Shown here one piece after another: positions 1 through 64,000 of a stretch of 64,000 bases of DNA. The stretch covers positions 297,951-361,950 of the forward strand of contig NTLF01000014.1 in NCBI GenBank assembly GCA_002631855.1, written 5' to 3'. This stretch comes from Zunongwangia sp. ESRF-bin46. Its GTDB lineage: Bacteria; Bacteroidota; Bacteroidia; Flavobacteriales; Flavobacteriaceae. The position numbers were made by a program, and so were the translations under genes. The notes under the pieces were generated by a model. The model was not told the DNA's origin and searched no databases. It saw only the letters and a program-made list of their open reading frames with translations. Every line of letters begins with the position of its first letter. Position 1 is the stretch's first letter.

Positions 1-65
1 AATTCAATAAAATGTATGCTGGTTTAGTTTAATGAAAGTTTTTTAATTATTGAATTCAATTTGTG

Positions 66-608
66 TTATTGATAATCAACATATCTAGGCGGAACAAATC
101 CGTTTAATCTCAAATAAACAAGCATTTGTCCTCTATGATGTGTTATATGGTCAGCAAGCAGTAATAAAATTTGTCTTTTCGTCCTTTTTAATCCAAAATA
201 ATCCAATTCGTCATCGAGTTCAGCTACATCAAATTCTGTAATTAGCTTTATTGTCTTATCAAAAGTTTCGTCAATTTTAGCAATCATCTCTTCTTTAGAT
301 TTATTGCTCGGCCTAAGTTCTGTGTCATTTTTCCAGTCTCTTGGTTCACGTCCACCCAATAAGGACTGACTATGCCAATCCATTGCCCAGCCTATATGCA
401 TTAAATTTTCTGCAAAGCTCTTTGATTCTGGTGTTGCTTTAAAATTATATTTATCACTTGGCATATTTTCTGCTACAAGAATTAAATACTTTTTTGAATT
501 TTCCAATCGCTCTAAGTAATCCTTAACAAAATCAGTTTGTTGAGCAAAAAGAGGTGAGCTAATTAAAGAAAATAAGGTTATGGATGTCAGAATAAAAAAG
601 CGTTTCAT
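66..608 (-). CDS. DinB/YfiT-like family protein with N-terminal signal peptide
   Basis: Signal peptide MKRFFILTSITLFSLISSPLFA; DinB-type motifs SFAENLMHI and HITHHRGQMLVYLRLNG. Confidence 0.85.
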   Translation of the reverse strand: MKRFFILTSITLFSLISSPLFAQQTDFVKDYLERLENSKKYLILVAENMPSDKYNFKATPESKSFAENLMHIGWAMDWHSQSLLGGREPRDWKNDTELRPSNKSKEEMIAKIDETFDKTIKLITEFDVAELDDELDYFGLKRTKRQILLLLADHITHHRGQMLVYLRLNGFVPPRYVDYQ

Positions 609-693
609 AATATACTTCGTTTAGGTTTTCAATGTACATAAAGTTTTGTTCAGCTTACGTAAAGCAACTATATAAAAAACAATTATCATTTAG

Positions 694-757
694 TAGCCTC
701 ACCAAGAATCACTTCGACAAGCTCAGCACAAGCTTCTATCCATTGAACTACGAGGCC
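694..757 (-). pseudogene. Disrupted tRNA (Arg-like); anticodon arm and 5' T arm replaced by a REP-like element
   Basis: Minus strand reads GGCCTCG TA GTTC AATGGATA GAA [GCTTGTGCTGAGCTTGTCGAAGT] GATT CTTGG TGAGGCT A: acceptor stem 1-7/66-72 pairs (two G-U), D arm with GG and A20, 3' T loop/stem and A73 are present, no anticodon arm. Confidence 0.75.
711..733. repeat. REP-like short palindromic element (CTTCGACnnGCTCAG family)
   Basis: ACTTCGACAAGCTCAGCACAAGC; core resembles the elements at 36357-36388 and 37947-38012. Confidence 0.65.
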
Positions 758-778
758 TTTTGTATATCCAAAATAACA

Positions 779-1474
779 CTACTTTTTTTTATCCCAATAA
801 ACATAGGCGCCAAAAGCAATTAAACAAACTAAAGAGCCCCACAACAGTCCATTTTTTAGGCTATCGGTATTTTGGCCTACAATGGCAATAAAAATAGTAA
901 GCGGCGTAATGCCCAACATCGTTGCACCAATAAAACGCCAGTACCCCATGTTTAATATTCCGCCAACGAAACTTATAGCATCATTAGACAAAAACGGATT
1001 AATACGAGTGACCACAACCGCCCAAAAACCGTAATCTTCAATAAAACCCTCAATTTTCTTTTCAGTTTTACTTCCTATAATTTTTTCAACTAAAATCTCA
1101 CCAAAATAACTACCAATAGCATATCCAACTGAAGACGCTGTGAATACTGAAAGTAAAATGATTAGACTTCCCCATATAGGACCATAGGCCAATACCGAAA
1201 CTACCATTAATGCTACAGAAGGGATTACAATTAAAAACATTTGTGCTACCATCGCCAAGATTAGCACCACTGGGCCTAACCAACCAAAGCCGGAAACCCA
1301 TTCTTCTATTCGCTTTTCATCATTACTAGTGAGAACCGTCCAAGCGTTATTAAAAAACTGTTCAACCGAAGGGATTGTGAAATAACAGATAACCAAAGTA
1401 GTTATTAATGCAATTGAAACATACAAAGGCAAGCGTCCTTTGCTTTTTGAAGAATCAATGTCGTTGTTACTCAT
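779..1474 (-). CDS. TVP38/TMEM64 (VTT/DedA-like) membrane protein
   Basis: Multi-TM; FLIVIPSVALMVVSVLAYGPIWG and RINPFLSNDAISFVGG motifs; ATG at 1474 preferred over the track TTG at 1486. Confidence 0.85.
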   Translation of the reverse strand: MSNNDIDSSKSKGRLPLYVSIALITTLVICYFTIPSVEQFFNNAWTVLTSNDEKRIEEWVSGFGWLGPVVLILAMVAQMFLIVIPSVALMVVSVLAYGPIWGSLIILLSVFTASSVGYAIGSYFGEILVEKIIGSKTEKKIEGFIEDYGFWAVVVTRINPFLSNDAISFVGGILNMGYWRFIGATMLGITPLTIFIAIVGQNTDSLKNGLLWGSLVCLIAFGAYVYWDKKK

Positions 1475-1489
1475 ATATCCTATCAAGTT

Positions 1490-2350
1490 TTATTTTAGTT
1501 CAACTTTTAAGATACTAGGCACACCCCCTGTTGCCTCATTTGAAATATATAATGTCCCGTCTGGGGAAAACGTAATCCCCTCTGGTTGATAAAACACTTT
1601 GTTATTTAATGGATATTCTTGTTTAGCAGTACCGTCTGGACTTACAATAATAATGCGTGGTTTTGTTCCTTGAAGGATATAAATTTCTTTAGTCTTAGGA
1701 TGAATGGCAATATCTGACGGACGGATTTTTTTTAACGTTTTCTGTATCTCTGCATCTTTAGAAGTAACTAATAATACCGGTTTTTCTAGTAATTTTTTGG
1801 TTTCTAAATCATAACTATAAATCCCTCTACCGTCATTATCAAAAGGCTCATGATCTTTAGCCATTAGTAAAAGTCTGTTGTTTTTTTGATCGGCCAAAAG
1901 CGTTTCGATGTTGTGTTTTTCTGAAAGAGGCAACTCATATTGATTAAAAACAGGTTCTTCACCTAGAAAATCAAGCAATTCAAAAATTTCACCGTCACTT
2001 CGTACCACATACATATTTTTACCCATCAAGGCCAATCCTTCATAATCGCCATCTCCCGCAAATTTAACTTGACCGTCCAGTTTTTTAGTTTTTAGGTTGT
2101 AAAAAAAGACAATTCCCACCTCATCTTGAATACACGCGATGCGACCATCTTCCAGCCATACGATTCCTGATATTTCTTCAAGAATACTGGGTAATTCCCA
2201 GCTTTCAACCACTTCTTGTGTAGAATCCAGCGCAACTCTTTTTTTCTCGATACGGGTTTTATAAAAATGATAAAACAAAAAAGATATAGCGATTATTACA
2301 ACAGCAAGAAAGGCTACTATTTTATTCATGTGCTTAGACAACGAATGCAT
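1490..2350 (-). CDS. SdiA-regulated/YjiK-like beta-propeller protein, membrane anchored
   Basis: N-terminal TM; LEEISGIVW, GDYEGLA, QPEGITFSPDGTLYISNE repeats; alternative start 2329. Confidence 0.8.
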   Translation of the reverse strand: MHSLSKHMNKIVAFLAVVIIAISFLFYHFYKTRIEKKRVALDSTQEVVESWELPSILEEISGIVWLEDGRIACIQDEVGIVFFYNLKTKKLDGQVKFAGDGDYEGLALMGKNMYVVRSDGEIFELLDFLGEEPVFNQYELPLSEKHNIETLLADQKNNRLLLMAKDHEPFDNDGRGIYSYDLETKKLLEKPVLLVTSKDAEIQKTLKKIRPSDIAIHPKTKEIYILQGTKPRIIIVSPDGTAKQEYPLNNKVFYQPEGITFSPDGTLYISNEATGGVPSILKVELK

Positions 2351-2458
2351 AATTAAATTACGTTTTAGAAGGAAATCAAAAATACGTATTAAAATAGAGC
2401 AATTAACCTAATGATTTGTTATAAAACCGTTTGTATAGGATACAGTATAGAAGAAAAC

Positions 2459-2491
2459 AAAAAAACCTCTCTGAAAACAGAGAGGTTTTTT
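2459..2491 (-). terminator. Intrinsic terminator downstream of tRNA-Asn (A/T runs on both sides)
   Basis: AAAAAAA CCTCTCTG AAAA CAGAGAGG TTTTTT perfect 8-bp stem. Confidence 0.85.
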
Positions 2492-2492
2492 G

Positions 2493-2566
2493 CTCCTCCT
2501 CTTGGACTCGAACCAAGGACACCCTGATTAACAGTCAGGTGCTCTAACCAACTGAGCTAAGGAGGA
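2493..2566 (-). tRNA. tRNA-Asn (GTT)
   Basis: TCCTCCTTAGCTCAGTTGGTTAGAGCACCTGACTGTTAATCAGGGTGTCCTTGGTTCGAGTCCAAGAGGAGGAG; full cloverleaf, anticodon loop CT-GTT-AA, G73, CCA not encoded. Confidence 0.97.
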
Positions 2567-2634
2567 ATTTAATTTTTATGTCTTTTTTGAACGTTTACCT
2601 AACTAAAACTTTGGTAAGTATTGTTAGGCGGGTG

Positions 2635-2664
2635 CAAATATACCTAATTTTTAATTTCATCAAA
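2635..2664 (-). promoter_or_regulatory. Bacteroidota primary-sigma promoter for tRNA-Asn
   Basis: TTTG (2664-2661), 18-nt spacer, TATATTTG (2642-2635). Confidence 0.7.
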
Positions 2665-2728
2665 ATAAATCTGAAAATTTTTTTAATGAATTTCAATGAT
2701 TAAAAGGAACACAAAGCAAGATACTATT

Positions 2729-4054
2729 TTACTCAAAGAGCCAACGGTAAATATCATTTCCGTTTGCGAACAGCACCAATGCTATTAACAGGAAGAAACC
2801 AACCATTTGTGCATACTCCATAAACTTATCGCCCGGTTTGCGGCCGCTTATCATTTCATATAACAAAAACATGACATGACCTCCATCCAATGCTGGGATT
2901 GGAAGAATATTCATAAACGCTAAAATGATAGAGATTAAAGCAGTGGTTTCCCAGAAGCTTAACCAATTCCAAGTATCGGGGAACAAACTTCCTATCGCTC
3001 CAAACCCACCAACTTGTGTGGCGCCTTTTGCGGTGAAAACATATTTAAATTGTGTAACGTAATCTGTTAAAACGTTGTAACCATAGCTTATTCCGCCAGT
3101 AATACTTTCTCCTAAACCATACTTTATTTTAGTGCCATTACCAGCCAATTCTTTAGCATAGTTATTTACACCTATTTGCCCAGTTTCGTTTGGTGTTACG
3201 GTAAGAGTTTCTAGTGTATTATTCCTTGAAACCACTATTGTGTTTTCAGTGTCTTTATTTGCTTTTACCAATGAGGTAAACTGATGCCAATGTCCAACTT
3301 TGGTTCCATTAACAGAAACAATACTATCTCCATTTTTAAAACCGGCTGCCATCGCTGGATAATCCGCTGCTACGGTGTCAATTACCGCATTTCGCATCGG
3401 GTTGAAAGGACGTAACACATCCTGCTGAAACATTTTTGTCCCGATATCTTCAGGCATTGCAATTGTTTCTGTTGTTCCATCGCTGTGTTCAACAGTAATA
3501 TTTTGAACATCCCTTAAAAATAAATGCTTGTTTATTAAAGTAACATCTTCAAAATCCTTTCCGTTTACTTGTAAAATATGGTCACCGTCCTGAAAGCCCA
3601 TTTCTTTAAAAGTATCGGCTACTGCAAAACCTCTAGGAATATCATCATTTGTAATTATTGTGGTTCCATTAAAAAATAGAATTCCCATATAAATTACAAA
3701 TCCAACGATAATATTAACAGTCACACCGCCCAACATAATAATCAATCGTTGCCAAGTTGGCTTGCTTCTAAACTCCCAAGGTTCGGGTGGTTTCTCCATT
3801 TGTTCTTTGTCCATGCTCTCATCGATCATACCGGATATTTTTACATATCCGCCCAATGGCAACCAACCAATACCGTAAACGGTTTCGCCTATTTTCTTTT
3901 TGAAAAGGGCAAATTTTACATCAAAAAAGAGGAAAAACTTCTCAACACGGGTTTTAAATAACTTCGCTGGGATAAAATGCCCCAGTTCGTGCAATACAAT
4001 CAATATAGATAAGCTTAATAATAGCTGGATTGCTTTAACGGCAAATGGACTCAT
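2729..4054 (-). CDS. rseP: RIP metalloprotease RseP (M50, PDZ domains)
   Basis: HELGH zinc motif, LGGYVKI, NILPIPALDGGH. Confidence 0.95.
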   Translation of the reverse strand: MSPFAVKAIQLLLSLSILIVLHELGHFIPAKLFKTRVEKFFLFFDVKFALFKKKIGETVYGIGWLPLGGYVKISGMIDESMDKEQMEKPPEPWEFRSKPTWQRLIIMLGGVTVNIIVGFVIYMGILFFNGTTIITNDDIPRGFAVADTFKEMGFQDGDHILQVNGKDFEDVTLINKHLFLRDVQNITVEHSDGTTETIAMPEDIGTKMFQQDVLRPFNPMRNAVIDTVAADYPAMAAGFKNGDSIVSVNGTKVGHWHQFTSLVKANKDTENTIVVSRNNTLETLTVTPNETGQIGVNNYAKELAGNGTKIKYGLGESITGGISYGYNVLTDYVTQFKYVFTAKGATQVGGFGAIGSLFPDTWNWLSFWETTALISIILAFMNILPIPALDGGHVMFLLYEMISGRKPGDKFMEYAQMVGFFLLIALVLFANGNDIYRWLFE

Positions 4055-4207
4055 ATTACTTTATAAAATTAGCGTACAAAAGTAATCTTTTATACCCGCT
4101 TATAAAAATTAATGCAAAACTTGTAGAAACATCTTCTAAAACTTTTAACGCTTAGAGCTTTACCATTTGTTTATTAGGCAGTAATTTTGCAAAAATCAAT
4201 ACAGAAT

Positions 4208-4879
4208 ATGCTTCAATTTTTTGCAAAGTATAAGTTTTTTGGCATTGTAATGCTTGTTCTTTCAGCTATTATAATCACGATTATTTATAATGTTTACACC
4301 ATTGATGAAGGGAAAGTATTACCTGTCTATCAGCCTAATGACGTGACAGCTGAGCTGGTTGACACAACAGTGCAGCACGTTAAAAAATACCACAAAATTG
4401 CAGACTTTTCACTGACCAATCAAAATGGGCAAACCGTCACCCAAGAAGATTATAAAAACAAGATTTATGTAGCCGATTTCTTTTTCACTACCTGCCAAAC
4501 CATTTGCCCAATAATGACGGATCATATGGTTAAAATTCAGGAAAAAGTGAAAAACGATCCCAACATTATGTTGCTTTCACACTCGGTTACCCCAAAGATA
4601 GATACCGTAGCACAGCTTAAAAAATATGCTTTGGAAAAAGGGGTAAACGATAAAAAATGGAACTTAGTCACTGGTGATAAAAAAGAGATTTACGATTTGG
4701 CTCGAAAATCATACCTCGCCGCAAAAGACACGCCTTACAATGAGTACGATTTAATCCACACCGAAAACTTTGTATTGGTCGATAAGAAGAAACGTATTCG
4801 CGGGTTTTATGACGGCACAGACCCCGAAGCCATTGAAGAATTAATGGATGATATTGAAATATTGGAAAAAGAAAAATAA
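4208..4879 (+). CDS. SCO1/SenC family copper chaperone
   Basis: FFFTTCQTICP (CxxxC) and LIHTENFVLVD; the track TTG at 4187 lies inside the -7 box TAATTTTG (4182-4189), so ATG 4208 is preferred. Confidence 0.9.
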   Translation: MLQFFAKYKFFGIVMLVLSAIIITIIYNVYTIDEGKVLPVYQPNDVTAELVDTTVQHVKKYHKIADFSLTNQNGQTVTQEDYKNKIYVADFFFTTCQTICPIMTDHMVKIQEKVKNDPNIMLLSHSVTPKIDTVAQLKKYALEKGVNDKKWNLVTGDKKEIYDLARKSYLAAKDTPYNEYDLIHTENFVLVDKKKRIRGFYDGTDPEAIEELMDDIEILEKEK

Positions 4880-4961
4880 CACATCCGTTTAAAGCGCTTC
4901 TAAAAGAATACTTTATCACTTTAAAACCTTGCAAAGCAATCCTAATTACCTTATTTTTGCG

Positions 4962-4984
4962 TTGTTTAAAATCAATCTAAATAA
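4962..4984. promoter_or_regulatory. Fur-like operator upstream of feoA
   Basis: TTGTTTAAAATCAATCTAAATAA, 3 mismatches to palindrome TTATTTAGAAT-N-ATTCTAAATAA; lies between -7 box TATTTTTG (4952-4959) and the ATG. Confidence 0.65.
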
Positions 4985-4989
4985 AGATA

Positions 4990-5214
4990 ATGGGTACAAT
5001 CGCCACACTTAAAAAAGGGCAACGGGCTATCATCAAAGAGTTTTCGGTAGAACACGTTCCGCTTAAATTACTTGAAATGGGCTGCTTGCCCGGCAACGAA
5101 GTGGCATTGGTACAATCCGCGCCTTTTCAAGACCCTATGTACCTCAATATTAATGGAAGCCATTTAGCCATTAGAAAAGAAACTGCTGCACTTATTGAAA
5201 TTGAATTATTGTAA
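4990..5214 (+). CDS. feoA: Ferrous iron transport protein A
   Basis: SH3-like FeoA: KLLEMGCLPG, APFQDP, LAIRK; directly upstream of feoB. Confidence 0.95.
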   Translation: MGTIATLKKGQRAIIKEFSVEHVPLKLLEMGCLPGNEVALVQSAPFQDPMYLNINGSHLAIRKETAALIEIELL

Positions 5215-5217
5215 TCT

Positions 5218-7317
5218 ATGGCTAGACAAATTAATGTAGCTCTTATTGGAAACCCTAACACAGGAAAAACTTCTGTTTTTAACCGTCTAACCGGATTAAA
5301 TCAAAAAGTAGGGAATTATCCAGGTATCACCGTTGAAAAAAAACAAGGCCTTTGTAAGTTGGATCGTGGTTTAAAAGCTCATATTATTGATCTTCCCGGA
5401 ACTTACAGTTTAAATGCCTCTTCAGTTGATGAAAATGTAGTGATTGAATTACTACTCAACAAAAACGATAAGGATTTCCCCGATGTTGCAGTAGTAGTGG
5501 CCGATGTAGAAAACTTAAAAAGAAACCTGCTTCTATTTACCCAAATAAAAGATTTAGGCATTCCAGCTGTTCTCGCCATTAATATGGCCGATAGAATGAA
5601 ACGCAAGGCTATTTCTTTAGACATTGAAGCACTTGAACAAAAACTGGAAACCAAAATTGCCTTAGTAAGTTCGCGTAAAAATGAAGGCTTTGACAACCTT
5701 AAAGAGCTTATTACAAATTATGGACAACTTTCCACCAAGCCTTGTGTAAATGCTTCCCGAATTGCACCTGAATACTTTGAAAGGCTACGAAAAGCATTCC
5801 CTAATCAAGAATTGTATAAACTGTGGTTGGTCATCACCCAAGATGTTAACTTCGGAACATTAACTAGAAACGAATTAAAAGGTGTAGCTAGTTTTCAAAC
5901 AGAATCGAAAAGCAACCTGAAACGACTTCAGCAAAAAGAAACCATTGCCCGCTATCAATTTATAAACAGCGTGTTAAAAGAAACGCTTACTGTTGATACG
6001 GCTAATGCGAAAGATTTTAGAAGCCGGATGGACCGAGTCCTTACCCATAAAGTTTGGGGCTACGTTATTTTCTTTGCCATCCTCATGCTTATTTTCCAAG
6101 CTATTTTTGATTGGAGCAGCTACCCAATGGATTTTATTGATAGCACTTTCGCTTCTTTGAGCGAGTGGATAAAAAATTCGCTTCCACCAGGCGATTTTAC
6201 TAATTTGATTGCCGAAGGAATCATCCCTGGAATAGGTGGAATTGTCATTTTTATTCCGCAGATTGCCTTTCTATTCCTCTTTATTTCCATTTTAGAAGAA
6301 ACTGGTTACATGAGTCGTGTCGTATTTTTAATGGACCGAATTATGCGCCGTTTTGGATTGAGCGGTAAGAGTGTCGTTCCTTTAGTTTCGGGTACTGCTT
6401 GTGCTATTCCGGCAATTATGGCTACCCGAAACATTGAAAACTGGAAAGAACGGTTAATCACTATTTTGGTTACCCCTTTTACCACATGTTCGGCCCGGTT
6501 GCCAGTGTATCTTATTATTATTGCTTTGGTAATTCCCGATGAACGGGTATTAGGAATATTCAGTTTACAAGGAATCACCTTGATGATTATGTATCTTATT
6601 GGGTTTGGCGCCGCAATTGGCTCGGCTTGGTTATTGGATAAATTTCTTAAAATACCTGGCCGCTCGTTTTTTGTTATTGAAATGCCTAATTACAAAATTC
6701 CGCTTCCTAAAAATGTATTGATTACCGTTGTTGAAAAGACCAAATCCTTTGTTTTAGGTGCTGGTAAAATCATTTTAGCTATTTCCATTATATTATGGGT
6801 GTTAGCATCTTATGGACCGGGGGACTTTAATAACGCTGAAGAAATTGTAACTGCTGAAAGTAGTGGGCAAAACCTTACACAAGAAGAGCTGGACACTAAA
6901 ATAGCTTCCTTTAAGTTAGAGAATTCTTATATTGGTATGATGGGTAAAGGCATTGAGCCTGCCGTAAGACCTTTAGGGTATGACTGGAAAATAGGAATCG
7001 CCATTGTGAGTTCGTTTGCTGCCCGTGAAGTATTTGTAGGGACACTTGCCACTATTTATAGTGTAGGTAGTGAAGAAGAAGAAACTATAAAAAACCGAAT
7101 GGCCGCCGAAACAAACCCTGTTTTAGGCACACCGTTGTTCAATTTTGCGAGTGGTGTATCGTTATTACTGTTTTATGCTTTTGCAATGCAGTGTATGAGC
7201 ACCTTGGCTATTGTTAAACGGGAAACCAACAGTTGGAAATGGCCTATGTATCAATTGTTTATTATGAGTGGTATCGCTTATGTATTGGCATTGGCTGCCT
7301 TTCAACTATTGAAATAA
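5218..7317 (+). CDS. feoB: Ferrous iron transport protein B
   Basis: G1 GNPNTGKT, NYPGITVE, G3 DLPG, G4 NMAD, gate/core TM domains with PFTTCSAR. Confidence 0.97.
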   Translation: MARQINVALIGNPNTGKTSVFNRLTGLNQKVGNYPGITVEKKQGLCKLDRGLKAHIIDLPGTYSLNASSVDENVVIELLLNKNDKDFPDVAVVVADVENLKRNLLLFTQIKDLGIPAVLAINMADRMKRKAISLDIEALEQKLETKIALVSSRKNEGFDNLKELITNYGQLSTKPCVNASRIAPEYFERLRKAFPNQELYKLWLVITQDVNFGTLTRNELKGVASFQTESKSNLKRLQQKETIARYQFINSVLKETLTVDTANAKDFRSRMDRVLTHKVWGYVIFFAILMLIFQAIFDWSSYPMDFIDSTFASLSEWIKNSLPPGDFTNLIAEGIIPGIGGIVIFIPQIAFLFLFISILEETGYMSRVVFLMDRIMRRFGLSGKSVVPLVSGTACAIPAIMATRNIENWKERLITILVTPFTTCSARLPVYLIIIALVIPDERVLGIFSLQGITLMIMYLIGFGAAIGSAWLLDKFLKIPGRSFFVIEMPNYKIPLPKNVLITVVEKTKSFVLGAGKIILAISIILWVLASYGPGDFNNAEEIVTAESSGQNLTQEELDTKIASFKLENSYIGMMGKGIEPAVRPLGYDWKIGIAIVSSFAAREVFVGTLATIYSVGSEEEETIKNRMAAETNPVLGTPLFNFASGVSLLLFYAFAMQCMSTLAIVKRETNSWKWPMYQLFIMSGIAYVLALAAFQLLK

Positions 7318-7398
7318 TTGAAAAATTCACCTAATGTTAGGTTATAAAACAGATTTCGACCAAAAAATGCTATTAAAAATTAAAATACGATAAAGATT

Positions 7399-7560
7399 AT
7401 GCAGACGATATTGGTACTTATAACATTTTTAATCGCAGCAGGCTATTTGCTGAAAAAATTTGTCTGGAACCCTTTAACTGAAAAAAGAAGGCAAACCACT
7501 GCGGGCACGCTCGATGGAGGCAACACTAAATGTGGTAAAAACGATTGTGGCTGCCACTAA
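7399..7560 (+). CDS. FeoB-associated Cys-rich small membrane protein (53 aa, not in the ORF track)
   Basis: MQTILVLITFLIAAGYLLKKFVWNPLTEKRRQTTAGTLDGGNTKCGKNDCGCH: TM helix plus CxxxxCxCH tail, downstream of feoB. Confidence 0.8.
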   Translation: MQTILVLITFLIAAGYLLKKFVWNPLTEKRRQTTAGTLDGGNTKCGKNDCGCH

Positions 7561-7982
7561 TTATCATACGCGCAAACCAAAAGCGTATATCCATTTTCTT
7601 TTTTATCCTTTTCTGTATTTGGGTACGGAGTTACCTTTATTCCTTCTAGCTTAACTTTTGAAGAAGTAAAGAAAGTATGGTTTTTCTGTTCTTTAGGCTG
7701 TGTTTTTCCAAAAATTATAGTTTCTTCAACTGCTTTTTTTCCCTCTTCTTCGATTTTAACCTTTATCCTTACCCTACCTTCCCAAACGCAAGTAGCACTT
7801 GTTGGGCAACGGGAATCTTCCAACACCTCTAAAAAAGTCACAGAGTAACCATTGGTTTCGATTGTTTCACCTAATTGTATTTTTATAACGATTTTTGGTA
7901 CATCTAAAGGTTTATCTGTGTTTTCTTGTGAAAAAGCCGTCGCTGTAACGACTAAAAGTAATAAAGCAACTATTTTTTTCAT
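7557..7982 (-). CDS. Hypothetical secreted protein with DSRCPxxxxC motif
   Basis: Signal peptide MKKIVALLLLVVTATAFS from ATG 7982 (track start 8027); VLEDSRCPTSATCVWEG. Confidence 0.75.
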   Translation of the reverse strand: MKKIVALLLLVVTATAFSQENTDKPLDVPKIVIKIQLGETIETNGYSVTFLEVLEDSRCPTSATCVWEGRVRIKVKIEEEGKKAVEETIIFGKTQPKEQKNHTFFTSSKVKLEGIKVTPYPNTEKDKKENGYTLLVCAYDN

Positions 7983-8032
7983 AGTAATTCTATTTTCAAC
8001 TTTAAAGGTAAAGAAACATAATGACAAATAGA

Positions 8033-8854
8033 TTAGCCAAGTCCTACGTCTAATGTCATCATTATTATAAATCCTCCAATAAACCCAAGGGTTGCGATGT
8101 CTGCGTTACCGGCTCGTTGTGTTTCAGGAACAACTTCTTCGATAACAACAAATATCATAGCTCCTGCAGCAAAAGCCAGTGCATATGGCAAAATAGGCTG
8201 AAACGTCAGTACTGCCCAAGCCCCTAAAACAGCTGCAATAGGTTCTACAATCGCAGAAGATTGTCCGTACATAAAACTTTTCTTTCTACTCATACCCATA
8301 CCTCGTAATGGCATGGAAACGGCAATACCTTCGGGAAAGTTTTGCAAACCAATCCCCATTGCTAATGCAACAGCACCTCCAATAGTGGCTCCGTCAAACC
8401 CAGCAGCAACCCCTCCAAATAACACTCCCACAGCCAATCCTTCTGGGATATTGTGTAGGGTTATGGCCAAAGTCAACAACGTTGTTTTATGCCAAGGCGT
8501 TTTAATTCCTTCTTTTTCAGATTCTTTAAAATTTATGTGTAAGTGAGGTAAAACCTTATCCAGCCCAAACAAAAATAGAGCGCCTAATAAAAATCCTACA
8601 GCCGCGGGAATTACTTTTACAAATCCTTCGCCAGGGCTCATTTCAATGCCGGGCGCCAATAAACTCCAAAAACTTGCCGCTACCATAACGCCACCTGTAA
8701 AACCAAGCATACCGTCTAACGCCACACGGTTCATGTTTTTAAAAAAGAACACCAAAGAAGCTCCTAATGCTGTTAAGCCCCAGGTAAACAAAGTAGCGTA
8801 TAAAGCCGCTAAAATGGGGTCTATTGATTCAAAATAGTCTATTATTTGTTCCAT
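8033..8854 (-). CDS. ZIP family (ZupT/GufA-like) divalent metal transporter
   Basis: ITLHNIPEGLAVG and IGLQNFPEG signatures. Confidence 0.93.
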   Translation of the reverse strand: MEQIIDYFESIDPILAALYATLFTWGLTALGASLVFFFKNMNRVALDGMLGFTGGVMVAASFWSLLAPGIEMSPGEGFVKVIPAAVGFLLGALFLFGLDKVLPHLHINFKESEKEGIKTPWHKTTLLTLAITLHNIPEGLAVGVLFGGVAAGFDGATIGGAVALAMGIGLQNFPEGIAVSMPLRGMGMSRKKSFMYGQSSAIVEPIAAVLGAWAVLTFQPILPYALAFAAGAMIFVVIEEVVPETQRAGNADIATLGFIGGFIIMMTLDVGLG

Positions 8855-8857
8855 ATA

Positions 8858-9517
8858 TTAATTCGTTTGTACGTATAGGTTTTCAGCAGTTTTTTTGGAA
8901 ATAAAGGATTGGTCTTTTCCAACCAAAATAACCATAGAGCCGTCAAAAAACTCTTTCCCCAGTACCTTAATTTTTGTACCGATGGTTATTTTTTTCTTAT
9001 CTAAGTACTGTAAGAATTCAGCGCTAGATTCTTTCACTCCAACACAAACACCTCCTTGGTTTTTGTCTAAATCTGATAACAGTTTCTTTTCAGTACGTTT
9101 AATATTTCCATGTTTATCGGGAATAGGGTCTCCGTGAGGGTCAAAGTCGGGTTCACCTAAAAATTTATCTAACCTGGAAATTAACTCTTCAGAATGAATA
9201 TGTTCTAATTGTTCTGCAATTTCGTGAACTTGATCCCAGTGAAAATTTAATTTATCTACCAAAAAAACTTCCCAAAGACGATGTTTACGAATAATGGTCA
9301 AGGCTGTCTTCCTTCCTTTTTCCGTTAATGTAACACCCTGGTACTTAATGTAGTTCACCAAATCTTTTTCAGAAAGTTTTTTTACCATATCTGTTACTGA
9401 AGATGGTTTGGTCTCCATTTGCTCAGCAATAGCGTTGGTAGCAACCCCTGTAGCAGCAATTTTTTCTAAATGATAAATTGCCTTCAAATAATTTTCTTCT
9501 GAAAGACTGTATTTCAT
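8858..9517 (-). CDS. DtxR/MntR/SirR family metal-dependent repressor with C-terminal FeoA-like domain
   Basis: SEENYLKAIY, KPSSVTDMVKKL, RKHRLWEVFL, AEQLEH, DPHGDPIP; ATG 9517 preferred because track start 9532 overlaps the -7 box TATTTTTG (9529-9522). Confidence 0.93.
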   Translation of the reverse strand: MKYSLSEENYLKAIYHLEKIAATGVATNAIAEQMETKPSSVTDMVKKLSEKDLVNYIKYQGVTLTEKGRKTALTIIRKHRLWEVFLVDKLNFHWDQVHEIAEQLEHIHSEELISRLDKFLGEPDFDPHGDPIPDKHGNIKRTEKKLLSDLDKNQGGVCVGVKESSAEFLQYLDKKKITIGTKIKVLGKEFFDGSMVILVGKDQSFISKKTAENLYVQTN

Positions 9518-9552
9518 AAAACAAAAATACATTTTTAAATTTAATAAACAAT

Positions 9553-9572
9553 ATTTTAGTCTTATCTAAAAT
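9553..9572. promoter_or_regulatory. Putative DtxR/MntR-family operator shared by divergent promoters
   Basis: ATTTTAG-TCTTAT-CTAAAAT (7-bp arms, 6-bp spacer) between -7 boxes at 9522-9529 (minus) and 9580-9587 (plus). Confidence 0.7.
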
Positions 9573-9608
9573 TTAATTTTAACTTTGCGCAAATTAAAAT
9601 TAGCATAC

Positions 9609-11960
9609 ATGAAAATTATGAGGGTTATACTATTTGTAATGATCACTTCTTGTACTTTAGCTCAAAAAGCAACACTAAAAGGAAAAATTAATACTGAATC
9701 CGGACCGCTTTCGTTCGCAACCATTCAATTAGAAGGCTCAGAAACTGTTGGAACAAACGCCAATGAAGACGGTACATATTCAATAAAACTTAAAGAAGGT
9801 GCTTATCAAATAACCATTTCATCAGTTGGATATAAAACCATTTCTAAACAGATTCATATTTCAGAAGGTATCAACGAAAAGTCTTTTACGCTTATAGAAG
9901 ACCTTTTAGGTTTAGAGCAAATAGTCGTGAGTGCCACTCGAAACAGAGTAAACCGCAAAAAAGCCCCAGTTGTTGTATCTACGTTGAACCCTAAATTATT
10001 AAAAGCGACCCAGTCTTTATCGCTTGCCGATGGTTTAAACTATGCACCAGGCGTACGCGTAGAAACAAACTGCCAAAACTGTGGGTTTACGCAGGTTCGC
10101 CTTAATGGCTTAGACGGTGGTTATACGCAAATATTAGTGAATAGTCGAGCAATATTCACCTCTCTTTTGGGGGTTTATGGACTGGAACAAATACCGACAA
10201 ACACCATTGAGCGTGTAGAAATTGTTAGAAGCGGCGGTTCAGCTCTGTTCGGGTCCAATGCGATTGCCGGGACGGTAAATGTTATTACCAAAGACCCGGT
10301 TTTAAACACTTGGGAGATTGGGAGTTCGCTTTCTCTTATTAATGGTGAACAACCAGATCGCGTGGTTAATTTTAATACCTCGGTAGTCGCAGACGATTTA
10401 AATAGCGGTATCACCCTTTTCGGAAATTACAGAAGCCGCGATGCGTATGATGCGAATGATGATGGTTTTACCGAAATTACAAAGCTTACCAATAACACCG
10501 TAGGAGCTAAAGCGTTTATAAAACCTACTGATCGAAGCAGGTTAACTGTAGATTTAACCGCGATCAGAGAGTATAGAAGAGGCGGAAATAAATTAGACTT
10601 AGCCCCTCAATTTACCGACATTACCGAACAATTAGACCACGATACTTTTACAGGCGGTGCTGAATATGAGTTAAATAGCAAAGATTACACTAATAAATAC
10701 GCTATCTACACCTCAGCATCTTATACGCAACGCGATAGTTATTACGGTGGTTTAGGTGGTGGAAGAACCAAACAAGACAGTATTCTAGCTAATAATGCCT
10801 TCGGAAATACTACAGATTTGGCAATTGTTAACGGAATTCAACATACCAAAACATTTAAAAATGACGACGTTTTAACTTCGGGTGCTGAATACAACTATAG
10901 CACAACCGAAGATGTTATCGCTGGTTATAATCGATTAATTGACCAATCCGTTGGTAGTATAGGCATTTACAGTCAATACGAATGGAAGCCTACCGATAAA
11001 TTCACCACGTTATTGGGCGCTAGATTTGACAACGTTGCCGTAGATGGGACCTACCAAGTTAACACCATTGAACGGAATGTAAACCTCAGTCAATCTTCAT
11101 TGAGCCCACGGTTAACGATAGCCTATCAATTTACAGACGAATTAAAGTTTAGAGGTGGTTACGCTCGTGGATTTCGAGCCCCGCAAGCTTTTAATGAAGA
11201 TTTACACATTTCATCCGTGGGTGGTGAGCCGCAATTTGTTATCCTTTCTGAAAACTTAAAAACCGAATATTCAAACGCATATACAGCATCCTTAAATTAT
11301 TCAAAAGACTTCAATAAAGTACAAACCGATTTTTTACTGGAAGGCTTTTACACTGACTTAAAAGACCCTTTTACAATTGTAAGCACAGGAACCCCTTTGC
11401 CTAATGGGTCTATTTTAGAAGAAGTACGAAATGGATCAGGTGCTGAAGTATTTGGCGCCAATTTTGAAATAGGGCTTTCCCCTTCAAAAAAGTGGCAGTT
11501 TCAATTGGGGGGAACGGTTCAAGAATCAAAATATAAAGAACCCCAAATTTTATTTGAAAGTGACGGCACTGCAGGCGAAAATGATATTATAATTAATGAG
11601 TTTGTTCGAAACCCAAACGTGTATGGGTACGCCAATGCATCTTGGATTCCTTCTGAAATGTTTAGACTAGACCTCACAGGAAATTACACTGGGGTCATGA
11701 CGGTGCCACGCGTAATAAGTAATACTGGATTTTTAAAATTGAATGAGGTAAATCCTTTTCTTGATATGAATATCAAGTTTGACACCCATATAGATTTTTC
11801 TGAAGATTTTCAGACCACTTTCTCGGCCGGAGTAAAAAACATATTTAACAGCTATCAAGACGACTTTGACAAAGGCCCTACAAGAGATTCAGATTACATC
11901 TATGGTCCCAATGCACCTCGAACTTTTTTTATAGGTATCACCTTCGGAAAACTACATTAA
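9609..11960 (+). CDS. TonB-dependent outer membrane receptor (N-terminal carboxypeptidase-regulatory-like domain, plug, barrel)
   Basis: EQIVVSATR TonB box region, plug IERVEIVRSGGSALFGSNAIAG, CQNC in plug, C-terminal YIYGPNAPRTFFIGITF; track TTG 9585 is inside the promoter. Confidence 0.93.
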   Translation: MKIMRVILFVMITSCTLAQKATLKGKINTESGPLSFATIQLEGSETVGTNANEDGTYSIKLKEGAYQITISSVGYKTISKQIHISEGINEKSFTLIEDLLGLEQIVVSATRNRVNRKKAPVVVSTLNPKLLKATQSLSLADGLNYAPGVRVETNCQNCGFTQVRLNGLDGGYTQILVNSRAIFTSLLGVYGLEQIPTNTIERVEIVRSGGSALFGSNAIAGTVNVITKDPVLNTWEIGSSLSLINGEQPDRVVNFNTSVVADDLNSGITLFGNYRSRDAYDANDDGFTEITKLTNNTVGAKAFIKPTDRSRLTVDLTAIREYRRGGNKLDLAPQFTDITEQLDHDTFTGGAEYELNSKDYTNKYAIYTSASYTQRDSYYGGLGGGRTKQDSILANNAFGNTTDLAIVNGIQHTKTFKNDDVLTSGAEYNYSTTEDVIAGYNRLIDQSVGSIGIYSQYEWKPTDKFTTLLGARFDNVAVDGTYQVNTIERNVNLSQSSLSPRLTIAYQFTDELKFRGGYARGFRAPQAFNEDLHISSVGGEPQFVILSENLKTEYSNAYTASLNYSKDFNKVQTDFLLEGFYTDLKDPFTIVSTGTPLPNGSILEEVRNGSGAEVFGANFEIGLSPSKKWQFQLGGTVQESKYKEPQILFESDGTAGENDIIINEFVRNPNVYGYANASWIPSEMFRLDLTGNYTGVMTVPRVISNTGFLKLNEVNPFLDMNIKFDTHIDFSEDFQTTFSAGVKNIFNSYQDDFDKGPTRDSDYIYGPNAPRTFFIGITFGKLH

Positions 11961-11961
11961 A

Positions 11962-12453
11962 ATGAAGCAGACAACATTTTTAATAACGCTATTGGTTTTA
12001 TTTTTTTCTTCTGAAGAAATTAAAGCTCAAAAACAGGAGGCCATCAATTGGATTACATTTAAGCAATTGGATGACTCTCTTTCGGTTAAGCCTAAGAAGG
12101 TCATGTTATTTTTCTATGCAGATTGGTGTGTGTACTGCAAAAAAATGGAGGAAGCAGCGTTTAAAAAACCTGAAATAATTAAAAAATTAAACTCAGAATA
12201 TTACGTTGTAAAATTAAATGCTGAAACAACTAAATCATTCGCGTTTGACGGTGTTGTTTTCAATAACACGGAAGCTAATACCAAACGAAATCCTATTCAC
12301 GATATAGCAAAGCTCTTCGCTTCTCGTGAAGGCATTCCTTTTTCATTGCCCGCTACCGTTTTTCTAGATGAAGATTTCGCAATAACCAACCGGTTTTTTG
12401 AATATTTAAGTCCCAAAAAATTAATGGAAGTTATTAAAGACCTATCGTCTTAA
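11962..12453 (+). CDS. Exported thioredoxin-fold protein
   Basis: Signal peptide; [12 protein letters not shown] CxxC; cis-Pro region SLPATVFLD. Confidence 0.88.
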
Positions 12454-13190
12454 AACCCGCGTTCTTTCTGAAGCTGTTCATAGGCATCTTGCACTTTCCT
12501 AAATTTTTCTTCAGCACCTTTTTGATACGCCTCATCCATATGCTGTAGTTTATCAGGGTGATACTTTTTAGCCATGGTGCGGTATGCTTTTTTAATCTCG
12601 GCATCGGTGGCCGTTCGGTCAATTTCTAAAATTTTATAAGCGCTATCTGGATTTTTAAAGAACATGGCCTTAATACTTTCAAAATCGCGCGCACTAACAC
12701 CCAGATATCCTGAAATCTCGTTTATTTTCCGTACTTCAGGCTCACTCACGCGTCCGTCGGCATTGGCTATACTAAATAAAAAGTGAAGTACTTGTAATCG
12801 TGATTCGTACCGCATTCGCTGCCGGAACATACTACAAATTTTTGCTGCAGAAATCTCACGTTTTTTTATCACTTCATTAAAAACCCGAAAAGTAGCATTT
12901 GCTCTTTCTCTTCCGTAGGCTTGTACAAAATACTGGCGTACATAGTCTAACTCTTGTTGACTTACATTCCCATCTGCTTTAATAACCAAAGAAGCCAAAG
13001 AGAGTAAATTCAGTTCAAAATCGGCTGGGGTAACACGTCCGCCTTGTTGCTGAAAGCTACGTTGAAAGCTTCCTTTAGATTTATTACTTCCTAAATAGTT
13101 ATCTAATAAACTTCCTATAAAAAACCCTACGATAGCACCAGGAAATCGATACACCATATAGCCAATAAAAGCTGCAAACCAACGAATCAT
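12450..13190 (-). CDS. TerB-domain/J-domain co-chaperone (DjlA-like)
   Basis: N-terminal TM, TerB-like [11 protein letters not shown]-terminal J domain with KYHPDK; ATG 13190 follows -7 box TATCTTTG at 13229-13222. Confidence 0.88.
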
Positions 13191-13365
13191 ACTTTGTGTA
13201 ATTTCTTTTAAAAATTGCGACCAAAGATAACCATTTCCTGCACTACCCAATAATGAACCTAACATTCATTATTATGTATTTCAGACTTAGGGTTACTTAA
13301 CCGTAAACCCATTAAAAATTAGTTATCTTTGTAAAAAATTGTTACACACTTAAATTGAACATATT

Positions 13366-13776
13366 ATGTATCCACCGGAATTAGTAAAACCTATGCGTGA
13401 AGACCTTACCAACATTGGTTTTTCCGAATTATTCACTGAAGAAGATGTTAATCAAGCGCTACAAAAAGAAGGTACTACACTTGTTGTGGTAAATTCGGTT
13501 TGTGGCTGTGCGGCTGCCAATGCACGTCCTGGTGCTCGTATATCACTTCAAAATGCAAAAAAACCAGATAATTTAGTAACGGTTTTTGCAGGGGTAGATC
13601 GTGAGGCTGTTGATGCCGCAAGAGCACAAATGGTACCATTCCCACCAAGTTCGCCTTCTATGGCTTTGTTTAAAAATGGAGAATTAGTACACATGCTAGA
13701 ACGTCACCATATTGAAGGCCGCCCGGCAGATATGATTGCTGAAAACTTAAAAGGAGCTTACGACGAACATTGTTAA
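13366..13776 (+). CDS. BrxA/BrxB family bacilliredoxin
   Basis: NSVCGCAAANARP (CGC) and PPSSPSMALFKNG. Confidence 0.93.
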   Translation: MYPPELVKPMREDLTNIGFSELFTEEDVNQALQKEGTTLVVVNSVCGCAAANARPGARISLQNAKKPDNLVTVFAGVDREAVDAARAQMVPFPPSSPSMALFKNGELVHMLERHHIEGRPADMIAENLKGAYDEHC

Positions 13777-13816
13777 GCCCTTCTGTCTAAATATAGCGAT
13801 TTGAAAAATAAATAAT

Positions 13817-13850
13817 TCCGCTTCTGAATATTTTTGGAAGCGGATTTTTT
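13817..13850 (+). terminator. Intrinsic terminator after the bacilliredoxin gene
   Basis: TCCGCTTC...GAAGCGGA TTTTTT; U tract abuts the -7 box TACTTTTG of the next gene. Confidence 0.75.
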
Positions 13851-13864
13851 ACTTTTGATAAACC

Positions 13865-14608
13865 ATGAAACAACTTTCTCACATTTTAAGTTATCCGCTC
13901 TCGGTGATTTTTTACCTGTTTTTTGGGTTAAACTTGATTGTTTTTCATCCCATACAATGGTTTTGTCTTAATGTGTTTGGATACGAAGCTCATAAAAAGA
14001 GCGTGGATTATTTTAACTGGGTTATTTTACGGTGCCTAAATATAGTAGGAACTACTTTCAAGGTTACTATAAACAGCAGTATCCCTAATAATGTACCGAT
14101 TATTTTGGTTTCAAACCATCAAAGTATGTGGGACATTCCGCCTATTATTTGGTTTCTACGGAAATATCACCCAAAGTTTATCTCTAAGATTGAATTGGGT
14201 AAAGGGATCCCCTCTATTTCATATAACTTAAAGCACGGTGGAAGTGTTTTGATAGACCGAAAAAACCCAAGGCAAGCTGCCGGAGAAATCATTAAAATTG
14301 CTAAATACGTTTCAAAACATAACCGGAGTGTGGTTATTTTTCCTGAAGGAACCCGCAGTAAAGATGGGAACCCGAAACCTTTCAGAAAAACAGGATTGCT
14401 TACCTTATTTAAAAAAGCACCCGATGCGTATGTTTTGCCAGTAAGTATTAGTCATTCCTGGAAACTCCAACGTCATGGCATGTTCCCTATTCCTTTAGGT
14501 GTGCGTTTAGAGTTTATAGTACATTCTTCCTTAAAAGTTTCAGAACACGAGCCTGAAGCGTTGATTGATTTGGTTGAAACACAAGTAAAATCCAGTATCA
14601 CAGTTTAA
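13865..14608 (+). CDS. Lysophospholipid acyltransferase (PlsC family)
   Basis: NHQSMWD and FPEGTRS motifs. Confidence 0.9.
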   Translation: MKQLSHILSYPLSVIFYLFFGLNLIVFHPIQWFCLNVFGYEAHKKSVDYFNWVILRCLNIVGTTFKVTINSSIPNNVPIILVSNHQSMWDIPPIIWFLRKYHPKFISKIELGKGIPSISYNLKHGGSVLIDRKNPRQAAGEIIKIAKYVSKHNRSVVIFPEGTRSKDGNPKPFRKTGLLTLFKKAPDAYVLPVSISHSWKLQRHGMFPIPLGVRLEFIVHSSLKVSEHEPEALIDLVETQVKSSITV

Positions 14609-15267
14609 TGAAAAAATCTTCTGAAACACTCATTGAAAATACCATAAGCTTTGTAAAAAAAGAATTGAAAAATGCTGAAGGGGGACACGATTGGTTTCAT
14701 ATTGAGCGTGTGTATAAAAATGCGATGCATATTTCAGAAACCGAACAGGCAAATTCTTTAATCGTTGCTTTAGGTGCCTTGTTACACGATATTGCCGACT
14801 CAAAATTTCACAATGGTGATGAGGCGGTTGGCCCTAAAAAAGCAACTGATTTTTTAACTTCGGAAGGTGTTTCCGAAGAAATTATTGAACACGTAGTGCA
14901 AATCATCAAAAATATTTCATTTAAAGGCGGAAATAAAGGACAAGCTTTTCATTCAAAAGAACTAGCAGTTGTTCAAGATGCAGATCGGTTAGATGCTTTG
15001 GGCGCCATTGGTATTGCCCGCACCTTTAATTATGGTGGCTTTAAAAACAGAAAACTCTATGACCCTGAAATAAAGCCTAATTTAGAAATGTCCCCGGCAG
15101 AATATAAAGCTTCTACTGCTCCGACCATTAATCACTTTTACGAAAAATTATTGCTTCTAAAAGATAGAATGAACACTGAAACCGGTAAGCGTATCGCCAC
15201 AGAAAGACACGTGTTTATGGAAACTTTCCTGCAACAGTTTTATGCAGAATGGGAGGGCAAAAAATAA
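14608..15267 (+). CDS. HD-domain phosphohydrolase
   Basis: GHDWFHIERV, LLHDIAD, VQDADRLDALGAIGIAR. Confidence 0.9.
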   Translation: MKKSSETLIENTISFVKKELKNAEGGHDWFHIERVYKNAMHISETEQANSLIVALGALLHDIADSKFHNGDEAVGPKKATDFLTSEGVSEEIIEHVVQIIKNISFKGGNKGQAFHSKELAVVQDADRLDALGAIGIARTFNYGGFKNRKLYDPEIKPNLEMSPAEYKASTAPTINHFYEKLLLLKDRMNTETGKRIATERHVFMETFLQQFYAEWEGKK

Positions 15268-15291
15268 TGCCGATACAAAAGTACCGGCATT
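15266..15291. terminator. Hairpin between convergent HD and S9 peptidase genes
   Basis: AATGCCG ATAC AAAA GTAC CGGCATT. Confidence 0.55.
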
Positions 15292-15315
15292 AAGATGTCA
15301 TTGAAGGTTAATTGT

Positions 15316-17613
15316 TTATCCTTTTACAGGAGTTGTTTTTTCAACCTTAAGGTGCTCTGCGAAAAAGCCCATCATAGCATTGTAAAGATCCAATCGATTT
15401 TCTTCTTTACCAAATCCGTGACCCTCATCATATTTTACCATATAAGGTACCTCTACACCCTTTGCTCTTAGGCTTTCAACAATTTGGTCTGCTTCATCAA
15501 TATTTACACGTGGATCGTTTGCCCCTTGCACCACCAATAGTGGGTTTTTTATCTTGTCTACGTGCAATGCAGGTGAAATTTCGTCCATTATTGCTTTTTC
15601 TTCTGGTTTGTTCGGGTTGTACCAGATTTTATATAAAAGCTCTCTGTATTTTTCCCAGTATGGAGGAATGGTATTCATAAAGGTATTTAAATTACTTACC
15701 CCTACATAATCCACACCACAAGCATATTTGTCTGGTGTTTTTGTCATGCCGCGTAATACAGCATAACCTCCGTGGCTTCCACCATAAATTGCTACTCGGT
15801 CTTTATCTACATATCCTTTTTCAATTACATAATCAACTCCGTCTTCTACGTCATCCATCGCTTTACGACCTATTTGTCCAAAACCGGCTTTTAAAAATTC
15901 TTTTCCGTACCCGCCAGACACTCTAAAGTTTACGTGCAATGTTGCGTAACCACGACTTGCAAATAATTGTGCTTCTGGATTAAAGCCCCAATTATCACGA
16001 ACACCTTGTGGACCTCCGTGAGGATTTACAATTAACGGTACTCTTTGTCCTTTTTTATAGTTATTGGGCAGTGTAATGTAACCATGAATAGTAAGGCCGT
16101 CACGACTCTTAAAAGTAATAGGCTTCATACTAGCCATATCTTCAGCTTTTAACTGTGGTAGTAATTTATACAATAAGGTTACACTGTCTTTTTCTACGTC
16201 ATATAAATAATATTCACCAACTATTTTATCACTAGTAACGGCTACCATATATTTCGACTCATCATCCGTTCTTCCAACGGTAAAAAACTGCTTGTCACCA
16301 AACTCTTTTTGTAATCGTTTATAGACTTTTTTATACGTATCACTTACAGGTGTAATTACAGCTTTTTCGCCAGTATAGCTGAAGTAATCTATTTCATAAT
16401 TACGTTTTCTGGAAAGCGACATGCCAGATACATCAAATGTGTCATTACTGAAAACTGTTTTTATTTTTTTGTCTTTCTTTAAATCGTACAGTTGAATTTC
16501 TATCTTATCACCATCTAAATTAGAGATTACATAAGCATCATCTGGGTTTTCGGTATTCGGATTAAAAGTAGAAATACCAAACGTATCGCCAAATTCAGTA
16601 AGCTTAACTTGCTTAAATTCTCCATCAATCTTGTATAACAGTTCGGTTTTTACACCATCTACAATACGATTAATAGCTCGTAAATTTCCTTTGCGATCAA
16701 AGTTATAACCAGCAACTGGTGGATCACCCGCTTGCACAGTGTACAGTTTTGTAACTTCCCCAGTATTAATATTAAGACGGTATGGTTCTTCTTGTTGCAG
16801 GTTGTCTTTATTCATCTGCACAATCACGTGGTCTTCGTCTTCTTTTAAACCTTCGATAATATTAACCCTTACACCTTCAAAAGGAGTTAGCTCTTTGCTG
16901 TTTTCACCTGTAACATCTACCCCATACACGTGATAATTTTCATCACCGCCTTTATCTTGAAGGTATAAAATACGGTCGTTGTTTGCCCAAGAAAATCCAC
17001 GAATTAAATCTTCTTCTTGCTTTTTCAAAAGCGTTTCTTTCTGGGTTGCTGTTTCTTTTAAATATAGATCACGCTCACCAGACTTTCTACGTTTCATATA
17101 CGCGATGTATTTTCCGTCAGGGGAAAGCTTAAACGAAAAAGCTTCTGGGGTTGTAAAATAATCTTCTACAGAATATTTATATTCACCTTTTTCTTTTGCA
17201 GCGAGTTTATCTAACTCGGCATCAGTTGAAGGCAATGCTGTGTTTCCTGGCTTTGTCTTCACAGTTTTATTTAAGGTTAGCGGATATTCTTGTCCCATTT
17301 GTTCGTATGTTCCTTTTATGCCGTTTTCAATCAATGTCCCAGTATAGGTCATTTGTAATTTGGCAGATTTAATTGTCACAGTTTCGTCCTGCAAAACTAC
17401 CGAATCAAGTTCGATTCCCGATGCACCTTGCGCAGGAACATCTAGGGTTGCTTCGTAGCCGTCTTCTACGGGCGTGATATTTACAATCAATTCCATCTGC
17501 ATGCCTTGTACATCAAGGTTGCCACTGTATGAACCGTCTAATTTTTGAGCTTGTATTGTTGCTCCTAAAAACAGCAATACAATTGCGATTGAATATTTTA
17601 CTAGTGTTGTCAT
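15316..17613 (-). CDS. Secreted S9 family peptidase (beta-propeller plus alpha/beta hydrolase) with extra N-terminal domain
   Basis: Signal peptide; NPHGGP, catalytic YGGSHGG, QGANDPRV, DEGHGF. Confidence 0.93.
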   Translation of the reverse strand: MTTLVKYSIAIVLLFLGATIQAQKLDGSYSGNLDVQGMQMELIVNITPVEDGYEATLDVPAQGASGIELDSVVLQDETVTIKSAKLQMTYTGTLIENGIKGTYEQMGQEYPLTLNKTVKTKPGNTALPSTDAELDKLAAKEKGEYKYSVEDYFTTPEAFSFKLSPDGKYIAYMKRRKSGERDLYLKETATQKETLLKKQEEDLIRGFSWANNDRILYLQDKGGDENYHVYGVDVTGENSKELTPFEGVRVNIIEGLKEDEDHVIVQMNKDNLQQEEPYRLNINTGEVTKLYTVQAGDPPVAGYNFDRKGNLRAINRIVDGVKTELLYKIDGEFKQVKLTEFGDTFGISTFNPNTENPDDAYVISNLDGDKIEIQLYDLKKDKKIKTVFSNDTFDVSGMSLSRKRNYEIDYFSYTGEKAVITPVSDTYKKVYKRLQKEFGDKQFFTVGRTDDESKYMVAVTSDKIVGEYYLYDVEKDSVTLLYKLLPQLKAEDMASMKPITFKSRDGLTIHGYITLPNNYKKGQRVPLIVNPHGGPQGVRDNWGFNPEAQLFASRGYATLHVNFRVSGGYGKEFLKAGFGQIGRKAMDDVEDGVDYVIEKGYVDKDRVAIYGGSHGGYAVLRGMTKTPDKYACGVDYVGVSNLNTFMNTIPPYWEKYRELLYKIWYNPNKPEEKAIMDEISPALHVDKIKNPLLVVQGANDPRVNIDEADQIVESLRAKGVEVPYMVKYDEGHGFGKEENRLDLYNAMMGFFAEHLKVEKTTPVKG

Positions 17614-17625
17614 AATTTTGTTGGT

Positions 17626-17724
17626 TTAAAATATTAAAGTTACGATTAAATAAATTGCAACGCCTATCACAATTCCAATTCCGAATTTGATGAGCTTAAT
17701 GCGTTTGTTGGTTTTTGTTTCCAT
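17626..17724 (-). CDS. Small single-TM peptide (32 aa, not in the ORF track)
   Basis: METKTNKRIKLIKFGIGIVIGVAIYLIVTLIF; ATG with AT-rich leader, fills the gap between co-oriented genes, stop 12 nt before the S9 start. Confidence 0.65.
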   Translation of the reverse strand: METKTNKRIKLIKFGIGIVIGVAIYLIVTLIF

Positions 17725-17755
17725 AATTAATGGTGGTGTAAATGAATGTATTGGG

Positions 17756-18175
17756 TTATAAGATCGTTCCGTCCTTGATTTTTACGGTTTTGTTTTTCAT
17801 GTCTGATTTGAAGTAAAAAGTGATAAAATCTACTGAATCATAATCTTCCACTTCGTCTCTTAAAACATCATTTAATCTTTTTGCTTCTTTTTCTGCAGAA
17901 GACGTAAAATCGCAATTCATTAATGTGAAATTTAATTTAGTATTACTGATGCCATCATTTTTACTGAATTGAATTCCCGTATAACTATTTCCAGACTCTA
18001 TACGCTCACAATTACAATTTTGCTGAAGTGTGGTTTCAATTGAATTGGTAAGTTTTGTATTAGATTTTACCATTTTGGTTATTCCAAATCCAAATGAAAA
18101 TCCAATAGCGGCTCCTATAATTAATTTTAAAACTAATTGTGCTGGCTTGTTCTTTTTTTGGTTTTGTATTTTCAT
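17756..18175 (-). CDS. Hypothetical membrane-anchored protein
   Basis: Basic N-terminus, TM with IGAAIG, soluble domain with CNC...C. Confidence 0.75.
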   Translation of the reverse strand: MKIQNQKKNKPAQLVLKLIIGAAIGFSFGFGITKMVKSNTKLTNSIETTLQQNCNCERIESGNSYTGIQFSKNDGISNTKLNFTLMNCDFTSSAEKEAKRLNDVLRDEVEDYDSVDFITFYFKSDMKNKTVKIKDGTIL

Positions 18176-18242
18176 AATAAAAAGTTTTAGTGGTTACTTT
18201 CTGAAAACAAATCTGCAACACATTGCACAATATAAAAAGAGA

Positions 18243-18274
18243 AGCCACCCCAGTTTTAGGAAATTGGGGCGGCT
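18243..18274 (-). terminator. GC-rich hairpin with U-rich tail between the AraC-TPR gene and the downstream cassette
   Basis: Minus: AGCCGCCCCA-12 nt-TGGGGTGGCT followed by TCTCTTTTT. Confidence 0.55.
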
Positions 18275-18387
18275 ACAAAAACTTGTAAAATACTTTAAAC
18301 AGTGGGTTGTAAGCTTTTTTAAGAAATAATAACTCCTGACAATAATGCAAACCCCATATTTATAAATTTAGGGTGTGAAAGGGGTTT

Positions 18388-20103
18388 TTAGGCAACATTT
18401 TTAATATTCTTGATGTAGAAAGAAGGATTTAGCCCAGTATCTTTTTTGAAGTATTTTGTAAACGAGTCGGCAGATTTATAGCCTACTTCTTCAGCGATAG
18501 ATTGAATGGAGTAGGACCTAAAAATAACATCGTCCTTTAACCGGACAATGGTATAATTAATACGAAGGTCATTAATATAAGTGTTGAAGTTTTTTCCGAA
18601 GTGCGAATTAATCACTTTAGAAAGATACGAAGTATTGGTGTTTATCTTTTTGGCAACATTGTATGAGTTGCAATCCTGTTTTAAAAAATACTCTTGTTTT
18701 TCCAATTTTTTTAATCCGTTGAGTATTTGTTGTTTGGTTTCTTCAGGAACATCAGTACTGTTTTTTTCTTCCAGTACTTCGTCCTTGGTATCAATGATAT
18801 CTTCGGGTTTCTCGGCAGCTTTAATTTTTGCCAATAAGGCTTCAAATTTTGCTTCGTTCGCTTTCTTGTTTCGGTAAAATTTCAGCAACAGAAACAGAAG
18901 TATTAAAATAATTATAGAGCCTCCCAGTAATAAATAGTTAAGTTTTGATTGGCTTTTTTCTTTTTCGGAAACCAAAGCATCAAAATCTTTTTTGAAAGCG
19001 GCTCTTTCTTTTTTAATAAAGCTTTCCTTAGCGTTTTCTTTTAATTTATTAAATTCAGCTTGTGTGGTAAGGTATTTTTCATAATAATAACTTGCCCTTT
19101 CAAAATCACCTGTGTGCTTATAGGCTTCGGCCAGCTTTTCGTAATAATCCCTCATGAAACCTTCTTCTGCAGCAGTTACTTGATAATCATCAAGACCTTG
19201 TTGTAATATTCTAATTGCTTCATGATAATTTTTTGCGCCAACCTCTATTTTACCAAAAGCATATGCTTTGTTTAGTTGTATTAAATCATATTCGCTAGGG
19301 CAAATCGTGTATGCTTTTCTATAAGCTTTTCTAGCAGTTTCAAACTTTTTTTCTTTATAAGCTATCTCTGCATCTATACTATAAGAAAAGCCCAAATAGC
19401 AAGAGTCAAGTTCTTTTTCTTGAAATTGTTTAACGTATTCGTTATATAATTTTGCGGAGTCTAGTTGCTCTAATTTAATGTGTGAAAATGCTAAACTCCC
19501 ATATAATGAAACAATAGCACTGTTCTTTTTTATTTGAGTAAAATTTGAATCTAACGGTTTATTCTGGTAATACTTTAATGATTTTTTCCGAATGGCTATA
19601 GCCTTTTTTGTGTTTCCACTTAGATCTTGAACACCAGCTATTTTATTAAGTGCGGTTTCCCTATATTGTTCATTATTTTGAGCTTTTGCAAGTTTTAACA
19701 ACTCGTTATAATAGTACAATTGTTTATCAACAGTCGTCGCTATACTTTGCAAATCACCAAGTAATGTAAGAGCTCTCATCTCCATTTTTGGGAGGTTGTT
19801 TTCTCTGGCAAAGGCAAGTGTTTTTTCAGATTGTTCATTGGCCTCTTTATACATTCTGAAATTAACATAGATTAAGGCTACAGATTCCATCCCTAACCAT
19901 TCTTCGGTTTTATCATCTTCTCTTTTTCCTTTTAAAATATAAGCTTCAGAAGCTTTGATAGCTTTCGGCATATTAGAAAACTCATATTTATGAATGGAGT
20001 CCCTAATAGCATCAAAAGACAATCGAGATAGCTCTTCTTCGGTCTGCGAAAATGAAAAAGACACAAGTGTGACAGCGAAAAAAAGAAATAGGTAATTTCT
20101 CAT
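18388..20103 (-). CDS. Membrane-spanning one-component regulator: signal peptide, TPR sensor, TM, AraC HTH
   Basis: TPR-like helices (YYEKLAEAYKHTGDFERASYYYEKY), TM YLLLGGSIIILILLFLLL, C-terminal AraC NTSYLSKVIN...IAEEVGYKSADSFTKYFKK; ATG 20103 preferred. Confidence 0.9.
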   Translation of the reverse strand: MRNYLFLFFAVTLVSFSFSQTEEELSRLSFDAIRDSIHKYEFSNMPKAIKASEAYILKGKREDDKTEEWLGMESVALIYVNFRMYKEANEQSEKTLAFARENNLPKMEMRALTLLGDLQSIATTVDKQLYYYNELLKLAKAQNNEQYRETALNKIAGVQDLSGNTKKAIAIRKKSLKYYQNKPLDSNFTQIKKNSAIVSLYGSLAFSHIKLEQLDSAKLYNEYVKQFQEKELDSCYLGFSYSIDAEIAYKEKKFETARKAYRKAYTICPSEYDLIQLNKAYAFGKIEVGAKNYHEAIRILQQGLDDYQVTAAEEGFMRDYYEKLAEAYKHTGDFERASYYYEKYLTTQAEFNKLKENAKESFIKKERAAFKKDFDALVSEKEKSQSKLNYLLLGGSIIILILLFLLLKFYRNKKANEAKFEALLAKIKAAEKPEDIIDTKDEVLEEKNSTDVPEETKQQILNGLKKLEKQEYFLKQDCNSYNVAKKINTNTSYLSKVINSHFGKNFNTYINDLRINYTIVRLKDDVIFRSYSIQSIAEEVGYKSADSFTKYFKKDTGLNPSFYIKNIKNVA

Positions 20104-20159
20104 AAATTGTAAGTAGCCAAAAACGGAATTTTGTAACAATAAAACTCAAAGATACCAAT

Positions 20160-21236
20160 TTAAAACAAACGCATTTGCGGGTTTTTCAGGTCTAAATAAT
20201 GTTTCGTTTCTAAAGATGGTATTTCTCTATCTTTTAAATACTTATTTTTTGCAATCGCCATTGTGTTTTTAACCTGTGTAGCAATTGTTCCTTCGCCGCG
20301 CATGCGTCTGCCCCATTGGCTATCGTTTAAGGCGCCTCCGTGACATTCAGCGATTTGGTTGAGAATTCTATCGGCACGGTCTGGTATGGTTTTACGAGCC
20401 CAATCTTCAAAGATTGTAGCTATTTGACCATTAAGCCGAACAATAGTATAGGAAACCCCTTTCGCCCCTAATTCGGAAACTTTCTTAACCAACGGAAGTA
20501 TTTCATGACTGTTTAATGAAGGAATAATTGGCGCCATCATCACCCGAACCGGAATTCCGTTTTCTGAAAGTACTTCAACTGCTTTTAAGCGTTGCTTGAT
20601 ACTTGCCGTTCGGGGCTCTAATAATCGACGGGTCTCTTCAGCCAACGATGTTATTGAAATATTTACTGAAATAATATTCAGTTTTGCCATTTCTTTCAGG
20701 ATATCTAAATCCCGTAATAACAAAGCATTTTTGGTAATAATACCTGTTGGGTGTTTCCATTTTAGCATTACTTCAAGACATTTTCGAGTTATCTGAAGTT
20801 TACGCTCTATGGGTTGGTAACAGTCTGTATTCCCGCTAAAGACAATGGGTTTTGGTTTCCAGGATCTGCTTTTCAGTTTTTTTTCTAAAAGCTCTGGTGC
20901 ATTCTTTTTAACTAAAATGGTGCGTTCAAAATCGAGACCAGCACCGTATCCCCAATACTCGTGACTATTACGAGCGTAACAATACACACAACCATGTTCG
21001 CAACCTTGATAAGGATTAGCCGAATAGCCCATCCCAACATCGGGGCTATCTACTTTATTGACAAAGGTTTTAGGAAACACATCGATGTATTTGGTTTTAT
21101 TGGCATCGACTTCTTCACCTTCAGCTTCGCAGTAATTTAAAAAGTCGTCACGAACTTCGTGGCTTAATTCAAAAAACCGATTGTGAACACGCTTTTGCGC
21201 GCCGCGACCTTTTATGTGGTTTTCAGAATTGGACAT
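20160..21236 (-). CDS. PA0069 family (SplB-like) radical SAM protein
   Basis: NPYQGCEHGCVYCYAR CxxxCxxC, SGNTDCYQP, LEPRTAS. Confidence 0.92.
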   Translation of the reverse strand: MSNSENHIKGRGAQKRVHNRFFELSHEVRDDFLNYCEAEGEEVDANKTKYIDVFPKTFVNKVDSPDVGMGYSANPYQGCEHGCVYCYARNSHEYWGYGAGLDFERTILVKKNAPELLEKKLKSRSWKPKPIVFSGNTDCYQPIERKLQITRKCLEVMLKWKHPTGIITKNALLLRDLDILKEMAKLNIISVNISITSLAEETRRLLEPRTASIKQRLKAVEVLSENGIPVRVMMAPIIPSLNSHEILPLVKKVSELGAKGVSYTIVRLNGQIATIFEDWARKTIPDRADRILNQIAECHGGALNDSQWGRRMRGEGTIATQVKNTMAIAKNKYLKDREIPSLETKHYLDLKNPQMRLF

Positions 21237-21271
21237 AAAAAAACTTTGAAGTGATTGAATACTTCAAAGTT
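21237..21271 (-). terminator. Intrinsic terminator after the Xaa-Pro dipeptidyl peptidase gene, abutting the radical SAM ATG
   Basis: AACTTTGAAGT-8 nt-ACTTCAAAGTT perfect 11-bp stem with U tract ending at the ATG; the upstream arm contains -7 box TAACTTTG (21272-21265). Confidence 0.75.
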
Positions 21272-21283
21272 AATTATATTATT

Positions 21284-21315
21284 GGAAATATTCCTTTTTA
21301 AATTGGAATAATTCC
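21284..21315. promoter_or_regulatory. Two GGA-N5-TCC boxes (Bacteroidota SOS/LexA-like operator)
   Basis: GGAAATATTCC at 21284-21294 and GGAATAATTCC at 21305-21315, 21 bp apart, upstream of a DNA-repair-type radical SAM gene. Confidence 0.7.
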
Positions 21316-21317
21316 GT

Positions 21318-23138
21318 TTATTTGATTGCTTTCTCAAAAGCTTCCTTTCCACCAACTACAGGAATTTCAATACTGGTTTCGTCTAGATCGATTGTCAATT
21401 CTGTACCTGGTTTAGGTAAAAGCGTGAATTTATTATCACTCGAAAAAATCATCAACCCAATTTGTTGTCCAGCAGGAATTACTTGATCATCTGGGATAAG
21501 GTCGAAAGATAGTTCATAAAACTTGCCTAGCTTTAAGGGTTCACTCTCGGTAAGCGATTTGTGATTCTGTGGATCTGCCCAACCTCTAGTAATGATATTT
21601 TCGGTCATTTTTGCCTTTTTATCTTTGTTCCAAGGCAAAGAAACCATCCAAACAGAAAGATTTGCTGCAGGTTTGCTACTGGCCAATTTAATTTTAAGCG
21701 TTGACAATCCAGAAAGATGGATGTCTTCTTTTAAAATTGGGGTAACGAATAATAAGCGATGATCAGAATTTGCTAATTGTGCCAATGAATCGCCAGACAA
21801 AGTATAATCATCTATCAAGGTTTGTTTACCCTGTTTTTTTATTTTTTTAGTGTTTAACAACCCTGTTTTGCGGCCATCATTTTGTAAATATAATGTAACA
21901 TCTTCAGCATCGGGGTTTGGGTAATTTTCATAAGCTGTTGGGTTGTCATTTTTGTCGTTTTCTCTTACAATGTAAGCTTTTGGCCCTTTCTCAGCTCCGT
22001 TATCAATCCCAAAAAGATATTTTGTAAACCAACGATTCATCATCGATACTGGCGGTGGCCCACCATGACCATATTGATGATAATAAATTTTTGTAGGCAG
22101 TCCCATTTCTTCCGCAGCTTTGTAGATACGATAACTATGCTCGGGCATTACATTCCAATCGTTGAAACCATGAGACATAAATAATGCGGCCTTCATAGGT
22201 TTCATATCGTTTAAATAATCACGGCCTGCCCAGAATTCGTTGTAATCACCTGTTTTACGGTCAATACCGTTTCGTATTTCGGTGTCGCGATATACAGAAT
22301 CTGCATATGCTCTTTTAGACTCATCACCGCTATTGATAAAATCATAAAGCACATCAACATCTTCTCCTAAATATCCGCCTGGCGAACGTACCAATCCATT
22401 CGATCTATAATAATGATAATAAGAAGTATTTGGTGCAATAGGAATAATCGCCTCCAAGCCTTCAACACCTGTAGTGGCTGCTGCGAGCGGAAGCGTTCCG
22501 TTATATGATGTACCTGTCATCCCAACTTTTCCAGTAGTCCAATAAGCCTTAACTTCTTCATCTCCGTAAGGTGTTTTGTAACCTTTCGCGCGTCCGTTGA
22601 GCCAATCGATTACAGCTTTTGGCGCCAAAGATTCATTATCGCCACCAACTGTTGGTGAACCTTGCGAAAGCCCTGTTCCTGGCGATGAGGAATGCACCAC
22701 AATATATCCTCTAGGCACCCATGTACGTATTTTTGAGTTTGAAATAATAGGTCGTTCTCCCCTTCTCGTTACAGAAGGATGAACTATTTCTTTTCCAGAC
22801 TCGCCTAATTCGTGATGTACGTCATGAAAAGCACCCTCTACATTTGGTGCTACACCTGCAAAATAAGGACTTGATTCATATACTACAGGAAGCTTCAACC
22901 CTTCCGTTTCAGTTTGTTTAGGTCTTGTTACACCTACGTGCATTCTATCTAGCTTATTGTCGCCATCGGTGTCGAAGGTGGTTTCAACCCAAAGGTCTTC
23001 ACGTATCCAGTCTTTCGGGTTTTCAAAAGCCGGAACAACCTGTGCTTCGCCATCTTTAAAAGTGGGTTTTGCCTTTTCTTGGGCTGTTATGCTAAACGCA
23101 ACGGTCCAAACGATAAGAAATAGGATATATTTTTTCAT
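21318..23138 (-). CDS. Xaa-Pro dipeptidyl-peptidase (S15, PepX/CocE-NonD family), exported
   Basis: Signal peptide; GMTGTSYNGT nucleophile motif, SHGFNDWNV, PepX C-terminal domain ITRGWADPQN. Confidence 0.9.
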   Translation of the reverse strand: MKKYILFLIVWTVAFSITAQEKAKPTFKDGEAQVVPAFENPKDWIREDLWVETTFDTDGDNKLDRMHVGVTRPKQTETEGLKLPVVYESSPYFAGVAPNVEGAFHDVHHELGESGKEIVHPSVTRRGERPIISNSKIRTWVPRGYIVVHSSSPGTGLSQGSPTVGGDNESLAPKAVIDWLNGRAKGYKTPYGDEEVKAYWTTGKVGMTGTSYNGTLPLAAATTGVEGLEAIIPIAPNTSYYHYYRSNGLVRSPGGYLGEDVDVLYDFINSGDESKRAYADSVYRDTEIRNGIDRKTGDYNEFWAGRDYLNDMKPMKAALFMSHGFNDWNVMPEHSYRIYKAAEEMGLPTKIYYHQYGHGGPPPVSMMNRWFTKYLFGIDNGAEKGPKAYIVRENDKNDNPTAYENYPNPDAEDVTLYLQNDGRKTGLLNTKKIKKQGKQTLIDDYTLSGDSLAQLANSDHRLLFVTPILKEDIHLSGLSTLKIKLASSKPAANLSVWMVSLPWNKDKKAKMTENIITRGWADPQNHKSLTESEPLKLGKFYELSFDLIPDDQVIPAGQQIGLMIFSSDNKFTLLPKPGTELTIDLDETSIEIPVVGGKEAFEKAIK

Positions 23139-23150
23139 TGTGTTTAGGTT

Positions 23151-23933
23151 TTATTGCCCAGGAAATTTCGGTTTACGTTTTTCTAAAAAGGCACTCGTTC
23201 CTTCTTTAAAATCTGCTGTACCGAAACATTTTCCAAATTCGGTGATTTCGGTTTCAAAACCATTTTCACCTGCTTCAAATCCGGCGTTTATCGATGCTAT
23301 AGCCGATGCAACTGCTACTGAAGAGTTTTTCATGATTTTTCCAGCAATTTTTAATGCTAAATCCATTACTTCCTCTTGAGAGGTTACATGATTTACCAAA
23401 CCATATTCTAAGGCTTGAGCAGCGTCGATCATTCCTGCAGTCATAATCATTTCCATAGCACGGCCTTTACCTACTAATTGTGGTAAACGCTGCGTACCTC
23501 CATAACCAGGAATAACTCCTAATGAAACTTCAGGAAGTCCCATTTTAGCATTATCGCTAGCAATTCTGAAATGTGCCGCCATTGCTAACTCTAAACCTCC
23601 ACCTAAAGCAAAGCCATTGACCACAGCAATAACAGGTGTGGAAAGATGCGCCACAAAATCGAACAACTTTGCTTGACCTTTTGCTGCCAATTGCTCTCCT
23701 TGCACTACGGAATACCCTGCAAATTCACTAATATCAGCTCCCGCAACAAATGCTTTTTCACCACTTCCAGTAATGATAATTACCTTCGTATCAAAATCAT
23801 CTTCAGCTTTCTTAAAAGCTTCGTGAAGCTCTTGAATGGTGTCCCTATTAAGGGCATTTAGTTTTTTTGGGCGATCAATGGTTATAGTAGTAATACCATC
23901 ATCATATTGGTAGGTAATGTTTTCGAAATCCAT
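23151..23933 (-). CDS. Enoyl-CoA hydratase/crotonase
   Basis: KAFVAGADI, GFALGGGLELA, GLPEVSLGVIPGYGGTQRL. Confidence 0.93.
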   Translation of the reverse strand: MDFENITYQYDDGITTITIDRPKKLNALNRDTIQELHEAFKKAEDDFDTKVIIITGSGEKAFVAGADISEFAGYSVVQGEQLAAKGQAKLFDFVAHLSTPVIAVVNGFALGGGLELAMAAHFRIASDNAKMGLPEVSLGVIPGYGGTQRLPQLVGKGRAMEMIMTAGMIDAAQALEYGLVNHVTSQEEVMDLALKIAGKIMKNSSVAVASAIASINAGFEAGENGFETEITEFGKCFGTADFKEGTSAFLEKRKPKFPGQ

Positions 23934-23984
23934 AATCTATATTTCTTTTTCAGTTTTTTTGTTATTGTAAAAATACGAAATTGC

Positions 23985-25445
23985 CTATAACTGTCTCTTA
24001 AACCGAACGGTAAATGTAGCACCTTCTCCTTCTTCAGATTTCAAGGTTATTGTACCCCCATAGGTTTCTACAATGTTTTTTACCATTGCCAGGCCTAATC
24101 CCATTCCACTGGATTTGGTTGTAAACTTAGGTTCAAAGACTTTTTCCTTGTTGTTTTCTGAAATTCCCAAACCATTGTCACAAATGCTTATTGAAACATA
24201 TTTATCTTCAGCAGATACAATAACTTTAATGAGTGGTATTTCTGGTTTTGCTTGCTCAATAGCTTGAATACTGTTCTTAACAAGATTTGTTACTACTCTA
24301 ATTAACTGTGTACGATCAAACTTGGCGATGATCTCTTCTTCTTCGGAATGAAACTCAATGTAATCCTCATTAAAAATATCGAGTGCCAGCTTAGTTATTT
24401 TCACCACATTAAGTGTTTCATCTTGCTGAGCGGGCATTTTTGCATAGTTTGAAAATGCTTCAGCTATGGAACTCATCGTATCGATTTGCTGAATGAGGGT
24501 TTTACTGTATTCATCCAACCGCTCTTCTATGTTAGGATCGTTTTGATTAAACTTCCGTTGAAAACTCTGCACTGTTAATCGCATGGGCGTCAACGGGTTT
24601 TTAATTTCATGTGCTACTTGTTTTGCCATTTCACGCCAAGCAGCCTCACGCTCACTGGTTGCTAATTGAGCAGCACTATTTTCCAGTTCTTCAATCATAC
24701 CATTATAGGCGTTAACTAGAGTTGAAATTTCTTCAGTAGTGGTATCAATTAATATTTTTTGATTGCGTTTGTTCAACCGGGTTTCGGTTATCTTTTCACT
24801 AATGGTATTTAATGACTTTGTAATGTATTTTGAAAGAAAATAGGCCAAGGCAATAGCGATCAATAACATTAACAGGTATGCCATCCCTAACCGACTTAAA
24901 TTTTGTTTCAGTTCTTTTTTTATAAACCCATCATCTTCAATATAAGGAAGGTTGAGTATTGCCAAGGGTTTAAAGTAATTATCGGTTATGTATGAATAAG
25001 AAGATTGAAACTCCTGTCCGTCTTCAGTGAAGTTTTTTACATAGTGTTTATTGGATGAATTTCGTAATTGCTTTAAAGCAGAATCCGGCATTTTTTGATT
25101 GGATGTATCTTTTAAAAAAGATGCTTTCGAAGATTTTAAAAGGTTTCCGTCGAGGTCATATAAATAAATTTCAAGATTGTGGATTTCCTTGATTTCATAG
25201 ATTTCATCTTTGAAAATAAGCGGAATTTTATCAGTTTCAACTGGGTAGGTTGTTTCTTTTAAAACGTAATTTATGTTTTCACGAATGGCAGTTTCTTTAC
25301 GCTCTAATCGATCACGATGATAATCTTTTGCTTCCTCTTGATATTGATACACCGTTACCAAGGCAATTAATATAGAAGCTCCAACGACCAACAAGAGCAT
25401 TGAAAAGAAAATACGATTGCGCAGGGAATGCCTAAATAGTTTCAT
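23985..25445 (-). CDS. Membrane sensor histidine kinase with HAMP (NtrY-like)
   Basis: Two TMs, H box AHEIKNPLTP, N box NLVKNS, DNGLG, F and G2 boxes GMGLGL. Confidence 0.93.
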   Translation of the reverse strand: MKLFRHSLRNRIFFSMLLLVVGASILIALVTVYQYQEEAKDYHRDRLERKETAIRENINYVLKETTYPVETDKIPLIFKDEIYEIKEIHNLEIYLYDLDGNLLKSSKASFLKDTSNQKMPDSALKQLRNSSNKHYVKNFTEDGQEFQSSYSYITDNYFKPLAILNLPYIEDDGFIKKELKQNLSRLGMAYLLMLLIAIALAYFLSKYITKSLNTISEKITETRLNKRNQKILIDTTTEEISTLVNAYNGMIEELENSAAQLATSEREAAWREMAKQVAHEIKNPLTPMRLTVQSFQRKFNQNDPNIEERLDEYSKTLIQQIDTMSSIAEAFSNYAKMPAQQDETLNVVKITKLALDIFNEDYIEFHSEEEEIIAKFDRTQLIRVVTNLVKNSIQAIEQAKPEIPLIKVIVSAEDKYVSISICDNGLGISENNKEKVFEPKFTTKSSGMGLGLAMVKNIVETYGGTITLKSEEGEGATFTVRFKRQL

Positions 25446-25511
25446 GAAGTGTATTTCTAAACGAAAGATAACAATAATTGCACCAATTTTCTTCCGAAGA
25501 AAGGCAACAGT

Positions 25512-26045
25512 TTATTTTTCGCGAAGTCGTTTGTAAAATTTGTAGCCCAACATCAACAAAACTGAAAATGCAATAATACCCAAAACACCATATATCCAGT
25601 TTACAGCATTACGTAACATTACCAAAAAGATGACAGCAAATAAGATGATGGTTGCGCCTTCATTGAACAATCGCATAAAGTTTGAAGAATGCTTTACAAT
25701 ACCTTTTTGAAGCTGTTTGTAAATTTGGTGGCATTTTAAATGATATAAAATCAAAAGAAACACAAAGCCTAATTTTACTTGCATCCAAGCATCGGTTAAG
25801 TAAAATGGCCGTAACAAAATTAACCAAATGGCAAACCCAATAGCCAATATTGCCGAGGGCCACGTAATGATAGTCCAAAGCCGATTGGCCATGATTTTGA
25901 GTTGATTTCCTAAAATTTCTTTTTCAGGTGAAGTTTTTTCAGTAGCTTCAATTTGATATACAAAAAGCCGGACGATGTAAAATAATCCCGCAAACCAGGT
26001 GATTACAAAAATTAAATGCAGGGCTTTTATATAGTTGTATTCCAT
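25512..26045 (-). CDS. hemJ: Protoporphyrinogen IX oxidase HemJ (CopD-like family)
   Basis: KALHLIFVITWFAGLFYIVRLFVY, WMQVKL, RLFNE; located in the heme cluster. Confidence 0.85.
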   Translation of the reverse strand: MEYNYIKALHLIFVITWFAGLFYIVRLFVYQIEATEKTSPEKEILGNQLKIMANRLWTIITWPSAILAIGFAIWLILLRPFYLTDAWMQVKLGFVFLLILYHLKCHQIYKQLQKGIVKHSSNFMRLFNEGATIILFAVIFLVMLRNAVNWIYGVLGIIAFSVLLMLGYKFYKRLREK

Positions 26046-26090
26046 TTTTCAAAGGTACTAATTTAGAGGCTTCAAAAATTATATCTGAAA

Positions 26091-27437
26091 TTACTCAATC
26101 AATGTCTTTCTAACCTCCCGATTCAGAAAATACCCTGTTACTATAGTTGACAGAACATCGGCGATCGGGAACGATATCCAAACACCTAATTCGCCAAAAA
26201 AGTTAGGTAAAATTAAAATTAACGGAACAAAGAAAAATCCTTGTCTGGTAAGTGTTAATAATAATGCCGGCGTGGCTTTTCCAATGGCCTGAAAATAAGC
26301 TGACCCTATTAATTGAATTGCAATTATAGGAATTGCTAAAAACACCCAACGCATTGCTGAAGGCGTTTCAGCCAAAATAACTTCATCTGTTGTAAAGACT
26401 AAAACAATGGCATCTGGGAAGACCATAATCAAGATAAAAATCACTAAAGCAATTAAGCCAGCATACTTTATGGCTTTATTGATACTTTCCCTAACCCTTG
26501 GAAATTTATTAGCCCCGTAATTATATCCGGCAATGGGTAGAAACCCTTGTGTAACACCTAAAACAGGGAATAAAGCGAACATAAGCATACGCCCAATTAT
26601 TCCGTACATAGTCACCGAAGCTTCTCCTCCTAAATTAAAGAGAATATTGTTCATCAATAAATACGTAATACTTACAACCGCTTGTCGTGCTAAGGTTACA
26701 AAACCTAAAGCGCTTATTTCTTTTAAAATTGCCTTGTTGAGCCCAAAATGAGAAAAACTGATACGTAATTCAGATCGGTCACTTAAAAAGAACCAAAGTA
26801 TAAACAGAAAACACAACACATATGATGCTGTTGAAGCCCAAGCTGCCCCTGCCATTCCCATATCGAAGACATAAATTAAAATATAATCTAAGAACAAATT
26901 ACCTACTGATGGGATAATCATAGCAATCATAGCAATCTTTGGCTTCCCTTCGGCACGTATTACATTGTTCCCCATCATGGAAAGTGCCAAAACAGGAACC
27001 CCATACAATACAATGCGGTAGTAAATTTTAGCAGGTTCAAAGATGTCGCCTTTTCCTCCAAAAGCAGGGATTAACTCATTTACAAAGTAAAGACCAATGG
27101 CTGCCATTACAATTGTAATCAATAGGGTAAGGGTAATCTGATTTCCGAAGGTTTTAAGGGCTTTTTCTTTGTTATTGGCTCCCAATGCCCTAGATATAAT
27201 GGAAGAACCCCCAATACCAATGGCCATCCCCAAGGCGGCAATAAAAAAGGAAACAGGTAATACTACATTAATGGCTGCAATAGCAATAGAACCAATCCAG
27301 TTCCCTACAAAAATGGTGTCGACTAGAATATTTAATGACATCACCAAGATACCTATTGAAGCAGGAACAGACTGCTTGACCAATAGTTTACTAATGGGTT
27401 CTGTACCTAAACTGGCCGAACGGTTTTGTAATGCCAT
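26091..27437 (-). CDS. MATE family efflux transporter (MepA-like)
   Basis: 12 TM; LNILVDTIFVGN, RAEGKPK, GMAGAAWAS, WISFPIAD. Confidence 0.92.
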   Translation of the reverse strand: MALQNRSASLGTEPISKLLVKQSVPASIGILVMSLNILVDTIFVGNWIGSIAIAAINVVLPVSFFIAALGMAIGIGGSSIISRALGANNKEKALKTFGNQITLTLLITIVMAAIGLYFVNELIPAFGGKGDIFEPAKIYYRIVLYGVPVLALSMMGNNVIRAEGKPKIAMIAMIIPSVGNLFLDYILIYVFDMGMAGAAWASTASYVLCFLFILWFFLSDRSELRISFSHFGLNKAILKEISALGFVTLARQAVVSITYLLMNNILFNLGGEASVTMYGIIGRMLMFALFPVLGVTQGFLPIAGYNYGANKFPRVRESINKAIKYAGLIALVIFILIMVFPDAIVLVFTTDEVILAETPSAMRWVFLAIPIIAIQLIGSAYFQAIGKATPALLLTLTRQGFFFVPLILILPNFFGELGVWISFPIADVLSTIVTGYFLNREVRKTLIE

Positions 27438-27456
27438 TAACTATTAAATTAGGTTT

Positions 27457-28497
27457 TTATGCTATCGCTTTGTCTACATCGACAATACGCCATTCATCGA
27501 TCCAACCAGCGAGTAATTGAGCAAAATCGTCCCGATCATTTAAGCAAGGGACGGTTGTAAACTCTTTTCCTCCGGTTTCGTGGAATATTTCTTCGCCTTC
27601 CATCGCAATTTCTTCTAAAGTTTCAAGACAATCACTCACGAAAGCTGGGGTTACGACCGCCAATTTTTTTATTCCAGCTTTTCCCATACGTTCAATCGTA
27701 CGGTCGGTATACGGTTGTAGCCATGGGTCAAATCCCAATCGAGACTGGAAAGAAACAGAATAACTATTTTCTTTTAAGCCCAATTTTTCAGCAACCAACC
27801 GTGTGGTTTCAAAACATTGGTGACGATAACAATATTGGTGTGCTTTTGAAGAGGTGACACAACAAGTTCCATCAATTTTGCAATGGCTATTTGTTATATC
27901 GCTTTTTTTAATATGTCGTTCTGGGACACCGTGGTAACTGAATAATAAATGTTCGTAATCCAAGTCTTGAATATGCTCTTGAATACTTTTGGAAAGCACC
28001 TCAATATACTCTGGTCTGTTATAAAATGCAGGTAACGATGATATTTTTAACTGCGGAAAAAATTCTTCTCGAAGCTCTTCTACTTTCACGTCTATCGTTT
28101 CGGTAGTTGCCATGGCAAATTGTGGATATAACGGAATTACCAAAACCTCATCAACGCCTTGATCAACCAAATTTTGCAATCCTTTTTTCAACGTCATACT
28201 TCCATAGCGCATGGCTAATGATACCGGTAGCGTTACTTTATCTTGTACTTTTTCTTGTAGTCGTTCAGAAAGGACAATCAACGGCGAACCTTCATCCCAC
28301 CATATTTTTTGATAGGCTTCAGCACTTTTTTTAGGTCTGGTATTTAAAATAATACCTCGAACAATTAATATTCTTGCCCATCGAGGTACATCTATCACGC
28401 GTGGATCCATTAAAAACTCATCCAGATATTTTTTAACATCTTTAGGGTTGGTACTATCGGGCGAGCCAAGGTTAACAAGGAGGACTCCTTTTTTCAT
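27457..28497 (-). CDS. hemH: Ferrochelatase
   Basis: GVLLVNLGSP, LFSYHGVP, SFQSRLG, FVSDCLETLEEI; ATG 28497 preferred. Confidence 0.95.
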   Translation of the reverse strand: MKKGVLLVNLGSPDSTNPKDVKKYLDEFLMDPRVIDVPRWARILIVRGIILNTRPKKSAEAYQKIWWDEGSPLIVLSERLQEKVQDKVTLPVSLAMRYGSMTLKKGLQNLVDQGVDEVLVIPLYPQFAMATTETIDVKVEELREEFFPQLKISSLPAFYNRPEYIEVLSKSIQEHIQDLDYEHLLFSYHGVPERHIKKSDITNSHCKIDGTCCVTSSKAHQYCYRHQCFETTRLVAEKLGLKENSYSVSFQSRLGFDPWLQPYTDRTIERMGKAGIKKLAVVTPAFVSDCLETLEEIAMEGEEIFHETGGKEFTTVPCLNDRDDFAQLLAGWIDEWRIVDVDKAIA

Positions 28498-28586
28498 ATC
28501 GAATTTTTCTGTTGCAAAATTACTCGTATTAAAATGAATTATCAAACACCTGAAACATATAAAAACTATAAAGTTATTTGTGTTTC

Positions 28587-29477
28587 TTATGCTGAAAGAC
28601 TCATCAAATATTTTTTGGGTGTGGTACCGTACTTTTTCTTAAAAGCTGCAATAAAGTGGCTGGCTGCACTGTAGCCTACTTTTAACCCTACTTCGTTTAC
28701 ATTATGAGAACCGGTAGCCAATAATTGTCGCGCTACTTCCATTTTATAATCGAACAAAAAGCTAAAAACCGAATCACCATAAATCTGCTTAAACCCCTCT
28801 TTTAATTTATTGATAGGCAAGTTAATTTCATCAGCCAATTCCTGTAAAGTGGGCGGTTCTGCCATTTTATTGATAATAATCTGCTTGGCCCTTTTTATCT
28901 TAGTTACGTTATCTTCATCAGCTAAAAAGGGACATTGCTCTACATCCAAATCTGCTGGTCTATTAAAATAAAGGCTTAACAACTCGTACGCTTTCCCTTT
29001 AAAATACAAGGGTTTTACCGAAGGATGTAAGTTGTAATTCATTAATTGATTGAGCACAATGGCCATCGATGGTGATATACTCGCATCCTTATAATACTTC
29101 CTACCCTTATTTTCATCACTTAAAAAAGTTATGTAATTGGCTTCGGTTGAAAACAACGCATGGAATTTTTCAATAGGAAGCAATACCGAAAGTACCCAAG
29201 AATGGGCTGGAACATCAATATGTAACGGCAAATCCCGTTGTGGGTTATATAACAATAATGAGTTTTCCTCACTAAGCGGTAATGTGTAACTCCCCTCATT
29301 AAAAAGAAAGCTAGCCGACCCTTTAATGCAAAAGTGAAACTGAATAAAGTTAGATCCTATTTCTCGTTTAAAAGTCTGGTTATCATCCGTTTCATTGTTA
29401 AATTTTAGAATGAAAAACCCTTCGGAAATAAGTGTTTCTTCATAAAAACTTTCAGCGACATTTTTTTCAGAAATCAT
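28587..29477 (-). CDS. AraC family transcriptional regulator divergent from hemA
   Basis: C-terminal PPTLQELA...LKEGFKQIYG...VGYSAASHFIAAFKKKYG; contains Cys-Pro (EQCPF) in the linker. Confidence 0.92.
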   Translation of the reverse strand: MISEKNVAESFYEETLISEGFFILKFNNETDDNQTFKREIGSNFIQFHFCIKGSASFLFNEGSYTLPLSEENSLLLYNPQRDLPLHIDVPAHSWVLSVLLPIEKFHALFSTEANYITFLSDENKGRKYYKDASISPSMAIVLNQLMNYNLHPSVKPLYFKGKAYELLSLYFNRPADLDVEQCPFLADEDNVTKIKRAKQIIINKMAEPPTLQELADEINLPINKLKEGFKQIYGDSVFSFLFDYKMEVARQLLATGSHNVNEVGLKVGYSAASHFIAAFKKKYGTTPKKYLMSLSA

Positions 29478-29494
29478 AGCTAATTATTTAATCT

Positions 29495-29517
29495 TTATTT
29501 AGAATTGTTCTAAACAG
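29495..29517. promoter_or_regulatory. Fur-like operator upstream of araC-hemH
   Basis: TTATTTAGAATTGTTCTAAACAG, near-perfect palindrome ATTTAGAAT-N-RTTCTAAA, 17 nt upstream of the AraC start. Confidence 0.75.
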
Positions 29518-29560
29518 TGTAATAAAATTACCGCTCGAACGATGCGAAATTAGGGCATTT

Positions 29561-29578
29561 ATATGACAAATGTCATAT
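29561..29578. promoter_or_regulatory. 18-bp palindrome in the araC/hemA divergent region
   Basis: ATATGACA-AA-TGTCATAT. Confidence 0.5.
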
Positions 29579-29666
29579 TTTAGCAGAAATTAACACCGTT
29601 CGATATATTTGATACCGCAAGCGTTATTTTTTGACTATTATTGCCCTTACATTTGCGCCGTTAGGT

Positions 29667-30938
29667 ATGAAAAGAATTAACAATACACCTTTATCAACTT
29701 CTGAAGGGAATTTTTATGCTATTGGCCTTAATTATAAAAAGGCCGATGCTGAAGTCCGTGGTCATTTTAGTATTAACGACACAGCGCAAACAAACATCCT
29801 AAAACAGGCAAAACAAGATGGTATTCCATCATTAACTGTTATTTCAACTTGTAATCGTACCGAGTTGTATGGTTTTGCGCAACATCCTTTTCAGCTTATT
29901 AAATTATTGTGCGAACACACCCAAGGTACCATCGAAGAGTTTGAAAAAGTTGCTTACATCCATAAAAATGATGAAGCAATTTCGCACTTATTTAATGTTG
30001 GTACTGGGTTGGATAGTCAGATTTTAGGTGATTTTGAGATTATTAGCCAATTACGCAATGGCTTTCGCCGTTCAAAAAAACACGGATTACTTAATGCGTA
30101 TATGGAACGGTTAATCAATGCAGTAATTCAAGCTAGTAAACGTATTAAAAATGAAACCGAAATATCAACGGGTGCTACGTCGGTGAGTTTTGCTGCCGTT
30201 CAATATATAATGGCACACGTTCCTTATGTTTCAGAAAAAAATATTTTACTCTTCGGAACAGGAAAAATAGGTAGAAACACCTGTGAAAACTTAATTAAGC
30301 ATACCAAGAATGAGCACATTACGCTCATTAACCGAACCAAAGAACGCGCCGAAAAAATTGCAGGTAAGTTCAATCTTATCGTCAAAGATTACGCCGATAT
30401 ACAAAGTGAATTGGCTCAGACCGATGTCTTGGTCGTCGCTACAGGGGCGCAACAGCCTACTATTTCGAAAGAATTATTATTTATAAAAAAACCACTGTTA
30501 ATTTTAGATCTTTCCATTCCGCGAAATGTTTCAGAAGATGTAAAAGAAAATGAATTGGTTACGTTGGTGCACTTGGATGAATTATCTTCCGTTACCAACC
30601 AAACGTTGCAACACCGTGCTGAGCAGATACCGGTTGCAAAAGAAATAATCCAAGAGATAGAATCTGAATTTATCACTTGGGTACGTAACCGTCATTTTAT
30701 ACCAACCGTTAAGGCGTTAAAATCGAAACTTACTGAAATCAAGGCTGGTGAAATTGATTACCACCGCAAAAAACTGGAAGGCTTTAATGAGGAACAAGCT
30801 GAAATTATCAGTGACCGAATCATTCAAAAAATAACGACCCAAGTTGTAAACCACCTGAAACAAGCAAATGGATCTACCGAACATCATTTGCAAATGCTTG
30901 AAACCATGTTTCAGTTAGAAGAAAGTGAACGTGAATAA
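29667..30938 (+). CDS. hemA: Glutamyl-tRNA reductase
   Basis: STCNRTE catalytic Cys, GLDSQILGDFEI, FGTGKIG; ATG 29667 follows -7 box TACATTTG (29648-29655). Confidence 0.95.
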   Translation: MKRINNTPLSTSEGNFYAIGLNYKKADAEVRGHFSINDTAQTNILKQAKQDGIPSLTVISTCNRTELYGFAQHPFQLIKLLCEHTQGTIEEFEKVAYIHKNDEAISHLFNVGTGLDSQILGDFEIISQLRNGFRRSKKHGLLNAYMERLINAVIQASKRIKNETEISTGATSVSFAAVQYIMAHVPYVSEKNILLFGTGKIGRNTCENLIKHTKNEHITLINRTKERAEKIAGKFNLIVKDYADIQSELAQTDVLVVATGAQQPTISKELLFIKKPLLILDLSIPRNVSEDVKENELVTLVHLDELSSVTNQTLQHRAEQIPVAKEIIQEIESEFITWVRNRHFIPTVKALKSKLTEIKAGEIDYHRKKLEGFNEEQAEIISDRIIQKITTQVVNHLKQANGSTEHHLQMLETMFQLEESERE

Positions 30939-31845
30939 AACAATCCGTATTGGTACTCGCGATAGTGAATTGGCACTATGGCAAGCCAAGACCGTCCAAA
31001 ATCAACTTGAAAAATTAGGTTATAAAACTGAATTGGTCCCTGTAAAATCAACAGGAGACTTAATATTAGACCAACCACTATATGAAATGGGAATCACGGG
31101 TATTTTTACCAAAACCCTAGACGTTGCCATGCTCAACGGAACGGTGGATATCGCTGTACATAGCATGAAAGATGTACCTACCCATTTACCTAAAAGAATT
31201 GTGCAAACTGCTGTGTTACCAAGAGCAACAGCTACTGATATTTTAGCAACAAAAGGCAACTTTAATCCCGAGCACCCTTCTACAATAGCAACCGGTAGTC
31301 TTCGCCGAAAAGCACAATGGCTTAATCGCTATCCAAACCACACCGTGGTCGATTTACGCGGAAATGTAAACACTCGATTACAAAAACTTCAAGATAACAA
31401 TTGGCAAGGCGCCATTTTTGCAAAAGCCGGTTTGGAACGTATAAACGTATTGCCCAATAATTTTGAAACTTTAGATTGGATGATACCTGCTCCCGCCCAA
31501 GGCGCAATGGTGATTGTAGCCCTAGAAAAAGATGAATTTAGCATAGAAGCTACTTCAAAATTAAATAATACCGAAGCCGATATTTGCACTTATATTGAAC
31601 GCTCTTTTTTACAAAAATTAGAAGGCGGTTGTACTGCTCCTATTGGTGCATTGGCTACGTGTATTGATGATACCATTCAGTTTAAAGGGGTATTGTTTTC
31701 TTTAGACGGGCAAACAAAGTTAGAAGTCGCCAAGCAATGTTCAAAAAGTGATTACAAATCTTTAGGAATTAACTGCGCTGAAGAAATCCTAGATAACGGC
31801 GGAAAAGAATTAATGGAAGTAATAAAGTCTGAAATAGAAAAATAG
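30931..31845 (+). CDS. hemC: Hydroxymethylbilane synthase
   Basis: IGTRDSELALWQ, AVHSMKDVP, LRGNVNTRL, LEGGCTAPIGA; GTG start 30931 or 30925. Confidence 0.95.
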   Translation: MNKTIRIGTRDSELALWQAKTVQNQLEKLGYKTELVPVKSTGDLILDQPLYEMGITGIFTKTLDVAMLNGTVDIAVHSMKDVPTHLPKRIVQTAVLPRATATDILATKGNFNPEHPSTIATGSLRRKAQWLNRYPNHTVVDLRGNVNTRLQKLQDNNWQGAIFAKAGLERINVLPNNFETLDWMIPAPAQGAMVIVALEKDEFSIEATSKLNNTEADICTYIERSFLQKLEGGCTAPIGALATCIDDTIQFKGVLFSLDGQTKLEVAKQCSKSDYKSLGINCAEEILDNGGKELMEVIKSEIEK

Positions 31846-31852
31846 ACGCTTT

Positions 31853-32515
31853 ATGAAATCCATTCTTTCCACAAAAAAGTTTACCCTTGCTCAAAAAGAG
31901 TTGCTTTTAAACTCTGGATTAACTTTCGTGGAATACAACGCCATTTCTATTGAGTTTGTACCATTTAATGCTCCGAAGCAGATTGAAAATGCCATTTTTA
32001 CGAGTAAAAATGCTGTAAAAGCTGTTTTTTCTAATAAAAAGATAATTCCTGAAATTAAAAATTGCTTTTGCGTAGGTGAAAAAACAAAGGAACTTTTAGA
32101 AGAATATGGTCAAAAAGTGGTGAAAACCACTCAATATGGTTCAGAATTGGCCGATTGTTTGATTAAAAACCACAAAAATGACACATTTTACTTTTTCTGC
32201 GGAAATAAACGACTCGATACCATTCCAAAGGCTTTAAAAGAAGAAAATATTATGTTTTCAGAAATTGAAACTTACGAAACAGTATTAAACCCGAAACACT
32301 TTCAGCGTCAATTCGATGGAATTTTGTTTTTCAGTCCTAGTGCGGTACAAAGTTTTGTTTCAGAAAATAAACTAAAAAACTCAACTGCATTCTGCATTGG
32401 TACAACCACAGCGGCAGAAGCAAAAAAATATACCGAAAATGTCGTGATTGCTAATTCAACTTCGGTTGAAAGCGTGATTGCTAAAACGGTTAAAACATTA
32501 AAAAACTATGATTAA
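31853..32515 (+). CDS. hemD: Uroporphyrinogen-III synthase
   Basis: [29 protein letters not shown]; position after hemC. Confidence 0.88.
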
Positions 32516-33539
32516 AAACGATTTATTTCTACGGGCTTTAAAAGGGGAAACAGTAGAGCGCCCACCGGTTTGGATGATGCGACAAGCAGGGCGTTACCTT
32601 CCTGAATTTATGGAAATTAAAGCCAAGTACGACTTTTTCACACGTTGTCAAACCCCTGAACTTGCCAGTGAAATCACCGTACAACCCATTCGTAGATACG
32701 GAATGGATGCCGCTATTTTGTTTTGTGATATTTTAGTTATCCCACAAGCCATGAATATCGAGGTAGAGATGAAACCCGGCGTTGGCCCGTGGCTTCCAAA
32801 CCCGATTCGTAGCGAAAAAGACCTAGACAGCGTTATTGTTCCCGATATTCAAGATACGTTAGGGTACGTGATGGACGCCATTAAAATGACCAAGGAAAAG
32901 TTAAATGAGGAAATTCCGTTAATTGGTTTTGCCGGAAGTCCTTGGACCATTTTATGTTATTGCGTGCAAGGTCAAGGATCGAAAAACTTTGATAAGGCAA
33001 AAGAATTTTGTTTCACGCAACCTGTTGCAGCGCACACTTTACTGCAAAAAATAACTGATACTACGATTGCGTACTTAAAGGAAAAAGTAAAAGCAGGAGT
33101 TGATGCGGTGCAGGTTTTTGATAGCTGGGGCGGCATGTTATCGCCAACCGATTATCAGGAATTTAGTTGGCAGTATATCCAGCAGATTATCGATGCTTTA
33201 AAAGACGATGTTCCTGTTATTGCTTTCGGAAAAGGCTGTTGGTTTGCTATGGATACGATGGCGGCGAGTGGCGCATCTGCTTTAGGCGTTGATTGGACGT
33301 GTGACCCACAAACAGCTAGAAAGTTGACAGGAGGAAACATTACCTTGCAAGGAAACTTTGACCCTACTCGTTTGTTCAGTCCGCCATCTGAAATTAAAAA
33401 GATGGTCACACAAATGATCAATGACTTCGGAAAAGACAAATACATTGTGAATCTAGGCCACGGTATTTTACCTAATATTCCAATTGAAAACGCCGGTGCT
33501 TTTATTGAAGCGGTTAAAGAATATAAAGCCGATTCATGA
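32508..33539 (+). CDS. hemE: Uroporphyrinogen decarboxylase
   Basis: [36 protein letters not shown]. Confidence 0.96.
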
Positions 33540-34030
33540 ATGTTCTAAAACGCATCCGTCAATTAAGTGTCAAACAGTTGTGGCATTTATCGGTTGTGTT
33601 TATTAAACAACCTCTTTTAGTTTTTCCCACGTTGAATGCGACTAAGAAAACCATGAAAATCAGTGGTGATTTGTATGGGAAAGCGCATCATAAAAACGGA
33701 CCTGCTAATGCGTTTCGGCATGCAATGTGGAATATTTTGATAGCAAAAGCAGCGTTTAGAAAATTTCAGAATGTTGAAAAGAGCATAGCGTGGGCAGAAA
33801 AAGTGACCGATTTACACGAAAAATTAGCGCCAAACAGCCCCTTGGAAACTGCGATGGATCTACACAACAATAAGATGGGTCGCCAATTTTTTGAGGAAGT
33901 TTTAGATCTTTCAGAAGAGAAAATGATTGATTTACTTCAAAAAAGAGCAGAAAATGCTCAAAAAGTGACAAAAACAAGCGAAATTGAAGTTTTTAGAGAA
34001 GAGTTAGTTTTTATTAAAAAACCTTTATAA
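33536..34030 (+). CDS. DUF6973-like uncharacterised protein
   Basis: [23 protein letters not shown] motifs; ATGA overlap with the hemE stop. Confidence 0.65.
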
Positions 34031-34038
34031 AACAAATC

Positions 34039-34809
34039 ATGCTTAAAAACATTGTAAGCGCCATAAAAGCTTATTTTAAAACGTTTCAACTAATTTCAAA
34101 ACTGAAGTTATGGAAATATTTTGGCGTACCTATCTTAATAAGCTTGTTAACAGCTACGGCGATTGGCTTTTTAGCGTGGGGATTGAGCGATAATATTGGT
34201 GCGTTTATTTCAAAAATTTGGTTTTGGGAATGGGGCGCTGAAACCTTCAGAACCATTAGCGATGTACTGGGAGCCTTAATTATCATTGCCATTGGCCTCA
34301 TTCTCTACAAACATATCATTATGGCGTTGAGTGCGCCTTTTATGAGTCCCGTTTCAGAAAAAATTGAACAACATTTTTTAGGAACCATACATACGCATAG
34401 AAACACGACAAATGCATCTCAACTCTGGAGAGGCATACGAATTAACGTCCGTAATTTACTATTGGAACTGCTTTTTACTATTCCTATTTTATTACTCAGT
34501 TTAGTTCCGATTGTAAATATTTTCACTTCGGTTTTACTGTTTTTGGTACAATCGTATTACGCTGGCTTTGGAAATATGGATTATACGCTAGAACGGCATT
34601 TTACCTACAGAGAAAGTATTTCATTTGTAAAAAGAAACAAAGGCACTGCCTTAGGAAATGGGATTGTTTTTATGGCGATGCTTTTAATACCAGTTGTAGG
34701 TATTATTTTAGTCTTACCACTATCTGTAACCGCTGCAAGTACTGAAACAGTGAAGCTTTTAAAAGAAAGTAAGCAACTTAAAAATGCTGAAACACTTCAG
34801 AAAAAATAA
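34039..34809 (+). CDS. EI24/CysZ-like membrane protein
   Basis: Multi-TM; APFMSPVSEKIE, YYAGFGNMDYTLER. Confidence 0.8.
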   Translation: MLKNIVSAIKAYFKTFQLISKLKLWKYFGVPILISLLTATAIGFLAWGLSDNIGAFISKIWFWEWGAETFRTISDVLGALIIIAIGLILYKHIIMALSAPFMSPVSEKIEQHFLGTIHTHRNTTNASQLWRGIRINVRNLLLELLFTIPILLLSLVPIVNIFTSVLLFLVQSYYAGFGNMDYTLERHFTYRESISFVKRNKGTALGNGIVFMAMLLIPVVGIILVLPLSVTAASTETVKLLKESKQLKNAETLQKK

Positions 34810-34810
34810 T

Positions 34811-35347
34811 ATGGGAGTTTCTGAAACGACATACCTTTCCTATTTAACCGAAAAAGACGCGGAGTCTCTTTCTTGTTTAATGGTTGCAAACAAAGAACGG
34901 TTTCAGCGGTATTTTCCTAAAACGTTAGCTCAAAATTTATCTGTTTCCGATGCTAAAAGCTATATTCAGAAAAAAGCCCAAGAACAGAAAAATAAAACTG
35001 AATTTACCCTTGCTATAAAAGAGACTACTTCACAATTAGTTGCTGGTTTAGTTATCTTAAAAGATATAGATTGGAATAACAAAGAAGGAGAACTAGCGTA
35101 TTGTATAGGAGAAAATTTTGAAGGAAAAGGCCTTATGACAAAAGCAATTATTGAGGTTTCAAAAACTGCTTTTTCAGAAATACAGCTCTCCACATTAAAA
35201 ATAATAGTTCATAAAACGAATCCAGCCAGTATTCGCGTGGCTGAAAAAACAGGTTTTATCTGGAAAAAAACATTGCTAAAAGAATATACACCACCAGATG
35301 AATCGCCTTTGGATATGGAATTATATGAATTAGAAAGAAAAAATTAA
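34811..35347 (+). CDS. GNAT acetyltransferase (RimJ/RimL-like)
   Basis: ELAYCIGENFEGKGLMTKA, NPASIRVAEKTGF; ATG 34811 preferred over track 34784. Confidence 0.85.
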   Translation: MGVSETTYLSYLTEKDAESLSCLMVANKERFQRYFPKTLAQNLSVSDAKSYIQKKAQEQKNKTEFTLAIKETTSQLVAGLVILKDIDWNNKEGELAYCIGENFEGKGLMTKAIIEVSKTAFSEIQLSTLKIIVHKTNPASIRVAEKTGFIWKKTLLKEYTPPDESPLDMELYELERKN

Positions 35348-35348
35348 T

Positions 35349-36251
35349 ATGAAAGAAAAATTCGTAACCTACATAAAAAACCTACAAGATACGATCACTT
35401 TAAAACTTGAAACCATTGATGGCAAAGCTACTTTTAAAGAAGACCCTTGGGTTCGAAAAGAAGGTGGTGGCGGTCGTACCCGAGTGATTGAAAACGGAGC
35501 TGTTTTTGAAAAAGGTGGCGTAAATATTAGTGAAATACACGGCGAATTGCCTGAAAGCATGCAAAACTATTTTGGCGTAAAAGATGCCAACTTTTTTGCG
35601 TGCGGCTTGAGCTTGGTGTTACACCCAAAAAACCCTTTTGTGCCTACTGTTCATGCCAATTGGCGCTATTTTGAAATGTACGATCAAGAAGGAAGCATCG
35701 TTGATCAATGGTTTGGCGGCGGGCAAGATCTTACCCCGTATTATTTGTTTGAAGAAGATGCGACACACTTTCATCAAGTGAGTAGAACAGCTTGTGATAA
35801 GCATGACCCCAATTTCTACCCTAAATACAAAGCCCGTTGCGATGAATATTTTCACAATGCCCACAGAGGTGAAGGCAGAGGGATTGGCGGTTTGTTTTTC
35901 GATTATTTAAAGAAAACCGAAACGATGAGCATGGAAGACTGGTACAGCTTTGTCACCGAAGTTGGCGATAGTTTCCTAGAAGCTTATGTGCCAATTGTTG
36001 AAAAAAGAAAAAATATTGAATACACTCAAGAAAACCGTGATTGGCAAGAAATTCGTCGTGGCCGTTATGTAGAATTTAATTTGGTACATGATAAAGGCAC
36101 GCTCTTCGGTTTAAAAACCAATGGCCGTATTGAAAGTATTTTAATGAGTTTACCGCCTCATGTTCAATGGCGTTATGATCATAATCCAGAGCCTGGTAGT
36201 GAAGAAGAAAAACTGCTTGAGTGTTTAAAAAAGCCAAAAGAGTGGGTGTAA
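35349..36251 (+). CDS. hemF: Oxygen-dependent coproporphyrinogen III oxidase
   Basis: FEKGGVN, PTVHANWRYFE, WFGGGQDLTP, RRGRYVEFNLVHDKGTLFGL. Confidence 0.96.
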   Translation: MKEKFVTYIKNLQDTITLKLETIDGKATFKEDPWVRKEGGGGRTRVIENGAVFEKGGVNISEIHGELPESMQNYFGVKDANFFACGLSLVLHPKNPFVPTVHANWRYFEMYDQEGSIVDQWFGGGQDLTPYYLFEEDATHFHQVSRTACDKHDPNFYPKYKARCDEYFHNAHRGEGRGIGGLFFDYLKKTETMSMEDWYSFVTEVGDSFLEAYVPIVEKRKNIEYTQENRDWQEIRRGRYVEFNLVHDKGTLFGLKTNGRIESILMSLPPHVQWRYDHNPEPGSEEEKLLECLKKPKEWV

Positions 36252-36356
36252 ATGAAGTTCTAAATGCTTCAATTGTTATACTTTTCTGAATAAACACAAT
36301 ACTTTGTTCATTTTTAGGTTCAGCTTAGTACTTTTGCTGGGTATTTCGTAATTTGA

Positions 36357-36388
36357 CCCTTCGACTCGAGTTTACCCTGAGCCAGAAG
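36357..36388. repeat. Degenerate REP-like remnant in the dut leader
   Basis: CCCTTCGACTCGAGTTTACCCTGAGCCAGAAG: contains CTTCGAC and CTGAGC half-elements of the same family. Confidence 0.4.
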
Positions 36389-36435
36389 ACAATATCGATT
36401 TATTTTTCAGAATTAAAACAAATAAGCAATCAACC

Positions 36436-36870
36436 ATGAAAGTTAAAATAATCAACAAATCTGAACATCCAATTCCTTCGTATGAAACCATAGCTTCAGC
36501 TGGAATGGATCTTCGGGCTAATGTTTCAGAATCTTCAACCCTAAAACCGTTACAACGTGCTATCGTAAAAACCGGCTTATTTATTGAGCTTCCCATTGGT
36601 TTTGAAGCACAAGTAAGACCACGGAGCGGATTGGCTGCAAAAAAAGGGGTTACCGTTTTAAACAGCCCCGGAACCATCGATGCAGACTATCGAGGAGAAA
36701 TTGGCGTTATCCTTGTGAATCTTTCCAACGAGGATTTTACCATTGAAAACGGCGAGCGTATTGCACAATTGGTTATCGCAAAACACGAACGTGCCGTTTG
36801 GGAAGAAGTAGAAACGCTAGAAGAAACATCCCGCGGAAGCGGTGGCTTTGGTAGCACCGGGACTAAATAA
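36436..36870 (+). CDS. dut: dUTP diphosphatase
   Basis: [38 protein letters not shown]. Confidence 0.97.
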
Positions 36871-36918
36871 ATAATAAAATAACTGTAAACCTAAATCCCC
36901 CCACAAACTAAAAAAATC

Positions 36919-37935
36919 ATGAAAATAATCGTACCAATGGCCGGACGTGGTTCGCGCCTTCGTCCACATACGTTAACCATACCAAAACCGTTAATTCCGG
37001 TGGCAGGAAAACCAATTGTGCACCGTCTGGTGACTGAGATTACTGAAATTTTAGATGAAAAAGTAGATGAAATCGCTTTTATACTGGGCGACCCTGCATT
37101 TTTCGGGGATGATGTCGTTGAAAGTTTAGAAGAATTAGCCAAAGGTTTAGGAGCAAAACCTACTATTTACCGTCAGTTAGACCCAAAAGGAACTGGTCAC
37201 GCTATTATGTGTGCCGAGCCATCATTGGAAGGTCCAGCGGTAATTGCGTATGCTGATACGTTAATTAAAGCAGATTTTAACCTAGACAAAGAAGCCGATA
37301 GCGTTATTTGGACCAAAAAAGTAGAAAACCCGGAAGCGTACGGCGTGGTAAACTTGAATGACAAAGAAGAAATCACCGAATTAGTTGAAAAACCAACCGA
37401 ATTTGTAAGTGATCAAGCTGTAATTGGTATTTATTACTTTAAAGACGTAGCTGTTTTAAAACAAGAACTTCAATACGTGTTGGATAATAACATTATTCAC
37501 GGAGGCGAATACCAAATTAACGATGGTATTAAACGTATGATGGCAGATGGGAAAGTATTTAAAACAGGAACGGTTGATGAGTGGATGGACTGCGGTAATA
37601 AAGAAGTAACCGTAGCTACCAACAAAAAAATGCTCGGTTTTATTGCTAAAACTGAAGAAAAACTCATTGCTGAGAATCATACCAACGAAAATTCCGAAAT
37701 TATCGAACCGTGCTTTATCGGTGAAGGAGTTGTATTGAAAAACAGCACTGTTGGTCCCTATGCCTCAATTGGCAAAGGCACAATAATTGAGGATAGTACC
37801 GTTAAAAATAGTATAATTCAAACGCATTCGGTTGTTAAAAATGCTACTTTAGACAATGCTATGATTGGCAATCATGCAACATATAATGGCAAGTATACAA
37901 ATGTTAGTATTGGCGATTATTCAGCATTGAAATAA
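36919..37935 (+). CDS. Sugar-phosphate nucleotidyltransferase
   Basis: PMAGRGSRLRPHTLTIPKPL, VEKP, WMDCG, C-terminal left-handed beta-helix repeats. Confidence 0.9.
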   Translation: MKIIVPMAGRGSRLRPHTLTIPKPLIPVAGKPIVHRLVTEITEILDEKVDEIAFILGDPAFFGDDVVESLEELAKGLGAKPTIYRQLDPKGTGHAIMCAEPSLEGPAVIAYADTLIKADFNLDKEADSVIWTKKVENPEAYGVVNLNDKEEITELVEKPTEFVSDQAVIGIYYFKDVAVLKQELQYVLDNNIIHGGEYQINDGIKRMMADGKVFKTGTVDEWMDCGNKEVTVATNKKMLGFIAKTEEKLIAENHTNENSEIIEPCFIGEGVVLKNSTVGPYASIGKGTIIEDSTVKNSIIQTHSVVKNATLDNAMIGNHATYNGKYTNVSIGDYSALK

Positions 37936-37946
37936 AATCAAAGAGT

Positions 37947-38012
37947 CCCCTCGAGCGCAGTCGAGGGGGCTAATTTACATAGGAAATAAAGAGGTCTCAA
38001 CTGCGCTCGACC
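37947..38012. repeat. Inverted pair of REP-like elements (BIME-like doublet)
   Basis: CCCCTCGAGCGCAGTCGAGGGG (37947-37968) and GGTCTCAACTGCGCTCGACC (37993-38012); cores are reverse complements with one mismatch. Confidence 0.75.
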
Positions 38013-38023
38013 AGACATAATAT

Positions 38024-39406
38024 TTGAAATTAAGGTTTTTATATATCGTTTTAATTTTCTTCGGAATTCTTTTTCTTCCGAAACAAGCTGTTGCGCAAGA
38101 AACTGAACCCGTGGAAGAACAACCCACAGACGATTTAGGAAATGTGACCGATGCCTTTCAGGAAAACTTTTTTGAAGCCTTAAAGCAAAAAGGAATTGAG
38201 AATTATGAGTTAGCACTCGATGCGCTTCGGAAAGCAGAAAAAGCCGCTAAAGGTGATCCAAAACTAGAAGCTGTCGTTGCGTTTGAAAAAGCCAAAAACT
38301 TAACCGAACTAAAGCAATTTGAAGAAGCTGAAGTAAGTTTTAAGCAAGTTTTAAAAACCGAACCAAAACGATTGGACGTATTAGAGTCGTTGTACGATTT
38401 ATATTATCAAAAAAACGATTATGATTCAGCTATTCCGCTAGTTCAAAAGTTAATTGAGTTTGATGAAGATTATAAAGAAGATTTAGCCAATTTATATTCT
38501 CGAACACGTCAATTTGATAAAGCCATTGAAGTGTTGGACGACTTGGATGAAACCTTGGGCGAAAGCGATTATCGAAATGCCCTTCGTGCTCAAATTTACA
38601 GGCAAACTGGTAATACAGAAGGACAAATAGAGAGTCTAGAGACCCGTATTGATAAAAACCCGAAGAAAGAACAGGACTATTTAGGGTTAATTTATCTGTA
38701 TAGTGAGGAAGGCAATACTGAAAAAGCATTTGCTACCGCTAAAGAATTATTGAAAAATCAGCCAAACTCAAAACAAGTTCACTTGGCTTTGTATAAATTT
38801 TATTTGGATGAAAACAATACTGAAGAGGCTTTTAAATCTATGAATATTGTATTTGCTGCTTCGGAAATAGAAAAGGAAAGCAAATATAAAGTGTTGAGTG
38901 ATTTTATTGGTTTTGTTGAGAAAAACCCTCAATATGAAACCGAATTGGAAAATGTAGTTGCTAATTTCAGCGAAACCAATACGGGCAAAATTTATGAGCA
39001 ATTAGGTGGTTACTTCAACTCGAAAGGGCAAAAAGAAACCGCTTTAAAGTTTTATGAAAAGGGAATTGAAGGTGATCCGGATAATTTCAGTTTATTAAAA
39101 AACACCTTGTTGCTTCAGATTGATTTCAAAAAATATGATACCGCTGAAAAATTGAGTAGTGATGCATTAGCAATATTTCCGGCGCAACCGTTGTTATATT
39201 TAATCAATGGTGTCGCTCAAAATAATCTTAAAAACCCTGATGAAGCCATTGAAAGTCTTAATAGCGGTTTGGATTATCTATTTGACAACCCAACGATGGA
39301 GCAAGATTTTTATAAGCAATTACAGCAAGCGTACACATTAAAAGGAGATTCTAAAAAAGCGACTGAGTATGCGGAAAAAGCTGCTCAAATTAAGCTAACA
39401 AATTAA
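38024..39406 (+). CDS. Exported tetratricopeptide repeat protein
   Basis: TTG start, signal peptide, many TPR units; conserved dut-NTase-TPR-DUF4292-EnvC order. Confidence 0.88.
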   Translation: MKLRFLYIVLIFFGILFLPKQAVAQETEPVEEQPTDDLGNVTDAFQENFFEALKQKGIENYELALDALRKAEKAAKGDPKLEAVVAFEKAKNLTELKQFEEAEVSFKQVLKTEPKRLDVLESLYDLYYQKNDYDSAIPLVQKLIEFDEDYKEDLANLYSRTRQFDKAIEVLDDLDETLGESDYRNALRAQIYRQTGNTEGQIESLETRIDKNPKKEQDYLGLIYLYSEEGNTEKAFATAKELLKNQPNSKQVHLALYKFYLDENNTEEAFKSMNIVFAASEIEKESKYKVLSDFIGFVEKNPQYETELENVVANFSETNTGKIYEQLGGYFNSKGQKETALKFYEKGIEGDPDNFSLLKNTLLLQIDFKKYDTAEKLSSDALAIFPAQPLLYLINGVAQNNLKNPDEAIESLNSGLDYLFDNPTMEQDFYKQLQQAYTLKGDSKKATEYAEKAAQIKLTN

Positions 39407-39409
39407 TAC

Positions 39410-40186
39410 ATGACCTACACAAAATATATTTTTATAGTCTTGGCTATTGTACTTTCATCTTGTGGTGCAGCCAAAAAAGTAAAAGGCTCTAAAACAGCTA
39501 AAGAAAATATCTCAACTAAAAACATTATCGCTTCACACGAAGCAGCATCGCCAAACTTTAAAACGATGGCTGCCCGCATTCAAGTAGTTTATGAAGATGA
39601 TGACACCCAACAAAGCGTAACGGTCAGTCTACGTATGGAAAAAGATAAAACTATTTGGGTAAAAGCATCTTTACTGGGCATTACATTGGTGAAAGCCAAT
39701 ATTACCCCAGACCGGGTTCAATATTACGAAACGATTGGCGGCACTTATTTTGATGGTAATTACGCCCTATTGAGTGACTGGCTAGGAACTGAAATTAATT
39801 TTGAAAAAGCACAAGCCATTTTATTAGGGCAATCCATTTTTAATCTTAACAAGACAGATTATAAATCCACGGTGATTCAGAATAAATACAAACTGCAGCC
39901 CAACATACAGCCTCAAAATTTTATTCATTCGTTGTTTTTAAATCCTGAAAATTTCAAAATTGCTTCTGAAAGCCTGTCGCAGCCTAATGATGACAGACTA
40001 TTGAGCGTTCGTTATACCGACTACCAAAAAGTGGGAACAGATTTTTATCCTTCAGAAATAAAAATAAATACTACCGAAAAAGACAGTAAAACAAATATTG
40101 ACGTTATTTATAAAAATATAGACCTGGATGTAAATATTGGTTTTCCATTTAACATTCCTGAAGGGTATGATGAAATTCAACTATAA
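39410..40186 (+). CDS. DUF4292 family lipoprotein
   Basis: Lipobox VLSSC; LRMEKDKTIWV, FPFNIPEGY. Confidence 0.85.
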   Translation: MTYTKYIFIVLAIVLSSCGAAKKVKGSKTAKENISTKNIIASHEAASPNFKTMAARIQVVYEDDDTQQSVTVSLRMEKDKTIWVKASLLGITLVKANITPDRVQYYETIGGTYFDGNYALLSDWLGTEINFEKAQAILLGQSIFNLNKTDYKSTVIQNKYKLQPNIQPQNFIHSLFLNPENFKIASESLSQPNDDRLLSVRYTDYQKVGTDFYPSEIKINTTEKDSKTNIDVIYKNIDLDVNIGFPFNIPEGYDEIQL

Positions 40187-41421
40187 TGCGTAATAACTTT
40201 ATTACATATTTTCTTTTTGGGTGTTTCTTGTTAGTGGCAACAACGCTTTCTGCTCAATCTGAAAAACAAAAAGAATTAGAAGAGCAACGACAGGCGATTC
40301 TTCAAGAAATTAAGCAAATTAATTCTCTTTTGTTCAAGACCCGAAAAGAAGAAAAATCGGTGTTGACGCAAGTGGAAGATTTGGAACAACGTATTAGCGC
40401 AACTGAAAATTTAATCCGCATTACAAACCGTCAAGCTAATTTATTAACACGCGAAATTAACGACAACCTCACCAAAATAGACAACCTTCGTACCGAACTG
40501 AAAGAGCTGAAAGAAGACTATGCAGCGATGATCAATAAATCGTACAAAAGTAAGTCGCAGCAAAGTAGGGTGATGTTTTTATTGTCTTCGGAAAGTTTTT
40601 TGCAAGCATATAAACGCTTGCAGTATATGAAACAATATGCTAAACACCGCAAAGAGCAAGGAGAAAGTATTAAAGAAAAAACTGCACAGTTACAGCAATT
40701 AAATAAAGATTTGATTTCTCAAAAAAGCAAAAAGGAAGAATTGATTGCTCAAAACCGAAAAACTAAAAACGAACTCGCTAAAGAGAAGAAGGATCAACAA
40801 GCACTTGTAGCTTCACTCAAAAAAGATGAAGGTAAGTTTGCTCGTCAAATACGAGAAAAGCAAAGCAAAGCCGATGAAATTGACCGACAAATAGACAAAT
40901 TGATTCGTGAAGCCATTGCAAAGTCTAATAAAGCTTCTGGAAACAAAGTAGACAATACTCGAGAATCCACTTTTGCCTTAAATGCCGAAGCAAAAGAACT
41001 AGCCGCCAACTTTACCAGCAATAAAGGAAAATTACCGTGGCCCATTACCAAAGGCGGCGTGGTAGTTAAAAAATATGGTAAACATAGGCATCCACAATTG
41101 CCCAATGTAACCACCTTTAACAGCGGTGTTGAAATCGCAACTGAAAAAGGTGCAGAAGCTCGTGCTATTTTTAAAGGTGTGGTACTTGAAATTCAACAAC
41201 TAAAAGGGGCAAACAAGGCTATCTATGTACAACATGGCAACTATATAACCGTATATAACAACTTAGCTACCGTTGCCGTGAAAAAGGGTGATAATGTGGA
41301 TACCAAACAAAATCTAGGAACTGTTTTTAGTAATCCGGCTACTGGAAAAACCACCATGAAATTTCTGATTTACCAAAACACCAAACGTATGAATCCGGCA
41401 GATTGGATTTATAGAATGTAA
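40186..41421 (+). CDS. Murein hydrolase activator EnvC-like (coiled coil plus degenerate M23)
   Basis: Long coiled coil; KGKLPWP, NSGVEI, QHGNYITVY; zinc ligands appear absent. Confidence 0.88.
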   Translation: MRNNFITYFLFGCFLLVATTLSAQSEKQKELEEQRQAILQEIKQINSLLFKTRKEEKSVLTQVEDLEQRISATENLIRITNRQANLLTREINDNLTKIDNLRTELKELKEDYAAMINKSYKSKSQQSRVMFLLSSESFLQAYKRLQYMKQYAKHRKEQGESIKEKTAQLQQLNKDLISQKSKKEELIAQNRKTKNELAKEKKDQQALVASLKKDEGKFARQIREKQSKADEIDRQIDKLIREAIAKSNKASGNKVDNTRESTFALNAEAKELAANFTSNKGKLPWPITKGGVVVKKYGKHRHPQLPNVTTFNSGVEIATEKGAEARAIFKGVVLEIQQLKGANKAIYVQHGNYITVYNNLATVAVKKGDNVDTKQNLGTVFSNPATGKTTMKFLIYQNTKRMNPADWIYRM

Positions 41422-41835
41422 TTAGTGAGGTAACTTATTCTTTAAAATTCCGTACAAAAATGTACCCAAGAGCGCGCCTACAATCACAACTAATATTGAT
41501 ATATAACCTGACCCAACTAACACATACATAGGGCCCGGACAAGCACCCGCTAAAGCCCAACCTAAGCCAAAAATAATTCCGCCAATTGCATATCTGGCAA
41601 AACTTTTGTTTTTAGGGGTTAACTTCATTTCTTGATTGCCAATCGCCTTGAGATTCTTCTTCTTTATTACTTGAATTCCTATAACTCCCAAAACCAAAGC
41701 AGAACCTATAATTCCGTACATATGGAAAGACCCAAACTGAAACATTTCATAAATTCGAAACCACGAAGCTGCTTCAGATTTGTACATTATAATTCCGAAG
41801 AAAATACCAATACTTAAATAAACTAGCTGTTTCAT
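41422..41835 (-). CDS. YeeE/YedE family sulfur transporter half (PmpB-like)
   Basis: GGIIFGLGWALAGACPGP. Confidence 0.88.
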   Translation of the reverse strand: MKQLVYLSIGIFFGIIMYKSEAASWFRIYEMFQFGSFHMYGIIGSALVLGVIGIQVIKKKNLKAIGNQEMKLTPKNKSFARYAIGGIIFGLGWALAGACPGPMYVLVGSGYISILVVIVGALLGTFLYGILKNKLPH

Positions 41836-41839
41836 ACTT

Positions 41840-42397
41840 TTAAAATATTATGGGGAAAATGGCGTGAATCATTACTAAACCACCAATAAAAAACCCGATT
41901 ACGGCAATTAAAGAAGGCAATTGCAAATTACTCAAGCCTGAAATAGCGTGGCCAGAAGTACATCCGCCTGCATAGCGGGCACCAAAACCTACTAACAAGC
42001 CTCCAATTAATAAAACCCCTAATACAAATGGGTTTGATAATTGTTCGGTTGAAAATAATTCTGGTGGCATGTAAGCTTGACCAGCACTATTAATTTGGTA
42101 ATCATTAGAAAGCTGTTCGGCTATTTCTGGATTGATTTCAACCGTATTATTAGACATAAATTGAGAGGCAATAAAACCACCGATAACGGCACCAACTACA
42201 ACTAATAAATTCCAGCGCTCTTCTTTCCAATTAAATTTGAAAAAATCGGCTACTTTTCCTGCTCCACCTGCCGAACACATGGTTCGTAAGTTTGAAGACA
42301 TGCCAAATTGCTTTCCTGCAAAGAGCAATAAAAACATAACCAAAGCAATTAAAGGGCCGGCGACATACCATGGCCAAGACTCATATATTAAATCCAT
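41840..42397 (-). CDS. YeeE/YedE family sulfur transporter half (PmpA-like)
   Basis: WPWYVAG, LVGFGARYAGGCTSGHAISGL. Confidence 0.9.
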   Translation of the reverse strand: MDLIYESWPWYVAGPLIALVMFLLLFAGKQFGMSSNLRTMCSAGGAGKVADFFKFNWKEERWNLLVVVGAVIGGFIASQFMSNNTVEINPEIAEQLSNDYQINSAGQAYMPPELFSTEQLSNPFVLGVLLIGGLLVGFGARYAGGCTSGHAISGLSNLQLPSLIAVIGFFIGGLVMIHAIFPIIF

Positions 42398-42402
42398 AGA
42401 AT

Positions 42403-43746
42403 TTAGTTTTTAAATTCAGTTACCGCATCACTTAAATCGAATACAGTAGTATTTTTAAGTTCAGTTTCCAGAATACTACTACCAGCTGCACTTCTATAAC
42501 CTCCTGCACAATGAACCACAATAGGCTTTTCCGTTGGAACTTCAGAAACACGTTCTCTCAATTGGTGTAATGGGATCGTCAATGCTGATTCAAAAATCTT
42601 TCCTTCTTCCACTTCACTTTCATTGCGTATATCCACAATTGTAAAGGCTTCTTTATTGTTTTTAAATTCTGAAATATTAAATTCTGATGATTTTTTTAAT
42701 CCTTCATTACTTAATGTTACAACTGCTTTAACTTGCTTTTCATAGCCAATTTTTGCAATCCTGTTGAGTAATGTATTTGCTTCTTCTACGGAATTCACAA
42801 CCACGTAAAATTCTTCTTCCGGTTTAACAATAGAACCTAGCCAAGTTTCAAACTTAGAAGTTTTTGAAGTGGCCATAATATTGATGCTTTCGGGTAGATG
42901 CTTTTTTTTAAAAGTTGCTTCATCGCGTGTATCGATTACTAAAATATCACCTTTCTTTTCAGAAACAGAAAGTTGTAAAGGAATGATGCCTATACTTTCA
43001 GAAAGATTTTTAGCACCCTCTTTATTAATAGCGACATTGTACCCAAAATAATGCGGAATAAAAGGTTGCGAACTCAATAAATGGTTGATAAACTGTTCTT
43101 CTGTTTGATTTTTAAAAGCCCAATTACCGATACGTTCGTTACCTAAAGTACTTGAAGAAGCATCGGCGCTCATTCCTTTTCCGCAAAGAGAACCGGCACC
43201 GTGGGCGGGATAAACATATGCGTTATCTGGTAAGTGCTTGAATTTGGTTTGTATGGTATTAAACATCATCTTAGCTAACTCTTCGCGTTTCGCTTTTAAA
43301 TGACCTGCCTTTTCACGTAAATCTGGACGACCAACATCGCCTACAAATAAAGTATCGCCAGTAAATAAGGCAATATTATCAGCTTCGGTAGCTTGTACGG
43401 TGATACTATCTGGGGAATGCCCCGGTGTGTTAATAGCAGTAAAGGTTATGTTTCCCATTTTCACAGTATCGTCATCATCAAAAGACGTATGCGGATAGTC
43501 TGCAGCTGTTTTTTTGCTTGAGTAAATAGTTGCACCTGTTTCTTTATAGATTTGCATATGAGAACTTACAAAATCGGCGTGCGGATGCGTTTCAAACACG
43601 GCAACAATTTGTGCGTTATTATCTTCGGCAAACCTATAATACTGTGTCGGGTTACGTTCTGGGTCTACTAAAGCCATCTTGCCTTCACTTATAATAGCAT
43701 AGGAATAATGCGAAAGTGGCTTATATTCAAACTGTTTTATTTTCAT
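42403..43746 (-). CDS. Persulfide dioxygenase-rhodanese fusion (CstB-like MBL fold)
   Basis: ETHPHADF, TPGHS, TGDTLF, PAHGAGSLCG, middle Cys-less rhodanese, C-terminal VHCAGGYRS. Confidence 0.9.
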   Translation of the reverse strand: MKIKQFEYKPLSHYSYAIISEGKMALVDPERNPTQYYRFAEDNNAQIVAVFETHPHADFVSSHMQIYKETGATIYSSKKTAADYPHTSFDDDDTVKMGNITFTAINTPGHSPDSITVQATEADNIALFTGDTLFVGDVGRPDLREKAGHLKAKREELAKMMFNTIQTKFKHLPDNAYVYPAHGAGSLCGKGMSADASSSTLGNERIGNWAFKNQTEEQFINHLLSSQPFIPHYFGYNVAINKEGAKNLSESIGIIPLQLSVSEKKGDILVIDTRDEATFKKKHLPESINIMATSKTSKFETWLGSIVKPEEEFYVVVNSVEEANTLLNRIAKIGYEKQVKAVVTLSNEGLKKSSEFNISEFKNNKEAFTIVDIRNESEVEEGKIFESALTIPLHQLRERVSEVPTEKPIVVHCAGGYRSAAGSSILETELKNTTVFDLSDAVTEFKN

Positions 43747-43771
43747 AACACCTATTTTTTAAATTATATAA

Positions 43772-43815
43772 CAAAGATACGCAAGTAGCAAATTACTATC
43801 AGTAACATTGGTTAC
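43772..43815 (-). promoter_or_regulatory. Crp-family site plus -7 box for the PDO-yeeE-yeeE unit
   Basis: GTAACATTGGTTAC (43802-43815, GTA-N8-TAC), 22 nt, TATCTTTG (43779-43772). Confidence 0.72.
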
Positions 43816-43835
43816 CTAGCCAGTAGAAATGTGGT

Positions 43836-44423
43836 TTATTTTTTCTGAAGCATGACAAACAGTTCATTCCCCTTTCTTTCTGGTATCGAATTATGGGCAG
43901 TTTCCATAATCTTTATTTCAAAAAAAGGTGAAAACCGTTTTTTATACTCGGCTTCACTTCCGCCGAAAGGCGGCCCGTCATCAGTTAAGGGAAAGTTGAA
44001 AAGCAGCCCCACTAATTTTCCTTTTGGTTTCAACAACTGATACATTTTTGAAACATACTCGTCACGTAAGGAAGGATTAAGTGCACAAAAGAAGGTTTGT
44101 TCTATAATAAGATCGAATGTTTCTTCTAACTTAAAAAAGTCTTGATTTAGTAATTTTTCAGAAGGAAACGTAGGTACTCTTTTTTTAAAGTTTTGTAGAG
44201 CAGTTTCTGAAACATCTACTACATAGACTTCTGTAAAGCCTTTATTATGAAGGTATTCTGCTTCATATGAATTACCACCTCCAGGAATTAAGATTTTTAA
44301 GCTTTTATTGGTAAGTTGATCAAAATAAGTTTTTAGCGGTGTGGAAACATACCCAATATCCCATTTTGTATCCTTGTTTTTATAACGGTTTTCCCAGTAC
44401 GGTTCATTTAAAGATTCCATCAT
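43836..44423 (-). CDS. TPMT-fold SAM methyltransferase, halide/thiol methyltransferase-like
   Basis: WDIG, ILIPGGGNSYE, DFF, EQTFFCALNPSLR, GPPFG. Confidence 0.85.
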   Translation of the reverse strand: MMESLNEPYWENRYKNKDTKWDIGYVSTPLKTYFDQLTNKSLKILIPGGGNSYEAEYLHNKGFTEVYVVDVSETALQNFKKRVPTFPSEKLLNQDFFKLEETFDLIIEQTFFCALNPSLRDEYVSKMYQLLKPKGKLVGLLFNFPLTDDGPPFGGSEAEYKKRFSPFFEIKIMETAHNSIPERKGNELFVMLQKK

Positions 44424-44426
44424 TTT

Positions 44427-45227
44427 TTATTTAGTGAACTCTTTAAAAACAATATATAAGGCCATCGCCAATACAAACCATCCAAAGCTCTTTTTCAGTT
44501 TTTTACCGTCAATGAACTTATTTAACCAAGTACCTACAAATATTCCAACTACTGAAATGGTTGTGAAAATTAATAGAAAAGTCCAATCTATGTCTAGGTT
44601 TTCAACATCGCCTATAAAACCAATTAACGATTTTATAGCAATAATAAGAAGAGAAGTGGCTACGGCTTTTTTCATGGGTAGTTTTGCCAACAAAACCAAC
44701 GCCGGGATTATGAGAAAACCACCACCAGCACCAACAATCCCGGTTAATAGCCCTACTACAATTCCTTCAATAATTATTAATGGGTAGTTATATACAACTG
44801 TTGTTTCAGAAGTTATTTTTTTACCGTTTGATTTAATCATCGAAATGGCAGCCACAAACATGATTATAGCAAAAAACACCATGATAGCGATGTTTTTTGT
44901 CACTACAAAATCGTTTACTTCAAATAGGTAATCAGGTATTGCTGGTACTAAAAATTTTCGAGTGGCGTAGACAGCTATAAAAGCGGGAATAGCAAAAACG
45001 ATAGCTGTTTTAAAGTCTACCAATCCCTTTTGGATATTTCGAATAGCCCCCACCAAAGCTGAAACACCTACAACAAATAAAGAATAAGCTGTTGCAGTAA
45101 CAGGGTTGACATATAGTAAGTATACAAGCACGGGAACGGTTAAAATTGAACCTCCACCACCTATTAAACCTAAAACAATGCCAATTGCTAAAGCGCCAAC
45201 ATATCCTAAAATTTGAGTGATATCCAT
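44427..45227 (-). CDS. Sulfite exporter TauE/SafE family
   Basis: GLIGGGGSILTVP, GIVGAGGGFLIIPAL, AVATSL. Confidence 0.92.
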   Translation of the reverse strand: MDITQILGYVGALAIGIVLGLIGGGGSILTVPVLVYLLYVNPVTATAYSLFVVGVSALVGAIRNIQKGLVDFKTAIVFAIPAFIAVYATRKFLVPAIPDYLFEVNDFVVTKNIAIMVFFAIIMFVAAISMIKSNGKKITSETTVVYNYPLIIIEGIVVGLLTGIVGAGGGFLIIPALVLLAKLPMKKAVATSLLIIAIKSLIGFIGDVENLDIDWTFLLIFTTISVVGIFVGTWLNKFIDGKKLKKSFGWFVLAMALYIVFKEFTK

Positions 45228-45247
45228 TAAACTGAAATGATTTTAGG

Positions 45248-45291
45248 CAAAAGTAGGATAAATGCTTTTTTACAAACGTATCTTATGTTAC
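45248..45291 (-). promoter_or_regulatory. Crp-family site plus -7 box for the tauE-methyltransferase unit
   Basis: GTATCTTATGTTAC (45278-45291, GTA-N8-TAC), 22 nt, TACTTTTG (45255-45248). Confidence 0.7.
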
Positions 45292-45300
45292 ATATAAAAA

Positions 45301-45933
45301 TCAAATTGCTTGAATTTTTATACTATTTCTTCTCAATTCAATTTTTTTCAATGTTTCTAATTTTTTAAGAAGCCTTGATATTACCACTCTAGAAGTGTTT
45401 AGGTCGTACGCAATTTCTTGATGGGTTGTATGTAAAATTGTATCACCAGAAACTTTAGCCTTTTCTTTTAAGTACTTTAAAAGACGTTCATCCATATTTA
45501 AAAAGGCAATGGTATCTACTGTGTGTAATAATTCTTGTAAACGGTTATGATAGCTCTCAAAAACAAAATTTCTCCAGCTTTTATATTTAGCAGTCCACTC
45601 TTCCATCTTTTGAACAGGAATCATTAAAAGCTCTGTATCTAATTCGGCTACTGCTTTAATTTCACTTTTGGTATGCCCTAAACAGCAAGACATGGTCATG
45701 GCACACGTGTCACCAGTCTCTAAAAAGTACATTAATAACTCATCGCCCTTATCATCTACACGAAGCACTTTAATAGCTCCTGAGAGAAGTAAAGGCATTG
45801 ATTTTACGTAATCGCCAATATTAATTAAGGTTGTGTCTTGTGGAATTTGTTTAAAGACAGCAGTTTGTTCAATTTCTTCTATTAAATCTTTTTCAAAAAT
45901 TGAAGCGTACGTGGGATGAATTGATTGATTCAT
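45301..45933 (-). CDS. Crp/Fnr family transcriptional regulator
   Basis: cNMP-like LLSGAIKV, GDTCAMTMSCC, HTH THQEIAYDLNTSRVVISRLLKKL. Confidence 0.92.
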   Translation of the reverse strand: MNQSIHPTYASIFEKDLIEEIEQTAVFKQIPQDTTLINIGDYVKSMPLLLSGAIKVLRVDDKGDELLMYFLETGDTCAMTMSCCLGHTKSEIKAVAELDTELLMIPVQKMEEWTAKYKSWRNFVFESYHNRLQELLHTVDTIAFLNMDERLLKYLKEKAKVSGDTILHTTHQEIAYDLNTSRVVISRLLKKLETLKKIELRRNSIKIQAI

Positions 45934-46030
45934 GTGTAATTATTGATCGCTTTTTCTGAATTAAAGCTAAGATACAATCAATAAATAGTAACAAATCGGT
46001 TTTTCTTTAATTTCTACAAAAATTTCATCT

Positions 46031-46540
46031 TTACTGAAAAAGAGCTTTTAACTCAGTTGCATCTTTTGGATCCATCTTTTTTGCTAAAACTAAGCTTAAT
46101 TGTCTTCTACGCAAAGCAGCTTCGTATCGTTCTTTTTCCAGTTCTGTTTCTGGTTTTAAAGGGGGAATTGGCACTGGACTTCCCATTTCATCTACAGCTA
46201 CAAAAGTGTAAATAGCTTCATTTGCCTTACTGCGCATACCACTTTCGCGGTCTTCAATCCAAACATCCATAAATACTTCCATGGAGCTTTTAAAGGCTCG
46301 GGACACTTTAGCTTCTACAGTTACAACGCTTCCTAAAGGAATCATTTTATTAAAAGCTACGTGATTAACCGAAGCTGTTACTACAACACGACGGCTATGT
46401 CTACGGGCAGCGATACCAGCTGCTCGGTCCATTCTAGCTAATAGTTCACCTCCAAACATGTTACCAATAGGGTTGGTCTCACTAGGAAGCACTAAGTCTG
46501 TAATTATAGTTCTTGACTCTAAAGATGTTCTAGATTCCAT
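46031..46540 (-). CDS. Acyl-CoA thioesterase (hotdog fold)
   Basis: NPIGNMFGGELLARMDRAA, AIYTFVAVD. Confidence 0.92.
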   Translation of the reverse strand: MESRTSLESRTIITDLVLPSETNPIGNMFGGELLARMDRAAGIAARRHSRRVVVTASVNHVAFNKMIPLGSVVTVEAKVSRAFKSSMEVFMDVWIEDRESGMRSKANEAIYTFVAVDEMGSPVPIPPLKPETELEKERYEAALRRRQLSLVLAKKMDPKDATELKALFQ

Positions 46541-46607
46541 TGCAAAATAATTTTTTGCAAAGGTACATTGGTTTTTAATGAAATGGAATAAAGAAAGAAG
46601 TTATTAT

Positions 46608-47546
46608 CTACTTAAGGTCTTTTACTAATAACCAAGCAGCTTCGTTTTCGGTGTTTTTAATCTTCCGAAGTTCTCGAAGCGCTTCTAATCGATCTTCAAA
46701 ACTACTGTACACAACTTGATGCAAGCCATATCTGTTAGCCCCAATGAGTTTTGCAGTATACCCTTTTTCTGAAAGTAGTTTGACTTTTTTCTGTGCGTTT
46801 TCCTCAACACGAAAAGCTCCAGCGATAATATGGTATTTACCGGTTTGTTTTGGAACGGTAATTTTTAATGCTGGTAATGGGTTCTCTATAACAAAAGTAG
46901 CCTCTTGAATTTGGTTTTCAATACGGCTGTCGGCCTCTTGTTTTGCTGCAAAGTTATGTTTTTGTACTTGGCTTTCGTAGAGCTTCATACCTCCAAAACC
47001 ACCTAAAGTGAGTGCTATCAAGCCAATTGCAGCATACTTTAAATACGGTCTCGCCGTGCGACGCTCTGGTGTAAAATGGATAGGTGCTTTTTCTTCAAGA
47101 GTTTCAACCGTTTCTTTATATTCTTCACGGCTTACTTTTGTTGAAACATAAGCACTTAACCCAAATGAAGCAGTACTAAAGTTCTCCGTTTCCGAAGGGA
47201 TAAATTGTATTGACTTTTCAGCATTTAATACAAATTCACCTAAATTTTTAATGCTTACTGTTTCACCTTCGGTAAGTTGAAGGGAAACTTTAGCAGTAAA
47301 GTTTCGTATTTTTTGAACAGCTACTTCATAACTGCACTTTTCTACTGAGGCAACATAATTTGCCAATAACCCATCATTGGTTTGCAACTGCCTGTTGAAT
47401 GAAAGTGATTTTCCAGGTGGATAAAAAGTGTTGGTTTCTTCATCGATTCTAGCGGAACGATATTGCGTTAAAAACGCACCAAACCCCGGAATGATAATAC
47501 ACTCATACCGATAGAGTAAGTCTTTTATGTAAGTGGCTAGTTGCAT
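46608..47546 (-). CDS. HU-like (CCDC81-type) N-terminal domains, TM, C-terminal SPOR domain
   Basis: YECIIIPGFGAF, NDGLLANY, IKNLGEF; TM YAAIGLIALTLGGFGG; SPOR YHIIAGAFR; ATG 47546 preferred. Confidence 0.82.
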   Translation of the reverse strand: MQLATYIKDLLYRYECIIIPGFGAFLTQYRSARIDEETNTFYPPGKSLSFNRQLQTNDGLLANYVASVEKCSYEVAVQKIRNFTAKVSLQLTEGETVSIKNLGEFVLNAEKSIQFIPSETENFSTASFGLSAYVSTKVSREEYKETVETLEEKAPIHFTPERRTARPYLKYAAIGLIALTLGGFGGMKLYESQVQKHNFAAKQEADSRIENQIQEATFVIENPLPALKITVPKQTGKYHIIAGAFRVEENAQKKVKLLSEKGYTAKLIGANRYGLHQVVYSSFEDRLEALRELRKIKNTENEAAWLLVKDLK

Positions 47547-47656
47547 ACTAACAAACATAGATTAATTTTTCAGGTATTTCAATTACCGGGCTTAAAATTT
47601 ATCAACAACTTAAAAAAGTGTATTTTTAACAACTCCCCGATTGCATATGTAGTTTT

Positions 47657-48763
47657 ATGTTGTCACAAAAAGAATTACTTTATACCCTTGCTTTACAGCG
47701 CACTCCCAACCTGGGAGATACGTCTGCTAAAAAATTATTACGTGCCGTAGGTTCGGCGGAAGCTATTTTTAAAGAGAAAAAGCACAATTTGCTGAAAGTA
47801 GATGGAATTGGCTTCTTTAAGCTGAAAGACCTCAACGAAAACCAACAACTTGGCGAAGCAGAACGAGAACTTCGCTTTATTGAAAAAGAAAATATTCAAT
47901 ACAGTTACTTTCTTGACAATACATACCCAGAACGCCTGAAACATTGTCTGGACGGTCCAATACTATTTTTTCATAGTGGAAATATCGATTTAAAGAACAG
48001 AAAAATAATTAGCGTTGTTGGTACCCGAAAAGTTACTACTTACGGAACTGTTTTCTGTCAAAATTTAATTGAAGAATTAGCACCACTTAATCCCGTTATC
48101 GTTTCCGGATTTGCCTACGGAGTTGATATTACTGCCCACAAAGCTGCTATGGACAATGGCCTACAGACAATAGCTTGTTTAGCGCACGGACTAAATCAAG
48201 TCTACCCAAAAGCACATAAGAAATATGTTGCGAAAGTTGAAGAAAATGGTGGCTTTATCACGGAATTTTGGAGTGATGATCCTTTTGACCGAAACAATTT
48301 TTTAAAACGTAATCGAATCATTGCTGGATTATCTGAAGCGACCATCGTGATAGAATCTGCTGAAAAAGGTGGAAGTCTCGTTACCGCAGATATCGCAAAT
48401 TCTTATAACCGGGAGGTTTTTGCTGTGCCTGGCCGAAGTACTGATAAACAAAGTCAAGGTTGCAACAACTTAATAAAAACTCAACAAGCTCATTTACTTA
48501 ATAATGCGGCAGACCTCATTTACCAATTAGGCTGGGAATTACAAGAGAAAGACAAAAAAACACAACAAACCCAGCTTTTTGTCGAATTGACCGAGGAAGA
48601 AAAGAAAGTCTATCGTTATTTAAAGGAAAAAGACAAAGAGTTACTGGATATTATCGCCATAGAATGTCAAATCCCTACCTTTAAAGTAGCTACTATCTTA
48701 TTAAATATGGAATTAAAAGGTGTTGTTCGTCCGTTGCCCGGAAAATTGTTTCAGGTGGTTTAA
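47657..48763 (+). CDS. dprA: DNA-processing protein DprA
   Basis: YPERL, VVGTRK, IVSGFAYGVD, FLKRNRIIAGLS, ESAEKGGS, FAVPG. Confidence 0.95.
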   Translation: MLSQKELLYTLALQRTPNLGDTSAKKLLRAVGSAEAIFKEKKHNLLKVDGIGFFKLKDLNENQQLGEAERELRFIEKENIQYSYFLDNTYPERLKHCLDGPILFFHSGNIDLKNRKIISVVGTRKVTTYGTVFCQNLIEELAPLNPVIVSGFAYGVDITAHKAAMDNGLQTIACLAHGLNQVYPKAHKKYVAKVEENGGFITEFWSDDPFDRNNFLKRNRIIAGLSEATIVIESAEKGGSLVTADIANSYNREVFAVPGRSTDKQSQGCNNLIKTQQAHLLNNAADLIYQLGWELQEKDKKTQQTQLFVELTEEEKKVYRYLKEKDKELLDIIAIECQIPTFKVATILLNMELKGVVRPLPGKLFQVV

Positions 48764-49728
48764 TAGCCTACTTTCTCACGAACGCGCTTCAATACTTCAT
48801 CAGCTACTTTTCCTGCTTTTTCTGCTCCTACTTTTAAAGCTTCATCAATTTCATCTAAATTATTGATGTAGTGATTATACTTAGTGCGTTCTTCAGAAAA
48901 GGTTTCGGTTATTAATTCAAAAAGGGCTTGTTTGGCATGACCGTAGCCGTAGCCACCGTTTTCATAGTTGCCGCGCATTTCAGATACTTGCTCAGGTGAG
49001 CCTAATAATTTATAAAGTGCAAACACATTACACGTATCTGGATTTTTCGGTTCTTCTAAAGGTGTACTGTCAGTATCAATACTCATTATTTGCTTCCGAA
49101 GTTTTTTATCAGGCAAAAAAATGTTAATGAAATTATTGTTTGATTTACTCATCTTAGATCCATCTGTCCCGGGGATAAGCTTAGTATTTTCCTGAATTTT
49201 TCCTTCAGGCAGCACAAAGGTCTCACCCATTTTTGCGTGGAAACGGGAAGCAACATCGCGCGTCATTTCAATATGTTGTAATTGGTCTTTTCCAACAGGG
49301 ACAATTTCGGCATCGTATAATAAAATATCGGCTGCCATCAGCATAGGATACGTAAATAAACCAGCATTTACATCTTCTAAACGGTCAGCTTTATCTTTAA
49401 AGGAATGTGCCAAGGTTAAGCGTTGATATGGAAAAAAGCAGCTTAAATACCAAGTGAGTTCTGCGGTTTGCGGCACATCACTTTGTCTATAAAACACTAC
49501 TCTATCTATGTCTAATCCAAAAGCTAACCAAGTTGCAGCAACACTATATGTATTGTTTCGTAACGTTTCAGCATCTTTTATTTGCGTTAATGAATGCATA
49601 TCGGCAATAAACAAAAACGATTCATTTTTAGGGTCGTTTGCCATGTCAATAGCTGGCTTTATCGCTCCTAAAATGTTTCCTAAATGTGGTGTTCCTGTGC
49701 TTTGTATTCCTGTTAGTATTCTTGACAT
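48760..49728 (-). CDS. trpS: Tryptophan--tRNA ligase
   Basis: TGIQSTGTPHLGN, YPMLMAADIL, VPVGKDQ, KMSKS. Confidence 0.97.
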   Translation of the reverse strand: MSRILTGIQSTGTPHLGNILGAIKPAIDMANDPKNESFLFIADMHSLTQIKDAETLRNNTYSVAATWLAFGLDIDRVVFYRQSDVPQTAELTWYLSCFFPYQRLTLAHSFKDKADRLEDVNAGLFTYPMLMAADILLYDAEIVPVGKDQLQHIEMTRDVASRFHAKMGETFVLPEGKIQENTKLIPGTDGSKMSKSNNNFINIFLPDKKLRKQIMSIDTDSTPLEEPKNPDTCNVFALYKLLGSPEQVSEMRGNYENGGYGYGHAKQALFELITETFSEERTKYNHYINNLDEIDEALKVGAEKAGKVADEVLKRVREKVGY

Positions 49729-49758
49729 TGTAAAATTGAATATTTCAGCAAAAGTACT

Positions 49759-51276
49759 TTAATTTGATGATAATTTCGAAATTAAAAATGACCTTTCTTT
49801 TATTGAAAAATATGAAAAGTAGTATAGTCCTCCTATTTTAAATAAGGATGGTTTTACCAATCGTATTCTATTTTCTTGTAAACTTTCTTCGTGCTTTCTT
49901 GACCTTTCAAATACTGATTGAATAGGCTTTTTACCCGATACTTCAAAGTTTTCTTTGCTTATAGTAATAGTGGTAAAATCTTCTTCTAGTTCTTTTTCAT
50001 TTAAGTATATTGAATTGGTTGTACCGTAATTTGGCGGATTTGCTTGAACAGCATCATTTATTGTTAACCCAACTAAAACACTTATTGTTACAATTGCAAA
50101 AACCGGAGAACCTGTATAAATTGGCACGTAATTATCATGTGTATCACTCATTCTATGTCCCGATTCAGGAATAGTTATCGCCCCTACTTTTATGGTGTAA
50201 TTTGATTGGTCTTCATATGCCACAATCCCTGCGTCTCCCCTGTAAAGTCTTCTTAAAAATTTTTTGTTTTTAGATAAGTCATCCGGCTCTTTAATGCCGT
50301 ATTCAGGTATTTTTAAATTTTGAGGAGTGTTAAAACTACCTTTTGAATTTTCATCTAAATCATATGATCCCAATATTTTATTTAATTTAAAATCAACTAC
50401 CTGAACTTTTACCTCCTTCTTTGTTTGAACCAATTGAAATAGTAAATCATTTTTAATGTATGAATGTGATTTAATTTCTTTTTTTGAACGTCTTTGTTTG
50501 GCAATTTTTGGAAAATCTACTGTGTACGAGCTTATTTTTCTGGTGTTTAAGTCTAAAGCAATAATGTCTGTAATATGATCTGCGCCATCTTCGTCTGTAT
50601 AATAATCAACCGTTATTATGATTTTATTTTCTGAAACGTATATTTTTTTTGGATTAAGAGACAAGGTTAAAGAACCTTCTTCATTCATTTTAAGAATGTT
50701 TATAATAGAATTTTTACTGAATAATTTTTGCGAAAGATACTTTTCTGTCAACACATCATTTTCAGAAATAAATTCAATTTTTTCAAAACCTTTTTTTTCA
50801 GAAAAAACATACACTGAAATGGAAGAATCCTCTGTTATTGAAACGGTATAAAATTTATTATTGATCCCGTAATAACCAATGAGCGTTTCTTTTTTATCAA
50901 ATACATTTTCTATTATGGTTTCTTGAACTTCTGAAGTTGAAAAATCAACATCCATAAAACCTATATTGTCTTTTCTGGCAAAGTATAAACGCAACTTATC
51001 TTGTAGATGAATTGCGTCTAAGAAAGAACCTACTTTATTAGGAATATTTGCTTCAACTGTTTTTAAAACCGTTCCATTTTCATTTATTTGATGAGCTTCT
51101 ATATCGTTTTTATCAACTTTTAAGAAAGAAAAGCCTCCTGTTTTTTCATTAGCCAACGGAACAATGGCTGTTTTACTAGAGAATATTAACGTTCCGTCAA
51201 TAGGAACTTTAATGTTTTCGGTCTGTGAGTATGTAATTTTAGAGACAAAAAAAAAGAGTAGTACTAGATAGCGCAT
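49759..51276 (-). CDS. Hypothetical exported protein (505 aa), visibly AT-rich
   Basis: Long ORF with signal peptide and own -7 box TACATTTG; no recognisable catalytic motif. Confidence 0.75.
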   Translation of the reverse strand: MRYLVLLFFFVSKITYSQTENIKVPIDGTLIFSSKTAIVPLANEKTGGFSFLKVDKNDIEAHQINENGTVLKTVEANIPNKVGSFLDAIHLQDKLRLYFARKDNIGFMDVDFSTSEVQETIIENVFDKKETLIGYYGINNKFYTVSITEDSSISVYVFSEKKGFEKIEFISENDVLTEKYLSQKLFSKNSIINILKMNEEGSLTLSLNPKKIYVSENKIIITVDYYTDEDGADHITDIIALDLNTRKISSYTVDFPKIAKQRRSKKEIKSHSYIKNDLLFQLVQTKKEVKVQVVDFKLNKILGSYDLDENSKGSFNTPQNLKIPEYGIKEPDDLSKNKKFLRRLYRGDAGIVAYEDQSNYTIKVGAITIPESGHRMSDTHDNYVPIYTGSPVFAIVTISVLVGLTINDAVQANPPNYGTTNSIYLNEKELEEDFTTITISKENFEVSGKKPIQSVFERSRKHEESLQENRIRLVKPSLFKIGGLYYFSYFSIKERSFLISKLSSN

Positions 51277-51351
51277 AAAATAGTTTTGGCAAATGTATAC
51301 AAATGCGATAATATAAAAAATTAGACCATAGATTGCGGTAAAAATGTAATT

Positions 51352-52101
51352 TTGAACTTCGTGAAATTTTTAAAATACATCCTAATAGCTTTGTACCGTA
51401 TCTGGTTTTATATACTAGTTACGGTGCCAATAATTGTTTTGTTTCCTATTTTATTGATAAGCATCTTGCGTGAAAAGTGGTATCCGTTTTTCTTTGCTTT
51501 GGCGCGGTTGTGGGCAACTATCATTTTATTTGGCATGGGATTTATACCTAAGATAAAACGCGAAACCAATTACAAAAAAGGACAAAGCTATATGTTCGTG
51601 GCCAATCACACTTCGATGGCCGATATTATGTTGATGTTGTACGTTACACGAAACCCATTTGTGTTTGTAGGTAAAAAGGAATTAGCGAAAATCCCTGTAT
51701 TTGGTTTTTTCTATAAACGCACCTGTATCTTGGTAGACCGAAACAACCCTAAAAGTCGATTGGAAGTTTTTAGAAGGGCACAGAGTAAACTTAACCAAGG
51801 CTTAAGTGTTTGTATTTTTCCTGAAGGTGGTGTACCAGATGATCTTTCCTTAATTTTAGATACATTTAAAGATGGTGCTTTTAGATTGGCAATAGAACAT
51901 CATATTCCTATAGCTCCGATGACTTTTCATGATAACAAGAAAAGATTTTCCTATTCATTCTTTTCTGCCAGTCCTGGAAAAATGAGAGTAAAAGTTCATG
52001 ATATTCTTCCCACTAAAATTTTAAGTATGGAGGATAAACGCTTATTAAACCATACAACCCATAAAATCATTAAAGACGAGCTTACCCAACCTACTGTATA
52101 A
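51352..52101 (+). CDS. Lysophospholipid acyltransferase (PlsC family)
   Basis: TTG start; NHTSMAD and FPEGG motifs. Confidence 0.9.
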   Translation: MNFVKFLKYILIALYRIWFYILVTVPIIVLFPILLISILREKWYPFFFALARLWATIILFGMGFIPKIKRETNYKKGQSYMFVANHTSMADIMLMLYVTRNPFVFVGKKELAKIPVFGFFYKRTCILVDRNNPKSRLEVFRRAQSKLNQGLSVCIFPEGGVPDDLSLILDTFKDGAFRLAIEHHIPIAPMTFHDNKKRFSYSFFSASPGKMRVKVHDILPTKILSMEDKRLLNHTTHKIIKDELTQPTV

Positions 52102-52136
52102 AAAAAACCGTCCTATGGCGAAGAACGGTTTTCTTT
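52100..52136. terminator. Bidirectional terminator between convergent genes
   Basis: AAAAAAACCGT...ACGGTTTTCTTT. Confidence 0.65.
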
Positions 52137-52210
52137 AATCATGTTTGGAATCACCCAAACCTAACCAACTAAAAAACAGTGTCAATTAAACTTTAAAACT
52201 TGACACTAAC

Positions 52211-53776
52211 CTAAAACTTGAAGCTCAACCCGCTGTATAATCCTATGTAGTAAGGTTTAAACTCTACCGATGAGTCTGAATATGGATTAAGCTGGTACTT
52301 AAACATAGGTTCAATATTAAACTTTAACCTTTTACTTATTTTGTAATCAAGACCAACACCTATATTGGTAGTAAAACTTACCGAGTTAAGATTGTTTGCC
52401 TCCCCCAGTACACTTCTAAAATCACCATCTTCTACAGATATTTCATTATTTCCTAAGAAGAGTGTGCTAAGACCCCCTATCATATTCACCCCAAAGCGAT
52501 TGTTTAAAAGAGCATATTTTAATTCAAATGGGATTTCATAATAGCTGATGTCTTGTATAATCTGTGCGTTGCCGCCTATAGATTTTGGCGTTATTTGACC
52601 AAAACCATCCCCAGGCGTATTCATTTGTAATCCTCCTTTATCAGCCGCAATAACTATAGGGCCGTTGCCGCTGTAGTTTATTGTTTTAAGCCCAAAAGCC
52701 TGTGGGCCAGTACCAATATCCACACCGCTCGTTGCATAACCAAGATTTACATTATTAACACCAGAACGCACACTTAATCTGTCTGTAATATTATATGCCA
52801 ACTGTACTCCATAGCTAATGTTAATATCACCACTTTGCGAATTATCTGCAAACATTGGATCTATAGACGATCCTCCATTTATTGAACTATAATACACAGG
52901 CGCTACATTAGGAGCAACATCCCATCTATTTTGAGGTTTGTTACTTTTGGCAACAGCCTCATCTGCTTTTTTAGCATCTTCAATTTCGTCAAAAATTGAT
53001 TTTTTTTCAGTTTCTTTTACAACCTCATCTTCGTTTTTGACAGTCGCTGTTTCAGTATTGCTTTCTTCGGAAATAACTCTTTCCTTATTAATCAATCCAT
53101 TATTTTTTTCCTTCTGTTGCTCAGTTAGATTTGAACTGCTTTTTTCAGAAGCGATGGCAGTATTGTTTTTATTTTTTGAGTTATCTTTAGAATTTACAGC
53201 ATCGTTTTCCGAAGTTACAGCCACAGCATCGCTTTTAGTAATTGCATTATTTTGCTTAGCAACTTCACCTTTCTTTTCAGAAGAAATTTTATTGGTTTTA
53301 TTTTTTACCTTTTCTTCAGAGGTGTTTTCTACAGCAACTGCTGTTGTATTGGATTTTTGAGAATTGAATTTGTTTTTCTCAGTATTCTTTTTATATGAAT
53401 TTTGATCCTGCTTTAGGTGATTATCAACTTCTTTATCTGTTGATTTTTCATCAGTTTCTGAAGCAACTTGTGTTTTATTATAAATGGTTTCTTCCGTTTT
53501 TGTTTCAGGATTAGTGTTTACGGGCGAGGTAGGTTCTTCAATAACCACTTCATTATTGGTTTCTTCAGTATTAAAAACTGAATTCCCAATGGTAAACAAC
53601 AACGCCAATAAAGCAGCTACACCGCCCAGTTTCCACCAAAGCGGAATTACTTTTCGGTCTTTTTTCTTCTCTTGTAATTCTGCTTGAATATTATCCCAAA
53701 CGTGTGGAGGTGGAGTCGTTTCAAGGTCTTTGAAACGCTCTTTAAAAAGCTCGTCTATGTGCTTTTTGTTTTTCAT
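52211..53776 (-). CDS. Putative dual-membrane-spanning anti-sigma factor (anti-sigma, TM, disordered tether, outer-membrane beta-barrel)
   Basis: IDELFKERF...PPPHVWDNI N-terminus, TM WWKLGGVAALLALLFTIG, K/E/N/S/T-rich linker, barrel ending YIGLYSGLSFKF; directly downstream of ECF sigma. Confidence 0.8.
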   Translation of the reverse strand: MKNKKHIDELFKERFKDLETTPPPHVWDNIQAELQEKKKDRKVIPLWWKLGGVAALLALLFTIGNSVFNTEETNNEVVIEEPTSPVNTNPETKTEETIYNKTQVASETDEKSTDKEVDNHLKQDQNSYKKNTEKNKFNSQKSNTTAVAVENTSEEKVKNKTNKISSEKKGEVAKQNNAITKSDAVAVTSENDAVNSKDNSKNKNNTAIASEKSSSNLTEQQKEKNNGLINKERVISEESNTETATVKNEDEVVKETEKKSIFDEIEDAKKADEAVAKSNKPQNRWDVAPNVAPVYYSSINGGSSIDPMFADNSQSGDINISYGVQLAYNITDRLSVRSGVNNVNLGYATSGVDIGTGPQAFGLKTINYSGNGPIVIAADKGGLQMNTPGDGFGQITPKSIGGNAQIIQDISYYEIPFELKYALLNNRFGVNMIGGLSTLFLGNNEISVEDGDFRSVLGEANNLNSVSFTTNIGVGLDYKISKRLKFNIEPMFKYQLNPYSDSSVEFKPYYIGLYSGLSFKF

Positions 53777-53806
53777 GAGGGGAGTTCTACTTTTATATAC
53801 GTTATT

Positions 53807-54331
53807 TTATGGTTTGTAGTTGTCGATTTTAGTTTTTAATATACCTCTTGCTCTTGCTAGATTAGATTTAGACGTGCCATCGCTGATTCCTAACATTTCG
53901 GCTATTTCTTTATGCGAATAATCGTCCAAAACATATAGGGTAAACACTAACCGATACTGATCTGGAAGCTCTTGAATAATTTTCAATAGAAAATCCAAGG
54001 GAACCGTTTCTGTGTCTACAGTCACATCATCTTCCTGTTCAATTTGTGCTTCATCTTCAATATTGTAAACACGTTGTTTACGATATTTTTGAAGTACAGT
54101 ATTGACAGTTATACGTTTAATCCAACCTTCAAAAGAACCTTTGCCCTTATACTGCTCGATTTTTTTAAAAATGGTAAGAAATGCGTCTTGTAAATTGTCT
54201 TCAGCTTCGGTCCTATTGGGCGAATACCGTAAACAAATGGAAAACAAGATACCGGAATAGCGTTTATACAATGCTCCCTGTGCCTTACTGTCCTGCTTCT
54301 TACATTTTAGTATGAGCTCGTCTAAAGTCAA
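53807..54331 (-). CDS. ECF sigma-70 factor
   Basis: TTG start; AEDNLQDAF, SFEGWIKRI, YSHKEIAEMLGISDGTSKSNLARA. Confidence 0.94.
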   Translation of the reverse strand: MTLDELILKCKKQDSKAQGALYKRYSGILFSICLRYSPNRTEAEDNLQDAFLTIFKKIEQYKGKGSFEGWIKRITVNTVLQKYRKQRVYNIEDEAQIEQEDDVTVDTETVPLDFLLKIIQELPDQYRLVFTLYVLDDYSHKEIAEMLGISDGTSKSNLARARGILKTKIDNYKP

Positions 54332-54410
54332 ATTGCGGTACCGTGGTTATTGATGGTTATTACTTACTTACAGTGCAAACGATACTAATAATCAAGGCCC
54401 TACATACTGT

Positions 54411-54436
54411 AGATACCCTAATTTACAAAAGGTTGC
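54411..54436 (-). promoter_or_regulatory. Possible ECF-type autoregulatory promoter
   Basis: Minus strand GCAACC-TTTTGTAAATTAGGG-TATCT upstream of the sigma gene; AAC -35 core typical of ECF promoters. Confidence 0.35.
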
Positions 54437-54453
54437 GTGCAGAATGTACCTTT

Positions 54454-55461
54454 TTATTCTTTAAGGGTATTTATAGCGTCTTTAATTTTAGTTTCTAATT
54501 CTTCCATAAGCTCTGGATTATCTAAAAGAAGTGTCTTAACTGCATCACGACCTTGCCCTAGTTTAGTTTCGTCGTAACTATACCAAGAACCACTTTTCTT
54601 GATGATTTCAAAATCTACCCCCAAATCGACAACCTCGCCTACTTTAGAGATTCCTTTCCCGTACATAATGTCAAACTCAGCGGTCTTAAAAGGTGGTGCT
54701 ACTTTATTCTTCACCACTTTTACACGGGTTTTATTCCCTTGTACGTCACTGTTTGAGTCTTTAATTTGCGTAGAACGACGAATATCAAGCCTAACAGAGC
54801 AATAGAATTTAAGAGCGTTACCACCGGTTGTTGTTTCTGGGTTGCCGAACATCACTCCAATTTTTTCACGTAGTTGGTTAATAAAGATAACTGTACATTG
54901 AGTCTTGCTAATAGAACCGGTAAGTTTACGCAAGGCTTGTGACATTAACCGAGCGTGAAGTCCCATTTTGCTGTCTCCCATTTCACCTTCAATTTCACTT
55001 TTCGGTGTTAATGCCGCTACAGAATCGACTACAATAATATCGATAGCTCCACTTCTAATCAAGTTATCGGTAACTTCTAAGGCTTGCTCACCATTATCTG
55101 GTTGCGAAATAATCAAATTTTCAATATCAACCCCTAATTTTTCGGCATAATAGCGATCAAAAGCGTGTTCTGCGTCAATAAAAGCGGCGATACCTCCTTT
55201 TTTTTGTGCTTCAGCAATAGCATGTAAAGTTAACGTAGTTTTACCTGAAGATTCTGGACCGTAAATTTCAACTACTCTTCCTCTTGGATATCCTCCTACA
55301 CCTAATGCTACATCAAGTCCTAATGACCCTGTTGGGATTACGTCTACTTCTTGTACTGCGGCATCTCCCATTTTCATAACCGTACCTTTTCCGTAAGTTT
55401 TATCCATTTTATCTAGTGTAAGCTTTAACGCTTTTAATTTTGCTTCTTTTTCTTTGCTCAT
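54454..55461 (-). CDS. recA: Recombinase A
   Basis: [42 protein letters not shown]. Confidence 0.98.
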
Positions 55462-55523
55462 AGTGTGTATTTTAGCTGTAAATAAGTCAGTAGGCTAAGG
55501 TACTATTTCTTTGCTTTTACTAC

Positions 55524-55565
55524 AAAAGGAAAAACCCTGAAACTAGTTTTTTTGTTAACAGGGTT
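55524..55565 (-). terminator. Probable terminator after the T9SS cargo gene
   Basis: AACCCTG...CAGGGTT stem with T-rich tail on the minus strand. Confidence 0.5.
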
Positions 55566-55615
55566 GAAATGAAAGAATTCTGTAATGAATTAAAACTTCG
55601 GAACCTTAAATTGAA

Positions 55616-56779
55616 TCAATATTTAATAAATTTTTGTGTGGTAGAAGCTCCTTTATCATCTTCTACATTGATAAAATACACCCCTGAAGACAAACTAGAA
55701 ACATCTATTGAGGTTTCATTTTCAATTTGAATGTTTTTTGAAGCCACCACTTTTCCTTGAACTGTATAAATAGTCAGCTTTAGTTTTGAACTTTCAAACC
55801 TCGGACTCTTCAAAATCAACTTGTCTTGTACCGGGTTGGGATAGATGGAAAAAGATAGCTCATTAAAATTTTCTGTCGATAAATACTCTATACAATCAAC
55901 CAATTCTATGGAACTGTTAGTAATACTATCATAAATATAAATTACCTCGACAATTTCACATATTTCTACAAAATCAGCATGATAGCGCTCAAATGTAACA
56001 GCATTGCTATTTGCAAAGTTTTGAAGTATCGTGTTGTAGGCTTGCTCAATATCACTCATTTCTTGATTGTCACATTCTCCAGAAGTTAAGCTAAAATCAT
56101 CACAGAGAATGTAAAAATCTCCAAAAAATTCGTCTCCATTAAAAACCACTGTTGAATTTACTTCCCCACAAACAATACTGTTAAAACTCCCATCTGTTTG
56201 AAAAGTGATTTCCGTTTCTTTGGCAATGCTATAAGGAACTGAATAAGATGTTCCTTTATCACTTAAACCGGTTAAATGCCAATGATCCAAGTAATTTTCA
56301 AAAATATACCCATCTGTATCTATACTATGTGGCGTATTATATAACTGTACAATATCTCCATCTGCATTGGTCAAGGTGAGTATTTTATAGTCCCAATAGT
56401 TTTGTTCGTCAACAATTTCATATTCAAAGGTATCGGTAGTCGCATCTTGAAAAAAGCTGATATACAGATCCCTAAATTCATTATTGTCTGTTTCATCACA
56501 AGTTTCCAAAGCCGGTGAAAAGTCAGTGATTTCAAAGGTAGATTGACCTTGATAATTAATATTGAAATTTAAAGATCCTGCGCAGCACATATCAGTTAAA
56601 GAAGAAGTCCCGTCAAACGTAGCCTGTATTTCCATACTTGGGTTTTTAGGCGCTTCAGTGGTAACACTATTTAACGTAATGCTATTTGCATACCAAGTAT
56701 GTTCAGAAAGTTCAGGGTCTTGGCAAAAAACAGTTGTAACGGTCAATAAGCAAATTAAAAAAAGTAATTTTTTCACCAT
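55616..56779 (-). CDS. T9SS type A cargo protein with two META-like repeats
   Basis: Signal peptide; repeats beginning HTWYANSI and DHWHLTGL; CTD FSIYPNPVQD...GVYFINV...QKFIK. Confidence 0.85.
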   Translation of the reverse strand: MVKKLLFLICLLTVTTVFCQDPELSEHTWYANSITLNSVTTEAPKNPSMEIQATFDGTSSLTDMCCAGSLNFNINYQGQSTFEITDFSPALETCDETDNNEFRDLYISFFQDATTDTFEYEIVDEQNYWDYKILTLTNADGDIVQLYNTPHSIDTDGYIFENYLDHWHLTGLSDKGTSYSVPYSIAKETEITFQTDGSFNSIVCGEVNSTVVFNGDEFFGDFYILCDDFSLTSGECDNQEMSDIEQAYNTILQNFANSNAVTFERYHADFVEICEIVEVIYIYDSITNSSIELVDCIEYLSTENFNELSFSIYPNPVQDKLILKSPRFESSKLKLTIYTVQGKVVASKNIQIENETSIDVSSLSSGVYFINVEDDKGASTTQKFIKY

Positions 56780-56929
56780 AAAAAATGTTGTTCAGTTAGT
56801 AAATAAGGGAAGTCTCTACTAAAATACAAAAAATCACGAACATCATTCTTTTATTGTCAAAAACAAAGGGTTTGTTTATTTTTGCCGTATTATTTTTTAA
56901 TCATTCTTTTCACTCAAAAAAAGTATAGC

Positions 56930-57961
56930 ATGCAACTGTACAACACCTTAAGTGCAAAAGAGCGGGCCGATTTATTGGAAAAAGCAGGTGAAGACCGCTT
57001 GACCCTCTCTTTTTATCAATATGCCAAGATTGGCAATCCAGAACTTTTCAGAAATCATTTGTTTATCGCTTGGGACGAATTAGATGTTCTAGGCCGTATT
57101 TATGTGGCTCACGAAGGCATTAATGCCCAACTTTCAGTACCTGCCAAGAACTTCGGAAATTTTAAAGAATTTATCGACGATATCTATTTCTTGAATGGCG
57201 TTCGATTGAATATCGCTATTGAGCACGATTTGAAATCTTTCTTAAAACTGAAAGTAAAAGTGCGACCAAAAATCGTGGCAGATGGCTTAAACGATGAAAC
57301 ATTTGACGTAACCAACAAAGGCGTTCACGTAGATGCTGAAAACTTCAACAAGCTTATCGATGACCCCAACACGGTTTTAGTTGATATGCGGAATCATTAT
57401 GAGAGTGAAATTGGTCACTTTCAAGGAGCCGTAACACCCGATGTGGATACGTTTCGCGATTCGCTGGATATTATTGAAGCCGATTTAAAAGACCACAAAG
57501 AAGATAAAAAACTAGTAATGTATTGCACCGGCGGAATCCGTTGCGAAAAAGCCAGTGCTTATTACAAACACAAAGGGTTTAAAAATGTATATCAACTAGA
57601 AGGCGGCATCATTGAGTACGCTCGTCAAGTGGAAAACAAAGGATTGGACAATAAATTTATTGGTAAAAACTTTGTGTTCGATCACCGTCGAGGGGAACGA
57701 ATTACCGAAGACGTAATCGCCAATTGCCATCAGTGTGGCAAACCTTGCGACACCCATGTAAACTGTGCTAACGAAGCTTGTCACTTACTATTTATCCAAT
57801 GCGAAGAGTGTTCCGAAGCTATGGAAACCTGTTGTAGTACTGAGTGTAAAGAGATTATTCAACTTCCGTATGAGGAACAAAAAAGACTTCGAAAAGGCAT
57901 CCCTAACAGCAATAAAATCTTTAAAAAAGGGCGTTCAGAAAAACTAAAGTTTAAGAAGTAG
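56930..57961 (+). CDS. trhO: tRNA uridine(34) hydroxylase TrhO (YceA rhodanese family)
   Basis: GRIYVAHEGINAQ, DMRNHYESEIGHF, MYCTGGIRCEKAS, FVFDHR, Cys-rich tail; track TTG 56882 is in the -7 box. Confidence 0.9.
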   Translation: MQLYNTLSAKERADLLEKAGEDRLTLSFYQYAKIGNPELFRNHLFIAWDELDVLGRIYVAHEGINAQLSVPAKNFGNFKEFIDDIYFLNGVRLNIAIEHDLKSFLKLKVKVRPKIVADGLNDETFDVTNKGVHVDAENFNKLIDDPNTVLVDMRNHYESEIGHFQGAVTPDVDTFRDSLDIIEADLKDHKEDKKLVMYCTGGIRCEKASAYYKHKGFKNVYQLEGGIIEYARQVENKGLDNKFIGKNFVFDHRRGERITEDVIANCHQCGKPCDTHVNCANEACHLLFIQCEECSEAMETCCSTECKEIIQLPYEEQKRLRKGIPNSNKIFKKGRSEKLKFKK

Positions 57962-58049
57962 GTTCTTCAATTATTGGTATCTTTACTTTTCAAGAGAATG
58001 TTTAATCTTCGTCTCGTTTTCTTTTGAAAATGAGCTATATATATACAAT

Positions 58050-59228
58050 ATGGGCTGTACAAGCTGTGCCACAGGCGCCAATGGACAGCCAAAGGGATGC
58101 AAAAACAATGGAACTTGCGGTACCGATGGCTGTAATAAATTAACGGTGTTCGATTGGCTTTCCAATATGTCACTTCCTGCCGATATGGAACCTTTTAAAG
58201 GAGTGGAAGTACGTTTTAAAAATGGACGGAAACACTTTTACCACAATAACGAAAATCTTACCCTTAGTATGGGCGACGTGGTCGCCACCGAAGCGTCCCC
58301 AGGTCATGACATTGGTATTGTTACGCTAACCGGCGAACTGGTTCGTGTACAAATGAAGAAGAAAAATGAGCGCATGGATATGGATGCGCTTCCAAAAATA
58401 TACCGAAAAGCTTCACAAAAAGATATTGATAAATGGCAAAGCTGCCGTGATAAAGAGCCCAGTATTCAAAAGCAATCACGTGAAATTGCTATACGCTTAG
58501 GTTTAAAGATGAAAATAAGCGACATTGAATACCAAGGTGATGGCTCAAAAGCTATTTTCTATTATACTGCCGAAGAGCGCGTAGATTTCAGACAATTAAT
58601 TAAAGAATTTGCCCGTACGTTCAATACCCGTATTGAAATGAAACAAGTTGGTTTCCGTCAGGAAGCAGCACGTTTAGGCGGTATTGGCTCATGTGGTCGT
58701 GAATTATGTTGTTCCACTTGGTTAACCGATTTTAGATCGGTAACCACCTCAGCAGCTCGATACCAACAACTGTCATTAAATCCATTAAAACTGGCCGGAC
58801 AATGTGGCAAACTGAAATGTTGTCTCAATTACGAATTAGACACCTATTTGGAAGCGTTAAAAGAATTTCCTAAAAACGATGTTAAACTTCAAACTGAAAA
58901 AGGACCAGCTATTTGTCAGAAAATCGACATTTTTAAAGGGCTGATGTGGTTTTCGTATGTTAAAGAAGGGATGAACTGGTTAGAGCTTTCCGTAGAAAAC
59001 GTAAATAAAATTGTTGCACTGAATAAAAAAGGCACTAAAGTTGCGAGTCTTGAAGAGTACGTTGTTGAGGTTCAGGAATCAAAAAAAGAACTGTTCAGCA
59101 ATGTAGTGGGGCAAGATAGTTTAACGCGTTTTGATAAACCTAAAGGCAAAAAACGAAACAAACGTCGTAAAGGCCGTAACAAAAATAGAAAGCGAAGTAA
59201 AAATAGAAATTCAAAAAAGAATGCGTAA
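58050..59228 (+). CDS. ricT: PSP1-domain protein RicT
   Basis: RVDFRQLIK, RIEMKQVG, GSCGRELCCS, AGQCGKLKCCLNYE. Confidence 0.88.
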   Translation: MGCTSCATGANGQPKGCKNNGTCGTDGCNKLTVFDWLSNMSLPADMEPFKGVEVRFKNGRKHFYHNNENLTLSMGDVVATEASPGHDIGIVTLTGELVRVQMKKKNERMDMDALPKIYRKASQKDIDKWQSCRDKEPSIQKQSREIAIRLGLKMKISDIEYQGDGSKAIFYYTAEERVDFRQLIKEFARTFNTRIEMKQVGFRQEAARLGGIGSCGRELCCSTWLTDFRSVTTSAARYQQLSLNPLKLAGQCGKLKCCLNYELDTYLEALKEFPKNDVKLQTEKGPAICQKIDIFKGLMWFSYVKEGMNWLELSVENVNKIVALNKKGTKVASLEEYVVEVQESKKELFSNVVGQDSLTRFDKPKGKKRNKRRKGRNKNRKRSKNRNSKKNA

Positions 59229-59706
59229 TCTTTTTTTAGTTGCAGTAGCGGGCTTATTAGCCTCTTGCAATACCGATGCTGTTATGAGCGATACTCACTC
59301 GTTGCCTAATTATTGGGATAAAAACGATACCATTGCATTTTCCATTCCGCAGTTAGACTCGTTAAAACAATACAATGTTTTTTTACACCTTCGGAATACG
59401 AATGATTATCGTTTTAATAATCTTTTTTTAATTGTTTCGATGGAATTTCCGCATGGAAAGACCATTCAAGACACATTAGAGTACAGAATGGCCAAACCTG
59501 ATGGCACATGGCTGGGGGAGGGCATTGGAAGTTTAAAAGAAAGCAAACTTTGGTTTAAAGAAGATGTTACTTTCCCAGAGGAAGGAACATATCAACTTCG
59601 CATCATGCAAGCCGTACGCAATAACGGCGATGTTGAGGGCGTTACCAAACTAGAAGGCATTACAGATGTTGGCTTTAGTATAGAAGAAGCATCGCAACAA
59701 CAATAA
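59221..59706 (+). CDS. gldH: Gliding motility lipoprotein GldH
   Basis: Lipobox LLASC from ATG 59221; LRNTNDYRFNNLFLIV, DTLEY, GTWLGEG, GITDVG. Confidence 0.92.
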   Translation: MRNLFLVAVAGLLASCNTDAVMSDTHSLPNYWDKNDTIAFSIPQLDSLKQYNVFLHLRNTNDYRFNNLFLIVSMEFPHGKTIQDTLEYRMAKPDGTWLGEGIGSLKESKLWFKEDVTFPEEGTYQLRIMQAVRNNGDVEGVTKLEGITDVGFSIEEASQQQ

Positions 59707-59707
59707 C

Positions 59708-62044
59708 ATGGCAAAACAAAAAGCTAAAAAATCGGCCGCGAAAAAAAAGCCGAAAAAACAACAAGACGATACTGGAAGGCACATTAAAACCTTTTGGAAA
59801 ATATTTGGTATTGGTATAGGGTTGATCATCCTGGTTTTCCTTTTTGCTTCTTGGGGATTCTTCGGAAGTCTACCCGATGAAACAAGCCTTGAAAACCCAG
59901 AAAAGAACCTTGCAACCGAAATTATTTCAACAGATGGTAAAACCTTAGGTAAGTTTTACAAGGAAAACCGAACCCCTGTTAAGTACGAAGAGTTACCAGA
60001 CCATTTGGTAAACGCCCTAATTGCAACCGAAGATGTGCGCTACTATGACCATTCTGGTATTGATGCCAAAGGAACCGTTCGTGCAGCCGTATTTTTAGGA
60101 TCTAGAGGTGGTGCCAGTACTATCTCGCAGCAATTAGCGAAGCTATTTTTTACTGAACAGGTTTCAGATAACAAACTAGAGCGAGGCCTTCAAAAGATAA
60201 AGGAGTGGGTTATTGCCACCCGTTTGGAGCGTCGTTACACAAAAGAGGAAATATTGACCATGTATTTTAACGAATACGATTTCCTTAATCAAGCCGTAGG
60301 TATTGAGTCTGCTGCTAGTATTTATTTTGACAAAAGCCCATCAGAACTTACCACTGCCGAATCTGCCATGTTGGTCGGGATGTTCAAAAACTCATCTTTA
60401 TACAACCCTTTGCGCAATCCAGTAGGTGTAAAAAACCGAAGAAATGTGGTTCTCGCTCAAATGGAGAAGTATGATTTTATTACTGAAAGTGTAAAAGATT
60501 CGCTGCAAGCATTACCACTTGAAATAAAGTATACACCACAAGGCCATGATGAAGGCATTGCCACGTATTTCAGAGAATATGCCCGTGCTTTTATGGCAGA
60601 CTGGATTAAGGAAAATCCAAAAACAGATGGCTCTCAGTACAATATTTACAGTGATGGTTTAAAAGTGTATACCACGATAGATTCTAAAATGCAGGAATAT
60701 GCTGAAGAAGCGGTCGATATGCATATGAAAAACCTTCAGAAAGAATTTGACAGCCAGAACGAAAAAAATAAAACTGCACCTTTTAGAGATATTACTGAAG
60801 AAGAAACCGAGCAAATTATGAAATCGGCCATGCGTCGAAGCGACCGTTGGCGTGAAATGGAGCAACAAGGAAAAAGCAAAGAAGATATTATCGCTAGTTT
60901 TAAAAAGAAAACCCAGATGCGAATCTTTTCTTGGACAGCCGAAAACAATGCAATCGATACCACAATGACCCCTATGGATTCCATTCGGTATTACAAACGT
61001 TTTCTACGTTCTTCTTTAATGTCCATGACACCGCAAACAGGAGAAGTAAAAGCTTGGGTGGGTGGTGTTAACTACAAGCATTTTAAATATGATATGGTGA
61101 AGACCGGTCATCGTCAAATAGGTTCTACCTTTAAGCCTTTTGTATATGCTACCGCAATAGACCAAATGCATATGTCGCCTTGCGATACACTACCAAACAC
61201 ACAATACACTATTGAAGCCGGAAAGTATGGCTTATTAAAACCTTGGACACCCAGAAATTCAGGAGGGGATTACGGCGGCATGGTTAGCTTAAAAGAAGCC
61301 TTGGCTCGTTCCATCAACACCGTTACAGCCCGTTTAATAGACCGTGTTGGACCAAGACCCGTGATCGAATTGATTTCAAAAATGGGTGTAGAAACTAAAG
61401 ATATGCCCGCTGCACCATCCATTGCTCTGGGTACACCAGATGTTTCTCTTTATGAAATGGTTGGTGCTTATAGTGTTTTTGCCAATGAAGGTGTTTATGT
61501 AAAACCAACACTTATTCAACGAATTGAAGATAAAAATGGAACTGTTTTGTTTCAAAATGTTCCTGAAACTAAAGATGTTATCAGTGATGAAACTGCCTAT
61601 GTAACAGTAAGTTTAATGCAGGGAGTAGTACAATCTGGTTCTGGTAGTAGGTTACGCGGCACTTGGCGCGGTGGCCATATGTACAAGAATGTCATTACAG
61701 GATATCCATACGATTTTAAAAACCCTATTGCCGGTAAAACTGGAACCACGCAAAATAACAGTGATGGTTGGTTTATGGGCATGGTGCCAAATTTAGTGAC
61801 CGGCGTTTGGGTTGGTGGTGAAGATAGAGCTGTTCATTTTAGAAATACTTCATACGGGCAAGGAGCTACTATGGCGTTACCTATCTGGGCCATTTATATG
61901 AAAAAATGTTTAGCCGATGAAGAGTTAAATGTCTCTGATGAGAACTTTAAACGTCCTTCCCGCTTATCGATTGAAACAGATTGTTCACAATGGAAAGAGG
62001 ATAACCAAAACACTGAAGATGTCCCCGATGAATTTGACTTCTAG
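59708..62044 (+). CDS. Class A penicillin-binding protein (PBP1A)
   Basis: ATEDVRY, GASTISQQL, GSTFKPF (SxxK), SIN, GKTGT. Confidence 0.95.
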   Translation: MAKQKAKKSAAKKKPKKQQDDTGRHIKTFWKIFGIGIGLIILVFLFASWGFFGSLPDETSLENPEKNLATEIISTDGKTLGKFYKENRTPVKYEELPDHLVNALIATEDVRYYDHSGIDAKGTVRAAVFLGSRGGASTISQQLAKLFFTEQVSDNKLERGLQKIKEWVIATRLERRYTKEEILTMYFNEYDFLNQAVGIESAASIYFDKSPSELTTAESAMLVGMFKNSSLYNPLRNPVGVKNRRNVVLAQMEKYDFITESVKDSLQALPLEIKYTPQGHDEGIATYFREYARAFMADWIKENPKTDGSQYNIYSDGLKVYTTIDSKMQEYAEEAVDMHMKNLQKEFDSQNEKNKTAPFRDITEEETEQIMKSAMRRSDRWREMEQQGKSKEDIIASFKKKTQMRIFSWTAENNAIDTTMTPMDSIRYYKRFLRSSLMSMTPQTGEVKAWVGGVNYKHFKYDMVKTGHRQIGSTFKPFVYATAIDQMHMSPCDTLPNTQYTIEAGKYGLLKPWTPRNSGGDYGGMVSLKEALARSINTVTARLIDRVGPRPVIELISKMGVETKDMPAAPSIALGTPDVSLYEMVGAYSVFANEGVYVKPTLIQRIEDKNGTVLFQNVPETKDVISDETAYVTVSLMQGVVQSGSGSRLRGTWRGGHMYKNVITGYPYDFKNPIAGKTGTTQNNSDGWFMGMVPNLVTGVWVGGEDRAVHFRNTSYGQGATMALPIWAIYMKKCLADEELNVSDENFKRPSRLSIETDCSQWKEDNQNTEDVPDEFDF

Positions 62045-62062
62045 ATAAGTTTAAAAAGAATC

Positions 62063-62094
62063 AAAACCGTTTCAGAACTTGAAACGGTTTTTTT
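62063..62094 (+). terminator. Intrinsic terminator after PBP1A
   Basis: AAAACCGTTTCA GAACT TGAAACGGTTTTTTT. Confidence 0.88.
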
Positions 62095-62166
62095 ATTTCT
62101 AAAAATGGCACTTGCTTCCGAAGGGTTTCTGAAGCAAATTTTGTAATTTTCTGAAAAATTAAAATA

Positions 62167-62868
62167 ATGATCAATAAAACGGTTTCAAACGTTGAAAAAG
62201 CTTGTGAAGGCATTAAAGACAGCATGACGTTGATGCTCGGAGGTTTCGGTTTAAGCGGGATTCCTGAGAATGCTATAAATGAATTAGTAAAACGAAACGT
62301 TCAAGATGTAACCTGTATATCAAATAATGCAGGAGTAGATGATTTTGGATTGGGCTTGTTATTAAGAAAACATCAGATTAAAAAAATGGTTTCATCCTAT
62401 GTTGGTGAAAACAAAGAATTTGAACGTCAAATGTTAAGTGGCGAAATGGAAGTGGAATTAATTCCGCAAGGAACACTGGCGCAACGTTGTCAAGCCGCAC
62501 AAAGTGGTATTCCGGCATTTTTTACGCCTGCTGGTTATGGAACCGAAGTTGCCGAAGGAAAAGAAACCCGCGAATTTGATGGCAAAATGTATGTCATGGA
62601 ACGTGCTTTTAAAGCCGATTTTGCTTTTATAAAAGCTTGGAAAGGTGATGAAGCAGGGAACCTTATTTTTAAAGGAACTGCTAGAAACTTCAATGCAAAT
62701 ATGTGTGGCGCCGCCAAAATAACGGTTGCTGAAGTTGAAGAATTAGTTCCAGCTGGAGAATTAGACCCTAATCAAATACACATTCCAGGAATATTTGTAC
62801 AGCGCATTTTCCAAGGAAAAGATTATGAAAAAAGAATTGAACAACGAACCGTAAGACCTAAGAAATAA
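62167..62868 (+). CDS. scoA: Succinyl-CoA:3-oxoacid CoA-transferase subunit A
   Basis: [32 protein letters not shown]. Confidence 0.93.
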
Positions 62869-63524
62869 TGTCATTATCTAAAGAACAAATAGCACAGCGC
62901 ATCGCGAAAGAAGTTAAAGACGGGTACTACGTAAACCTTGGTATTGGTATTCCTACCTTGGTTGCCAATTTTGTACGGGACGATATACAAGTAGAATTTC
63001 AAAGTGAAAATGGTATTTTAGGAATGGGGCCTTTCCCTTTTGAAGGCGAAGAAGACCCAGATCTAATTAATGCAGGTAAACAAACCATTACAGCCTTGCC
63101 AGGAGCATCTTTTTTCGACTCTGCGATGAGCTTTTCCATGATTCGTGGTCAGCATGTAGATTTAACCATTTTAGGTTCTATGGAAGTAGCGCAAAACGGA
63201 AATATTGCCAACTGGAAAATACCTGGAAAAATGGTTAAAGGAATGGGGGGTGCCATGGATTTAGTTGCTTCTGCAGAAAATATTATCGTTGCGATGATGC
63301 ATACGAACCGTGCAGGAAACTCAAAACTATTAAAAGAATGTACTTTGCCCCTTACAGGTGTGGAATGTGTACGAAAAATTGTCACTAATCTTGCTGTTCT
63401 TGAAGTAAAAGACAATGCATTCCATTTATTGGAACGTGCTCCAGGTGTAAGTATAGACGAAATTAAGGAAGCAACTGAAGGCGATTTAATAGTAAATGGT
63501 GATATTCCTGAGATGAAATTTTAA
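62868..63524 (+). CDS. scoB: Succinyl-CoA:3-oxoacid CoA-transferase subunit B
   Basis: VNLGIGIP, QSENG catalytic Glu, GMGGAMDLV, PLTG. Confidence 0.93.
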   Translation: MSLSKEQIAQRIAKEVKDGYYVNLGIGIPTLVANFVRDDIQVEFQSENGILGMGPFPFEGEEDPDLINAGKQTITALPGASFFDSAMSFSMIRGQHVDLTILGSMEVAQNGNIANWKIPGKMVKGMGGAMDLVASAENIIVAMMHTNRAGNSKLLKECTLPLTGVECVRKIVTNLAVLEVKDNAFHLLERAPGVSIDEIKEATEGDLIVNGDIPEMKF

Positions 63525-63549
63525 AAAAATCTTCTATTACTAAAAATTT

Positions 63550-63578
63550 GACCGGTGTATAAACATCGGTCTTTTTTT
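63550..63578 (+). terminator. Intrinsic terminator after scoB
   Basis: GACCGGTGT ATAA ACATCGGTC TTTTTTT. Confidence 0.85.
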
Positions 63579-63727
63579 AGTATAAAAATAAGATATTTCC
63601 TACTTAAGAATTCAAAATGTTAAAATTTTAAGCTTTTTATCGAATTAATATGTTTTTAATCGATTAAATACGATTTCTTTTTCATATTAGCTATCCCAAA
63701 TTTGAACAACTAACTAAAAGCTTACTT

Positions 63728-63817
63728 ATGAAAAATTTAATTAACTCCCTTAAGAACACATTTTCATTACTTAAAAATGTGCTCTATGTAGCAAAGAAGG
63801 TTTTCTTGCTCATGTAA
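63728..63817 (+). CDS. Small cationic amphipathic peptide (29 aa, not in the ORF track)
   Basis: MKNLINSLKNTFSLLKNVLYVAKKVFLLM; A-rich leader, heptad periodicity, own downstream terminator. Confidence 0.55.
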   Translation: MKNLINSLKNTFSLLKNVLYVAKKVFLLM

Positions 63818-63880
63818 TACTACCAATTGGTAGTTACGGGCTACATAACTTTGCCCCGAATCTGCAATGATTCAAATATT

Positions 63881-63917
63881 AAACCCGTTCTTTGTGAGGT
63901 TAGAACGGGTTTTTTTA
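63881..63917 (+). terminator. Strong plus-strand intrinsic terminator
   Basis: AAACCCGTTCT-10 nt-AGAACGGGTTT followed by a long T run. Confidence 0.85.
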
Positions 63918-63927
63918 TTTTTTTCGC

Positions 63928-64000
63928 TTAAATGCCTTTCGGAATAGCATCAATAAGCTTTTGTGTGTATTCTTTTTGTGGGTTTGCGTAAATTTCATCT
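63928..64000 (-). CDS. 3' end of a peptide/dipeptide-type ABC transporter ATP-binding protein (partial)
   Basis: DEIYANPQKEYTQKLIDAIPKGI-stop resembles the C-terminal oligopeptide ABC ATPase motif (NPxHxYTxxLL). Confidence 0.65.
   Translation of the reverse strand, partial: DEIYANPQKEYTQKLIDAIPKGI

Follow-up and report, generated by a model that had tools for sequence, protein, structure and literature searches.

A probable pseudogene of tRNA-Arg(CCT), apparently formed by deletion, in a Flavobacteriaceae genome

Background

[quoted passage not shown] The rttR sequence lies in one of these tyrT repeat units (PMC3318445). Certain members of the Flavobacteriaceae possess comparable arrays, likewise composed of tandem units that repeat a tRNA 3' end; they have no sequence relation to the tyrT units, which are their nearest described analogue, and the locus described here holds a single truncated unit fused to the 5' part of the tRNA. 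A second point of reference is E. coli argW, which encodes the same isoacceptor and into which prophage integrates (phage Kapi1, PMC8787464); argW is intact, whereas the gene described here is destroyed.

Integration-site tRNA remnants of the attL/attR type resemble the present locus in having a direct repeat of the tRNA 3' end, variable genes, and partial copies elsewhere in the genus and family. Unlike such sites, the locus has neither an integrase nor a large island between the copies, and its tRNA-derived element appears to be a secondary deletion product, a fusion of a kind that neither integration nor excision makes. Lastly, REP/BIME and MITE-type repeats share with the middle segment of the element its shortness, its extragenic position and its recurrence amid GC-rich palindromic modules; unlike them, the segment forms no clear palindrome and shows no evidence of mobility into the site.

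The window analysed is a stretch of 64,000 nt (G000:C14:297951-361950) of the source genome G000, a 22-contig draft of 3.33 Mb. The window was compared with seven genomes of the same genus (G001-G007; Marixanthomonas, Flavobacteriaceae), and the locus was searched in 40 related genomes.

Results and discussion

A tRNA-Arg(CCT) remnant in three parts

The element occupies 64 nt of the minus strand (window 757..694) and consists of GGCCTCGTAGTTCAATGGATAGAA, GCTTGTGCTGAGCTTGTCGAAGT and GATTCTTGGTGAGGCTA in succession. Its first part (734..757, minus strand), which comprises the 5' strand of the acceptor stem, the 5' strand of the D stem, the D loop and part of the 3' strand of the D stem, is identical at 24/24 positions to positions 1-24 of the intact tRNA at the syntenic site of G001, G002 and G005 (100% over query 1-24, E 9e-6, against same-genus tRNA-Arg(CCT)). 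The middle 23 nt (711..733, minus strand) do not resemble a tRNA core; they belong to a small repeat family and align to TTTATGCTGAGCTTGTCGAAGT of G001 and G002, and their counterpart in relatives lies downstream of the intact tRNA, directly before a duplicate of the tRNA 3' end. The third part (694..710, minus strand) repeats the final 17 nt of the tRNA, from the T loop to the discriminator A, and matches GATTCTTGGCGAGGCTA at 16/17 positions. G001 and G002 each have the latter sequence at two places in the syntenic locus, and G005 has it at two places next to a further tRNA-Arg(CCT) copy on another contig; the syntenic 17-nt copies of G004 differ from it by 1-2 changes. A deletion junction at 733..734 (minus strand) marks the absence of at least 64 nt relative to G001 and G002, with AGAA flanking the break on both sides. 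The ends of the element can pair over 7 bp in the manner of an acceptor stem (G1.U72, five Watson-Crick pairs and G7.U66).

These matches bear out the preliminary description of the element as tRNA positions 1-24 and a 3' end with a pairing acceptor stem, separated by 23 nt. They also sustain its assignment to tRNA-Arg with a CCT anticodon: by sequence identity and by position alike, with an intact tRNA-Arg(CCT) at the syntenic site of relatives, the element is a remnant of that gene by descent.

The syntenic locus in relatives

An intact tRNA-Arg had been predicted at this locus in relatives, and ARAGORN found an intact 72-nt tRNA-Arg(CCT), GGCCTCGTAGTTCAATGGATAGAATAGAAGTTTCCTAAACTTTAGATCCAAGTTCGATTCTTGGCGAGGCTA, directly after the stop codon of the TVP38/VTT gene in four of the seven same-genus genomes (G001, G002, G004 and G005). 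In the same four genomes, a GCTGAGC..TTGTCGAAGT segment lies downstream of the intact gene, and the 17 nt that end the tRNA are repeated after it. The order after the tRNA in G001 and G002 is CGAGAAAAGAAGAGAAGTTTAT-GCTGAGCTTGTCGAAGT-GATTCTTGGCGAGGCTA, that is, the bases that had been called REP-like and then the second 3'-end copy. The spacer between tRNA and duplicate is 39 nt long in G001 and G002 and 90 nt long, with the same ending, in G004; in G005 the arrangement is decayed at the syntenic locus and clean next to the other tRNA-Arg(CCT) copy.

In G003 the corresponding position holds a decayed copy (86% identity) whose acceptor and anticodon stems are broken and for which ARAGORN makes no call, and the single-contig genome G006 contains no match to tRNA-Arg(CCT). 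The nearest relative, G007, in which both flanks are 94-96% identical to those of the source genome, has undergone a clean 653-nt deletion corresponding to window 118..770, with TTATTT microhomology, that removed the whole element and most of the adjacent DinB gene. The deletion junction of the element itself is found in the source genome only, being absent from the seven genus relatives and from metagenome contigs. These comparisons show that loss of tRNA-Arg(CCT) is recurrent in the genus, having occurred by point mutations, by a 64-nt deletion and by a 653-nt deletion.

The upstream gene (779..1486, minus strand) encodes a TVP38/VTT-domain membrane protein (Pfam PF09335 VTT_dom, E 1.4e-21); its stop codon is 21 nt before the fossil, it is conserved beside the tRNA in relatives, and the gene preceding it is of the SdiA-regulated type. 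The downstream gene (66..608, minus strand) encodes a DinB-superfamily protein (Pfam DinB_2 and DinB). Together with a 569-aa open reading frame, it makes up a ~2.7-kb segment (window 1-608 and G000:C14:295860-297950) that is also present in G007, at 96% identity and with a truncated DinB gene. The segment separates the fossil from the gene found immediately after the tRNA in G001, G002 and G006, and is therefore variable cargo on the 3' side of the tRNA.

Probable origin of the element by deletion

Pairwise local alignment places 41 of the 44 window bases after position 24 on the downstream duplicate region of G001. The flank after the 17-mer of the window, CTAAATGATAATTGT, matches the flank after the second copy in G004, not CGAGAAAAG after the first. 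The preliminary description had taken the retained 3' end for the tRNA's own final positions; the flank places it on the downstream duplicate. A MAFFT alignment put the 3' end of the fossil on the first 17-nt copy, a placement disfavoured by the pairwise alignment and the downstream flank and rejected because it forces the middle segment against the anticodon arm with almost no identity. What is missing relative to G001 is 64 nt, consisting of tRNA positions 25-72 plus CGAGAAAAGAAGAGAA; this is a minimum deletion length because the spacer varies among relatives (39 nt in G001 and G002, 90 nt in G004).

Alignment with the relatives shows an ancestral locus, still present in genomes of the genus, in which the TVP38 gene was followed by an intact tRNA-Arg(CCT), then by a short spacer with GCTGAGCTTGTCGAAGT at its end, and lastly by another 17-nt copy of the 3' end. 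The locus in the window differs from it by the absence of at least 64 nt, which extended from tRNA position 25 up to the edge of the spacer's repeat segment. The loss probably proceeded by microhomology or by slippage at the 4-nt AGAA repeat; the shared TCGA proposed earlier as the route has no role, and AGAA stands on both sides of the break. Such a deletion would have removed what was left of the D stem, together with the whole anticodon arm, variable loop and T arm and the original 3' end of the tRNA, and would have fused the 5' 24 nt to the downstream 3'-end duplicate. The acceptor-like helix would then survive by accident, because the downstream duplicate carries the 3' acceptor strand, and the resulting chimera would have no function.

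Accordingly, the element is very probably a pseudogene of tRNA-Arg(CCT), a recent functionless fossil made by deletion. The fossil had been one of two options offered in the preliminary description, and it is the one favoured by the intact tRNA of relatives and by the deletion arrangement; the other, a repurposed RNA or a processing site, gained no support from the sequence analysis. The undecayed state of the 5' 24 nt fits a recent event and would also fit residual constraint.

Structure and possible expression of the element

ARAGORN does not call the element in its default, -ps, -ps50 or -mt (armless mitochondrial) modes; run on the whole window, it reports only a tRNA-Asn (2492-2566). A scan of window 500-950 against Rfam at E<=10 gave no tRNA match (RF00005) and only chance snoRNA-like matches. 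The D arm, the anticodon arm with a 7-nt loop and the T arm with its T loop that characterize a functional tRNA were not found in the element. Its minimum free energy fold retains the acceptor helix alone, without a cloverleaf, and pairs AGCUU with AAGCU (5 bp) across the junction; the z-score is -1.3. The intact tRNA of relatives folds into a cloverleaf (z -2.1), and the trailing unit in relatives folds no better than shuffled sequences (z -0.3).

The identity elements of E. coli tRNA-Arg for ArgRS are C35 with U/G36, plus A20. The anticodon arm is deleted from the element and only the D-loop part remains; it is thus predicted to be unable to be charged by ArgRS or to decode, because the anticodon (with C35, the main ArgRS identity element) and the T arm are absent. 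Judged by its sequence, the element likewise has no T arm stacked on the acceptor helix, the shape used by RNase P and the CCA-adding enzyme.

The former tRNA promoter retains a -7 box, TATTTTGG (768..775, minus strand; read from the MAFFT alignment), with one mismatch to TAnnTTTG, the consensus of Bacteroidota. The box matches TAnnTTTG perfectly in G002, G003, G004 and G005; the mismatch is not decisive, because G001, in which the tRNA is intact, also has one. Scans of the locus for sigma-70 promoters and terminators yielded nothing relevant, and no terminator-like site nearby.

It is conceivable, though improbable, that the chimera is transcribed, with the former promoter of the tRNA or read-through of the TVP38 gene as the source, and serves as a small RNA or as a tRNA-like structure for processing or stabilizing the 3' end of the TVP38 mRNA. 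The surviving 7-bp acceptor-like helix, the -7 box only one position off consensus, and the location 21 nt after the TVP38 stop codon with no terminator-like site found between or just after would suit such a role. Against it, the junction is confined to one genome, the nearest relative has deleted the whole element, 23 of 200 shuffled sequences fold as well as the element does, and no T arm stacks on the acceptor helix, so that the minimal substrate shape for RNase P and the CCA-adding enzyme is missing. Very improbable, too, is a wider proposal that the chimera is not inert, in which it would be transcribed together with or after the TVP38 gene and cut at the remaining acceptor-like helix to yield a ~64-nt tRNA-derived RNA, or would act as a structure that processes or stabilizes a 3' end, and the units trailing tRNA-Arg(CCT) in several genera of Flavobacteriaceae would have a separate function, such as that of spare or decoy attachment sites.

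Repeat family of the middle segment

The core of the middle segment, the 20-mer TGTGCTGAGCTTGTCGAAGT, has one other exact copy in the source genome (C12:204700), and copies with 1-2 changes number four more in a 2.6-kb cluster at C12:202-205 kb and one on contig C10. Six copies are found in this genome at <=2 mismatches; at <=3 mismatches there are 10, against 7.6 expected by chance. The family has ~7 copies in 3.3 Mb, five of them within the one cluster, and the many, dispersed, extragenic copies characteristic of REP sequences were not found for the 20-mer in this genome. The label of REP-type repeat is accordingly better replaced by that of a small family that is not genome-wide. As a separate observation, the cluster (G000:C12:202100-204750; locus L039, 4100-6750) is a dense, GC-rich mosaic of the repeats CCCCTCAAGGGG, CCCCCCTTGAGGGGGG and ACGGGGGGTGTT and the CTTCGACAAGCTCAGCACAGCGCC module, with spacings of 99, 122-125 and 349 nt between repeats and short open reading frames interleaved.

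Membership of this family is what speaks for the mechanism put forward in the preliminary description, in which a REP-type repeat, by insertion or by recombination, took the place of the core of the tRNA gene, perhaps via the shared TCGA. That mechanism requires an insertion and an exact loss of 32 nt, and leaves unexplained the match of the flank to the sequence after the second copy, whereas a single deletion accounts for everything, the downstream flank included; moreover, relatives carry the segment and the 17-nt copy downstream of an intact tRNA. Replacement of the core can be given hardly any credence. Scarcely credible either is an assembly artefact concealing an intact tRNA plus scar, as the 22-contig draft state of the genome and the 17-nt direct repeat at the locus in relatives might suggest, given that collapse across the 17-nt repeats would produce an intact tRNA without scar rather than a break at a 4-nt AGAA, that the element lies ~298 kb inside a 782-kb contig, and that the sister genome G007 likewise lacks this tRNA.

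Arginine isoacceptors and dispensability

Genome-wide, ARAGORN identifies tRNA-Arg genes with the anticodons TCG, ACG and TCT in the source genome and none with CCT, although in a 22-contig draft a copy may lie in a gap, and G005 has two. The genome-wide check of arginine isoacceptors suggested earlier thus finds TCT present and CCT missing. AGG is used at 3.2 per 1000 codons and makes up 9% of arginine codons (1295 long open reading frames); with tRNA-Arg(CCU) lost from the source genome, the reading of AGG must fall to tRNA-Arg(UCU). The E. coli tRNA-Arg(UCU) reads both AGA and AGG, whereas tRNA-Arg(CCU) reads AGG only; argW knock-outs are viable, and the double deletion alone is lethal (PMC12123629). 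By this precedent, loss of tRNA-Arg(CCT) would be tolerated because the UCU tRNA reads AGG. Repeated loss within the genus suggests that the CCU tRNA is dispensable in this organism as well, in agreement with the preliminary description. The significance of the element is small beyond annotation; it documents, with its counterparts, the repeated independent decay of one dispensable tRNA within one genus.

Trailing 3'-end units and a possible integration hot spot

In other genera of Flavobacteriaceae, too, tRNA-Arg(CCT) is trailed by the repeat module and, after it, the final 17 nt of the local tRNA: two 87-nt units follow the gene in an Arenibacter metagenome-assembled genome, one in G307, at least three in G301, and four to five units of 96 nt in G122. 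Each 87-96-nt unit (1-5 in tandem) is composed of a terminator-like hairpin with a T-run, a conserved CTGAGC-N(2-4)-GTCGAAGT module and an exact copy of the 3' 17 nt of its own tRNA. Because the terminator-like hairpin precedes the 3'-end copy, the flavobacterial units may not be transcribed. Units were observed at loci L165 (G122:C1:1402179-1405199, minus strand), L169, L164, L162/L081, L205, L206, L209 and L210; the units of G122 and G301 also begin with an inverted repeat of the tRNA 3' end (…GGGGCTAC AAA GTAG…GGCAA).

In a sample of 25 genera of Flavobacteriaceae with this tRNA, one has a 17-nt copy and three more have longer partial 3' copies right behind the gene. The junction of module and 3' end occurs in 8 of 401 family genomes (a reversed control pattern occurs in 1) and in marine metagenome contigs, some of which have 5'-truncated tRNAs resembling att junctions; no such junction was found in viral contigs. 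Partial 3' copies and 5'-truncated copies of tRNA-Arg(CCT) are common in other Flavobacteriaceae and in metagenome contigs. A scan of genome contigs with the 17-nt pattern proved too short to be informative, nearly all of the 80 loci listed being chance matches in coding DNA, but it did bring out the Arenibacter case.

As at an att-type site, a direct 17-nt repeat is present in relatives of the source genome, with the copies only 39-90 nt apart; no integrase was found among the scanned neighbour genes, and viral contigs lack the junction. We infer that the downstream duplicate, which contributes the 3' end of the fossil, is a scar of site-specific recombination or of local (tandem) duplication at a tRNA that would be an integration hot spot. 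These copies point to tRNA-Arg(CCT) as a hot spot of recombination across the Flavobacteriaceae, and the trailing tandem units are the sole part of the system that might merit more study. If integrative elements do use these units, they would be expected to carry an attP reading ...CTGAGC-N-GTCGAAGT / GATTCTTG...

Other tRNA-derived sequences were observed in the course of the analysis. A second decayed fragment of tRNA-Arg(CCT), covering positions 21-63 at 88% identity, is located at G000:C2:101506-101547 (minus strand; L040 9507-9548), between a DUF3800-like open reading frame and pntA, with GTAGAACATTTGCTGAACA ~70 nt later. A homologue of the fragment (positions 20-72, 94%) is present in G001, and in G005 the arm sequence recurs behind the tRNA. 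The C2 fragment was considered as the other half of a split gene and rejected, G001 having the homologous fragment plus an intact tRNA; it resembles the arm of a different integrative element with this tRNA as its target.

A Marixanthomonas-like metagenome scaffold (L203, TARA_R100000306_G_scaffold5273_2) contains a tRNA-Arg(CCT) truncated at the 5' end (from ~position 23 on), the scar and the usual downstream gene, joined to a run of open reading frames. The sizes of these (135, 147, 432, 449 and 359 aa) mirror those beside the C2 fragment in the source genome, which suggests that a large inversion may have occurred between two tRNA-derived repeats.

ARAGORN also made several odd calls in the source genome, outside the window (C14:761780-761872, C14:768724-768811, C16:131471-131558 and C9:102423-102499), namely a tRNA-??? 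of 93 nt whose anticodon (ggtc) has four bases, a pair of tRNA-Phe(gaa) of 88 nt each beside a normal one of 74 nt, and a tRNA-Tyr(ata). Either false positives or tRNA-like elements could account for these calls.

What the first reader, a model, noticed from the sequence alone, without database searches (positions are those of the whole stretch)
28587..29666. AraC regulator with a Cys-Pro motif may be a heme sensor for the hem cluster
Seen: the AraC gene is upstream of hemH and divergent from hemACDE..F, carries EQCPF just before its DNA-binding domain, and has a Fur-like box at its start. Known: Cys-Pro dipeptides are heme regulatory motifs in proteins such as Irr, ALAS and Bach1; I know of no described AraC-type heme-biosynthesis regulator. 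Inference: a Fur-to-AraC cascade balancing porphyrin synthesis with iron and heme levels.
Basis: inference. Interest (0 to 1): 0.65.

Follow-up and report, generated by a model that had tools for sequence, protein, structure and literature searches.

The report
Candidate haem-sensing AraC regulator of haem supply
A regulator gene between the haem-synthesis genes of this marine flavobacterium is kept next to haem-synthesis or haem-uptake genes across several Bacteroidota families and always carries a Cys-Pro plus His signature typical of haem sensors, so it is a strong, still untested candidate for the unknown switch that controls haem supply in this phylum.

Summary
A 296-aa AraC-family gene (28587-29477, minus strand) lies upstream of hemH and divergent from hemA-C-D-E...hemF. 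It carries EQCPF (aa 180-184) just before its DNA-binding domain, and a Fur-like box lies 19 nt upstream of its ATG.

Cys182-Pro183 is present in all 130 Flavobacteriaceae orthologues examined (down to 35% identity) and in 7 homologues from other Bacteroidia families; His106 is invariant wherever it was scored. In the AlphaFold model the CP motif sits in the only disordered stretch, the interdomain linker.

Synteny with hemA holds in 79 of 80 named loci. Where hemA is not adjacent, the regulator is usually divergent from a TonB receptor plus HmuY haem-uptake operon instead (Cytophagales and one flavobacterial genome with no hemA match).

A direct repeat with 21-bp spacing abuts the hemA promoter. 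It is the only such site in the genome, and it recurs before the haem-uptake operon.

Most likely this is an activator of haem supply that haem switches off through Cys182/His106. Haem binding and the sign of control are inferred, not shown.

Six first-reader notes had flagged the same gene arrangement in other genomes. No description was found in the literature searched.

The parts
28587..29477 (-). AraC-family regulator gene, 296 aa: cupin-like N-domain (about aa 13-133), helices 136-170, disordered linker 177-186, DNA-binding domain 188-295
   Evidence: ORF; Pfam HTH_18/HTH_AraC; AlphaFold2 model, mean pLDDT 84.7; Foldseek best full-length matches ToxT, Rns and CsvR
28926..28940 (-). Codons for E180-Q-C182-P183-F184, the candidate haem regulatory (Cys-Pro) motif in the interdomain linker
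   Evidence: Read from the sequence. CP[FY] present in 50/50, 80/80 and 7/7 orthologue sets. pLDDT below 50 for residues 177-186
29160..29162 (-). Codon of His106, invariant and co-occurring with Cys182-Pro183; candidate second haem ligand
   Evidence: Invariant. In 98 representatives, H, C and P are all present in 60; His and Cys are both absent in 33
28590..28916 (-). AraC-type two-HTH DNA-binding domain (aa 188-295)
   Evidence: Pfam; the only part with sequence relatives in the PDB; helices in the model
29497..29515 (.). Fur-like box ATTTAGAATTGTTCTAAAC
   Evidence: 17/19 match to the published R. anatipestifer box. The strict pattern TTAG-N7-CTAA is in 34/46 spacers and degenerate copies are visible in almost all others. 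In the own genome, sites with at most 1 mismatch precede TonB receptors, imelysin, sdhC, a cytochrome c gene and Mrp
29545..29552 (-). Candidate -7 box of the regulator's own promoter (TAATTTCG on the minus strand)
   Evidence: Inference from conserved CnAAATTAGGG / CAAAAATA in aligned spacers and the Bacteroidota -7 consensus TAnnTTTG (established knowledge); no transcript data
29561..29578 (.). Palindrome ATATGACAAATGTCATAT (core ATGACA-N2-TGTCAT); binding protein unknown
   Evidence: Only match to ATGAYA-N2-TRTCAT in the 3.33-Mb genome. Present in 23 of 46 spacers, always 57 or 67 nt from the proximal repeat. Similar palindromes occur in the Cytophagales loci and in the hemA-hemH spacer of a genome where the regulator gene has moved away
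29597..29634 (+). Direct-repeat operator: TCGATAT (29600-29606) and GCGTTAT (29621-29627), 21 bp apart; proposed binding site of the regulator
   Evidence: Found in register in 44/46 spacers. Genome scan with a position weight matrix (PWM) built from those sites: 38.9 bits here, next best 14.2. The same architecture precedes a TonB-receptor/HmuY operon in L044 at 26.7 bits
29648..29655 (+). hemA -7 promoter box TACATTTG, 20 nt after the proximal repeat and 11 nt before the hemA ATG
   Evidence: Conserved T[AT]nn[TC]TTG at a fixed distance in 44/46 spacers; coordinates
29667..33539 (+). hemA-hemC-hemD-hemE operon, the proposed target
   Evidence: NCBIfam and Pfam; ORFs overlapping or 7-8 nt apart; hemA divergent from the regulator in 79/80 named loci
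35349..36251 (+). hemF (oxygen-dependent coproporphyrinogen oxidase), same strand after three inserted genes
   Evidence: NF003727 E 1.4e-126
27457..28545 (-). hemH (ferrochelatase), downstream of the regulator; likely ATG at 28497; own candidate -7 box TAATTTTG at 28515-28522
   Evidence: Pfam and NCBIfam; hemH downstream in 64/76 loci; a -7 box in 32/68 loci; no terminator on the minus strand between the genes
25512..27437 (-). MATE efflux gene and hemJ, continuing the hemH strand
   Evidence: Pfam MatE; TIGR00701 HemJ-like, below its cut-off

Best explanation
The gene encodes a dedicated AraC-family activator of haem supply.

Proposed mechanism:
1. A dimer binds two 17-bp half-sites in direct repeat, 21 bp apart. 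The proximal half-site abuts the -33 region of the hemA promoter, the position of a class II activator.
2. Binding turns on hemA-C-D-E, the committed steps of haem synthesis.
3. In relatives without adjacent hem genes, the same kind of regulator sits beside a TonB receptor/HmuY haem-uptake operon; in the flavobacterial case that operon carries the same kind of site.
4. Haem is the signal. When haem accumulates, it is ligated by Cys182 of the Cys-Pro motif in the flexible interdomain linker and probably by His106 of the cupin-like domain. This ties the DNA-binding domain to the sensor domain and ends activation, giving negative feedback.
5. A Fur-type box between the regulator's promoter and its start codon adds iron control over the amount of regulator.

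Shown here: the anatomy, the conservation, the synteny, and the uniqueness and position of the repeat.

Inferred: that this protein binds the repeat, that it activates, that haem is the ligand, that the haem-free form is the active one, and which way Fur acts.
For: 1. Near-universal single-copy orthologue.
- Found in 144 of 150 Flavobacteriaceae genera sampled and 28/28 in a second sample.
- There is no full-length paralogue in the own genome.

2. Synteny.
- hemA is divergent in 46/50 loci and in 79/80 named loci.
- The same hemH-regulator-hemA-C-E-F layout occurs in another Bacteroidia family at 39% identity (L142).

3. Link to haem when hem genes are not adjacent.
- Six homologues (33-45% identity, two other Bacteroidia families; relatives of one of them are named Cyclobacteriaceae/Cytophagales) are divergent from a TonB receptor plus a Pfam HmuY protein.
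- The same is true in a flavobacterial genome with no hemA match at 95% completeness.

4. Operator.
- The 21-bp direct repeat is in register with the -7 box in 44/46 spacers.
- It is unique in the genome: 38.9 bits against 14.2 for the next best site.
- It recurs before the haem-uptake operon of L044 at 26.7 bits.
- Analogous GGCAT/GGTAT repeats with 21-bp spacing precede the Cytophagales receptors and the L142 hemA.

5. Sensor signature.
- C182, P183 and H106 are invariant.
- In 98 full-length representatives that are under 50% identical to each other, all three are present in 60; His and Cys are both absent in 33, and 5 have one without the other.
- More distant relatives of 330-350 aa lack all three.
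- CP is followed by F or Y and then a hydrophobic residue, as in classical CP motifs (my knowledge).
- CP lies in the one low-confidence segment, residues 177-186.
- Cys-Pro with Cys as axial haem ligand is the classical haem regulatory motif, used by Irr (review PMC11442138).

6. Logic. One activator architecture at both a synthesis promoter and an uptake promoter fits 'low haem switches on supply'. It fits an iron sensor poorly, because iron would be expected to push the two targets in opposite directions.
Against: - No biochemical or expression data exist.
- The coupling of His106 with CP is largely explained by shared ancestry. On a tree there are only 4 well-supported independent contrasts, and the sign test cannot reach significance (median p 0.5).
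- A single Cys plus a single His could equally ligate a metal or a cluster across a dimer, or act as a thiol switch.
- The cupin pocket could bind a porphyrin without any role for CP.
- No model coordinates were available, so the distance between His106 and the linker is unknown.
- A second conserved, genome-unique element, the palindrome at 29561-29578, has no assigned binding protein. It could belong to another regulator that is the true sensor.
- Relatives such as PchR, as I recall them, are activated by their ligand, which would be the opposite sign.
Confidence: 0.55

Rival explanations
1. The regulator does control the hem and hmu genes, but it senses a tetrapyrrole intermediate (protoporphyrin IX or coproporphyrin) or haem inside the cupin-like pocket. 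This would resemble ToxT and Rns, which bind fatty acids. Cys-Pro and His106 would be structural hinge residues rather than iron ligands.
For: - The fold resembles ToxT, Rns and CsvR, whose deposited structures include fatty-acid-bound forms.
- Several pocket-side residues of the beta domain are also invariant: N28, F47, G53, F57, F59, Y64, Y77, N78.
- Sensing protoporphyrin would suit the gene's position upstream of ferrochelatase.
Against: - A hinge role does not explain why Cys, rather than any small residue, is invariant down to 33% identity.
- It does not explain why His106 tracks CP.
- Haem auxotrophs that keep the regulator beside HmuY uptake genes make no protoporphyrin.
Confidence: 0.15
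2. The Cys/His pair senses iron, an Fe-S cluster or redox state, for example as 2 Cys + 2 His across a dimer or as a one-Cys thiol switch. Haem synthesis would then be matched to iron or oxidative stress rather than to haem itself.
For: - Only one Cys and one His per monomer are invariant, which suits an inter-subunit site.
- The locus is already wired to a Fur-type box.
- AraC-family thiol sensors exist, e.g. RclR (named; mechanism from my knowledge).
Against: - The same activator layout serves a haem-synthesis operon and a haem-uptake operon. Iron would be expected to drive these in opposite directions.
- Iron control is already supplied by the separate Fur-like box.
- Pro after Cys, followed by an aromatic residue, is characteristic of haem motifs rather than of metal or thiol-switch sites (my knowledge).
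Confidence: 0.12
3. The protein is a ligand-independent activator whose amount alone is regulated, by Fur and by the factor that binds the palindrome. CP and His are conserved for folding or for contact with RNA polymerase.
For: - Two further conserved operators lie at its own promoter side.
- Some AraC proteins, such as MarA and SoxS, work by abundance (my knowledge).
Against: - It retains a full cupin-like sensor/dimerisation domain with many invariant residues. Abundance-controlled members lack such a domain.
- The CP linker is predicted to be disordered, which is not a folding core.
Confidence: 0.1
4. The adjacency is historical and the protein regulates something else; the direct repeat is bound by another factor.
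For: In G035 and G058 the gene lies next to a DUF5686 outer-membrane gene, away from hemA.
Against: - Adjacency to hemA holds in 79/80 loci.
- Adjacency to haem-uptake genes was acquired independently in other families.
- The repeat is unique in the genome.
- In G035 and G058 a CGTTATTTTTT half-site remains upstream of hemA.
Confidence: 0.03

Closest known systems
Irr (Fur family, Bradyrhizobium and other alpha-proteobacteria)
   Same: A bacterial transcription factor that ties haem synthesis to haem and iron. It binds haem through a Cys-Pro haem regulatory motif plus histidines (PMC11442138).
   Different: Unrelated fold (Fur family, not AraC). Irr represses hemB under iron limitation and is inactivated or degraded by haem. 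Here the architecture suggests an activator at the hemA -33 region, and iron input comes from a separate Fur-like box.
HbrL (LysR family, Rhodobacter capsulatus)
   Same: Activates hem genes when haem is absent; the haem-bound form represses them (PMC11442138). This is the same regulatory logic as proposed here.
   Different: LysR fold, no CP motif reported in the review, different phylum.
PchR / YbtA / AlcR / RhrA-type AraC regulators of siderophore systems
   Same: AraC family; genes lie beside TonB receptor and biosynthesis genes. As I recall, the ligand is an iron chelate, they bind repeats overlapping the -35 region, and they are combined with Fur. One cluster member of a CP-bearing relative carries a JGI name that begins 'AraC family transcriptional regulator, transcriptional activator of the genes for ...', which I take to be the PchR orthology name.
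   Different: No curated model of these families matches beyond the DNA-binding domain. They lack the CP/His signature. As I recall, they are switched on by their ligand, whereas the proposal here is switch-off.
ToxT / Rns / CsvR (AraC family, enteric bacteria)
   Same: Best full-length structural matches: cupin-like N-domain, three helices, two-HTH domain (Foldseek E 1e-11 to 1e-8). Their deposited structures include fatty-acid-bound forms; as I recall, that ligand holds the two domains together and switches the protein off, which is a mechanical analogue of the proposal.
   Different: 12-18% identity and TM-score only 0.33-0.42, because the domain orientation differs. Fatty-acid ligands, virulence regulons, no CP motif.
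Eukaryotic CP-motif haem sensors (Rev-erb beta, Bach1, HO-2, IRP2, ALAS1)
   Same: Cys-Pro followed by a hydrophobic residue in a flexible region, often with a His as second axial ligand (review, and my knowledge).
   Different: Unrelated proteins. The comparison is of the motif only.

Membership tests
AraC/XylS family transcription factors | C-terminal domain of about 100 aa with two helix-turn-helix motifs | tested here: met
   Pfam HTH_18 E 2.8e-18 (66.4 bits, cut-off 33.6) and HTH_AraC (26.8, cut-off 26.6). PDB profile hits to AraC, XylR, GadX, MarA and Rob DNA-binding domains.
AraC/XylS family transcription factors | N-terminal cupin-like ligand/dimerisation domain in the two-domain members | tested here: met
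   AlphaFold2 model has beta-strands 13-101 plus helices 136-170. Foldseek matches ToxT and Rns full length and the AraC and BgaR N-domains. No Pfam model matches aa 1-190.
Proteins with a haem regulatory (Cys-Pro) motif | Cys-Pro dipeptide followed by a hydrophobic residue | tested here: met
   E-Q-C182-P183-F-L; CP[FY] present in 130/130 Flavobacteriaceae orthologues and 7/7 from other families.
Proteins with a haem regulatory (Cys-Pro) motif | Motif in an exposed, flexible segment | tested here: met
   Residues 177-186 are one of only two model segments with pLDDT below 50; the other is the N-terminus, residues 1-7. This is a prediction, not a measurement.
Proteins with a haem regulatory (Cys-Pro) motif | Reversible haem binding with thiolate ligation (Soret shift) that is lost in a Cys mutant | not testable with these tools
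   Needs purified protein.
Proteins with a haem regulatory (Cys-Pro) motif | Haem changes the protein's activity (DNA binding, stability) | not testable with these tools
PchR/YbtA-type siderophore-responsive AraC regulators | Sequence membership beyond the DNA-binding domain | tested here: inconclusive
   NCBIfam hits (Btr, RhrA and others) cover only aa ~185-291 and score far below their cut-offs. The only link is a truncated source name for one cluster member.
PchR/YbtA-type siderophore-responsive AraC regulators | Gene adjacent to a TonB-dependent receptor and/or the biosynthesis genes of the iron chelate it responds to | tested here: met
   Haem biosynthesis genes or a TonB receptor plus HmuY.
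Fur regulon (Flavobacteriia-type box) | Match to ATTTAGA-N5-TCTAAAT in a promoter region, with the same box at iron-uptake genes | tested here: met
   17/19 match at 29497-29515. Sites with at most 1 mismatch precede two TonB receptor genes (paired boxes) and an imelysin-like gene. Binding by this organism's Fur was not tested.
Irr / HbrL (known haem-responsive regulators of hem genes) | Fur-family or LysR-family fold | tested here: not met
   AraC fold. The resemblance is functional only.

The most novel reading that the evidence does not exclude
This is the founding member of an undescribed family of haem-sensing AraC regulators, found in all or nearly all Flavobacteriaceae sampled and in some other Bacteroidia families such as those of Cytophagales. 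Haem would bridge a Cys-Pro motif in the interdomain linker and a His of the cupin domain, switching off a class II activator of haem synthesis (hemA operon) or haem uptake (TonB receptor/HmuY). The conserved palindrome, phased 57 or 67 nt from the activator site, may be a second binding mode of the same protein, analogous to AraC looping.
Probability: 0.45. Interest if true: 0.8.

Novelty: new variant of a known kind. Interest (0 to 1): 0.7.

Why it matters
As far as I know and could find, how Bacteroidota control haem synthesis is not known. The haem-responsive regulators listed in a 2024 review belong to the Fur, MarR, TetR and LysR families and to two-component systems; none is AraC-type and none is from this phylum. 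Six full-text searches found no description of this protein.

The locus offers a complete and simple hypothesis: one protein, one invariant Cys-Pro/His pair, one unique operator and one Fur box. It can be tested in genetically tractable flavobacteria.

If it holds, it would:
- add a new fold to the haem-sensor repertoire;
- explain how these abundant marine and soil bacteria avoid porphyrin toxicity;
- explain control of HmuY-type haem uptake in relatives that cannot make haem;
- give genome annotation a specific name for a gene now labelled only 'AraC family'.

Tried and rejected
- **Other regulon members.** The PWM of the direct repeat finds only the hemA site. The next hit (14.2 bits, inside hemH, antisense) is probably chance.
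- **TCGATAT at the hemH start codon.** This copy in the window is not conserved (3 of 68 loci), so it was rejected as an operator.
- **Statistical proof of His106/CP coupling.** Too few independent contrasts on the tree: 4 on supported branches, median p 0.5. The coupling is reported as co-occurrence only.
- **Genome-wide enrichment of the Fur-like box.** The loose pattern TTAG-N7-CTAA is not enriched (37 found against about 116 expected from composition). Only the full half-sites are informative.
- **Palindrome as a classical Fur-family box.** It is 8-2-8, whereas the classical Fur/PerR/Zur boxes are 7-1-7 (my knowledge), and it is unique in the genome. It was left unassigned.
- **Sigma-70 promoter and terminator scan.** Not informative for Bacteroidota promoters; no terminator between the regulator and hemH.
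- **PDB search by sequence.** Only the DNA-binding domain matches.
- **Model coordinates.** Not available in the Python box, so the Cys182-His106 distance could not be measured.
- **Gene context of the few close relatives that lack CP and His** (P0140, P0161, P0162, P0182). Not examined, because those proteins came from a tool whose output the context look-up does not accept.
Full report
**1. What is there**

The window is contig C14:297951-361950 of a 3.33-Mb Flavobacteriaceae genome. Its closest named relatives are Marixanthomonas and Aequorivita.

ORF 28587-29477 (minus strand) encodes a 296-aa protein with Pfam HTH_18 at aa 214-291; no Pfam family matches aa 1-190.

Downstream on the same strand are hemH, a MATE efflux gene and hemJ. 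On the other strand, starting 189 nt away, are hemA, hemC, hemD and hemE. These are followed by DUF6973, a CysZ/EI24-like membrane protein and a GNAT acetyltransferase, and then hemF.

EQCPF is at aa 180-184, and the protein has only two cysteines. A box ATTTAGAATTGTTCTAAAC lies at 29497-29515, 19 nt upstream of the ATG.

**2. Conservation of the gene and its position**

A single full-length orthologue was found in 144 of 150 Flavobacteriaceae genera sampled, at 36-94% identity. It was also found in 28 of 28 genomes in a second sample. Other AraC genes in the own genome match only in the DNA-binding domain.

Synteny counts:
- In 50 loci from those genomes, hemA is divergent from the regulator in 46, and hemH usually follows.
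- In 80 further loci from named species, hemA is divergent in 79; the exception has no upstream flank.
- In those 80 loci, hemH follows within 2.5 kb in 64 of the 76 with enough downstream flank.
- The same layout, hemH-regulator-hemA-hemC-hemE-hemF, occurs in another Bacteroidia family at 39% identity (L142).

**3. The informative exceptions**

Two Flavobacteriaceae genomes have no hemA match (95% and 99% complete) yet keep the regulator. In one of them (L044) the regulator is divergent from a TonB-dependent receptor followed by a Pfam HmuY protein; in the other the contig ends at the regulator gene.

Six homologues from two other Bacteroidia families (33-45% identity; relatives of one of them are named Cyclobacteriaceae/Cytophagales) are all divergent from a TonB receptor plus an HmuY-family protein. 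HmuY proteins are the haem-binding lipoproteins of Bacteroidota haem-uptake systems (established knowledge).

Across the subfamily, then, the neighbour is either haem synthesis or haem uptake.

In two further genomes the gene has moved next to a DUF5686 outer-membrane gene. There, hemA and hemH are left directly divergent, and a CGTTATTTTTT half-site remains upstream of hemA.

**4. The Cys-Pro test**

Cys182-Pro183 is present in all 50 genus-level orthologues. It is also present in all 80 named loci and in all 7 homologues from other families. It is followed by F or Y and then a hydrophobic residue.

Among the residues outside the DNA-binding domain that are invariant or nearly so (N28, Q46, F105, H106, Q144, K162, E165, F171, C182, P183), His106 stands out.

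An exhaustive search of 1.84 billion cluster representatives gave 103 relatives at E below 1e-30. Among 98 full-length representatives, the pattern was:

| His106 / Cys182 / Pro183 | Representatives |
|---|---|
| All three present | 60 |
| His and Cys both absent | 33 |
| CP without His | 3 |
| His without CP | 2 |

K162, E165 and Q144 are conserved in both groups, so they belong to the fold. CP and His define a subfamily. The CP-less relatives include proteins of 330-350 aa from cyanobacteria, Chloroflexota and spirochaetes.

One caution applies. On a tree built without these columns, CP changes state 8 times and His 7 times. However, only 4 well-supported independent contrasts exist, so the coupling cannot be shown statistically.

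**5. Structure**

AlphaFold2 on a 64-sequence alignment gives mean pLDDT 84.7. The model has:
- a beta-rich cupin-like domain (strands 13-101);
- a short helix at 102-108 carrying His106;
- helices 136-146 and 152-170;
- a segment at 177-186 with pLDDT below 50 that contains Cys182-Pro183;
- the two-HTH domain from residue 188.

Foldseek finds ToxT, Rns and CsvR as the best full-length matches and the AraC and BgaR N-domains for the sensor part. By sequence, only the DNA-binding domain has relatives in the PDB.

So the CP motif sits in the flexible tether between sensor and DNA-binding domains. That is where a ligand-dependent clamp would have most effect. It is also the kind of disordered context in which haem regulatory motifs are found (review PMC11442138, and my knowledge).

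**6. The control region**

Aligning 46 spacers shows three conserved elements.

(a) The Fur-like box.
- It matches 17 of 19 positions of the box predicted for Riemerella anatipestifer. Purified Fur shifted promoter fragments containing that box (PMC5609570).
- Recognisable copies occur in almost all spacers.
- In this genome, sites with at most one mismatch in the 14 half-site positions precede two TonB receptor genes (as paired boxes) and an imelysin-like gene.
- They also precede sdhC, a multihaem cytochrome c gene and the Fe-S carrier Mrp. These gene identities were read from the translated sequences, not from family searches.
- The box therefore marks iron uptake and iron use alike, and its sign at this locus cannot be inferred.

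(b) The palindrome ATATGACAAATGTCATAT at 29561-29578.
- It is the only match to its pattern in the genome.
- It is present in half of the spacers, always 57 or 67 nt from the proximal repeat. The difference is one helical turn.
- Similar palindromes occur in the Cytophagales loci.
- One also occurs in the hemA-hemH spacer of a genome where the regulator gene has moved away.
- Its binding protein is unknown. Its half-site (TGAYA) resembles the repeat core (CGAYA), so a second binding mode of the same protein is possible.

(c) The direct repeat, TCGATAT (29600-29606) and GCGTTAT (29621-29627), 21 bp apart.
- The proximal copy ends 20 nt before the -7 box TACATTTG (29648-29655), which lies 11 nt before the hemA ATG.
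- It is in register in 44 of 46 spacers.
- A position weight matrix (PWM) built from these sites scores 38.9 bits here, against 14.2 bits for the next best site in the genome.
- It scores 26.7 bits before the TonB receptor/HmuY operon of L044.
- The Cytophagales loci and L142 have GGCAT/GGTAT repeats with the same 21-bp spacing and the same position.

Two half-sites of about 17 bp in direct repeat, two helical turns apart and overlapping the -35 equivalent, is the classical AraC-family activator layout (established knowledge of AraC I1-I2).

**7. Mechanism and its limits**

The most economical reading has four parts:
1. The protein is a class II activator of haem supply.
2. It is active without ligand.
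3. Haem ligated by Cys182 and His106 locks it in an inactive form.
4. Fur sets how much of it is made.

The sign is inferred from logic only. One activator layout serves both a synthesis operon and an uptake operon, and only 'low haem' makes sense of both.

The rivals are listed with their probabilities in the Rival explanations section:
- a porphyrin bound in the cupin pocket;
- an iron, Fe-S or thiol switch;
- control by abundance alone;
- chance adjacency.

**8. Known or new**

Six full-text searches found no paper describing an AraC-type regulator of hem or hmuY genes in Bacteroidota, or an AraC-type haem sensor. A 2024 review of bacterial haem-responsive regulators lists Irr, PefR, HrtR, HbrL and HssRS/ChrSA-type systems, but no AraC member and nothing from this phylum.

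Six first-reader notes of this scan had flagged the same gene arrangement in other genomes; none had been followed up.

I rate it a new variant of a known kind: a known fold and a known haem motif in a combination and role not yet described. It is well supported by comparative evidence but biochemically unproven.

Noticed in passing
window 26091-27437 (-): A MATE efflux gene sits between hemH and hemJ. A MATE gene lies downstream of the regulator, on the hemH strand, in 50 of 76 named Flavobacteriaceae loci. It may export a porphyrin or haem-related compound.
   Followed up: partly
window 33536-35347 (+): Three non-haem genes are inserted between hemE and hemF on the same strand: DUF6973, a CysZ/EI24-like membrane protein and a GNAT acetyltransferase.
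   Followed up: no
own genome C14:234489, C14:83456, C14:678682 (outside the window): Fur-like boxes with at most one half-site mismatch also precede sdhC, a multihaem cytochrome c gene and the Fe-S carrier Mrp/ApbC (gene identities read from the translations). This suggests direct Fur-type control of iron-using proteins, with unknown sign.
   Followed up: partly
window 29561-29578: The palindrome ATATGACAAATGTCATAT is unique in the genome and conserved across families. It keeps a fixed distance of 57 or 67 nt from the activator site, but no binding protein can be assigned.
   Followed up: partly
window 28206-28243 (+, inside hemH, antisense): This is the second-best match to the hemA operator matrix (14.2 bits). 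GATACCGGTAGCGTTAC resembles GATACCGCAAGCGTTAT. It is probably chance.
   Followed up: no
G146 (L044) and G011 (L045): Two Flavobacteriaceae genomes (95% and 99% complete) have no hemA match yet keep the regulator. In L044 it lies beside a TonB receptor, an HmuY protein and a 232-aa membrane protein with no Pfam family. These are likely haem auxotrophs.
   Followed up: partly
L138 9863-10567; L044 7775-8473: A membrane protein of about 232 aa with no Pfam family follows HmuY in both a Cytophagales and a flavobacterial haem-uptake operon. It could be an inner-membrane component of the system.
   Followed up: no
L038-L043 (distant Flavobacteriaceae genera): In most of these loci an extra TCGATAC half-site lies directly after the hemA -7 box (for example TACTTTTGTCGATACTTATTG), and the Fur-like box lies next to the distal repeat rather than next to the regulator's start.
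   Followed up: no

Follow-up and report, generated by a model that had tools for sequence, protein, structure and literature searches.

Results

Six ORFs of the window (the whole stretch of DNA analysed, 64 kb in length), all of them on the minus strand (6/6), form a gene set for a Crp/Fnr-family regulator, a TauE/SafE-family exporter, a methyltransferase (MT), a CstB-like persulfide dioxygenase and two transporter halves of YeeE and YedE type (Table 1). The initial annotation had placed these genes on one strand, which is borne out by the ORFs and their Pfam matches, and the two MT motifs that it had named were found as TFFCALNPSLR (residues 110-120) and GPPF (residues 150-153). Intergenic distances are short, with 3 nt between tauE and the MT gene (TAA AAA ATG), 5 nt between the dioxygenase gene and yeeE and 4 nt between yeeE and yedE, and the cluster is a genuine co-oriented sulfur unit.

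Table 1 Genes and promoter elements of the cluster with their positions in the window
Feature	Position	Strand	Length	Matches and remarks
Crp/Fnr-family regulator	45301..45933	-	210 aa	PF00027 and PF13545
TauE/SafE-family anion (sulfite) exporter	44427..45227	-	266 aa	PF01925, 151.8 bits
HOL/halide-thiol-type SAM methyltransferase (MT), cytoplasmic	43836..44423	-	195 aa	PF05724 TPMT, 100.5 bits
CstB-like persulfide dioxygenase (MBL fold) with two rhodanese domains	42403..43746	-	447 aa	PF00753, PF00581 (twice)
YeeE-type half-transporter	41840..42397	-	185 aa	PF04143, 68.8 bits; Cys146 in GGCTSGH
YedE/DUF6691-type half-transporter	41422..41835	-	137 aa	PF04143, 44.7 bits, and PF20398; Cys99 in GACPGP
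Operator 1, GTAACATAAGATAC	45278..45291	-		22 nt upstream of -7 box TACTTTTG (45248-45255); tauE-MT promoter
Operator 2, GTAACCAATGTTAC, perfect palindrome	43802..43815	-		22 nt upstream of -7 box TATCTTTG (43772-43779); promoter of the dioxygenase-yeeE-yedE unit

The dioxygenase was aligned over its full length with S. aureus 3R2U (residues 3-428, 3.4e-53), which we take to be the CstB structure, and with 3TP9 (5e-60). It has HPHADF at residue 54 and, at residue 412, HCAGGYRS as the rhodanese loop, and it fits the CstB-type architecture, in which an N-terminal MBL-fold domain bearing the metal motif precedes a central rhodanese-like domain and a C-terminal rhodanese that carries the catalytic Cys loop. 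Pfam likewise places the transporters in the TauE/SafE and YeeE/YedE families; the YeeE/YedE halves scored 42.4 and 23.7 bits against the cut-off of 400 for the TsuA equivalog (NF052577) and are therefore assigned at family level only.

The absence of sqr, initially noted for the window, extends to the whole genome, in whose 99.95%-complete assembly neither a tblastn match to SQR at E<=1e-5 (query, the flavobacterial type II SQR of locus L008) nor CydA/cytochrome bd was detected. Two of the 17 Pyr_redox_2 matches were scanned against NCBIfam and received no SQR assignment, and the Pyr_redox_2 protein C1:3882 resembles, by eye, an NDH-2 paralogue.

Both promoters carry a composite site, defined as GTAAC-N4-G(A/T)TAC at 22 nt from a -7 box TAnnTTTG, and these two matches in the window compare with 0.00 expected from 100 shuffles. 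In 80 related loci 56 strict composite sites were found, 54 of them with a spacer of exactly 22 nt, and the genes behind them encode TauE (20), MBL-rhodanese proteins (12), cytochrome c (7) and RND efflux (6). The operator-headed regulon also includes HMA, RND efflux and TonB-receptor genes with no obvious sulfur role, an observation that weighs against our main reading as set out below. Perfect operators with looser box variants stand before type II SQR genes (L008, L012, L015, L030) and before OsmC-CydAB (L034, L041). The window's own genome contains five composite sites with the 22-nt spacing in 5/5, and sulfur genes lie behind four: two are the sites of the window, the third fronts TauE2-MBL/rhodanese2-DUF442, adjoining a Crp paralogue of 52% identity, and the fourth fronts DoxX-DsrE-like-SoxB-like-TlpA. 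Given GTAAC-N4-GTTAC at a fixed 22 nt in both promoters, the Crp control proposed for the cluster is very probable, and co-regulation of the gene set is well supported at the sequence level.

The regulator matched PF00027 with 38.6 bits and PF13545 with 34.2 bits, i.e., a beta-roll and a C-terminal Crp-type HTH, and belongs to the Crp/Fnr family; its best PDB matches were 3DV8 (7e-17) and NtcA (1e-10), with CRP also matched. It scored below the equivalog cut-offs for CRP, NtcA, Fnr and FtrB alike, and is therefore none of these named members. Its recognition helix reads SRVVISR, and Cys77, Cys83 and Cys84 are located in the ligand-binding beta-roll; Cys77 and Cys83 are conserved without exception in 32 cluster-linked orthologues, 31 of which also have Cys84. 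We found no paper describing this operator or the cysteine-bearing Crp-type regulator.

That the MT is of the HOL/halide-thiol type, as initially suggested, is supported by sequence and fold, with halide/thiol methyltransferases ranking ahead of TPMT. Its match to the TPMT family PF05724 (100.5 bits, cut-off 26) covers profile positions 3-196 of 218, with only generic Methyltransf_11/25/12 as secondary Pfam matches, and phmmer against the PDB returned 3LCC (AtHOL1, 2.9e-20), 9H0D (7e-20) and 8AJP (9e-20), followed by human TPMT (2.9e-6), so that AtHOL1, a fungal thiol MT and a bacterial HMT are among the matches. Foldseek of the AF2 model (pLDDT 92.6) placed 8AJP best (TM 0.88), then 3LCC (0.82) and TPMT (0.80, rmsd 4-5 Å). 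A Se/Te-type TPMT was rejected with 54.8 bits against a cut-off of 223.2 (TIGR03840) and 49.5 against 213 (NF009732), and so was a UbiE/UbiG-type enzyme like MddH/MddM, which is set apart by the family descriptions; the best family was TPMT, and no UbiE/UbiG NCBIfam model matched. The initially proposed separation from the MddA route applies to the MT's own family; the genome, however, also carries two genes of the ICMT/PEMT family, presumably that of MddA.

The substrate pocket of AtHOL1 comprises P20, V23, L27, W36, W47, Y139, V140, C143, Y172 and R214 (PMC7839550). The invariant MT residues W10, W21, C113 and R183 correspond to W36, W47, C143 and R214; Y139, V140 and Y172 are replaced by the likewise invariant Q109, T110 and F142, and the MT lacks the N-terminal lid segment holding P20, V23 and L27, both of which weigh against our main reading. 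Active HMTs themselves do not agree at the position of Y139, where 8AJP has R and 9H0D has Y.

The MT occurs in 85 of the 200 genera sampled, and by hand count the Crp type is present in 78 of these 85 genera versus 85 of the 115 that lack the MT. Regulon genes were found in 37 of the 40 closest MT loci, and in 29 of 76 loci the MT ends an operator-headed same-strand chain, 27 of which are made up of genes for TauE, MBL-Rhd, Rhd, HMA, cytochrome c, Trx or Prx. The position of the MT gene differs by genus (behind TauE, Trx, Rhd or HMA). In 34 loci it is clustered with a thioredoxin gene, usually located immediately upstream, and SQR lies directly 3' of it in L012, L030 and L031. The MT is thus syntenic with the cluster, recurring beside persulfide/sulfide genes with the shared operator in many genera of the Flavobacteriaceae. 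The link to sulfur genes and operator is almost confined to this family and absent in more distant Bacteroidota. No sulfur neighbours were detected for the orthologues outside the Flavobacteriaceae (Pontibacter, Ignavibacteria, Chitinophaga), nor for a Lutibacter or Flavobacterium orthologue with a PyrR-like neighbour, and nadBA is inserted between operator and MT in some Polaribacter loci, all of which weighs against our main reading.

Discussion

Our preferred reading, held with moderate confidence, is a contracted form of a sulfide/reactive-sulfur stress regulon that is widespread in the Flavobacteriaceae, switched by the Crp-type protein and with an oxidative and a methylation branch. The adjacent Crp/Fnr-family protein would bind GTAAC-N4-GTTAC, with the site centred some 41-42 bp ahead of the start site in a predicted class II activator geometry, and would activate both tauE-MT and dioxygenase-yeeE-yedE. 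Because the regulator cysteines occupy the cAMP-binding place of CRP, its probable signal is sulfane sulfur or another thiol-reactive species. Judging from family membership, the CstB-like enzyme would convert low-molecular-weight persulfides to sulfite or thiosulfate with its rhodanese domains shuttling sulfane sulfur, sulfite would leave via TauE, and the YeeE/YedE halves may transport thiosulfate or a related sulfur anion. The MT, presumably translated right after TauE, would methylate small soft anions with SAM. HS-, hydropersulfide/polysulfide or methanethiol are the likeliest candidate substrates, ahead of halide, SCN- or Se, and the putative products MeSH, DMS and methyl polysulfides, being volatile and membrane-permeant, would exit the cell. 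With neither SQR nor cytochrome bd detected in the genome, the MT is perhaps the sole enzyme acting on free HS-, and methylation would be the genome's only enzymatic sink for it.

By both sequence and fold the MT is matched best by halide methyltransferases (8AJP with TM 0.88, T. calospora HMT, AtHOL1), which would also suit a physiological halide (iodide, bromide, chloride) or thiocyanate methyltransferase forming CH3I, CH3Br or CH3SCN, its place in a sulfur regulon then being explained by a general stress response or by SCN- formed from cyanide via the rhodaneses. Halides abound in seawater, orthologues bear the annotation "methyl halide transferase" in some sources, and in distant Bacteroidota an orthologue stands without sulfur context. 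Moreover, the substrates of HMTs and TMTs include halides as well as HS- and SCN- (PMC8453949), and given this promiscuity of the family a halide activity in vitro would be compatible with a sulfur role of the MT. We consider a physiological halide role unlikely, as operator-headed chains tie the MT to SQR, persulfide dioxygenase, rhodanese and thioredoxin in many genera, and a halogen-metabolism gene adjoins it in none of the 80 loci.

The missing N-terminal lid, which suggests a more open pocket, would suit a substrate of larger size, either a thiol or a heterocycle (such as a low-molecular-weight thiol, the cysteine or persulfide of a protein, or a xenobiotic), and the genus-dependent gene position, together with the dispensability of the MT in 115/200 genera, could also reflect incidental insertion into the operon without shared function. 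Both appear improbable, considering that the invariant pocket residues are common to small-anion methyltransferases and that the MT is retained in operator-headed chains despite rearrangements, which, we argue, indicates selection on co-regulation. Detoxification of Se/Te like that by bacterial TPMT (tpm), with selenide or telluride from the thioredoxin and rhodanese partners being methylated and YedE-type proteins moving selenium, would agree with the TPMT family of the MT, the thioredoxin gene directly upstream in many loci and the weak matches of the YedE half to selenium-transporter models; in addition, human TPMT methylates selenite-derived anions (PMC13089183). It is nevertheless very unlikely: the MT falls far short of the TIGR03840 cut-off, TPMTs rank below halide methyltransferases by sequence and by fold, and the SQR, CstB-like dioxygenase, TauE, SoxB-like protein and cytochrome bd of the regulon indicate sulfur. 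Selenium and tellurium are also scarce in seawater.

Among known regulators, HcpR2 proteins are NO-responsive Fnr-like regulators with Pro at CRP position 181 that control hcp (PMC1274295), and the window operator, which has a GTA-N8-TAC core, is identical to their predicted consensus GTAACnnnnGTTAC. The window regulator has Val where CRP E181 aligns and its operators stand before sulfur genes, not hcp, so that it was rejected as HcpR2. With NtcA it shares the R-V pair of the recognition helix, and its operator lies at a class II-type position as at NtcA and CRP/FNR class II promoters, whereas it shows no link to 2-oxoglutarate or nitrogen.

Plant HOL1/HTMT, fungal HMT/TMT1 and the Paraburkholderia xenovorans HMT 8AJP share the PF05724 family with the MT at TM 0.82-0.88 but only 25-30% sequence identity, and unlike the MT none of the known HOL/HMT/TMT enzymes is reported within a sulfide-oxidation regulon. 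Mammalian TPMT methylates HS-, polysulfides and GSS- (glutathione persulfide; PMC13089183), offering a precedent in the TPMT family for non-oxidative RSS removal; it is distant from the MT (E about 3e-6), and its R152, required for RSS methylation, aligns with MT Q109, which weighs against our main reading. The proposed chemistry and physiological logic are those of the Mdd enzymes, H2S-induced H2S/MeSH S-methyltransferases that form DMS and detoxify H2S and MeSH (PMC11445057, PMC12904073), but these belong to other protein families, with MddH and MddM2 of UbiE type (COG2226), MddM1 of UbiG type (COG2227) and MddA an integral membrane enzyme (PMC12904073), in contrast to the TPMT/HOL-type MT. 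A plant-HOL-like small-anion methyltransferase is hereby placed in a sulfide/persulfide detoxification gene set of a marine flavobacterium, as a testable candidate for an enzyme by which marine Bacteroidota may form methanethiol/DMS (or methyl halides).

Considering the gene set as a whole, the BigR-Blh operons of Xylella/Agrobacterium and the FisR/BigR persulfide regulons of Acinetobacter baumannii comprise a dioxygenase with a sulfurtransferase domain, a TauE-like exporter and split YeeE/YedE. The same tool kit is present in the window, and the second island of the genome carries a DUF442/BLH-type sulfurtransferase as in BigR-Blh; to our knowledge, BigR/FisR systems differ in having ArsR-type or sigma54-type sensors and no methyltransferase. 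The cst operon of Staphylococcus aureus (CstR, CstA, CstB, SQR, TauE) likewise unites dioxygenase-rhodanese and TauE in a sulfide-stress unit. Its regulator CstR is a CsoR-family persulfide-sensing repressor, whereas the window has a Crp/Fnr-type protein at a predicted activator position, in a genome without detectable SQR and with a methyltransferase and the YeeE/YedE halves added.

Results

All six genes that the initial annotation had assigned to a Crp-controlled sulfur cluster were found on the minus strand of the window, at positions 41422-45933. The regulator combines cNMP-binding and Crp-type helix-turn-helix domains (Pfam, NCBIfam) and stays under the cut-off of all named equivalogs, TauE reaches 151.8 bits (Pfam), the methyltransferase (MT, 195 aa) falls into the TPMT family with 100.5 bits at a cut-off of 26 (Pfam), and two proteins are half-size Sulf_transp (YeeE/YedE) members. 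The remaining gene encodes a metallo-beta-lactamase protein of 447 aa with two rhodanese stretches, which aligns over its full length to 3R2U from S. aureus (3.4e-53), which we take to be the CstB structure, and to 3TP9 (5e-60), and which retains the metal motif HPHADF and, C-terminally, the rhodanese loop HCAGGYRS; the label 'CstB-like' is therefore justified. Both motifs quoted for MT were confirmed: residues 110-120 read TFFCALNPSLR and residues 150-153 read GPPF. The gaps are operon-like, with 3 nt between the stop codon of tauE and the start codon of MT, 5 nt between the dioxygenase gene and yeeE and 4 nt between yeeE and yedE. A terminator scan of the interval between MT and the dioxygenase gene was negative, so that transcription may possibly run through from the tauE promoter into the latter. 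crp is immediately preceded by a co-oriented gene for a YciA-like acyl-CoA thioesterase (4HBT), which probably lies outside the unit, since beyond the genus a single relative (locus L014) shares this synteny. Within the Flavobacteriaceae, the source organism is Marixanthomonas-like.

Features in the window, in related loci fetched with MT (L-numbers) and on other contigs of the source genome (C-numbers)
Feature	Location	Strand	Remarks
CstB-like dioxygenase gene	window 42403-43746	-	
MT gene	window 43836-44423	-	
Crp/Fnr regulator gene	window 45301-45933	-	
YciA-like thioesterase gene	window 46031-46540	-	
SQR gene	L012:8751-10001		directly downstream of MT; own operator, 22-nt spacer
SQR gene	L030:8914-10164		directly downstream of MT; own operator, 22-nt spacer
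SQR gene	L031:4714-5964		directly downstream of MT; own operator, 22-nt spacer
SQR gene	L008:12930-14270		directly downstream of MT; own operator, 22-nt spacer
OsmC-like and CydA/CydAB genes	L034:9503, L041:12189		preceded by composite site, arm GTAAT
SulP/STAS-family anion permease	L008:2608-4425		behind composite operator, GTACT arm replacing GTAAC
Second sulfur island	C9:11363-19015 (L083)		YedE-like gene also nearby
Composite site	C9		directly after 52%-identical Crp paralogue; fronts TauE2-MBL/rhodanese2-DUF442 sulfurtransferase
Composite site (perfect)	C9	opposite strand	fronts 120-aa protein, DoxX, DsrE-like, SoxB-like, TlpA
Fifth composite operator, GTAACAATTGTGAC	C10:21901-21914 (L084:1402-1839)		22-nt spacer; before 124-aa DUF983 protein
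ICMT/PEMT-family gene	C9:69454-69660		membrane methyltransferase, frame of 258 aa
ICMT/PEMT-family gene	C12:636160-636435		membrane methyltransferase, frame of 160 aa
MerA-like gene	C16:about 1000-2900		568-aa protein

Operator and regulator

The gaps before tauE (73 nt) and before the dioxygenase gene (89 nt) each contain the palindrome GTAAC-N4-G(A/T)TAC and, exactly 22 nt downstream of it, the Bacteroidota-type -7 box TAnnTTTG, a composite pattern that occurs twice in the window with 0.00 occurrences expected (100 shuffles). If the start site lies a few bases past the -7 box, the palindrome would be centered at about -41/-42, which would correspond to the position of a class II CRP/FNR activator. 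The recognition helix of the regulator, SRVVISR, carries an Arg-Val pair as in NtcA, which reads GTA-N8-TAC. The identical palindrome was predicted by Rodionov et al. as consensus of the HcpR2 proteins, which have Pro at the recognition-helix position and control hcp (PMC1274295). Despite the identical operator we rejected an assignment to HcpR2, because Val takes the place of Pro in the helix and the operators precede sulfur genes. Cys77 and Cys83 occur in all of 32 cluster-linked Crp orthologues and Cys84 in all but one; the three cysteines sit in the pocket equivalent to the cAMP site of CRP, and two of them are found in 3DV8, the nearest solved relative.

The methyltransferase

By sequence, the best solved relatives of MT are AtHOL1 (2.9e-20), a fungal thiol methyltransferase and the halide methyltransferase of Paraburkholderia xenovorans, and human TPMT matches with 2.9e-6. 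A confident AlphaFold2 model (26 homologues, pLDDT 92.6, pTM 0.89) was ranked by Foldseek next to 8AJP (TM 0.88), followed by the Tulasnella HMT and AtHOL1 (0.82) and then by TPMTs. Ten residues are listed for the pocket of AtHOL1 (PMC7839550): W36, W47, C143 and R214 are kept in MT as W10, W21, C113 and R183, Y139, V140 and Y172 correspond to Q109, T110 and F142, and P20, V23 and L27 form part of an N-terminal lid, which the shorter MT does not have. In 76 sequences the seven aligned pocket residues of MT are invariant, except for one gap at W10. Human TPMT requires R152 for methylating persulfide and disulfide anions (PMC13089183), and this residue aligns with Q109 of MT, the other pocket arginine being retained as R183. 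Judged by the sequence, fold and pocket-residue comparisons, MT is a distinct, tightly conserved clade within the HOL/HMT branch.

Recurrence of the regulon in related loci

A strict composite-site scan of 80 loci fetched with MT as query yielded 56 sites, which precede genes for TauE (20), MBL-rhodanese proteins (12), cytochrome c lipoproteins (7), RND efflux operons (6) and others; in 54 sites the spacer measures exactly 22 nt. The typical flavobacterial array reads Crp-TauE-MBL/rhodanese-rhodanese-HMA-cytochrome c-thioredoxin-MT, with SQR, a second CstB-like gene, a 1-Cys peroxiredoxin, CydAB or YeeE/YedE near it. Type II SQR genes follow a perfect palindrome in L008, L012, L015 and L030 and one with a single mismatch in L031, and their -7 box is canonical in L008 (TAATTTTG) and variant in L012 and L030 (TATTTTTA) as well as in L031 (TACTTTTA). 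The gene order Trx-MT-SQR is represented in Lacinutrix, Olleya and Psychroserpens. The palindrome, again with a slightly different -7 box, also stands before OsmC-cytochrome bd (CydAB) in L034 and L041. Given SQR, persulfide dioxygenase, rhodaneses, sulfite exporter and cytochrome bd oxidase, which is reportedly sulfide-insensitive, the theme of the regulon is sulfide and reactive sulfur.

MT is the last gene of an operator-headed same-strand chain (at most one mismatch) in 29 out of 76 loci, and in 27 the chain is one of regulon genes. The thioredoxin gene clusters with MT in 34 loci, usually directly upstream. Of the 40 loci most similar to the query (about 58% identity or higher), 37 have regulon genes within 8 kb; of the 40 more distant ones 9 do, and these nine are all Flavobacteriaceae-like. 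No sulfur neighbors of MT were found in Pontibacter, Ignavibacteria, Chitinophaga, Flammeovirga, Lutibacter or Flavobacterium-type loci, even at relaxed thresholds. In the Polaribacter loci L041, L044, L050, L060, L073, L075 and L077, a nadB-nadA pair inserted on the opposite strand separates MT from cytochrome c-Trx, and no good operator is left for MT. In a family survey with one genome per genus, MT was present as a single copy in 85 out of 200 Flavobacteriaceae genera and this type of Crp in 163, the latter by hand count in 78 of 85 MT-positive versus 85 of 115 MT-negative genomes, genus counts that are descriptive only, as relatives are not independent. At least 22 genomes carry MT and Crp on the same contig and no more than 14 kb apart. 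The link between MT and the regulon is recurrent and real, but limited to the Flavobacteriaceae, and MT is very probably co-regulated with the sulfur units.

The regulon of the source genome

Scanning the source genome (99.95% complete) with at most one mismatch identified five composite sites, every one with a 22-nt spacer and two of them located in the window. The SoxB-like protein on contig C9 scores 260 bits against a SoxB cut-off of 550, the sulfur island on this contig is without a methyltransferase, and the DUF983 protein behind the fifth operator has no obvious sulfur link. Sites at C14:149987, C15:14392 and C10:57720 and others, obtained with a looser regular expression, were dismissed as chance, since their arms differ from GTAAC/GTTAC or no gene follows them directly. 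A flavobacterial type II SQR, CydA and OsmC-like protein gave no tblastn match in this genome, the SQR search comprising one flavobacterial query and the Pyr_redox_2 matches listed, of which the two scanned against NCBIfam received no SQR assignment. In related genera all three genes sit under the same operator, and the Marixanthomonas regulon therefore appears to be a contracted version without SQR and bd oxidase, in which MT directly follows tauE.

Two membrane methyltransferases of the genome belong to the ICMT/PEMT family, presumably the family of MddA. The protein on contig C16 consists of an N-terminal HMA domain, a pyridine-nucleotide disulfide reductase and a C-terminal CCAS, a layout as in the mercuric reductase MerA.

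Discussion

The explanation we favor, with slightly better than even confidence, is a sulfur-stress response in which Crp-activated oxidation and export are accompanied by parallel methylation of HS-, hydropersulfide or MeSH, and its weak link is the substrate of MT. The Crp-type protein would be activated by sulfane sulfur, or by a thiol-reactive signal related to it, and would then switch on tauE-MT and dioxygenase-yeeE-yedE; persulfide would be oxidized and sulfite exported, and the methylation of HS-, hydropersulfide or MeSH would release volatile products. In this genome lacking SQR, methylation would be the sole direct HS- sink.

Enzymes of the HOL/HMT branch methylate halides and SCN- as well as HS- (PMC8453949). 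A physiological role of MT as halide or thiocyanate methyltransferase is conceivable, if unlikely. A larger thiol substrate, or a merely incidental position in the operon, we regard as quite unlikely. Selenium or tellurium detoxification, a task of other members of the wider family, is very improbable, with MT scoring 54.8 bits versus an equivalog cut-off of 223.2 for the Se/Te TPMT. Because the family is promiscuous, these readings are inseparable by sequence alone.

According to a 2026 review, several Bacteroidota isolates may carry unknown Mdd enzymes (PMC13360808), and MT, found in about two fifths of the Flavobacteriaceae genera, is a concrete and testable candidate. That it is the missing H2S/MeSH S-methyltransferase ('Mdd') of marine Bacteroidota, induced by sulfide via a cysteine-reliant reactive-sulfur sensor of the Crp family, is a tentative proposal that we consider rather doubtful as a whole. 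If it is true, bloom-associated flavobacteria would release methanethiol, DMS or methyl polysulfides in an inducible manner and, through promiscuity, methyl halides too. Methylation of HS- or MeSH would mean that abundant marine flavobacteria contribute to the climate-relevant production of MeSH and DMS, and a preference for halides would make MT a regulated bacterial methyl halide source.

The oxidative half of the sulfide/persulfide response is already known from the cst, BigR/Blh and FisR regulons, and the halide/thiol methyltransferase family is known as well. The novelty lies in the wiring: a methyltransferase of the HOL type belongs regularly to a sulfide regulon, and the probable switch of this regulon is a Crp/Fnr-type protein that carries cysteines in its pocket. 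The literature searched contains nothing specific on this cluster, on persulfide sensors of the Crp type or on halide methyltransferases from flavobacteria, and no description of a methylation branch in a sulfide regulon or of a pocket-cysteine Crp-type activator. Kinship with MddH or MddM was rejected on comparing family descriptions: MddH and MddM2 are of the UbiE type, MddM1 is of the UbiG type and MddA is a membrane-integral enzyme, whereas MT belongs to the TPMT family. Persulfide sensors so far comprise the CsoR-type CstR, the ArsR-type SqrR/BigR and the sigma54-type FisR, to which the Crp-type regulator, if our reading is true, would add a fourth structural class.

Follow-up and report, generated by a model that had tools for sequence, protein, structure and literature searches.

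Analyses of the window, the whole 64-kb stretch of DNA from Zunongwangia sp. ESRF-bin46, indicated that two conserved boxes in front of its sulfur genes are probably the operators of the neighbouring Crp/Fnr-type protein, which would act as a class II activator, respond to a reactive-sulfur signal through cysteines C77, C83 and C84, and drive the two sulfur units. The signal would most likely be reactive sulfur derived from sulfide, read by the three cysteines lining the cassette that in CRP accommodates the cAMP phosphate; both the identity of the signal and the chemistry of the cysteines (persulfidation) are what we infer from sequence.

The earlier note had reported two GTA-N8-TAC sites 22 nt before Bacteroidota -7 boxes, and both were recovered at exactly those positions on the minus strand (Table 1). 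The composite GTA-N8-TAC-N22-TAnnTTTG occurred twice in the window against a mean of 0.02 in 100 dinucleotide-preserving shuffles, none of which gave two matches. One composite extends from 45291 to 45248 (GTAACATAAGATAC-N22-TACTTTTG), 20 nt before the TauE ATG (45227), and the other from 43815 to 43772 (GTAACCAATGTTAC-N22-TATCTTTG), 25 nt before the ATG of the MBL-rhodanese gene (43746). GTA-N8-TAC alone was rejected as evidence, its count in the window being 17 with 10.4 expected; the signal is the composite plus the fuller box (T)GTAAC-N4-GTTAC and not the bare GTA-N8-TAC.

Table 1. Predicted operators, core promoter elements and genes of the sulfur cluster in the window.
Feature	Position	Strand	Remarks
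Box 1 GTAACATAAGATAC	45278..45291	-	One mismatch to GTAAC-N4-GTTAC; predicted at -48 to -35 of the tauE promoter
-7 core element TACTTTTG	45248..45255	-	tauE-TPMT promoter, 22 nt past box 1
Box 2 GTAACCAATGTTAC	43802..43815	-	Perfect palindrome arm pair; PDO-rhodanese promoter
-7 core element TATCTTTG	43772..43779	-	PDO-rhodanese/YeeE promoter, 22 nt past box 2
Crp/Fnr-family regulator (crp), 210 aa	45301..45933	-	Pfam cNMP_binding + HTH_Crp_2
TauE/SafE-family sulfite/sulfonate exporter	44427..45227	-	First gene of unit 1; Pfam PF01925, E = 3e-44
TPMT-family S-methyltransferase	43836..44423	-	Pfam PF05724, E = 1e-28; start overlaps tauE stop by 4 nt
MBL-fold PDO-like domain fused to rhodanese domains	42403..43746	-	First gene of unit 2; Pfam Lactamase_B + Rhodanese
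YeeE/YedE-family sulfur-transport half protein	41840..42397	-	Pfam PF04143
Second YeeE/YedE-family half protein (DUF6691)	41422..41835	-	Pfam PF04143 + PF20398

The crp gene lies beside the boxes as the earlier note had it, upstream of them and on the same strand, with 10 nt between its stop codon and the start of box 1; the arrangement is not divergent. No terminators were found between the units, so that read-through from crp into tauE and from TPMT into the PDO-rhodanese gene is possible. The crp promoter itself carries no box in Zunongwangia sp. ESRF-bin46 and autoregulation was therefore rejected for this organism, while a box 5' of crp is present in some other genera (L017, L018, L023 and L029). 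The MBL-rhodanese protein is CstB/Blh-like, its NCBIfam match to bifunctional Blh being weak.

In start-site maps of Flavobacterium psychrophilum TAnnTTTG occupies -12 to -5 (PMC9723704), which places the box at -48 to -35 and its centre at -41.5. By the same position rule transcription is predicted to start near 45243 for tauE-TPMT, leaving a 5' UTR of about 16 nt, and near 43767 for PDO-rhodanese/YeeE. Class II promoters of NtcA, the cyanobacterial global nitrogen regulator, likewise have 22 nt between the site and the TA of the core element and a centre at -41.5, the canonical activating position for the Crp/Fnr family (PMC3898017). The likeness to NtcA class II promoters drawn in the earlier note is thus borne out in spacing and centre (PMC3898017, PMC9723704), the start site being computed from TAnnTTTG rather than mapped. 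The phasing is also rigid, as expected of class II sites, with 22 nt in 105 of the 150 family-wide matches listed. A Crp/Fnr dimer at -41.5 would contact RNA polymerase as a class II activator, while the core element TAnnTTTG would be read by the Bacteroidota sigma-A; on this geometry the regulator is likely to be an activator at these promoters. The box would overlap the -33 element and largely replace it. Replacement had been claimed outright, and it holds in that the box overlaps the element and the full TTG is gone, but a TG is retained at the end of the would-be -33 TTG in 35% of sites, the C of GTTAC filling the remaining place.

The genome scan for the composite motif suggested in the earlier note was run over 3.33 Mb, with boxes of at most one mismatch followed by TAnnTTTG at spacings of 16 to 29. 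Five sites were found at spacing 22 and two at 25, with none at any other spacing in that range, and four of the five at spacing 22 precede sulfur genes. Two-mismatch boxes at spacing 21-23 (C2:176443, C12:41694, C12:456083, C14:149987, C14:475900, C14:487254, C15:14392 and C16:80066) were left uncounted as intragenic or located before genes without a sulfur link, a judgement based on the genomic context of all of them except C12:41694. When switched on, the regulator would turn on the tauE-TPMT and the persulfide dioxygenase/rhodanese-yeeE-yeeE units; further putative targets in the genome are a second tauE-PDO cluster, an operon of DoxX, DsrE-like, 5'-nucleotidase-like and TlpA genes, and a DUF983 gene.

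In Zunongwangia sp. ESRF-bin46 and other genera taken together, the box precedes genes for TauE, PDO-rhodanese, single rhodanese, YeeE, SulP, YgaP-like, TolC-like, thioredoxin-like, DsrE-like and DoxX proteins and for cytochrome bd subunit I. This gene set suggests that the signal is sulfide or reactive sulfur, and the predicted regulon fits a response of that kind. Queries with the cytochrome bd, TolC-like and YgaP-like regulon members of other genera found no close homologs in Zunongwangia sp. ESRF-bin46; a TolC-like gene is present in an island on its contig C9.

A survey of 121 genera of the family revealed 139 perfect composite sites against one control match. Among the first 150 matches listed in a search over spacings of 10-36 nt, the spacing was 22 nt in 105, 21 nt in 16 and 23 nt in 8, so that 129 fell at 21-23 nt, while the other 24 spacings together accounted for 21. 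The spacer carries no more than 0.13 bits of information per position, the TG directly after the box excepted, which suggests that selection acts on nothing but the box, the -7 element and the distance between them. In a second genome of the same genus (G075) box 2 is kept while the spacer differs, and equivalent second boxes were identified in L006, L008, L016 and L020.

The regulator is present in 169 of 200 genomes of Zunongwangia's own family. The perfect composite was found in 75 of 102 genomes with the regulator and in none of 19 without it (Fisher p = 6e-10, the genera not being fully independent), and the crp stop codon is directly followed by the box in 18 of 30 genera. Since the boxes follow crp in most genera, are confined to regulator-bearing genomes and fit an NtcA-like helix, comparative sequence evidence supports them as conserved sites of regulation that belong with the Crp/Fnr protein next to them, and they are very probably the docking site of its dimer. 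A second Crp/Fnr paralog in the genome is 52% identical, has the same recognition helix and probably binds the boxes too. The genome has further, more distant Crp/Fnr-like proteins as well, a first look having given nine candidates.

Members of the Crp/Fnr superfamily have an N-terminal cNMP-binding beta-roll, a long dimerisation helix and a C-terminal Crp-type helix-turn-helix, and the protein belongs to it by both of its domains (PF00027, 38.6 bits, cut-off 27.5; PF13545, 34.2 bits, cut-off 27). Its AlphaFold model has the standard Crp fold (pLDDT 81) and matches the structures of CRP, FNR and NtcA at E values of about 1e-11 to 1e-13; from Foldseek this amounts to family membership and nothing further. 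Alignment of 31 orthologs revealed that the recognition helix T-S-R182-V183-V-I-S186-R187 is invariant, and so are C77, C83 and C84, which sit in the cassette of the cNMP pocket. These cysteines align with CRP I70, F76 and E77, on either side of residues that contact cAMP (G71/E72 and R82/S83). Confidence in the AlphaFold model is lowest in the cysteine-bearing segment (pLDDT 58-69). The C-x5-CC triad, invariant in the family, is shared by most homologs of other families and classes at identities as low as about 45%, while in the homologs of L073, L074 and L087 one or two of its cysteines are missing. The family also has an invariant K89-S90 pair, which corresponds to the phosphate-binding R82-S83 of CRP. 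With three invariant cysteines in its pocket, the regulator could be a sulfide sensor of a kind not yet described.

NtcA shares the superfamily and the fold, and among characterised PDB entries it gives the best sequence match (E = 1e-10). Its base contacts R186, V187, T190 and R191 correspond to R182, V183, S186 and R187 of the regulator (R-V-x-x-S/T-R), and the G that NtcA R186 reads 7 bp from the dyad is present at the same position in the flavobacterial box. The outer bases (T)GTA...TAC, the 22 nt to the core TA and the centre at -41.5 are also alike. The regulator scored 46 bits with the NtcA equivalog model TIGR03697 against a cut-off of 244.95, however, and the flavobacterial box has extra fixed bases (GTAAC/GTTAC) compared with that of NtcA, the core is the Bacteroidota TAnnTTTG instead of TA-N3-T, the pocket residues differ and include the three cysteines, and the regulon concerns sulfur detoxification rather than nitrogen. 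We assume that the regulator does not bind 2-oxoglutarate, the effector of NtcA, which has PipX as its co-activator.

The box itself is identical to the consensus GTAACnnnnGTTAC of HcpR2, the Crp/Fnr regulators of the hybrid-cluster protein gene hcp in Bacteroides, Clostridium and Thermotogales (Rodionov et al. 2005, PMC1274295), and L122 and L123, both genomes of the phylum, carry such a box beside hcp and an HcpR2-like gene. The HcpR2 helix, VSRPALAR, has Pro at the position of CRP E181 where the regulator, TSRVVISR, has Val183, and the HcpR2-like neighbours of hcp carry SRPALAR and lack the cysteine triad. No hcp was found in the genome of Zunongwangia sp. ESRF-bin46, which is 99.95% complete. 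The two also occupy different families of the phylum: in family f21 all 25 genomes searched for hcp have it and none of 63 has the Cys-triad regulator, while in Zunongwangia's own family hcp occurred in 0 of 8 and the regulator in 169 of 200. An HcpR identity was rejected on the absence of hcp, the Val in place of Pro and the presence of the triad.

The best match by sequence (E = 7e-17), also ranked first by Foldseek, was PDB 3DV8, an uncharacterised Crp/Fnr protein of Eubacterium rectale solved in structural genomics that has two of the three cysteines (C...SC) but only 23% identity and a CRP-like R-E helix. The regulator differs from FNR, whose [4Fe-4S] cluster is bound by an N-terminal Cys cluster and a central Cys, in having no N-terminal Cys cluster (no cysteine was found in residues 1-76) and in scoring 23 bits with the NCBIfam FNR model, cut-off 228 bits; the FNR box, TTGAT-N4-ATCAA, differs from GTAAC-N4-GTTAC as well. 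From CRP it differs at Met79 (E72), Lys89 (R82) and Val183 (E181), in its score with model NF008732 (56.6 bits, cut-off 266) and in lacking the R-E-x-x-x-R helix that goes with the box TGTGA-N6-TCACA.

Binding of the boxes by some other factor, or a merely coincidental match, is highly improbable. The more distant Crp/Fnr-like candidates in the genome could supply such a factor, but the 139 sites against one control match in 121 genera, the confinement of the composite to regulator-bearing genomes, the attachment of the box to the regulator gene across genera and the fit of the recognition helix to the box all argue against both. The same protein might instead use the boxes as a repressor covering the -33 region and released when the cysteines are modified, by the logic of CstR, SqrR and BigR. 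The box does overlap the place of the -33 element, and the well-studied dedicated persulfide sensors all repress, FisR excepted (PMC13467558). Repression needs no 1-bp precision relative to the core, yet 105 of the 150 matches listed stand at exactly 22 nt; -41.5 is the position from which this family canonically activates (PMC3898017), and the missing full -33 TTG suggests promoters of weak basal activity that need help. We regard repression as improbable.

Activation with a triad that senses something other than persulfide is unlikely. Other Crp/Fnr proteins sense through Fe-S clusters (FNR), haem (CooA, DNR, HcpR) or disulfides (FLP, CprK), which favours this alternative, and here two adjacent cysteines and a third could serve as ligands of a metal, an Fe-S cluster or haem. 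The signal could then also be a thiophilic metal or metalloid, thiol/disulfide stress, or sulfite or thiosulfate bound via K89/S90; the TPMT and YedE-like genes of the cluster would suit selenium or tellurium species, the TPMT-type methyltransferase, thioredoxin-like proteins and TolC/HlyD efflux genes of the regulon would suit a non-persulfide signal in general, and the invariant K89-S90, in the place of CRP R82-S83, would suit a small anion. Distant homologs keep the triad but lose K-S, the ortholog and homolog alignments showed no additional conserved residue that would be a fourth ligand of Fe-S or haem, and PDO-rhodanese, TauE and YeeE form the regulon core in every genus examined, the signature of sulfide/persulfide regulons (PMC13467558).

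A class II activator of sulfur detoxification that reads reactive sulfur, the reading we prefer, would share its regulon content (persulfide dioxygenase-rhodanese and TauE-like and YeeE-like transporters) and its proposed cysteine-based sensing with CstR (CsoR fold), SqrR/BigR (ArsR fold) and the sigma-54 activator FisR (PMC13467558; PMC5823870). It differs from them in having only a cNMP-binding beta-roll and a Crp-type HTH, in probably activating transcription together with the housekeeping sigma factor, and in carrying its cysteines in a ligand-pocket cassette. In the literature on flavobacterial or Crp-type sulfide regulators we found no paper describing this regulator. To our knowledge, the known classes of sulfide and persulfide sensor include no Crp/Fnr protein, nor has any of them been reported from Bacteroidota. 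A 2026 review of persulfide sensors names the CsoR, ArsR and Fis classes only (PMC13467558). We tentatively suggest, as possible but still doubtful, that the regulator represents a fourth structural class of reactive-sulfur sensor, a Crp/Fnr class II activator found across much of Bacteroidota in which Cys-x5-Cys-Cys replaces the cyclic-nucleotide phosphate cassette and persulfidation, or a tri- or tetrasulfide bridge within the pocket, would mimic the ligand and turn on sulfide detoxification.

Sulfide is common in the gut and in particle-attached marine communities, both of which are dominated by Bacteroidota. The operator is sharply defined, with a geometry precise to 1 bp, and easily testable; from sequence the regulon can be traced through hundreds of genera, and in the putative sensor pocket cysteines stand in for cyclic-nucleotide contacts. 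The -33/-7 promoters of Bacteroidota are unusual. If the proposal is true, the system would be among the first concrete cases of class II activation at such promoters and would be useful toward inducible expression tools in this phylum, and in some genera the regulon would also include sulfide-insensitive cytochrome bd respiration.

Every gene of the sulfur cluster lies on the minus strand, and its regulator, a Crp/Fnr-superfamily member, is 95% identical to its counterpart in M. ophiurae (Marixanthomonas). The source organism belongs to Marixanthomonas, in the Flavobacteriaceae. Two composite sites, each made up of a box, a 22-nt spacer and the Bacteroidota -7 element TAnnTTTG, were located exactly where the earlier note had described promoters of the form GTA-N8-TAC-N22-TAnnTTTG. 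No terminator-like hairpin was found between the transcription units of the cluster. In this genus the TPMT-type (S-methyltransferase) gene separates tauE from the second box; in other genera (loci L006, L008, L016 and L020) the second box directly follows tauE, about 870 nt past the first.

Features of the sulfur cluster in the window, and boxes at two HcpR2-type loci from other families of the phylum
Feature	Position	Strand	Remark
Crp/Fnr-family regulator	45301-45933	minus	210 aa
Composite site 1, GTAACATAAGATAC-N22-TACTTTTG	45291-45248	minus	inside the 73-nt crp-tauE gap
TauE/SafE exporter (predicted)	44427-45227	minus	
TPMT-type methyltransferase	43836-44423	minus	start overlaps tauE stop by 4 nt
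Composite site 2, GTAACCAATGTTAC-N22-TATCTTTG	43815-43772	minus	inside the 89-nt methyltransferase-dioxygenase gap
CstB/Blh-like persulfide dioxygenase	42403-43746	minus	metallo-beta-lactamase domain fused to rhodanese domains
YeeE/YedE-type half protein	41840-42397	minus	
YeeE/YedE-type half protein	41422-41835	minus	
GTAAC-N4-GTTAC box, L122	3192-3205		HcpR2-type locus
GTAAC-N4-GTTAC box, L123	4067-4080		HcpR2-type locus

The window has two matches to the composite pattern, and 100 shuffled versions of it average 0.02. GTA-N8-TAC by itself was unremarkable (17 observed, 10.4 expected); the information resides in a fuller box and a fixed distance and not in GTA-N8-TAC alone. Alignment of the region following crp in 30 genera revealed that the true box is (T)GTAAC-N4-GTTAC, that in 26 of 29 box/-7 pairs it stands 22 nt before TAnnTTTG (23 nt in two of the others), and that the intervening spacers are unrelated. 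Over the 3.33 Mb of the genome, boxes with at most one mismatch were followed by TAnnTTTG five times at spacing 22, and at the other spacings from 16 to 29 there were no matches apart from two at 25. In 121 genera of the family there were 139 perfect composites, as opposed to a single match for a reversed control pattern. Freeing the gap to 10-36 nt yielded 190 matches; among the first 150 of them, 105 were at 22 nt, 16 at 21, 8 at 23 and 21 at the remaining 24 spacings together; the reversed control gave 37 matches across all 27 spacings. In the logo of the 139 sites no spacer position exceeded 0.13 bits except the two bases right after the box (43800-43801 and 45276-45277 in the window), where 35% of sites read TG; the third base is hardly ever G (4/139). 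The box is asymmetric, with a T before it in most sites inspected in the 30 genera and the mirror A after it in 30% of the 139.

The adjacent regulator is the putative box-binding protein on three grounds. The two are physically linked: in 18 of 30 genera no more than a few bases lie between the crp stop codon and the start of the composite. They also co-occur: the regulator is present (E <= 1e-20) in 102 of 121 genomes of different genera, 75 of which carry at least one perfect composite, and none of the 19 genomes lacking the regulator carries one (Fisher p = 6e-10, related genomes not being independent). Finally, the recognition helix TSR182-V183-VIS186-R187 is invariant within the family and aligns to STRVTVTR of NtcA, whose base-contacting residues in NtcA-DNA structures are exactly the four counterparts R186, V187, T190 and R191; R186 reads an invariant G 7 bp from the dyad (PMC11850224), a position occupied by the G of GTAAC-N4-GTTAC. 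At some loci (L031 3970-3990; L004, L017) the regulator's stop codon TAA lies within the left arm GTAAC, so that the gene end overlaps the next operator.

In its predicted working the regulator most resembles NtcA, the likeness extending to the recognition helix, the ends of the box, the spacing and a class II layout, without being NtcA itself. It falls short by wide margins of the curated models for NtcA, CRP, FNR and others. HcpR2, the Crp/Fnr regulators of the hybrid-cluster protein gene hcp, have a published consensus identical letter for letter to the box (PMC1274295). The regulator nevertheless differs from them in helix, cysteine triad and family distribution, and no hcp was found in this genome. 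In two genomes of the phylum, from other families (L122 and L123), an HcpR2-like gene neighbouring hcp encodes the helix SRPALAR and lacks the triad, and the residue at the position of V183 is Pro in HcpR2 and Glu in CRP. The hcp gene and the Cys-triad regulator occur in different families of the phylum: family f21 has hcp in 25/25 and the regulator in 0/63, while the family of this genome (f1) has hcp in 0/8 and the regulator in 169/200. One box is apparently read by two different helices.

Start-site maps of Flavobacterium psychrophilum place the sigma-A element TAnnTTTG at -12 to -5 (PMC9723704), so that with a 22-nt gap the box is predicted at -48 to -35, centred at -41.5. This is also how canonical promoters activated by NtcA are laid out, and they count as class II (PMC3898017). 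We argue for activation, probably through RNA polymerase contact, rather than repression, because the spacing is precise to 1 bp, a full -33 TTG is missing, its first T being taken by the C of GTTAC, and a remnant TG is frequent 20 nt before TA, where TTG is weakly enriched among this genome's other candidate promoters. This TG sits where the -33 TTG would end, and part of the -33 contact may therefore be kept.

C77, C83 and C84 are invariant among 31 family members, and most homologs from the phylum's other families and classes still have them at identities as low as about 45%. When the protein is aligned with E. coli CRP by HMMER, they fall on I70, F76 and E77, inside the phosphate-binding cassette; the cAMP contacts G71/E72 and R82/S83 correspond to A78/M79 and K89/S90. 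AlphaFold models an ordinary Crp fold (pLDDT 81) in which residues 82-84 form a short helix; confidence is lowest in this segment, as one would expect where a ligand site stands empty. The best solved relative, the uncharacterised 3DV8, has two of the three cysteines in common. Set against metal, Fe-S, haem or anion binding, cysteine-sulfur chemistry is the likeliest single option, with somewhat less than an even chance of being right. Three homologs (L073, L074 and L087) lack one or two of the cysteines and retain the recognition helix; these natural variants could reveal the purpose of the triad.

Three further near-perfect composite sites were found in this genome, all outside the window. 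Contig C9 (11363-26000; L031 3349-15466) carries a second sulfur island with a regulator paralog, 52% identical and with identical triad and recognition helix, followed by a composite site, a second tauE, a second dioxygenase-rhodanese gene and a gene for a Blh-type phosphatase-like domain protein. A perfect box in the same island heads an operon for a conserved 120-aa protein, DoxX, a DsrE-like protein, a 5'-nucleotidase-like protein and a TlpA-like redoxin, adjoined by YeeE-like, TolC-like and HlyD genes. Since two regulators in one genome apparently share DNA specificity, cross-talk or heterodimers are possible. On contig C10 (21901-22335; L032 2902-3339), a gene for DUF983, a small membrane protein containing two CxxC pairs, is preceded by a box with one mismatch, and the distance from this box to TAAATTTG is exactly 22 nt. 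In 13 of 30 genera its ortholog has a related box, frequently GTGAC or GTTAC-N4-GTTAC, with a spacing of 21-23 nt, and in four genomes (G006, G014, G016 and G038) DUF983 paralogs directly adjoin the gene of the regulator. The DUF983 gene is probably an unrecognised regulon member.

Of 30 loci sampled in other genera, 11 have TauE directly after a perfect composite; further products encoded in that position are dioxygenase-rhodanese or single rhodanese, YeeE, SulP, a YgaP-like membrane domain, cytochrome bd subunit I, and TolC-like and thioredoxin-like proteins. Cytochrome bd is a sulfide-insensitive oxidase. The same gene set is under CstR, SqrR and BigR control in other phyla (PMC13467558; PMC5823870). 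This match, together with cytochrome bd, makes sulfide or sulfane sulfur the most economical signal. A 2026 review of reactive-sulfur sensors covers the CsoR, ArsR and Fis classes only (PMC13467558), and full-text literature searches turned up neither a Crp-type nor a flavobacterial sensor.

The earlier interpretation is thus partly supported. Comparative genomics gives good support to the operator and its regulator, to the class II geometry and to the sulfur theme, and activation by the regulator and persulfide sensing by its cysteines are reasonable proposals. We classify the system as a predicted class II activator of the Crp/Fnr type whose sensor pocket and regulon are undescribed.
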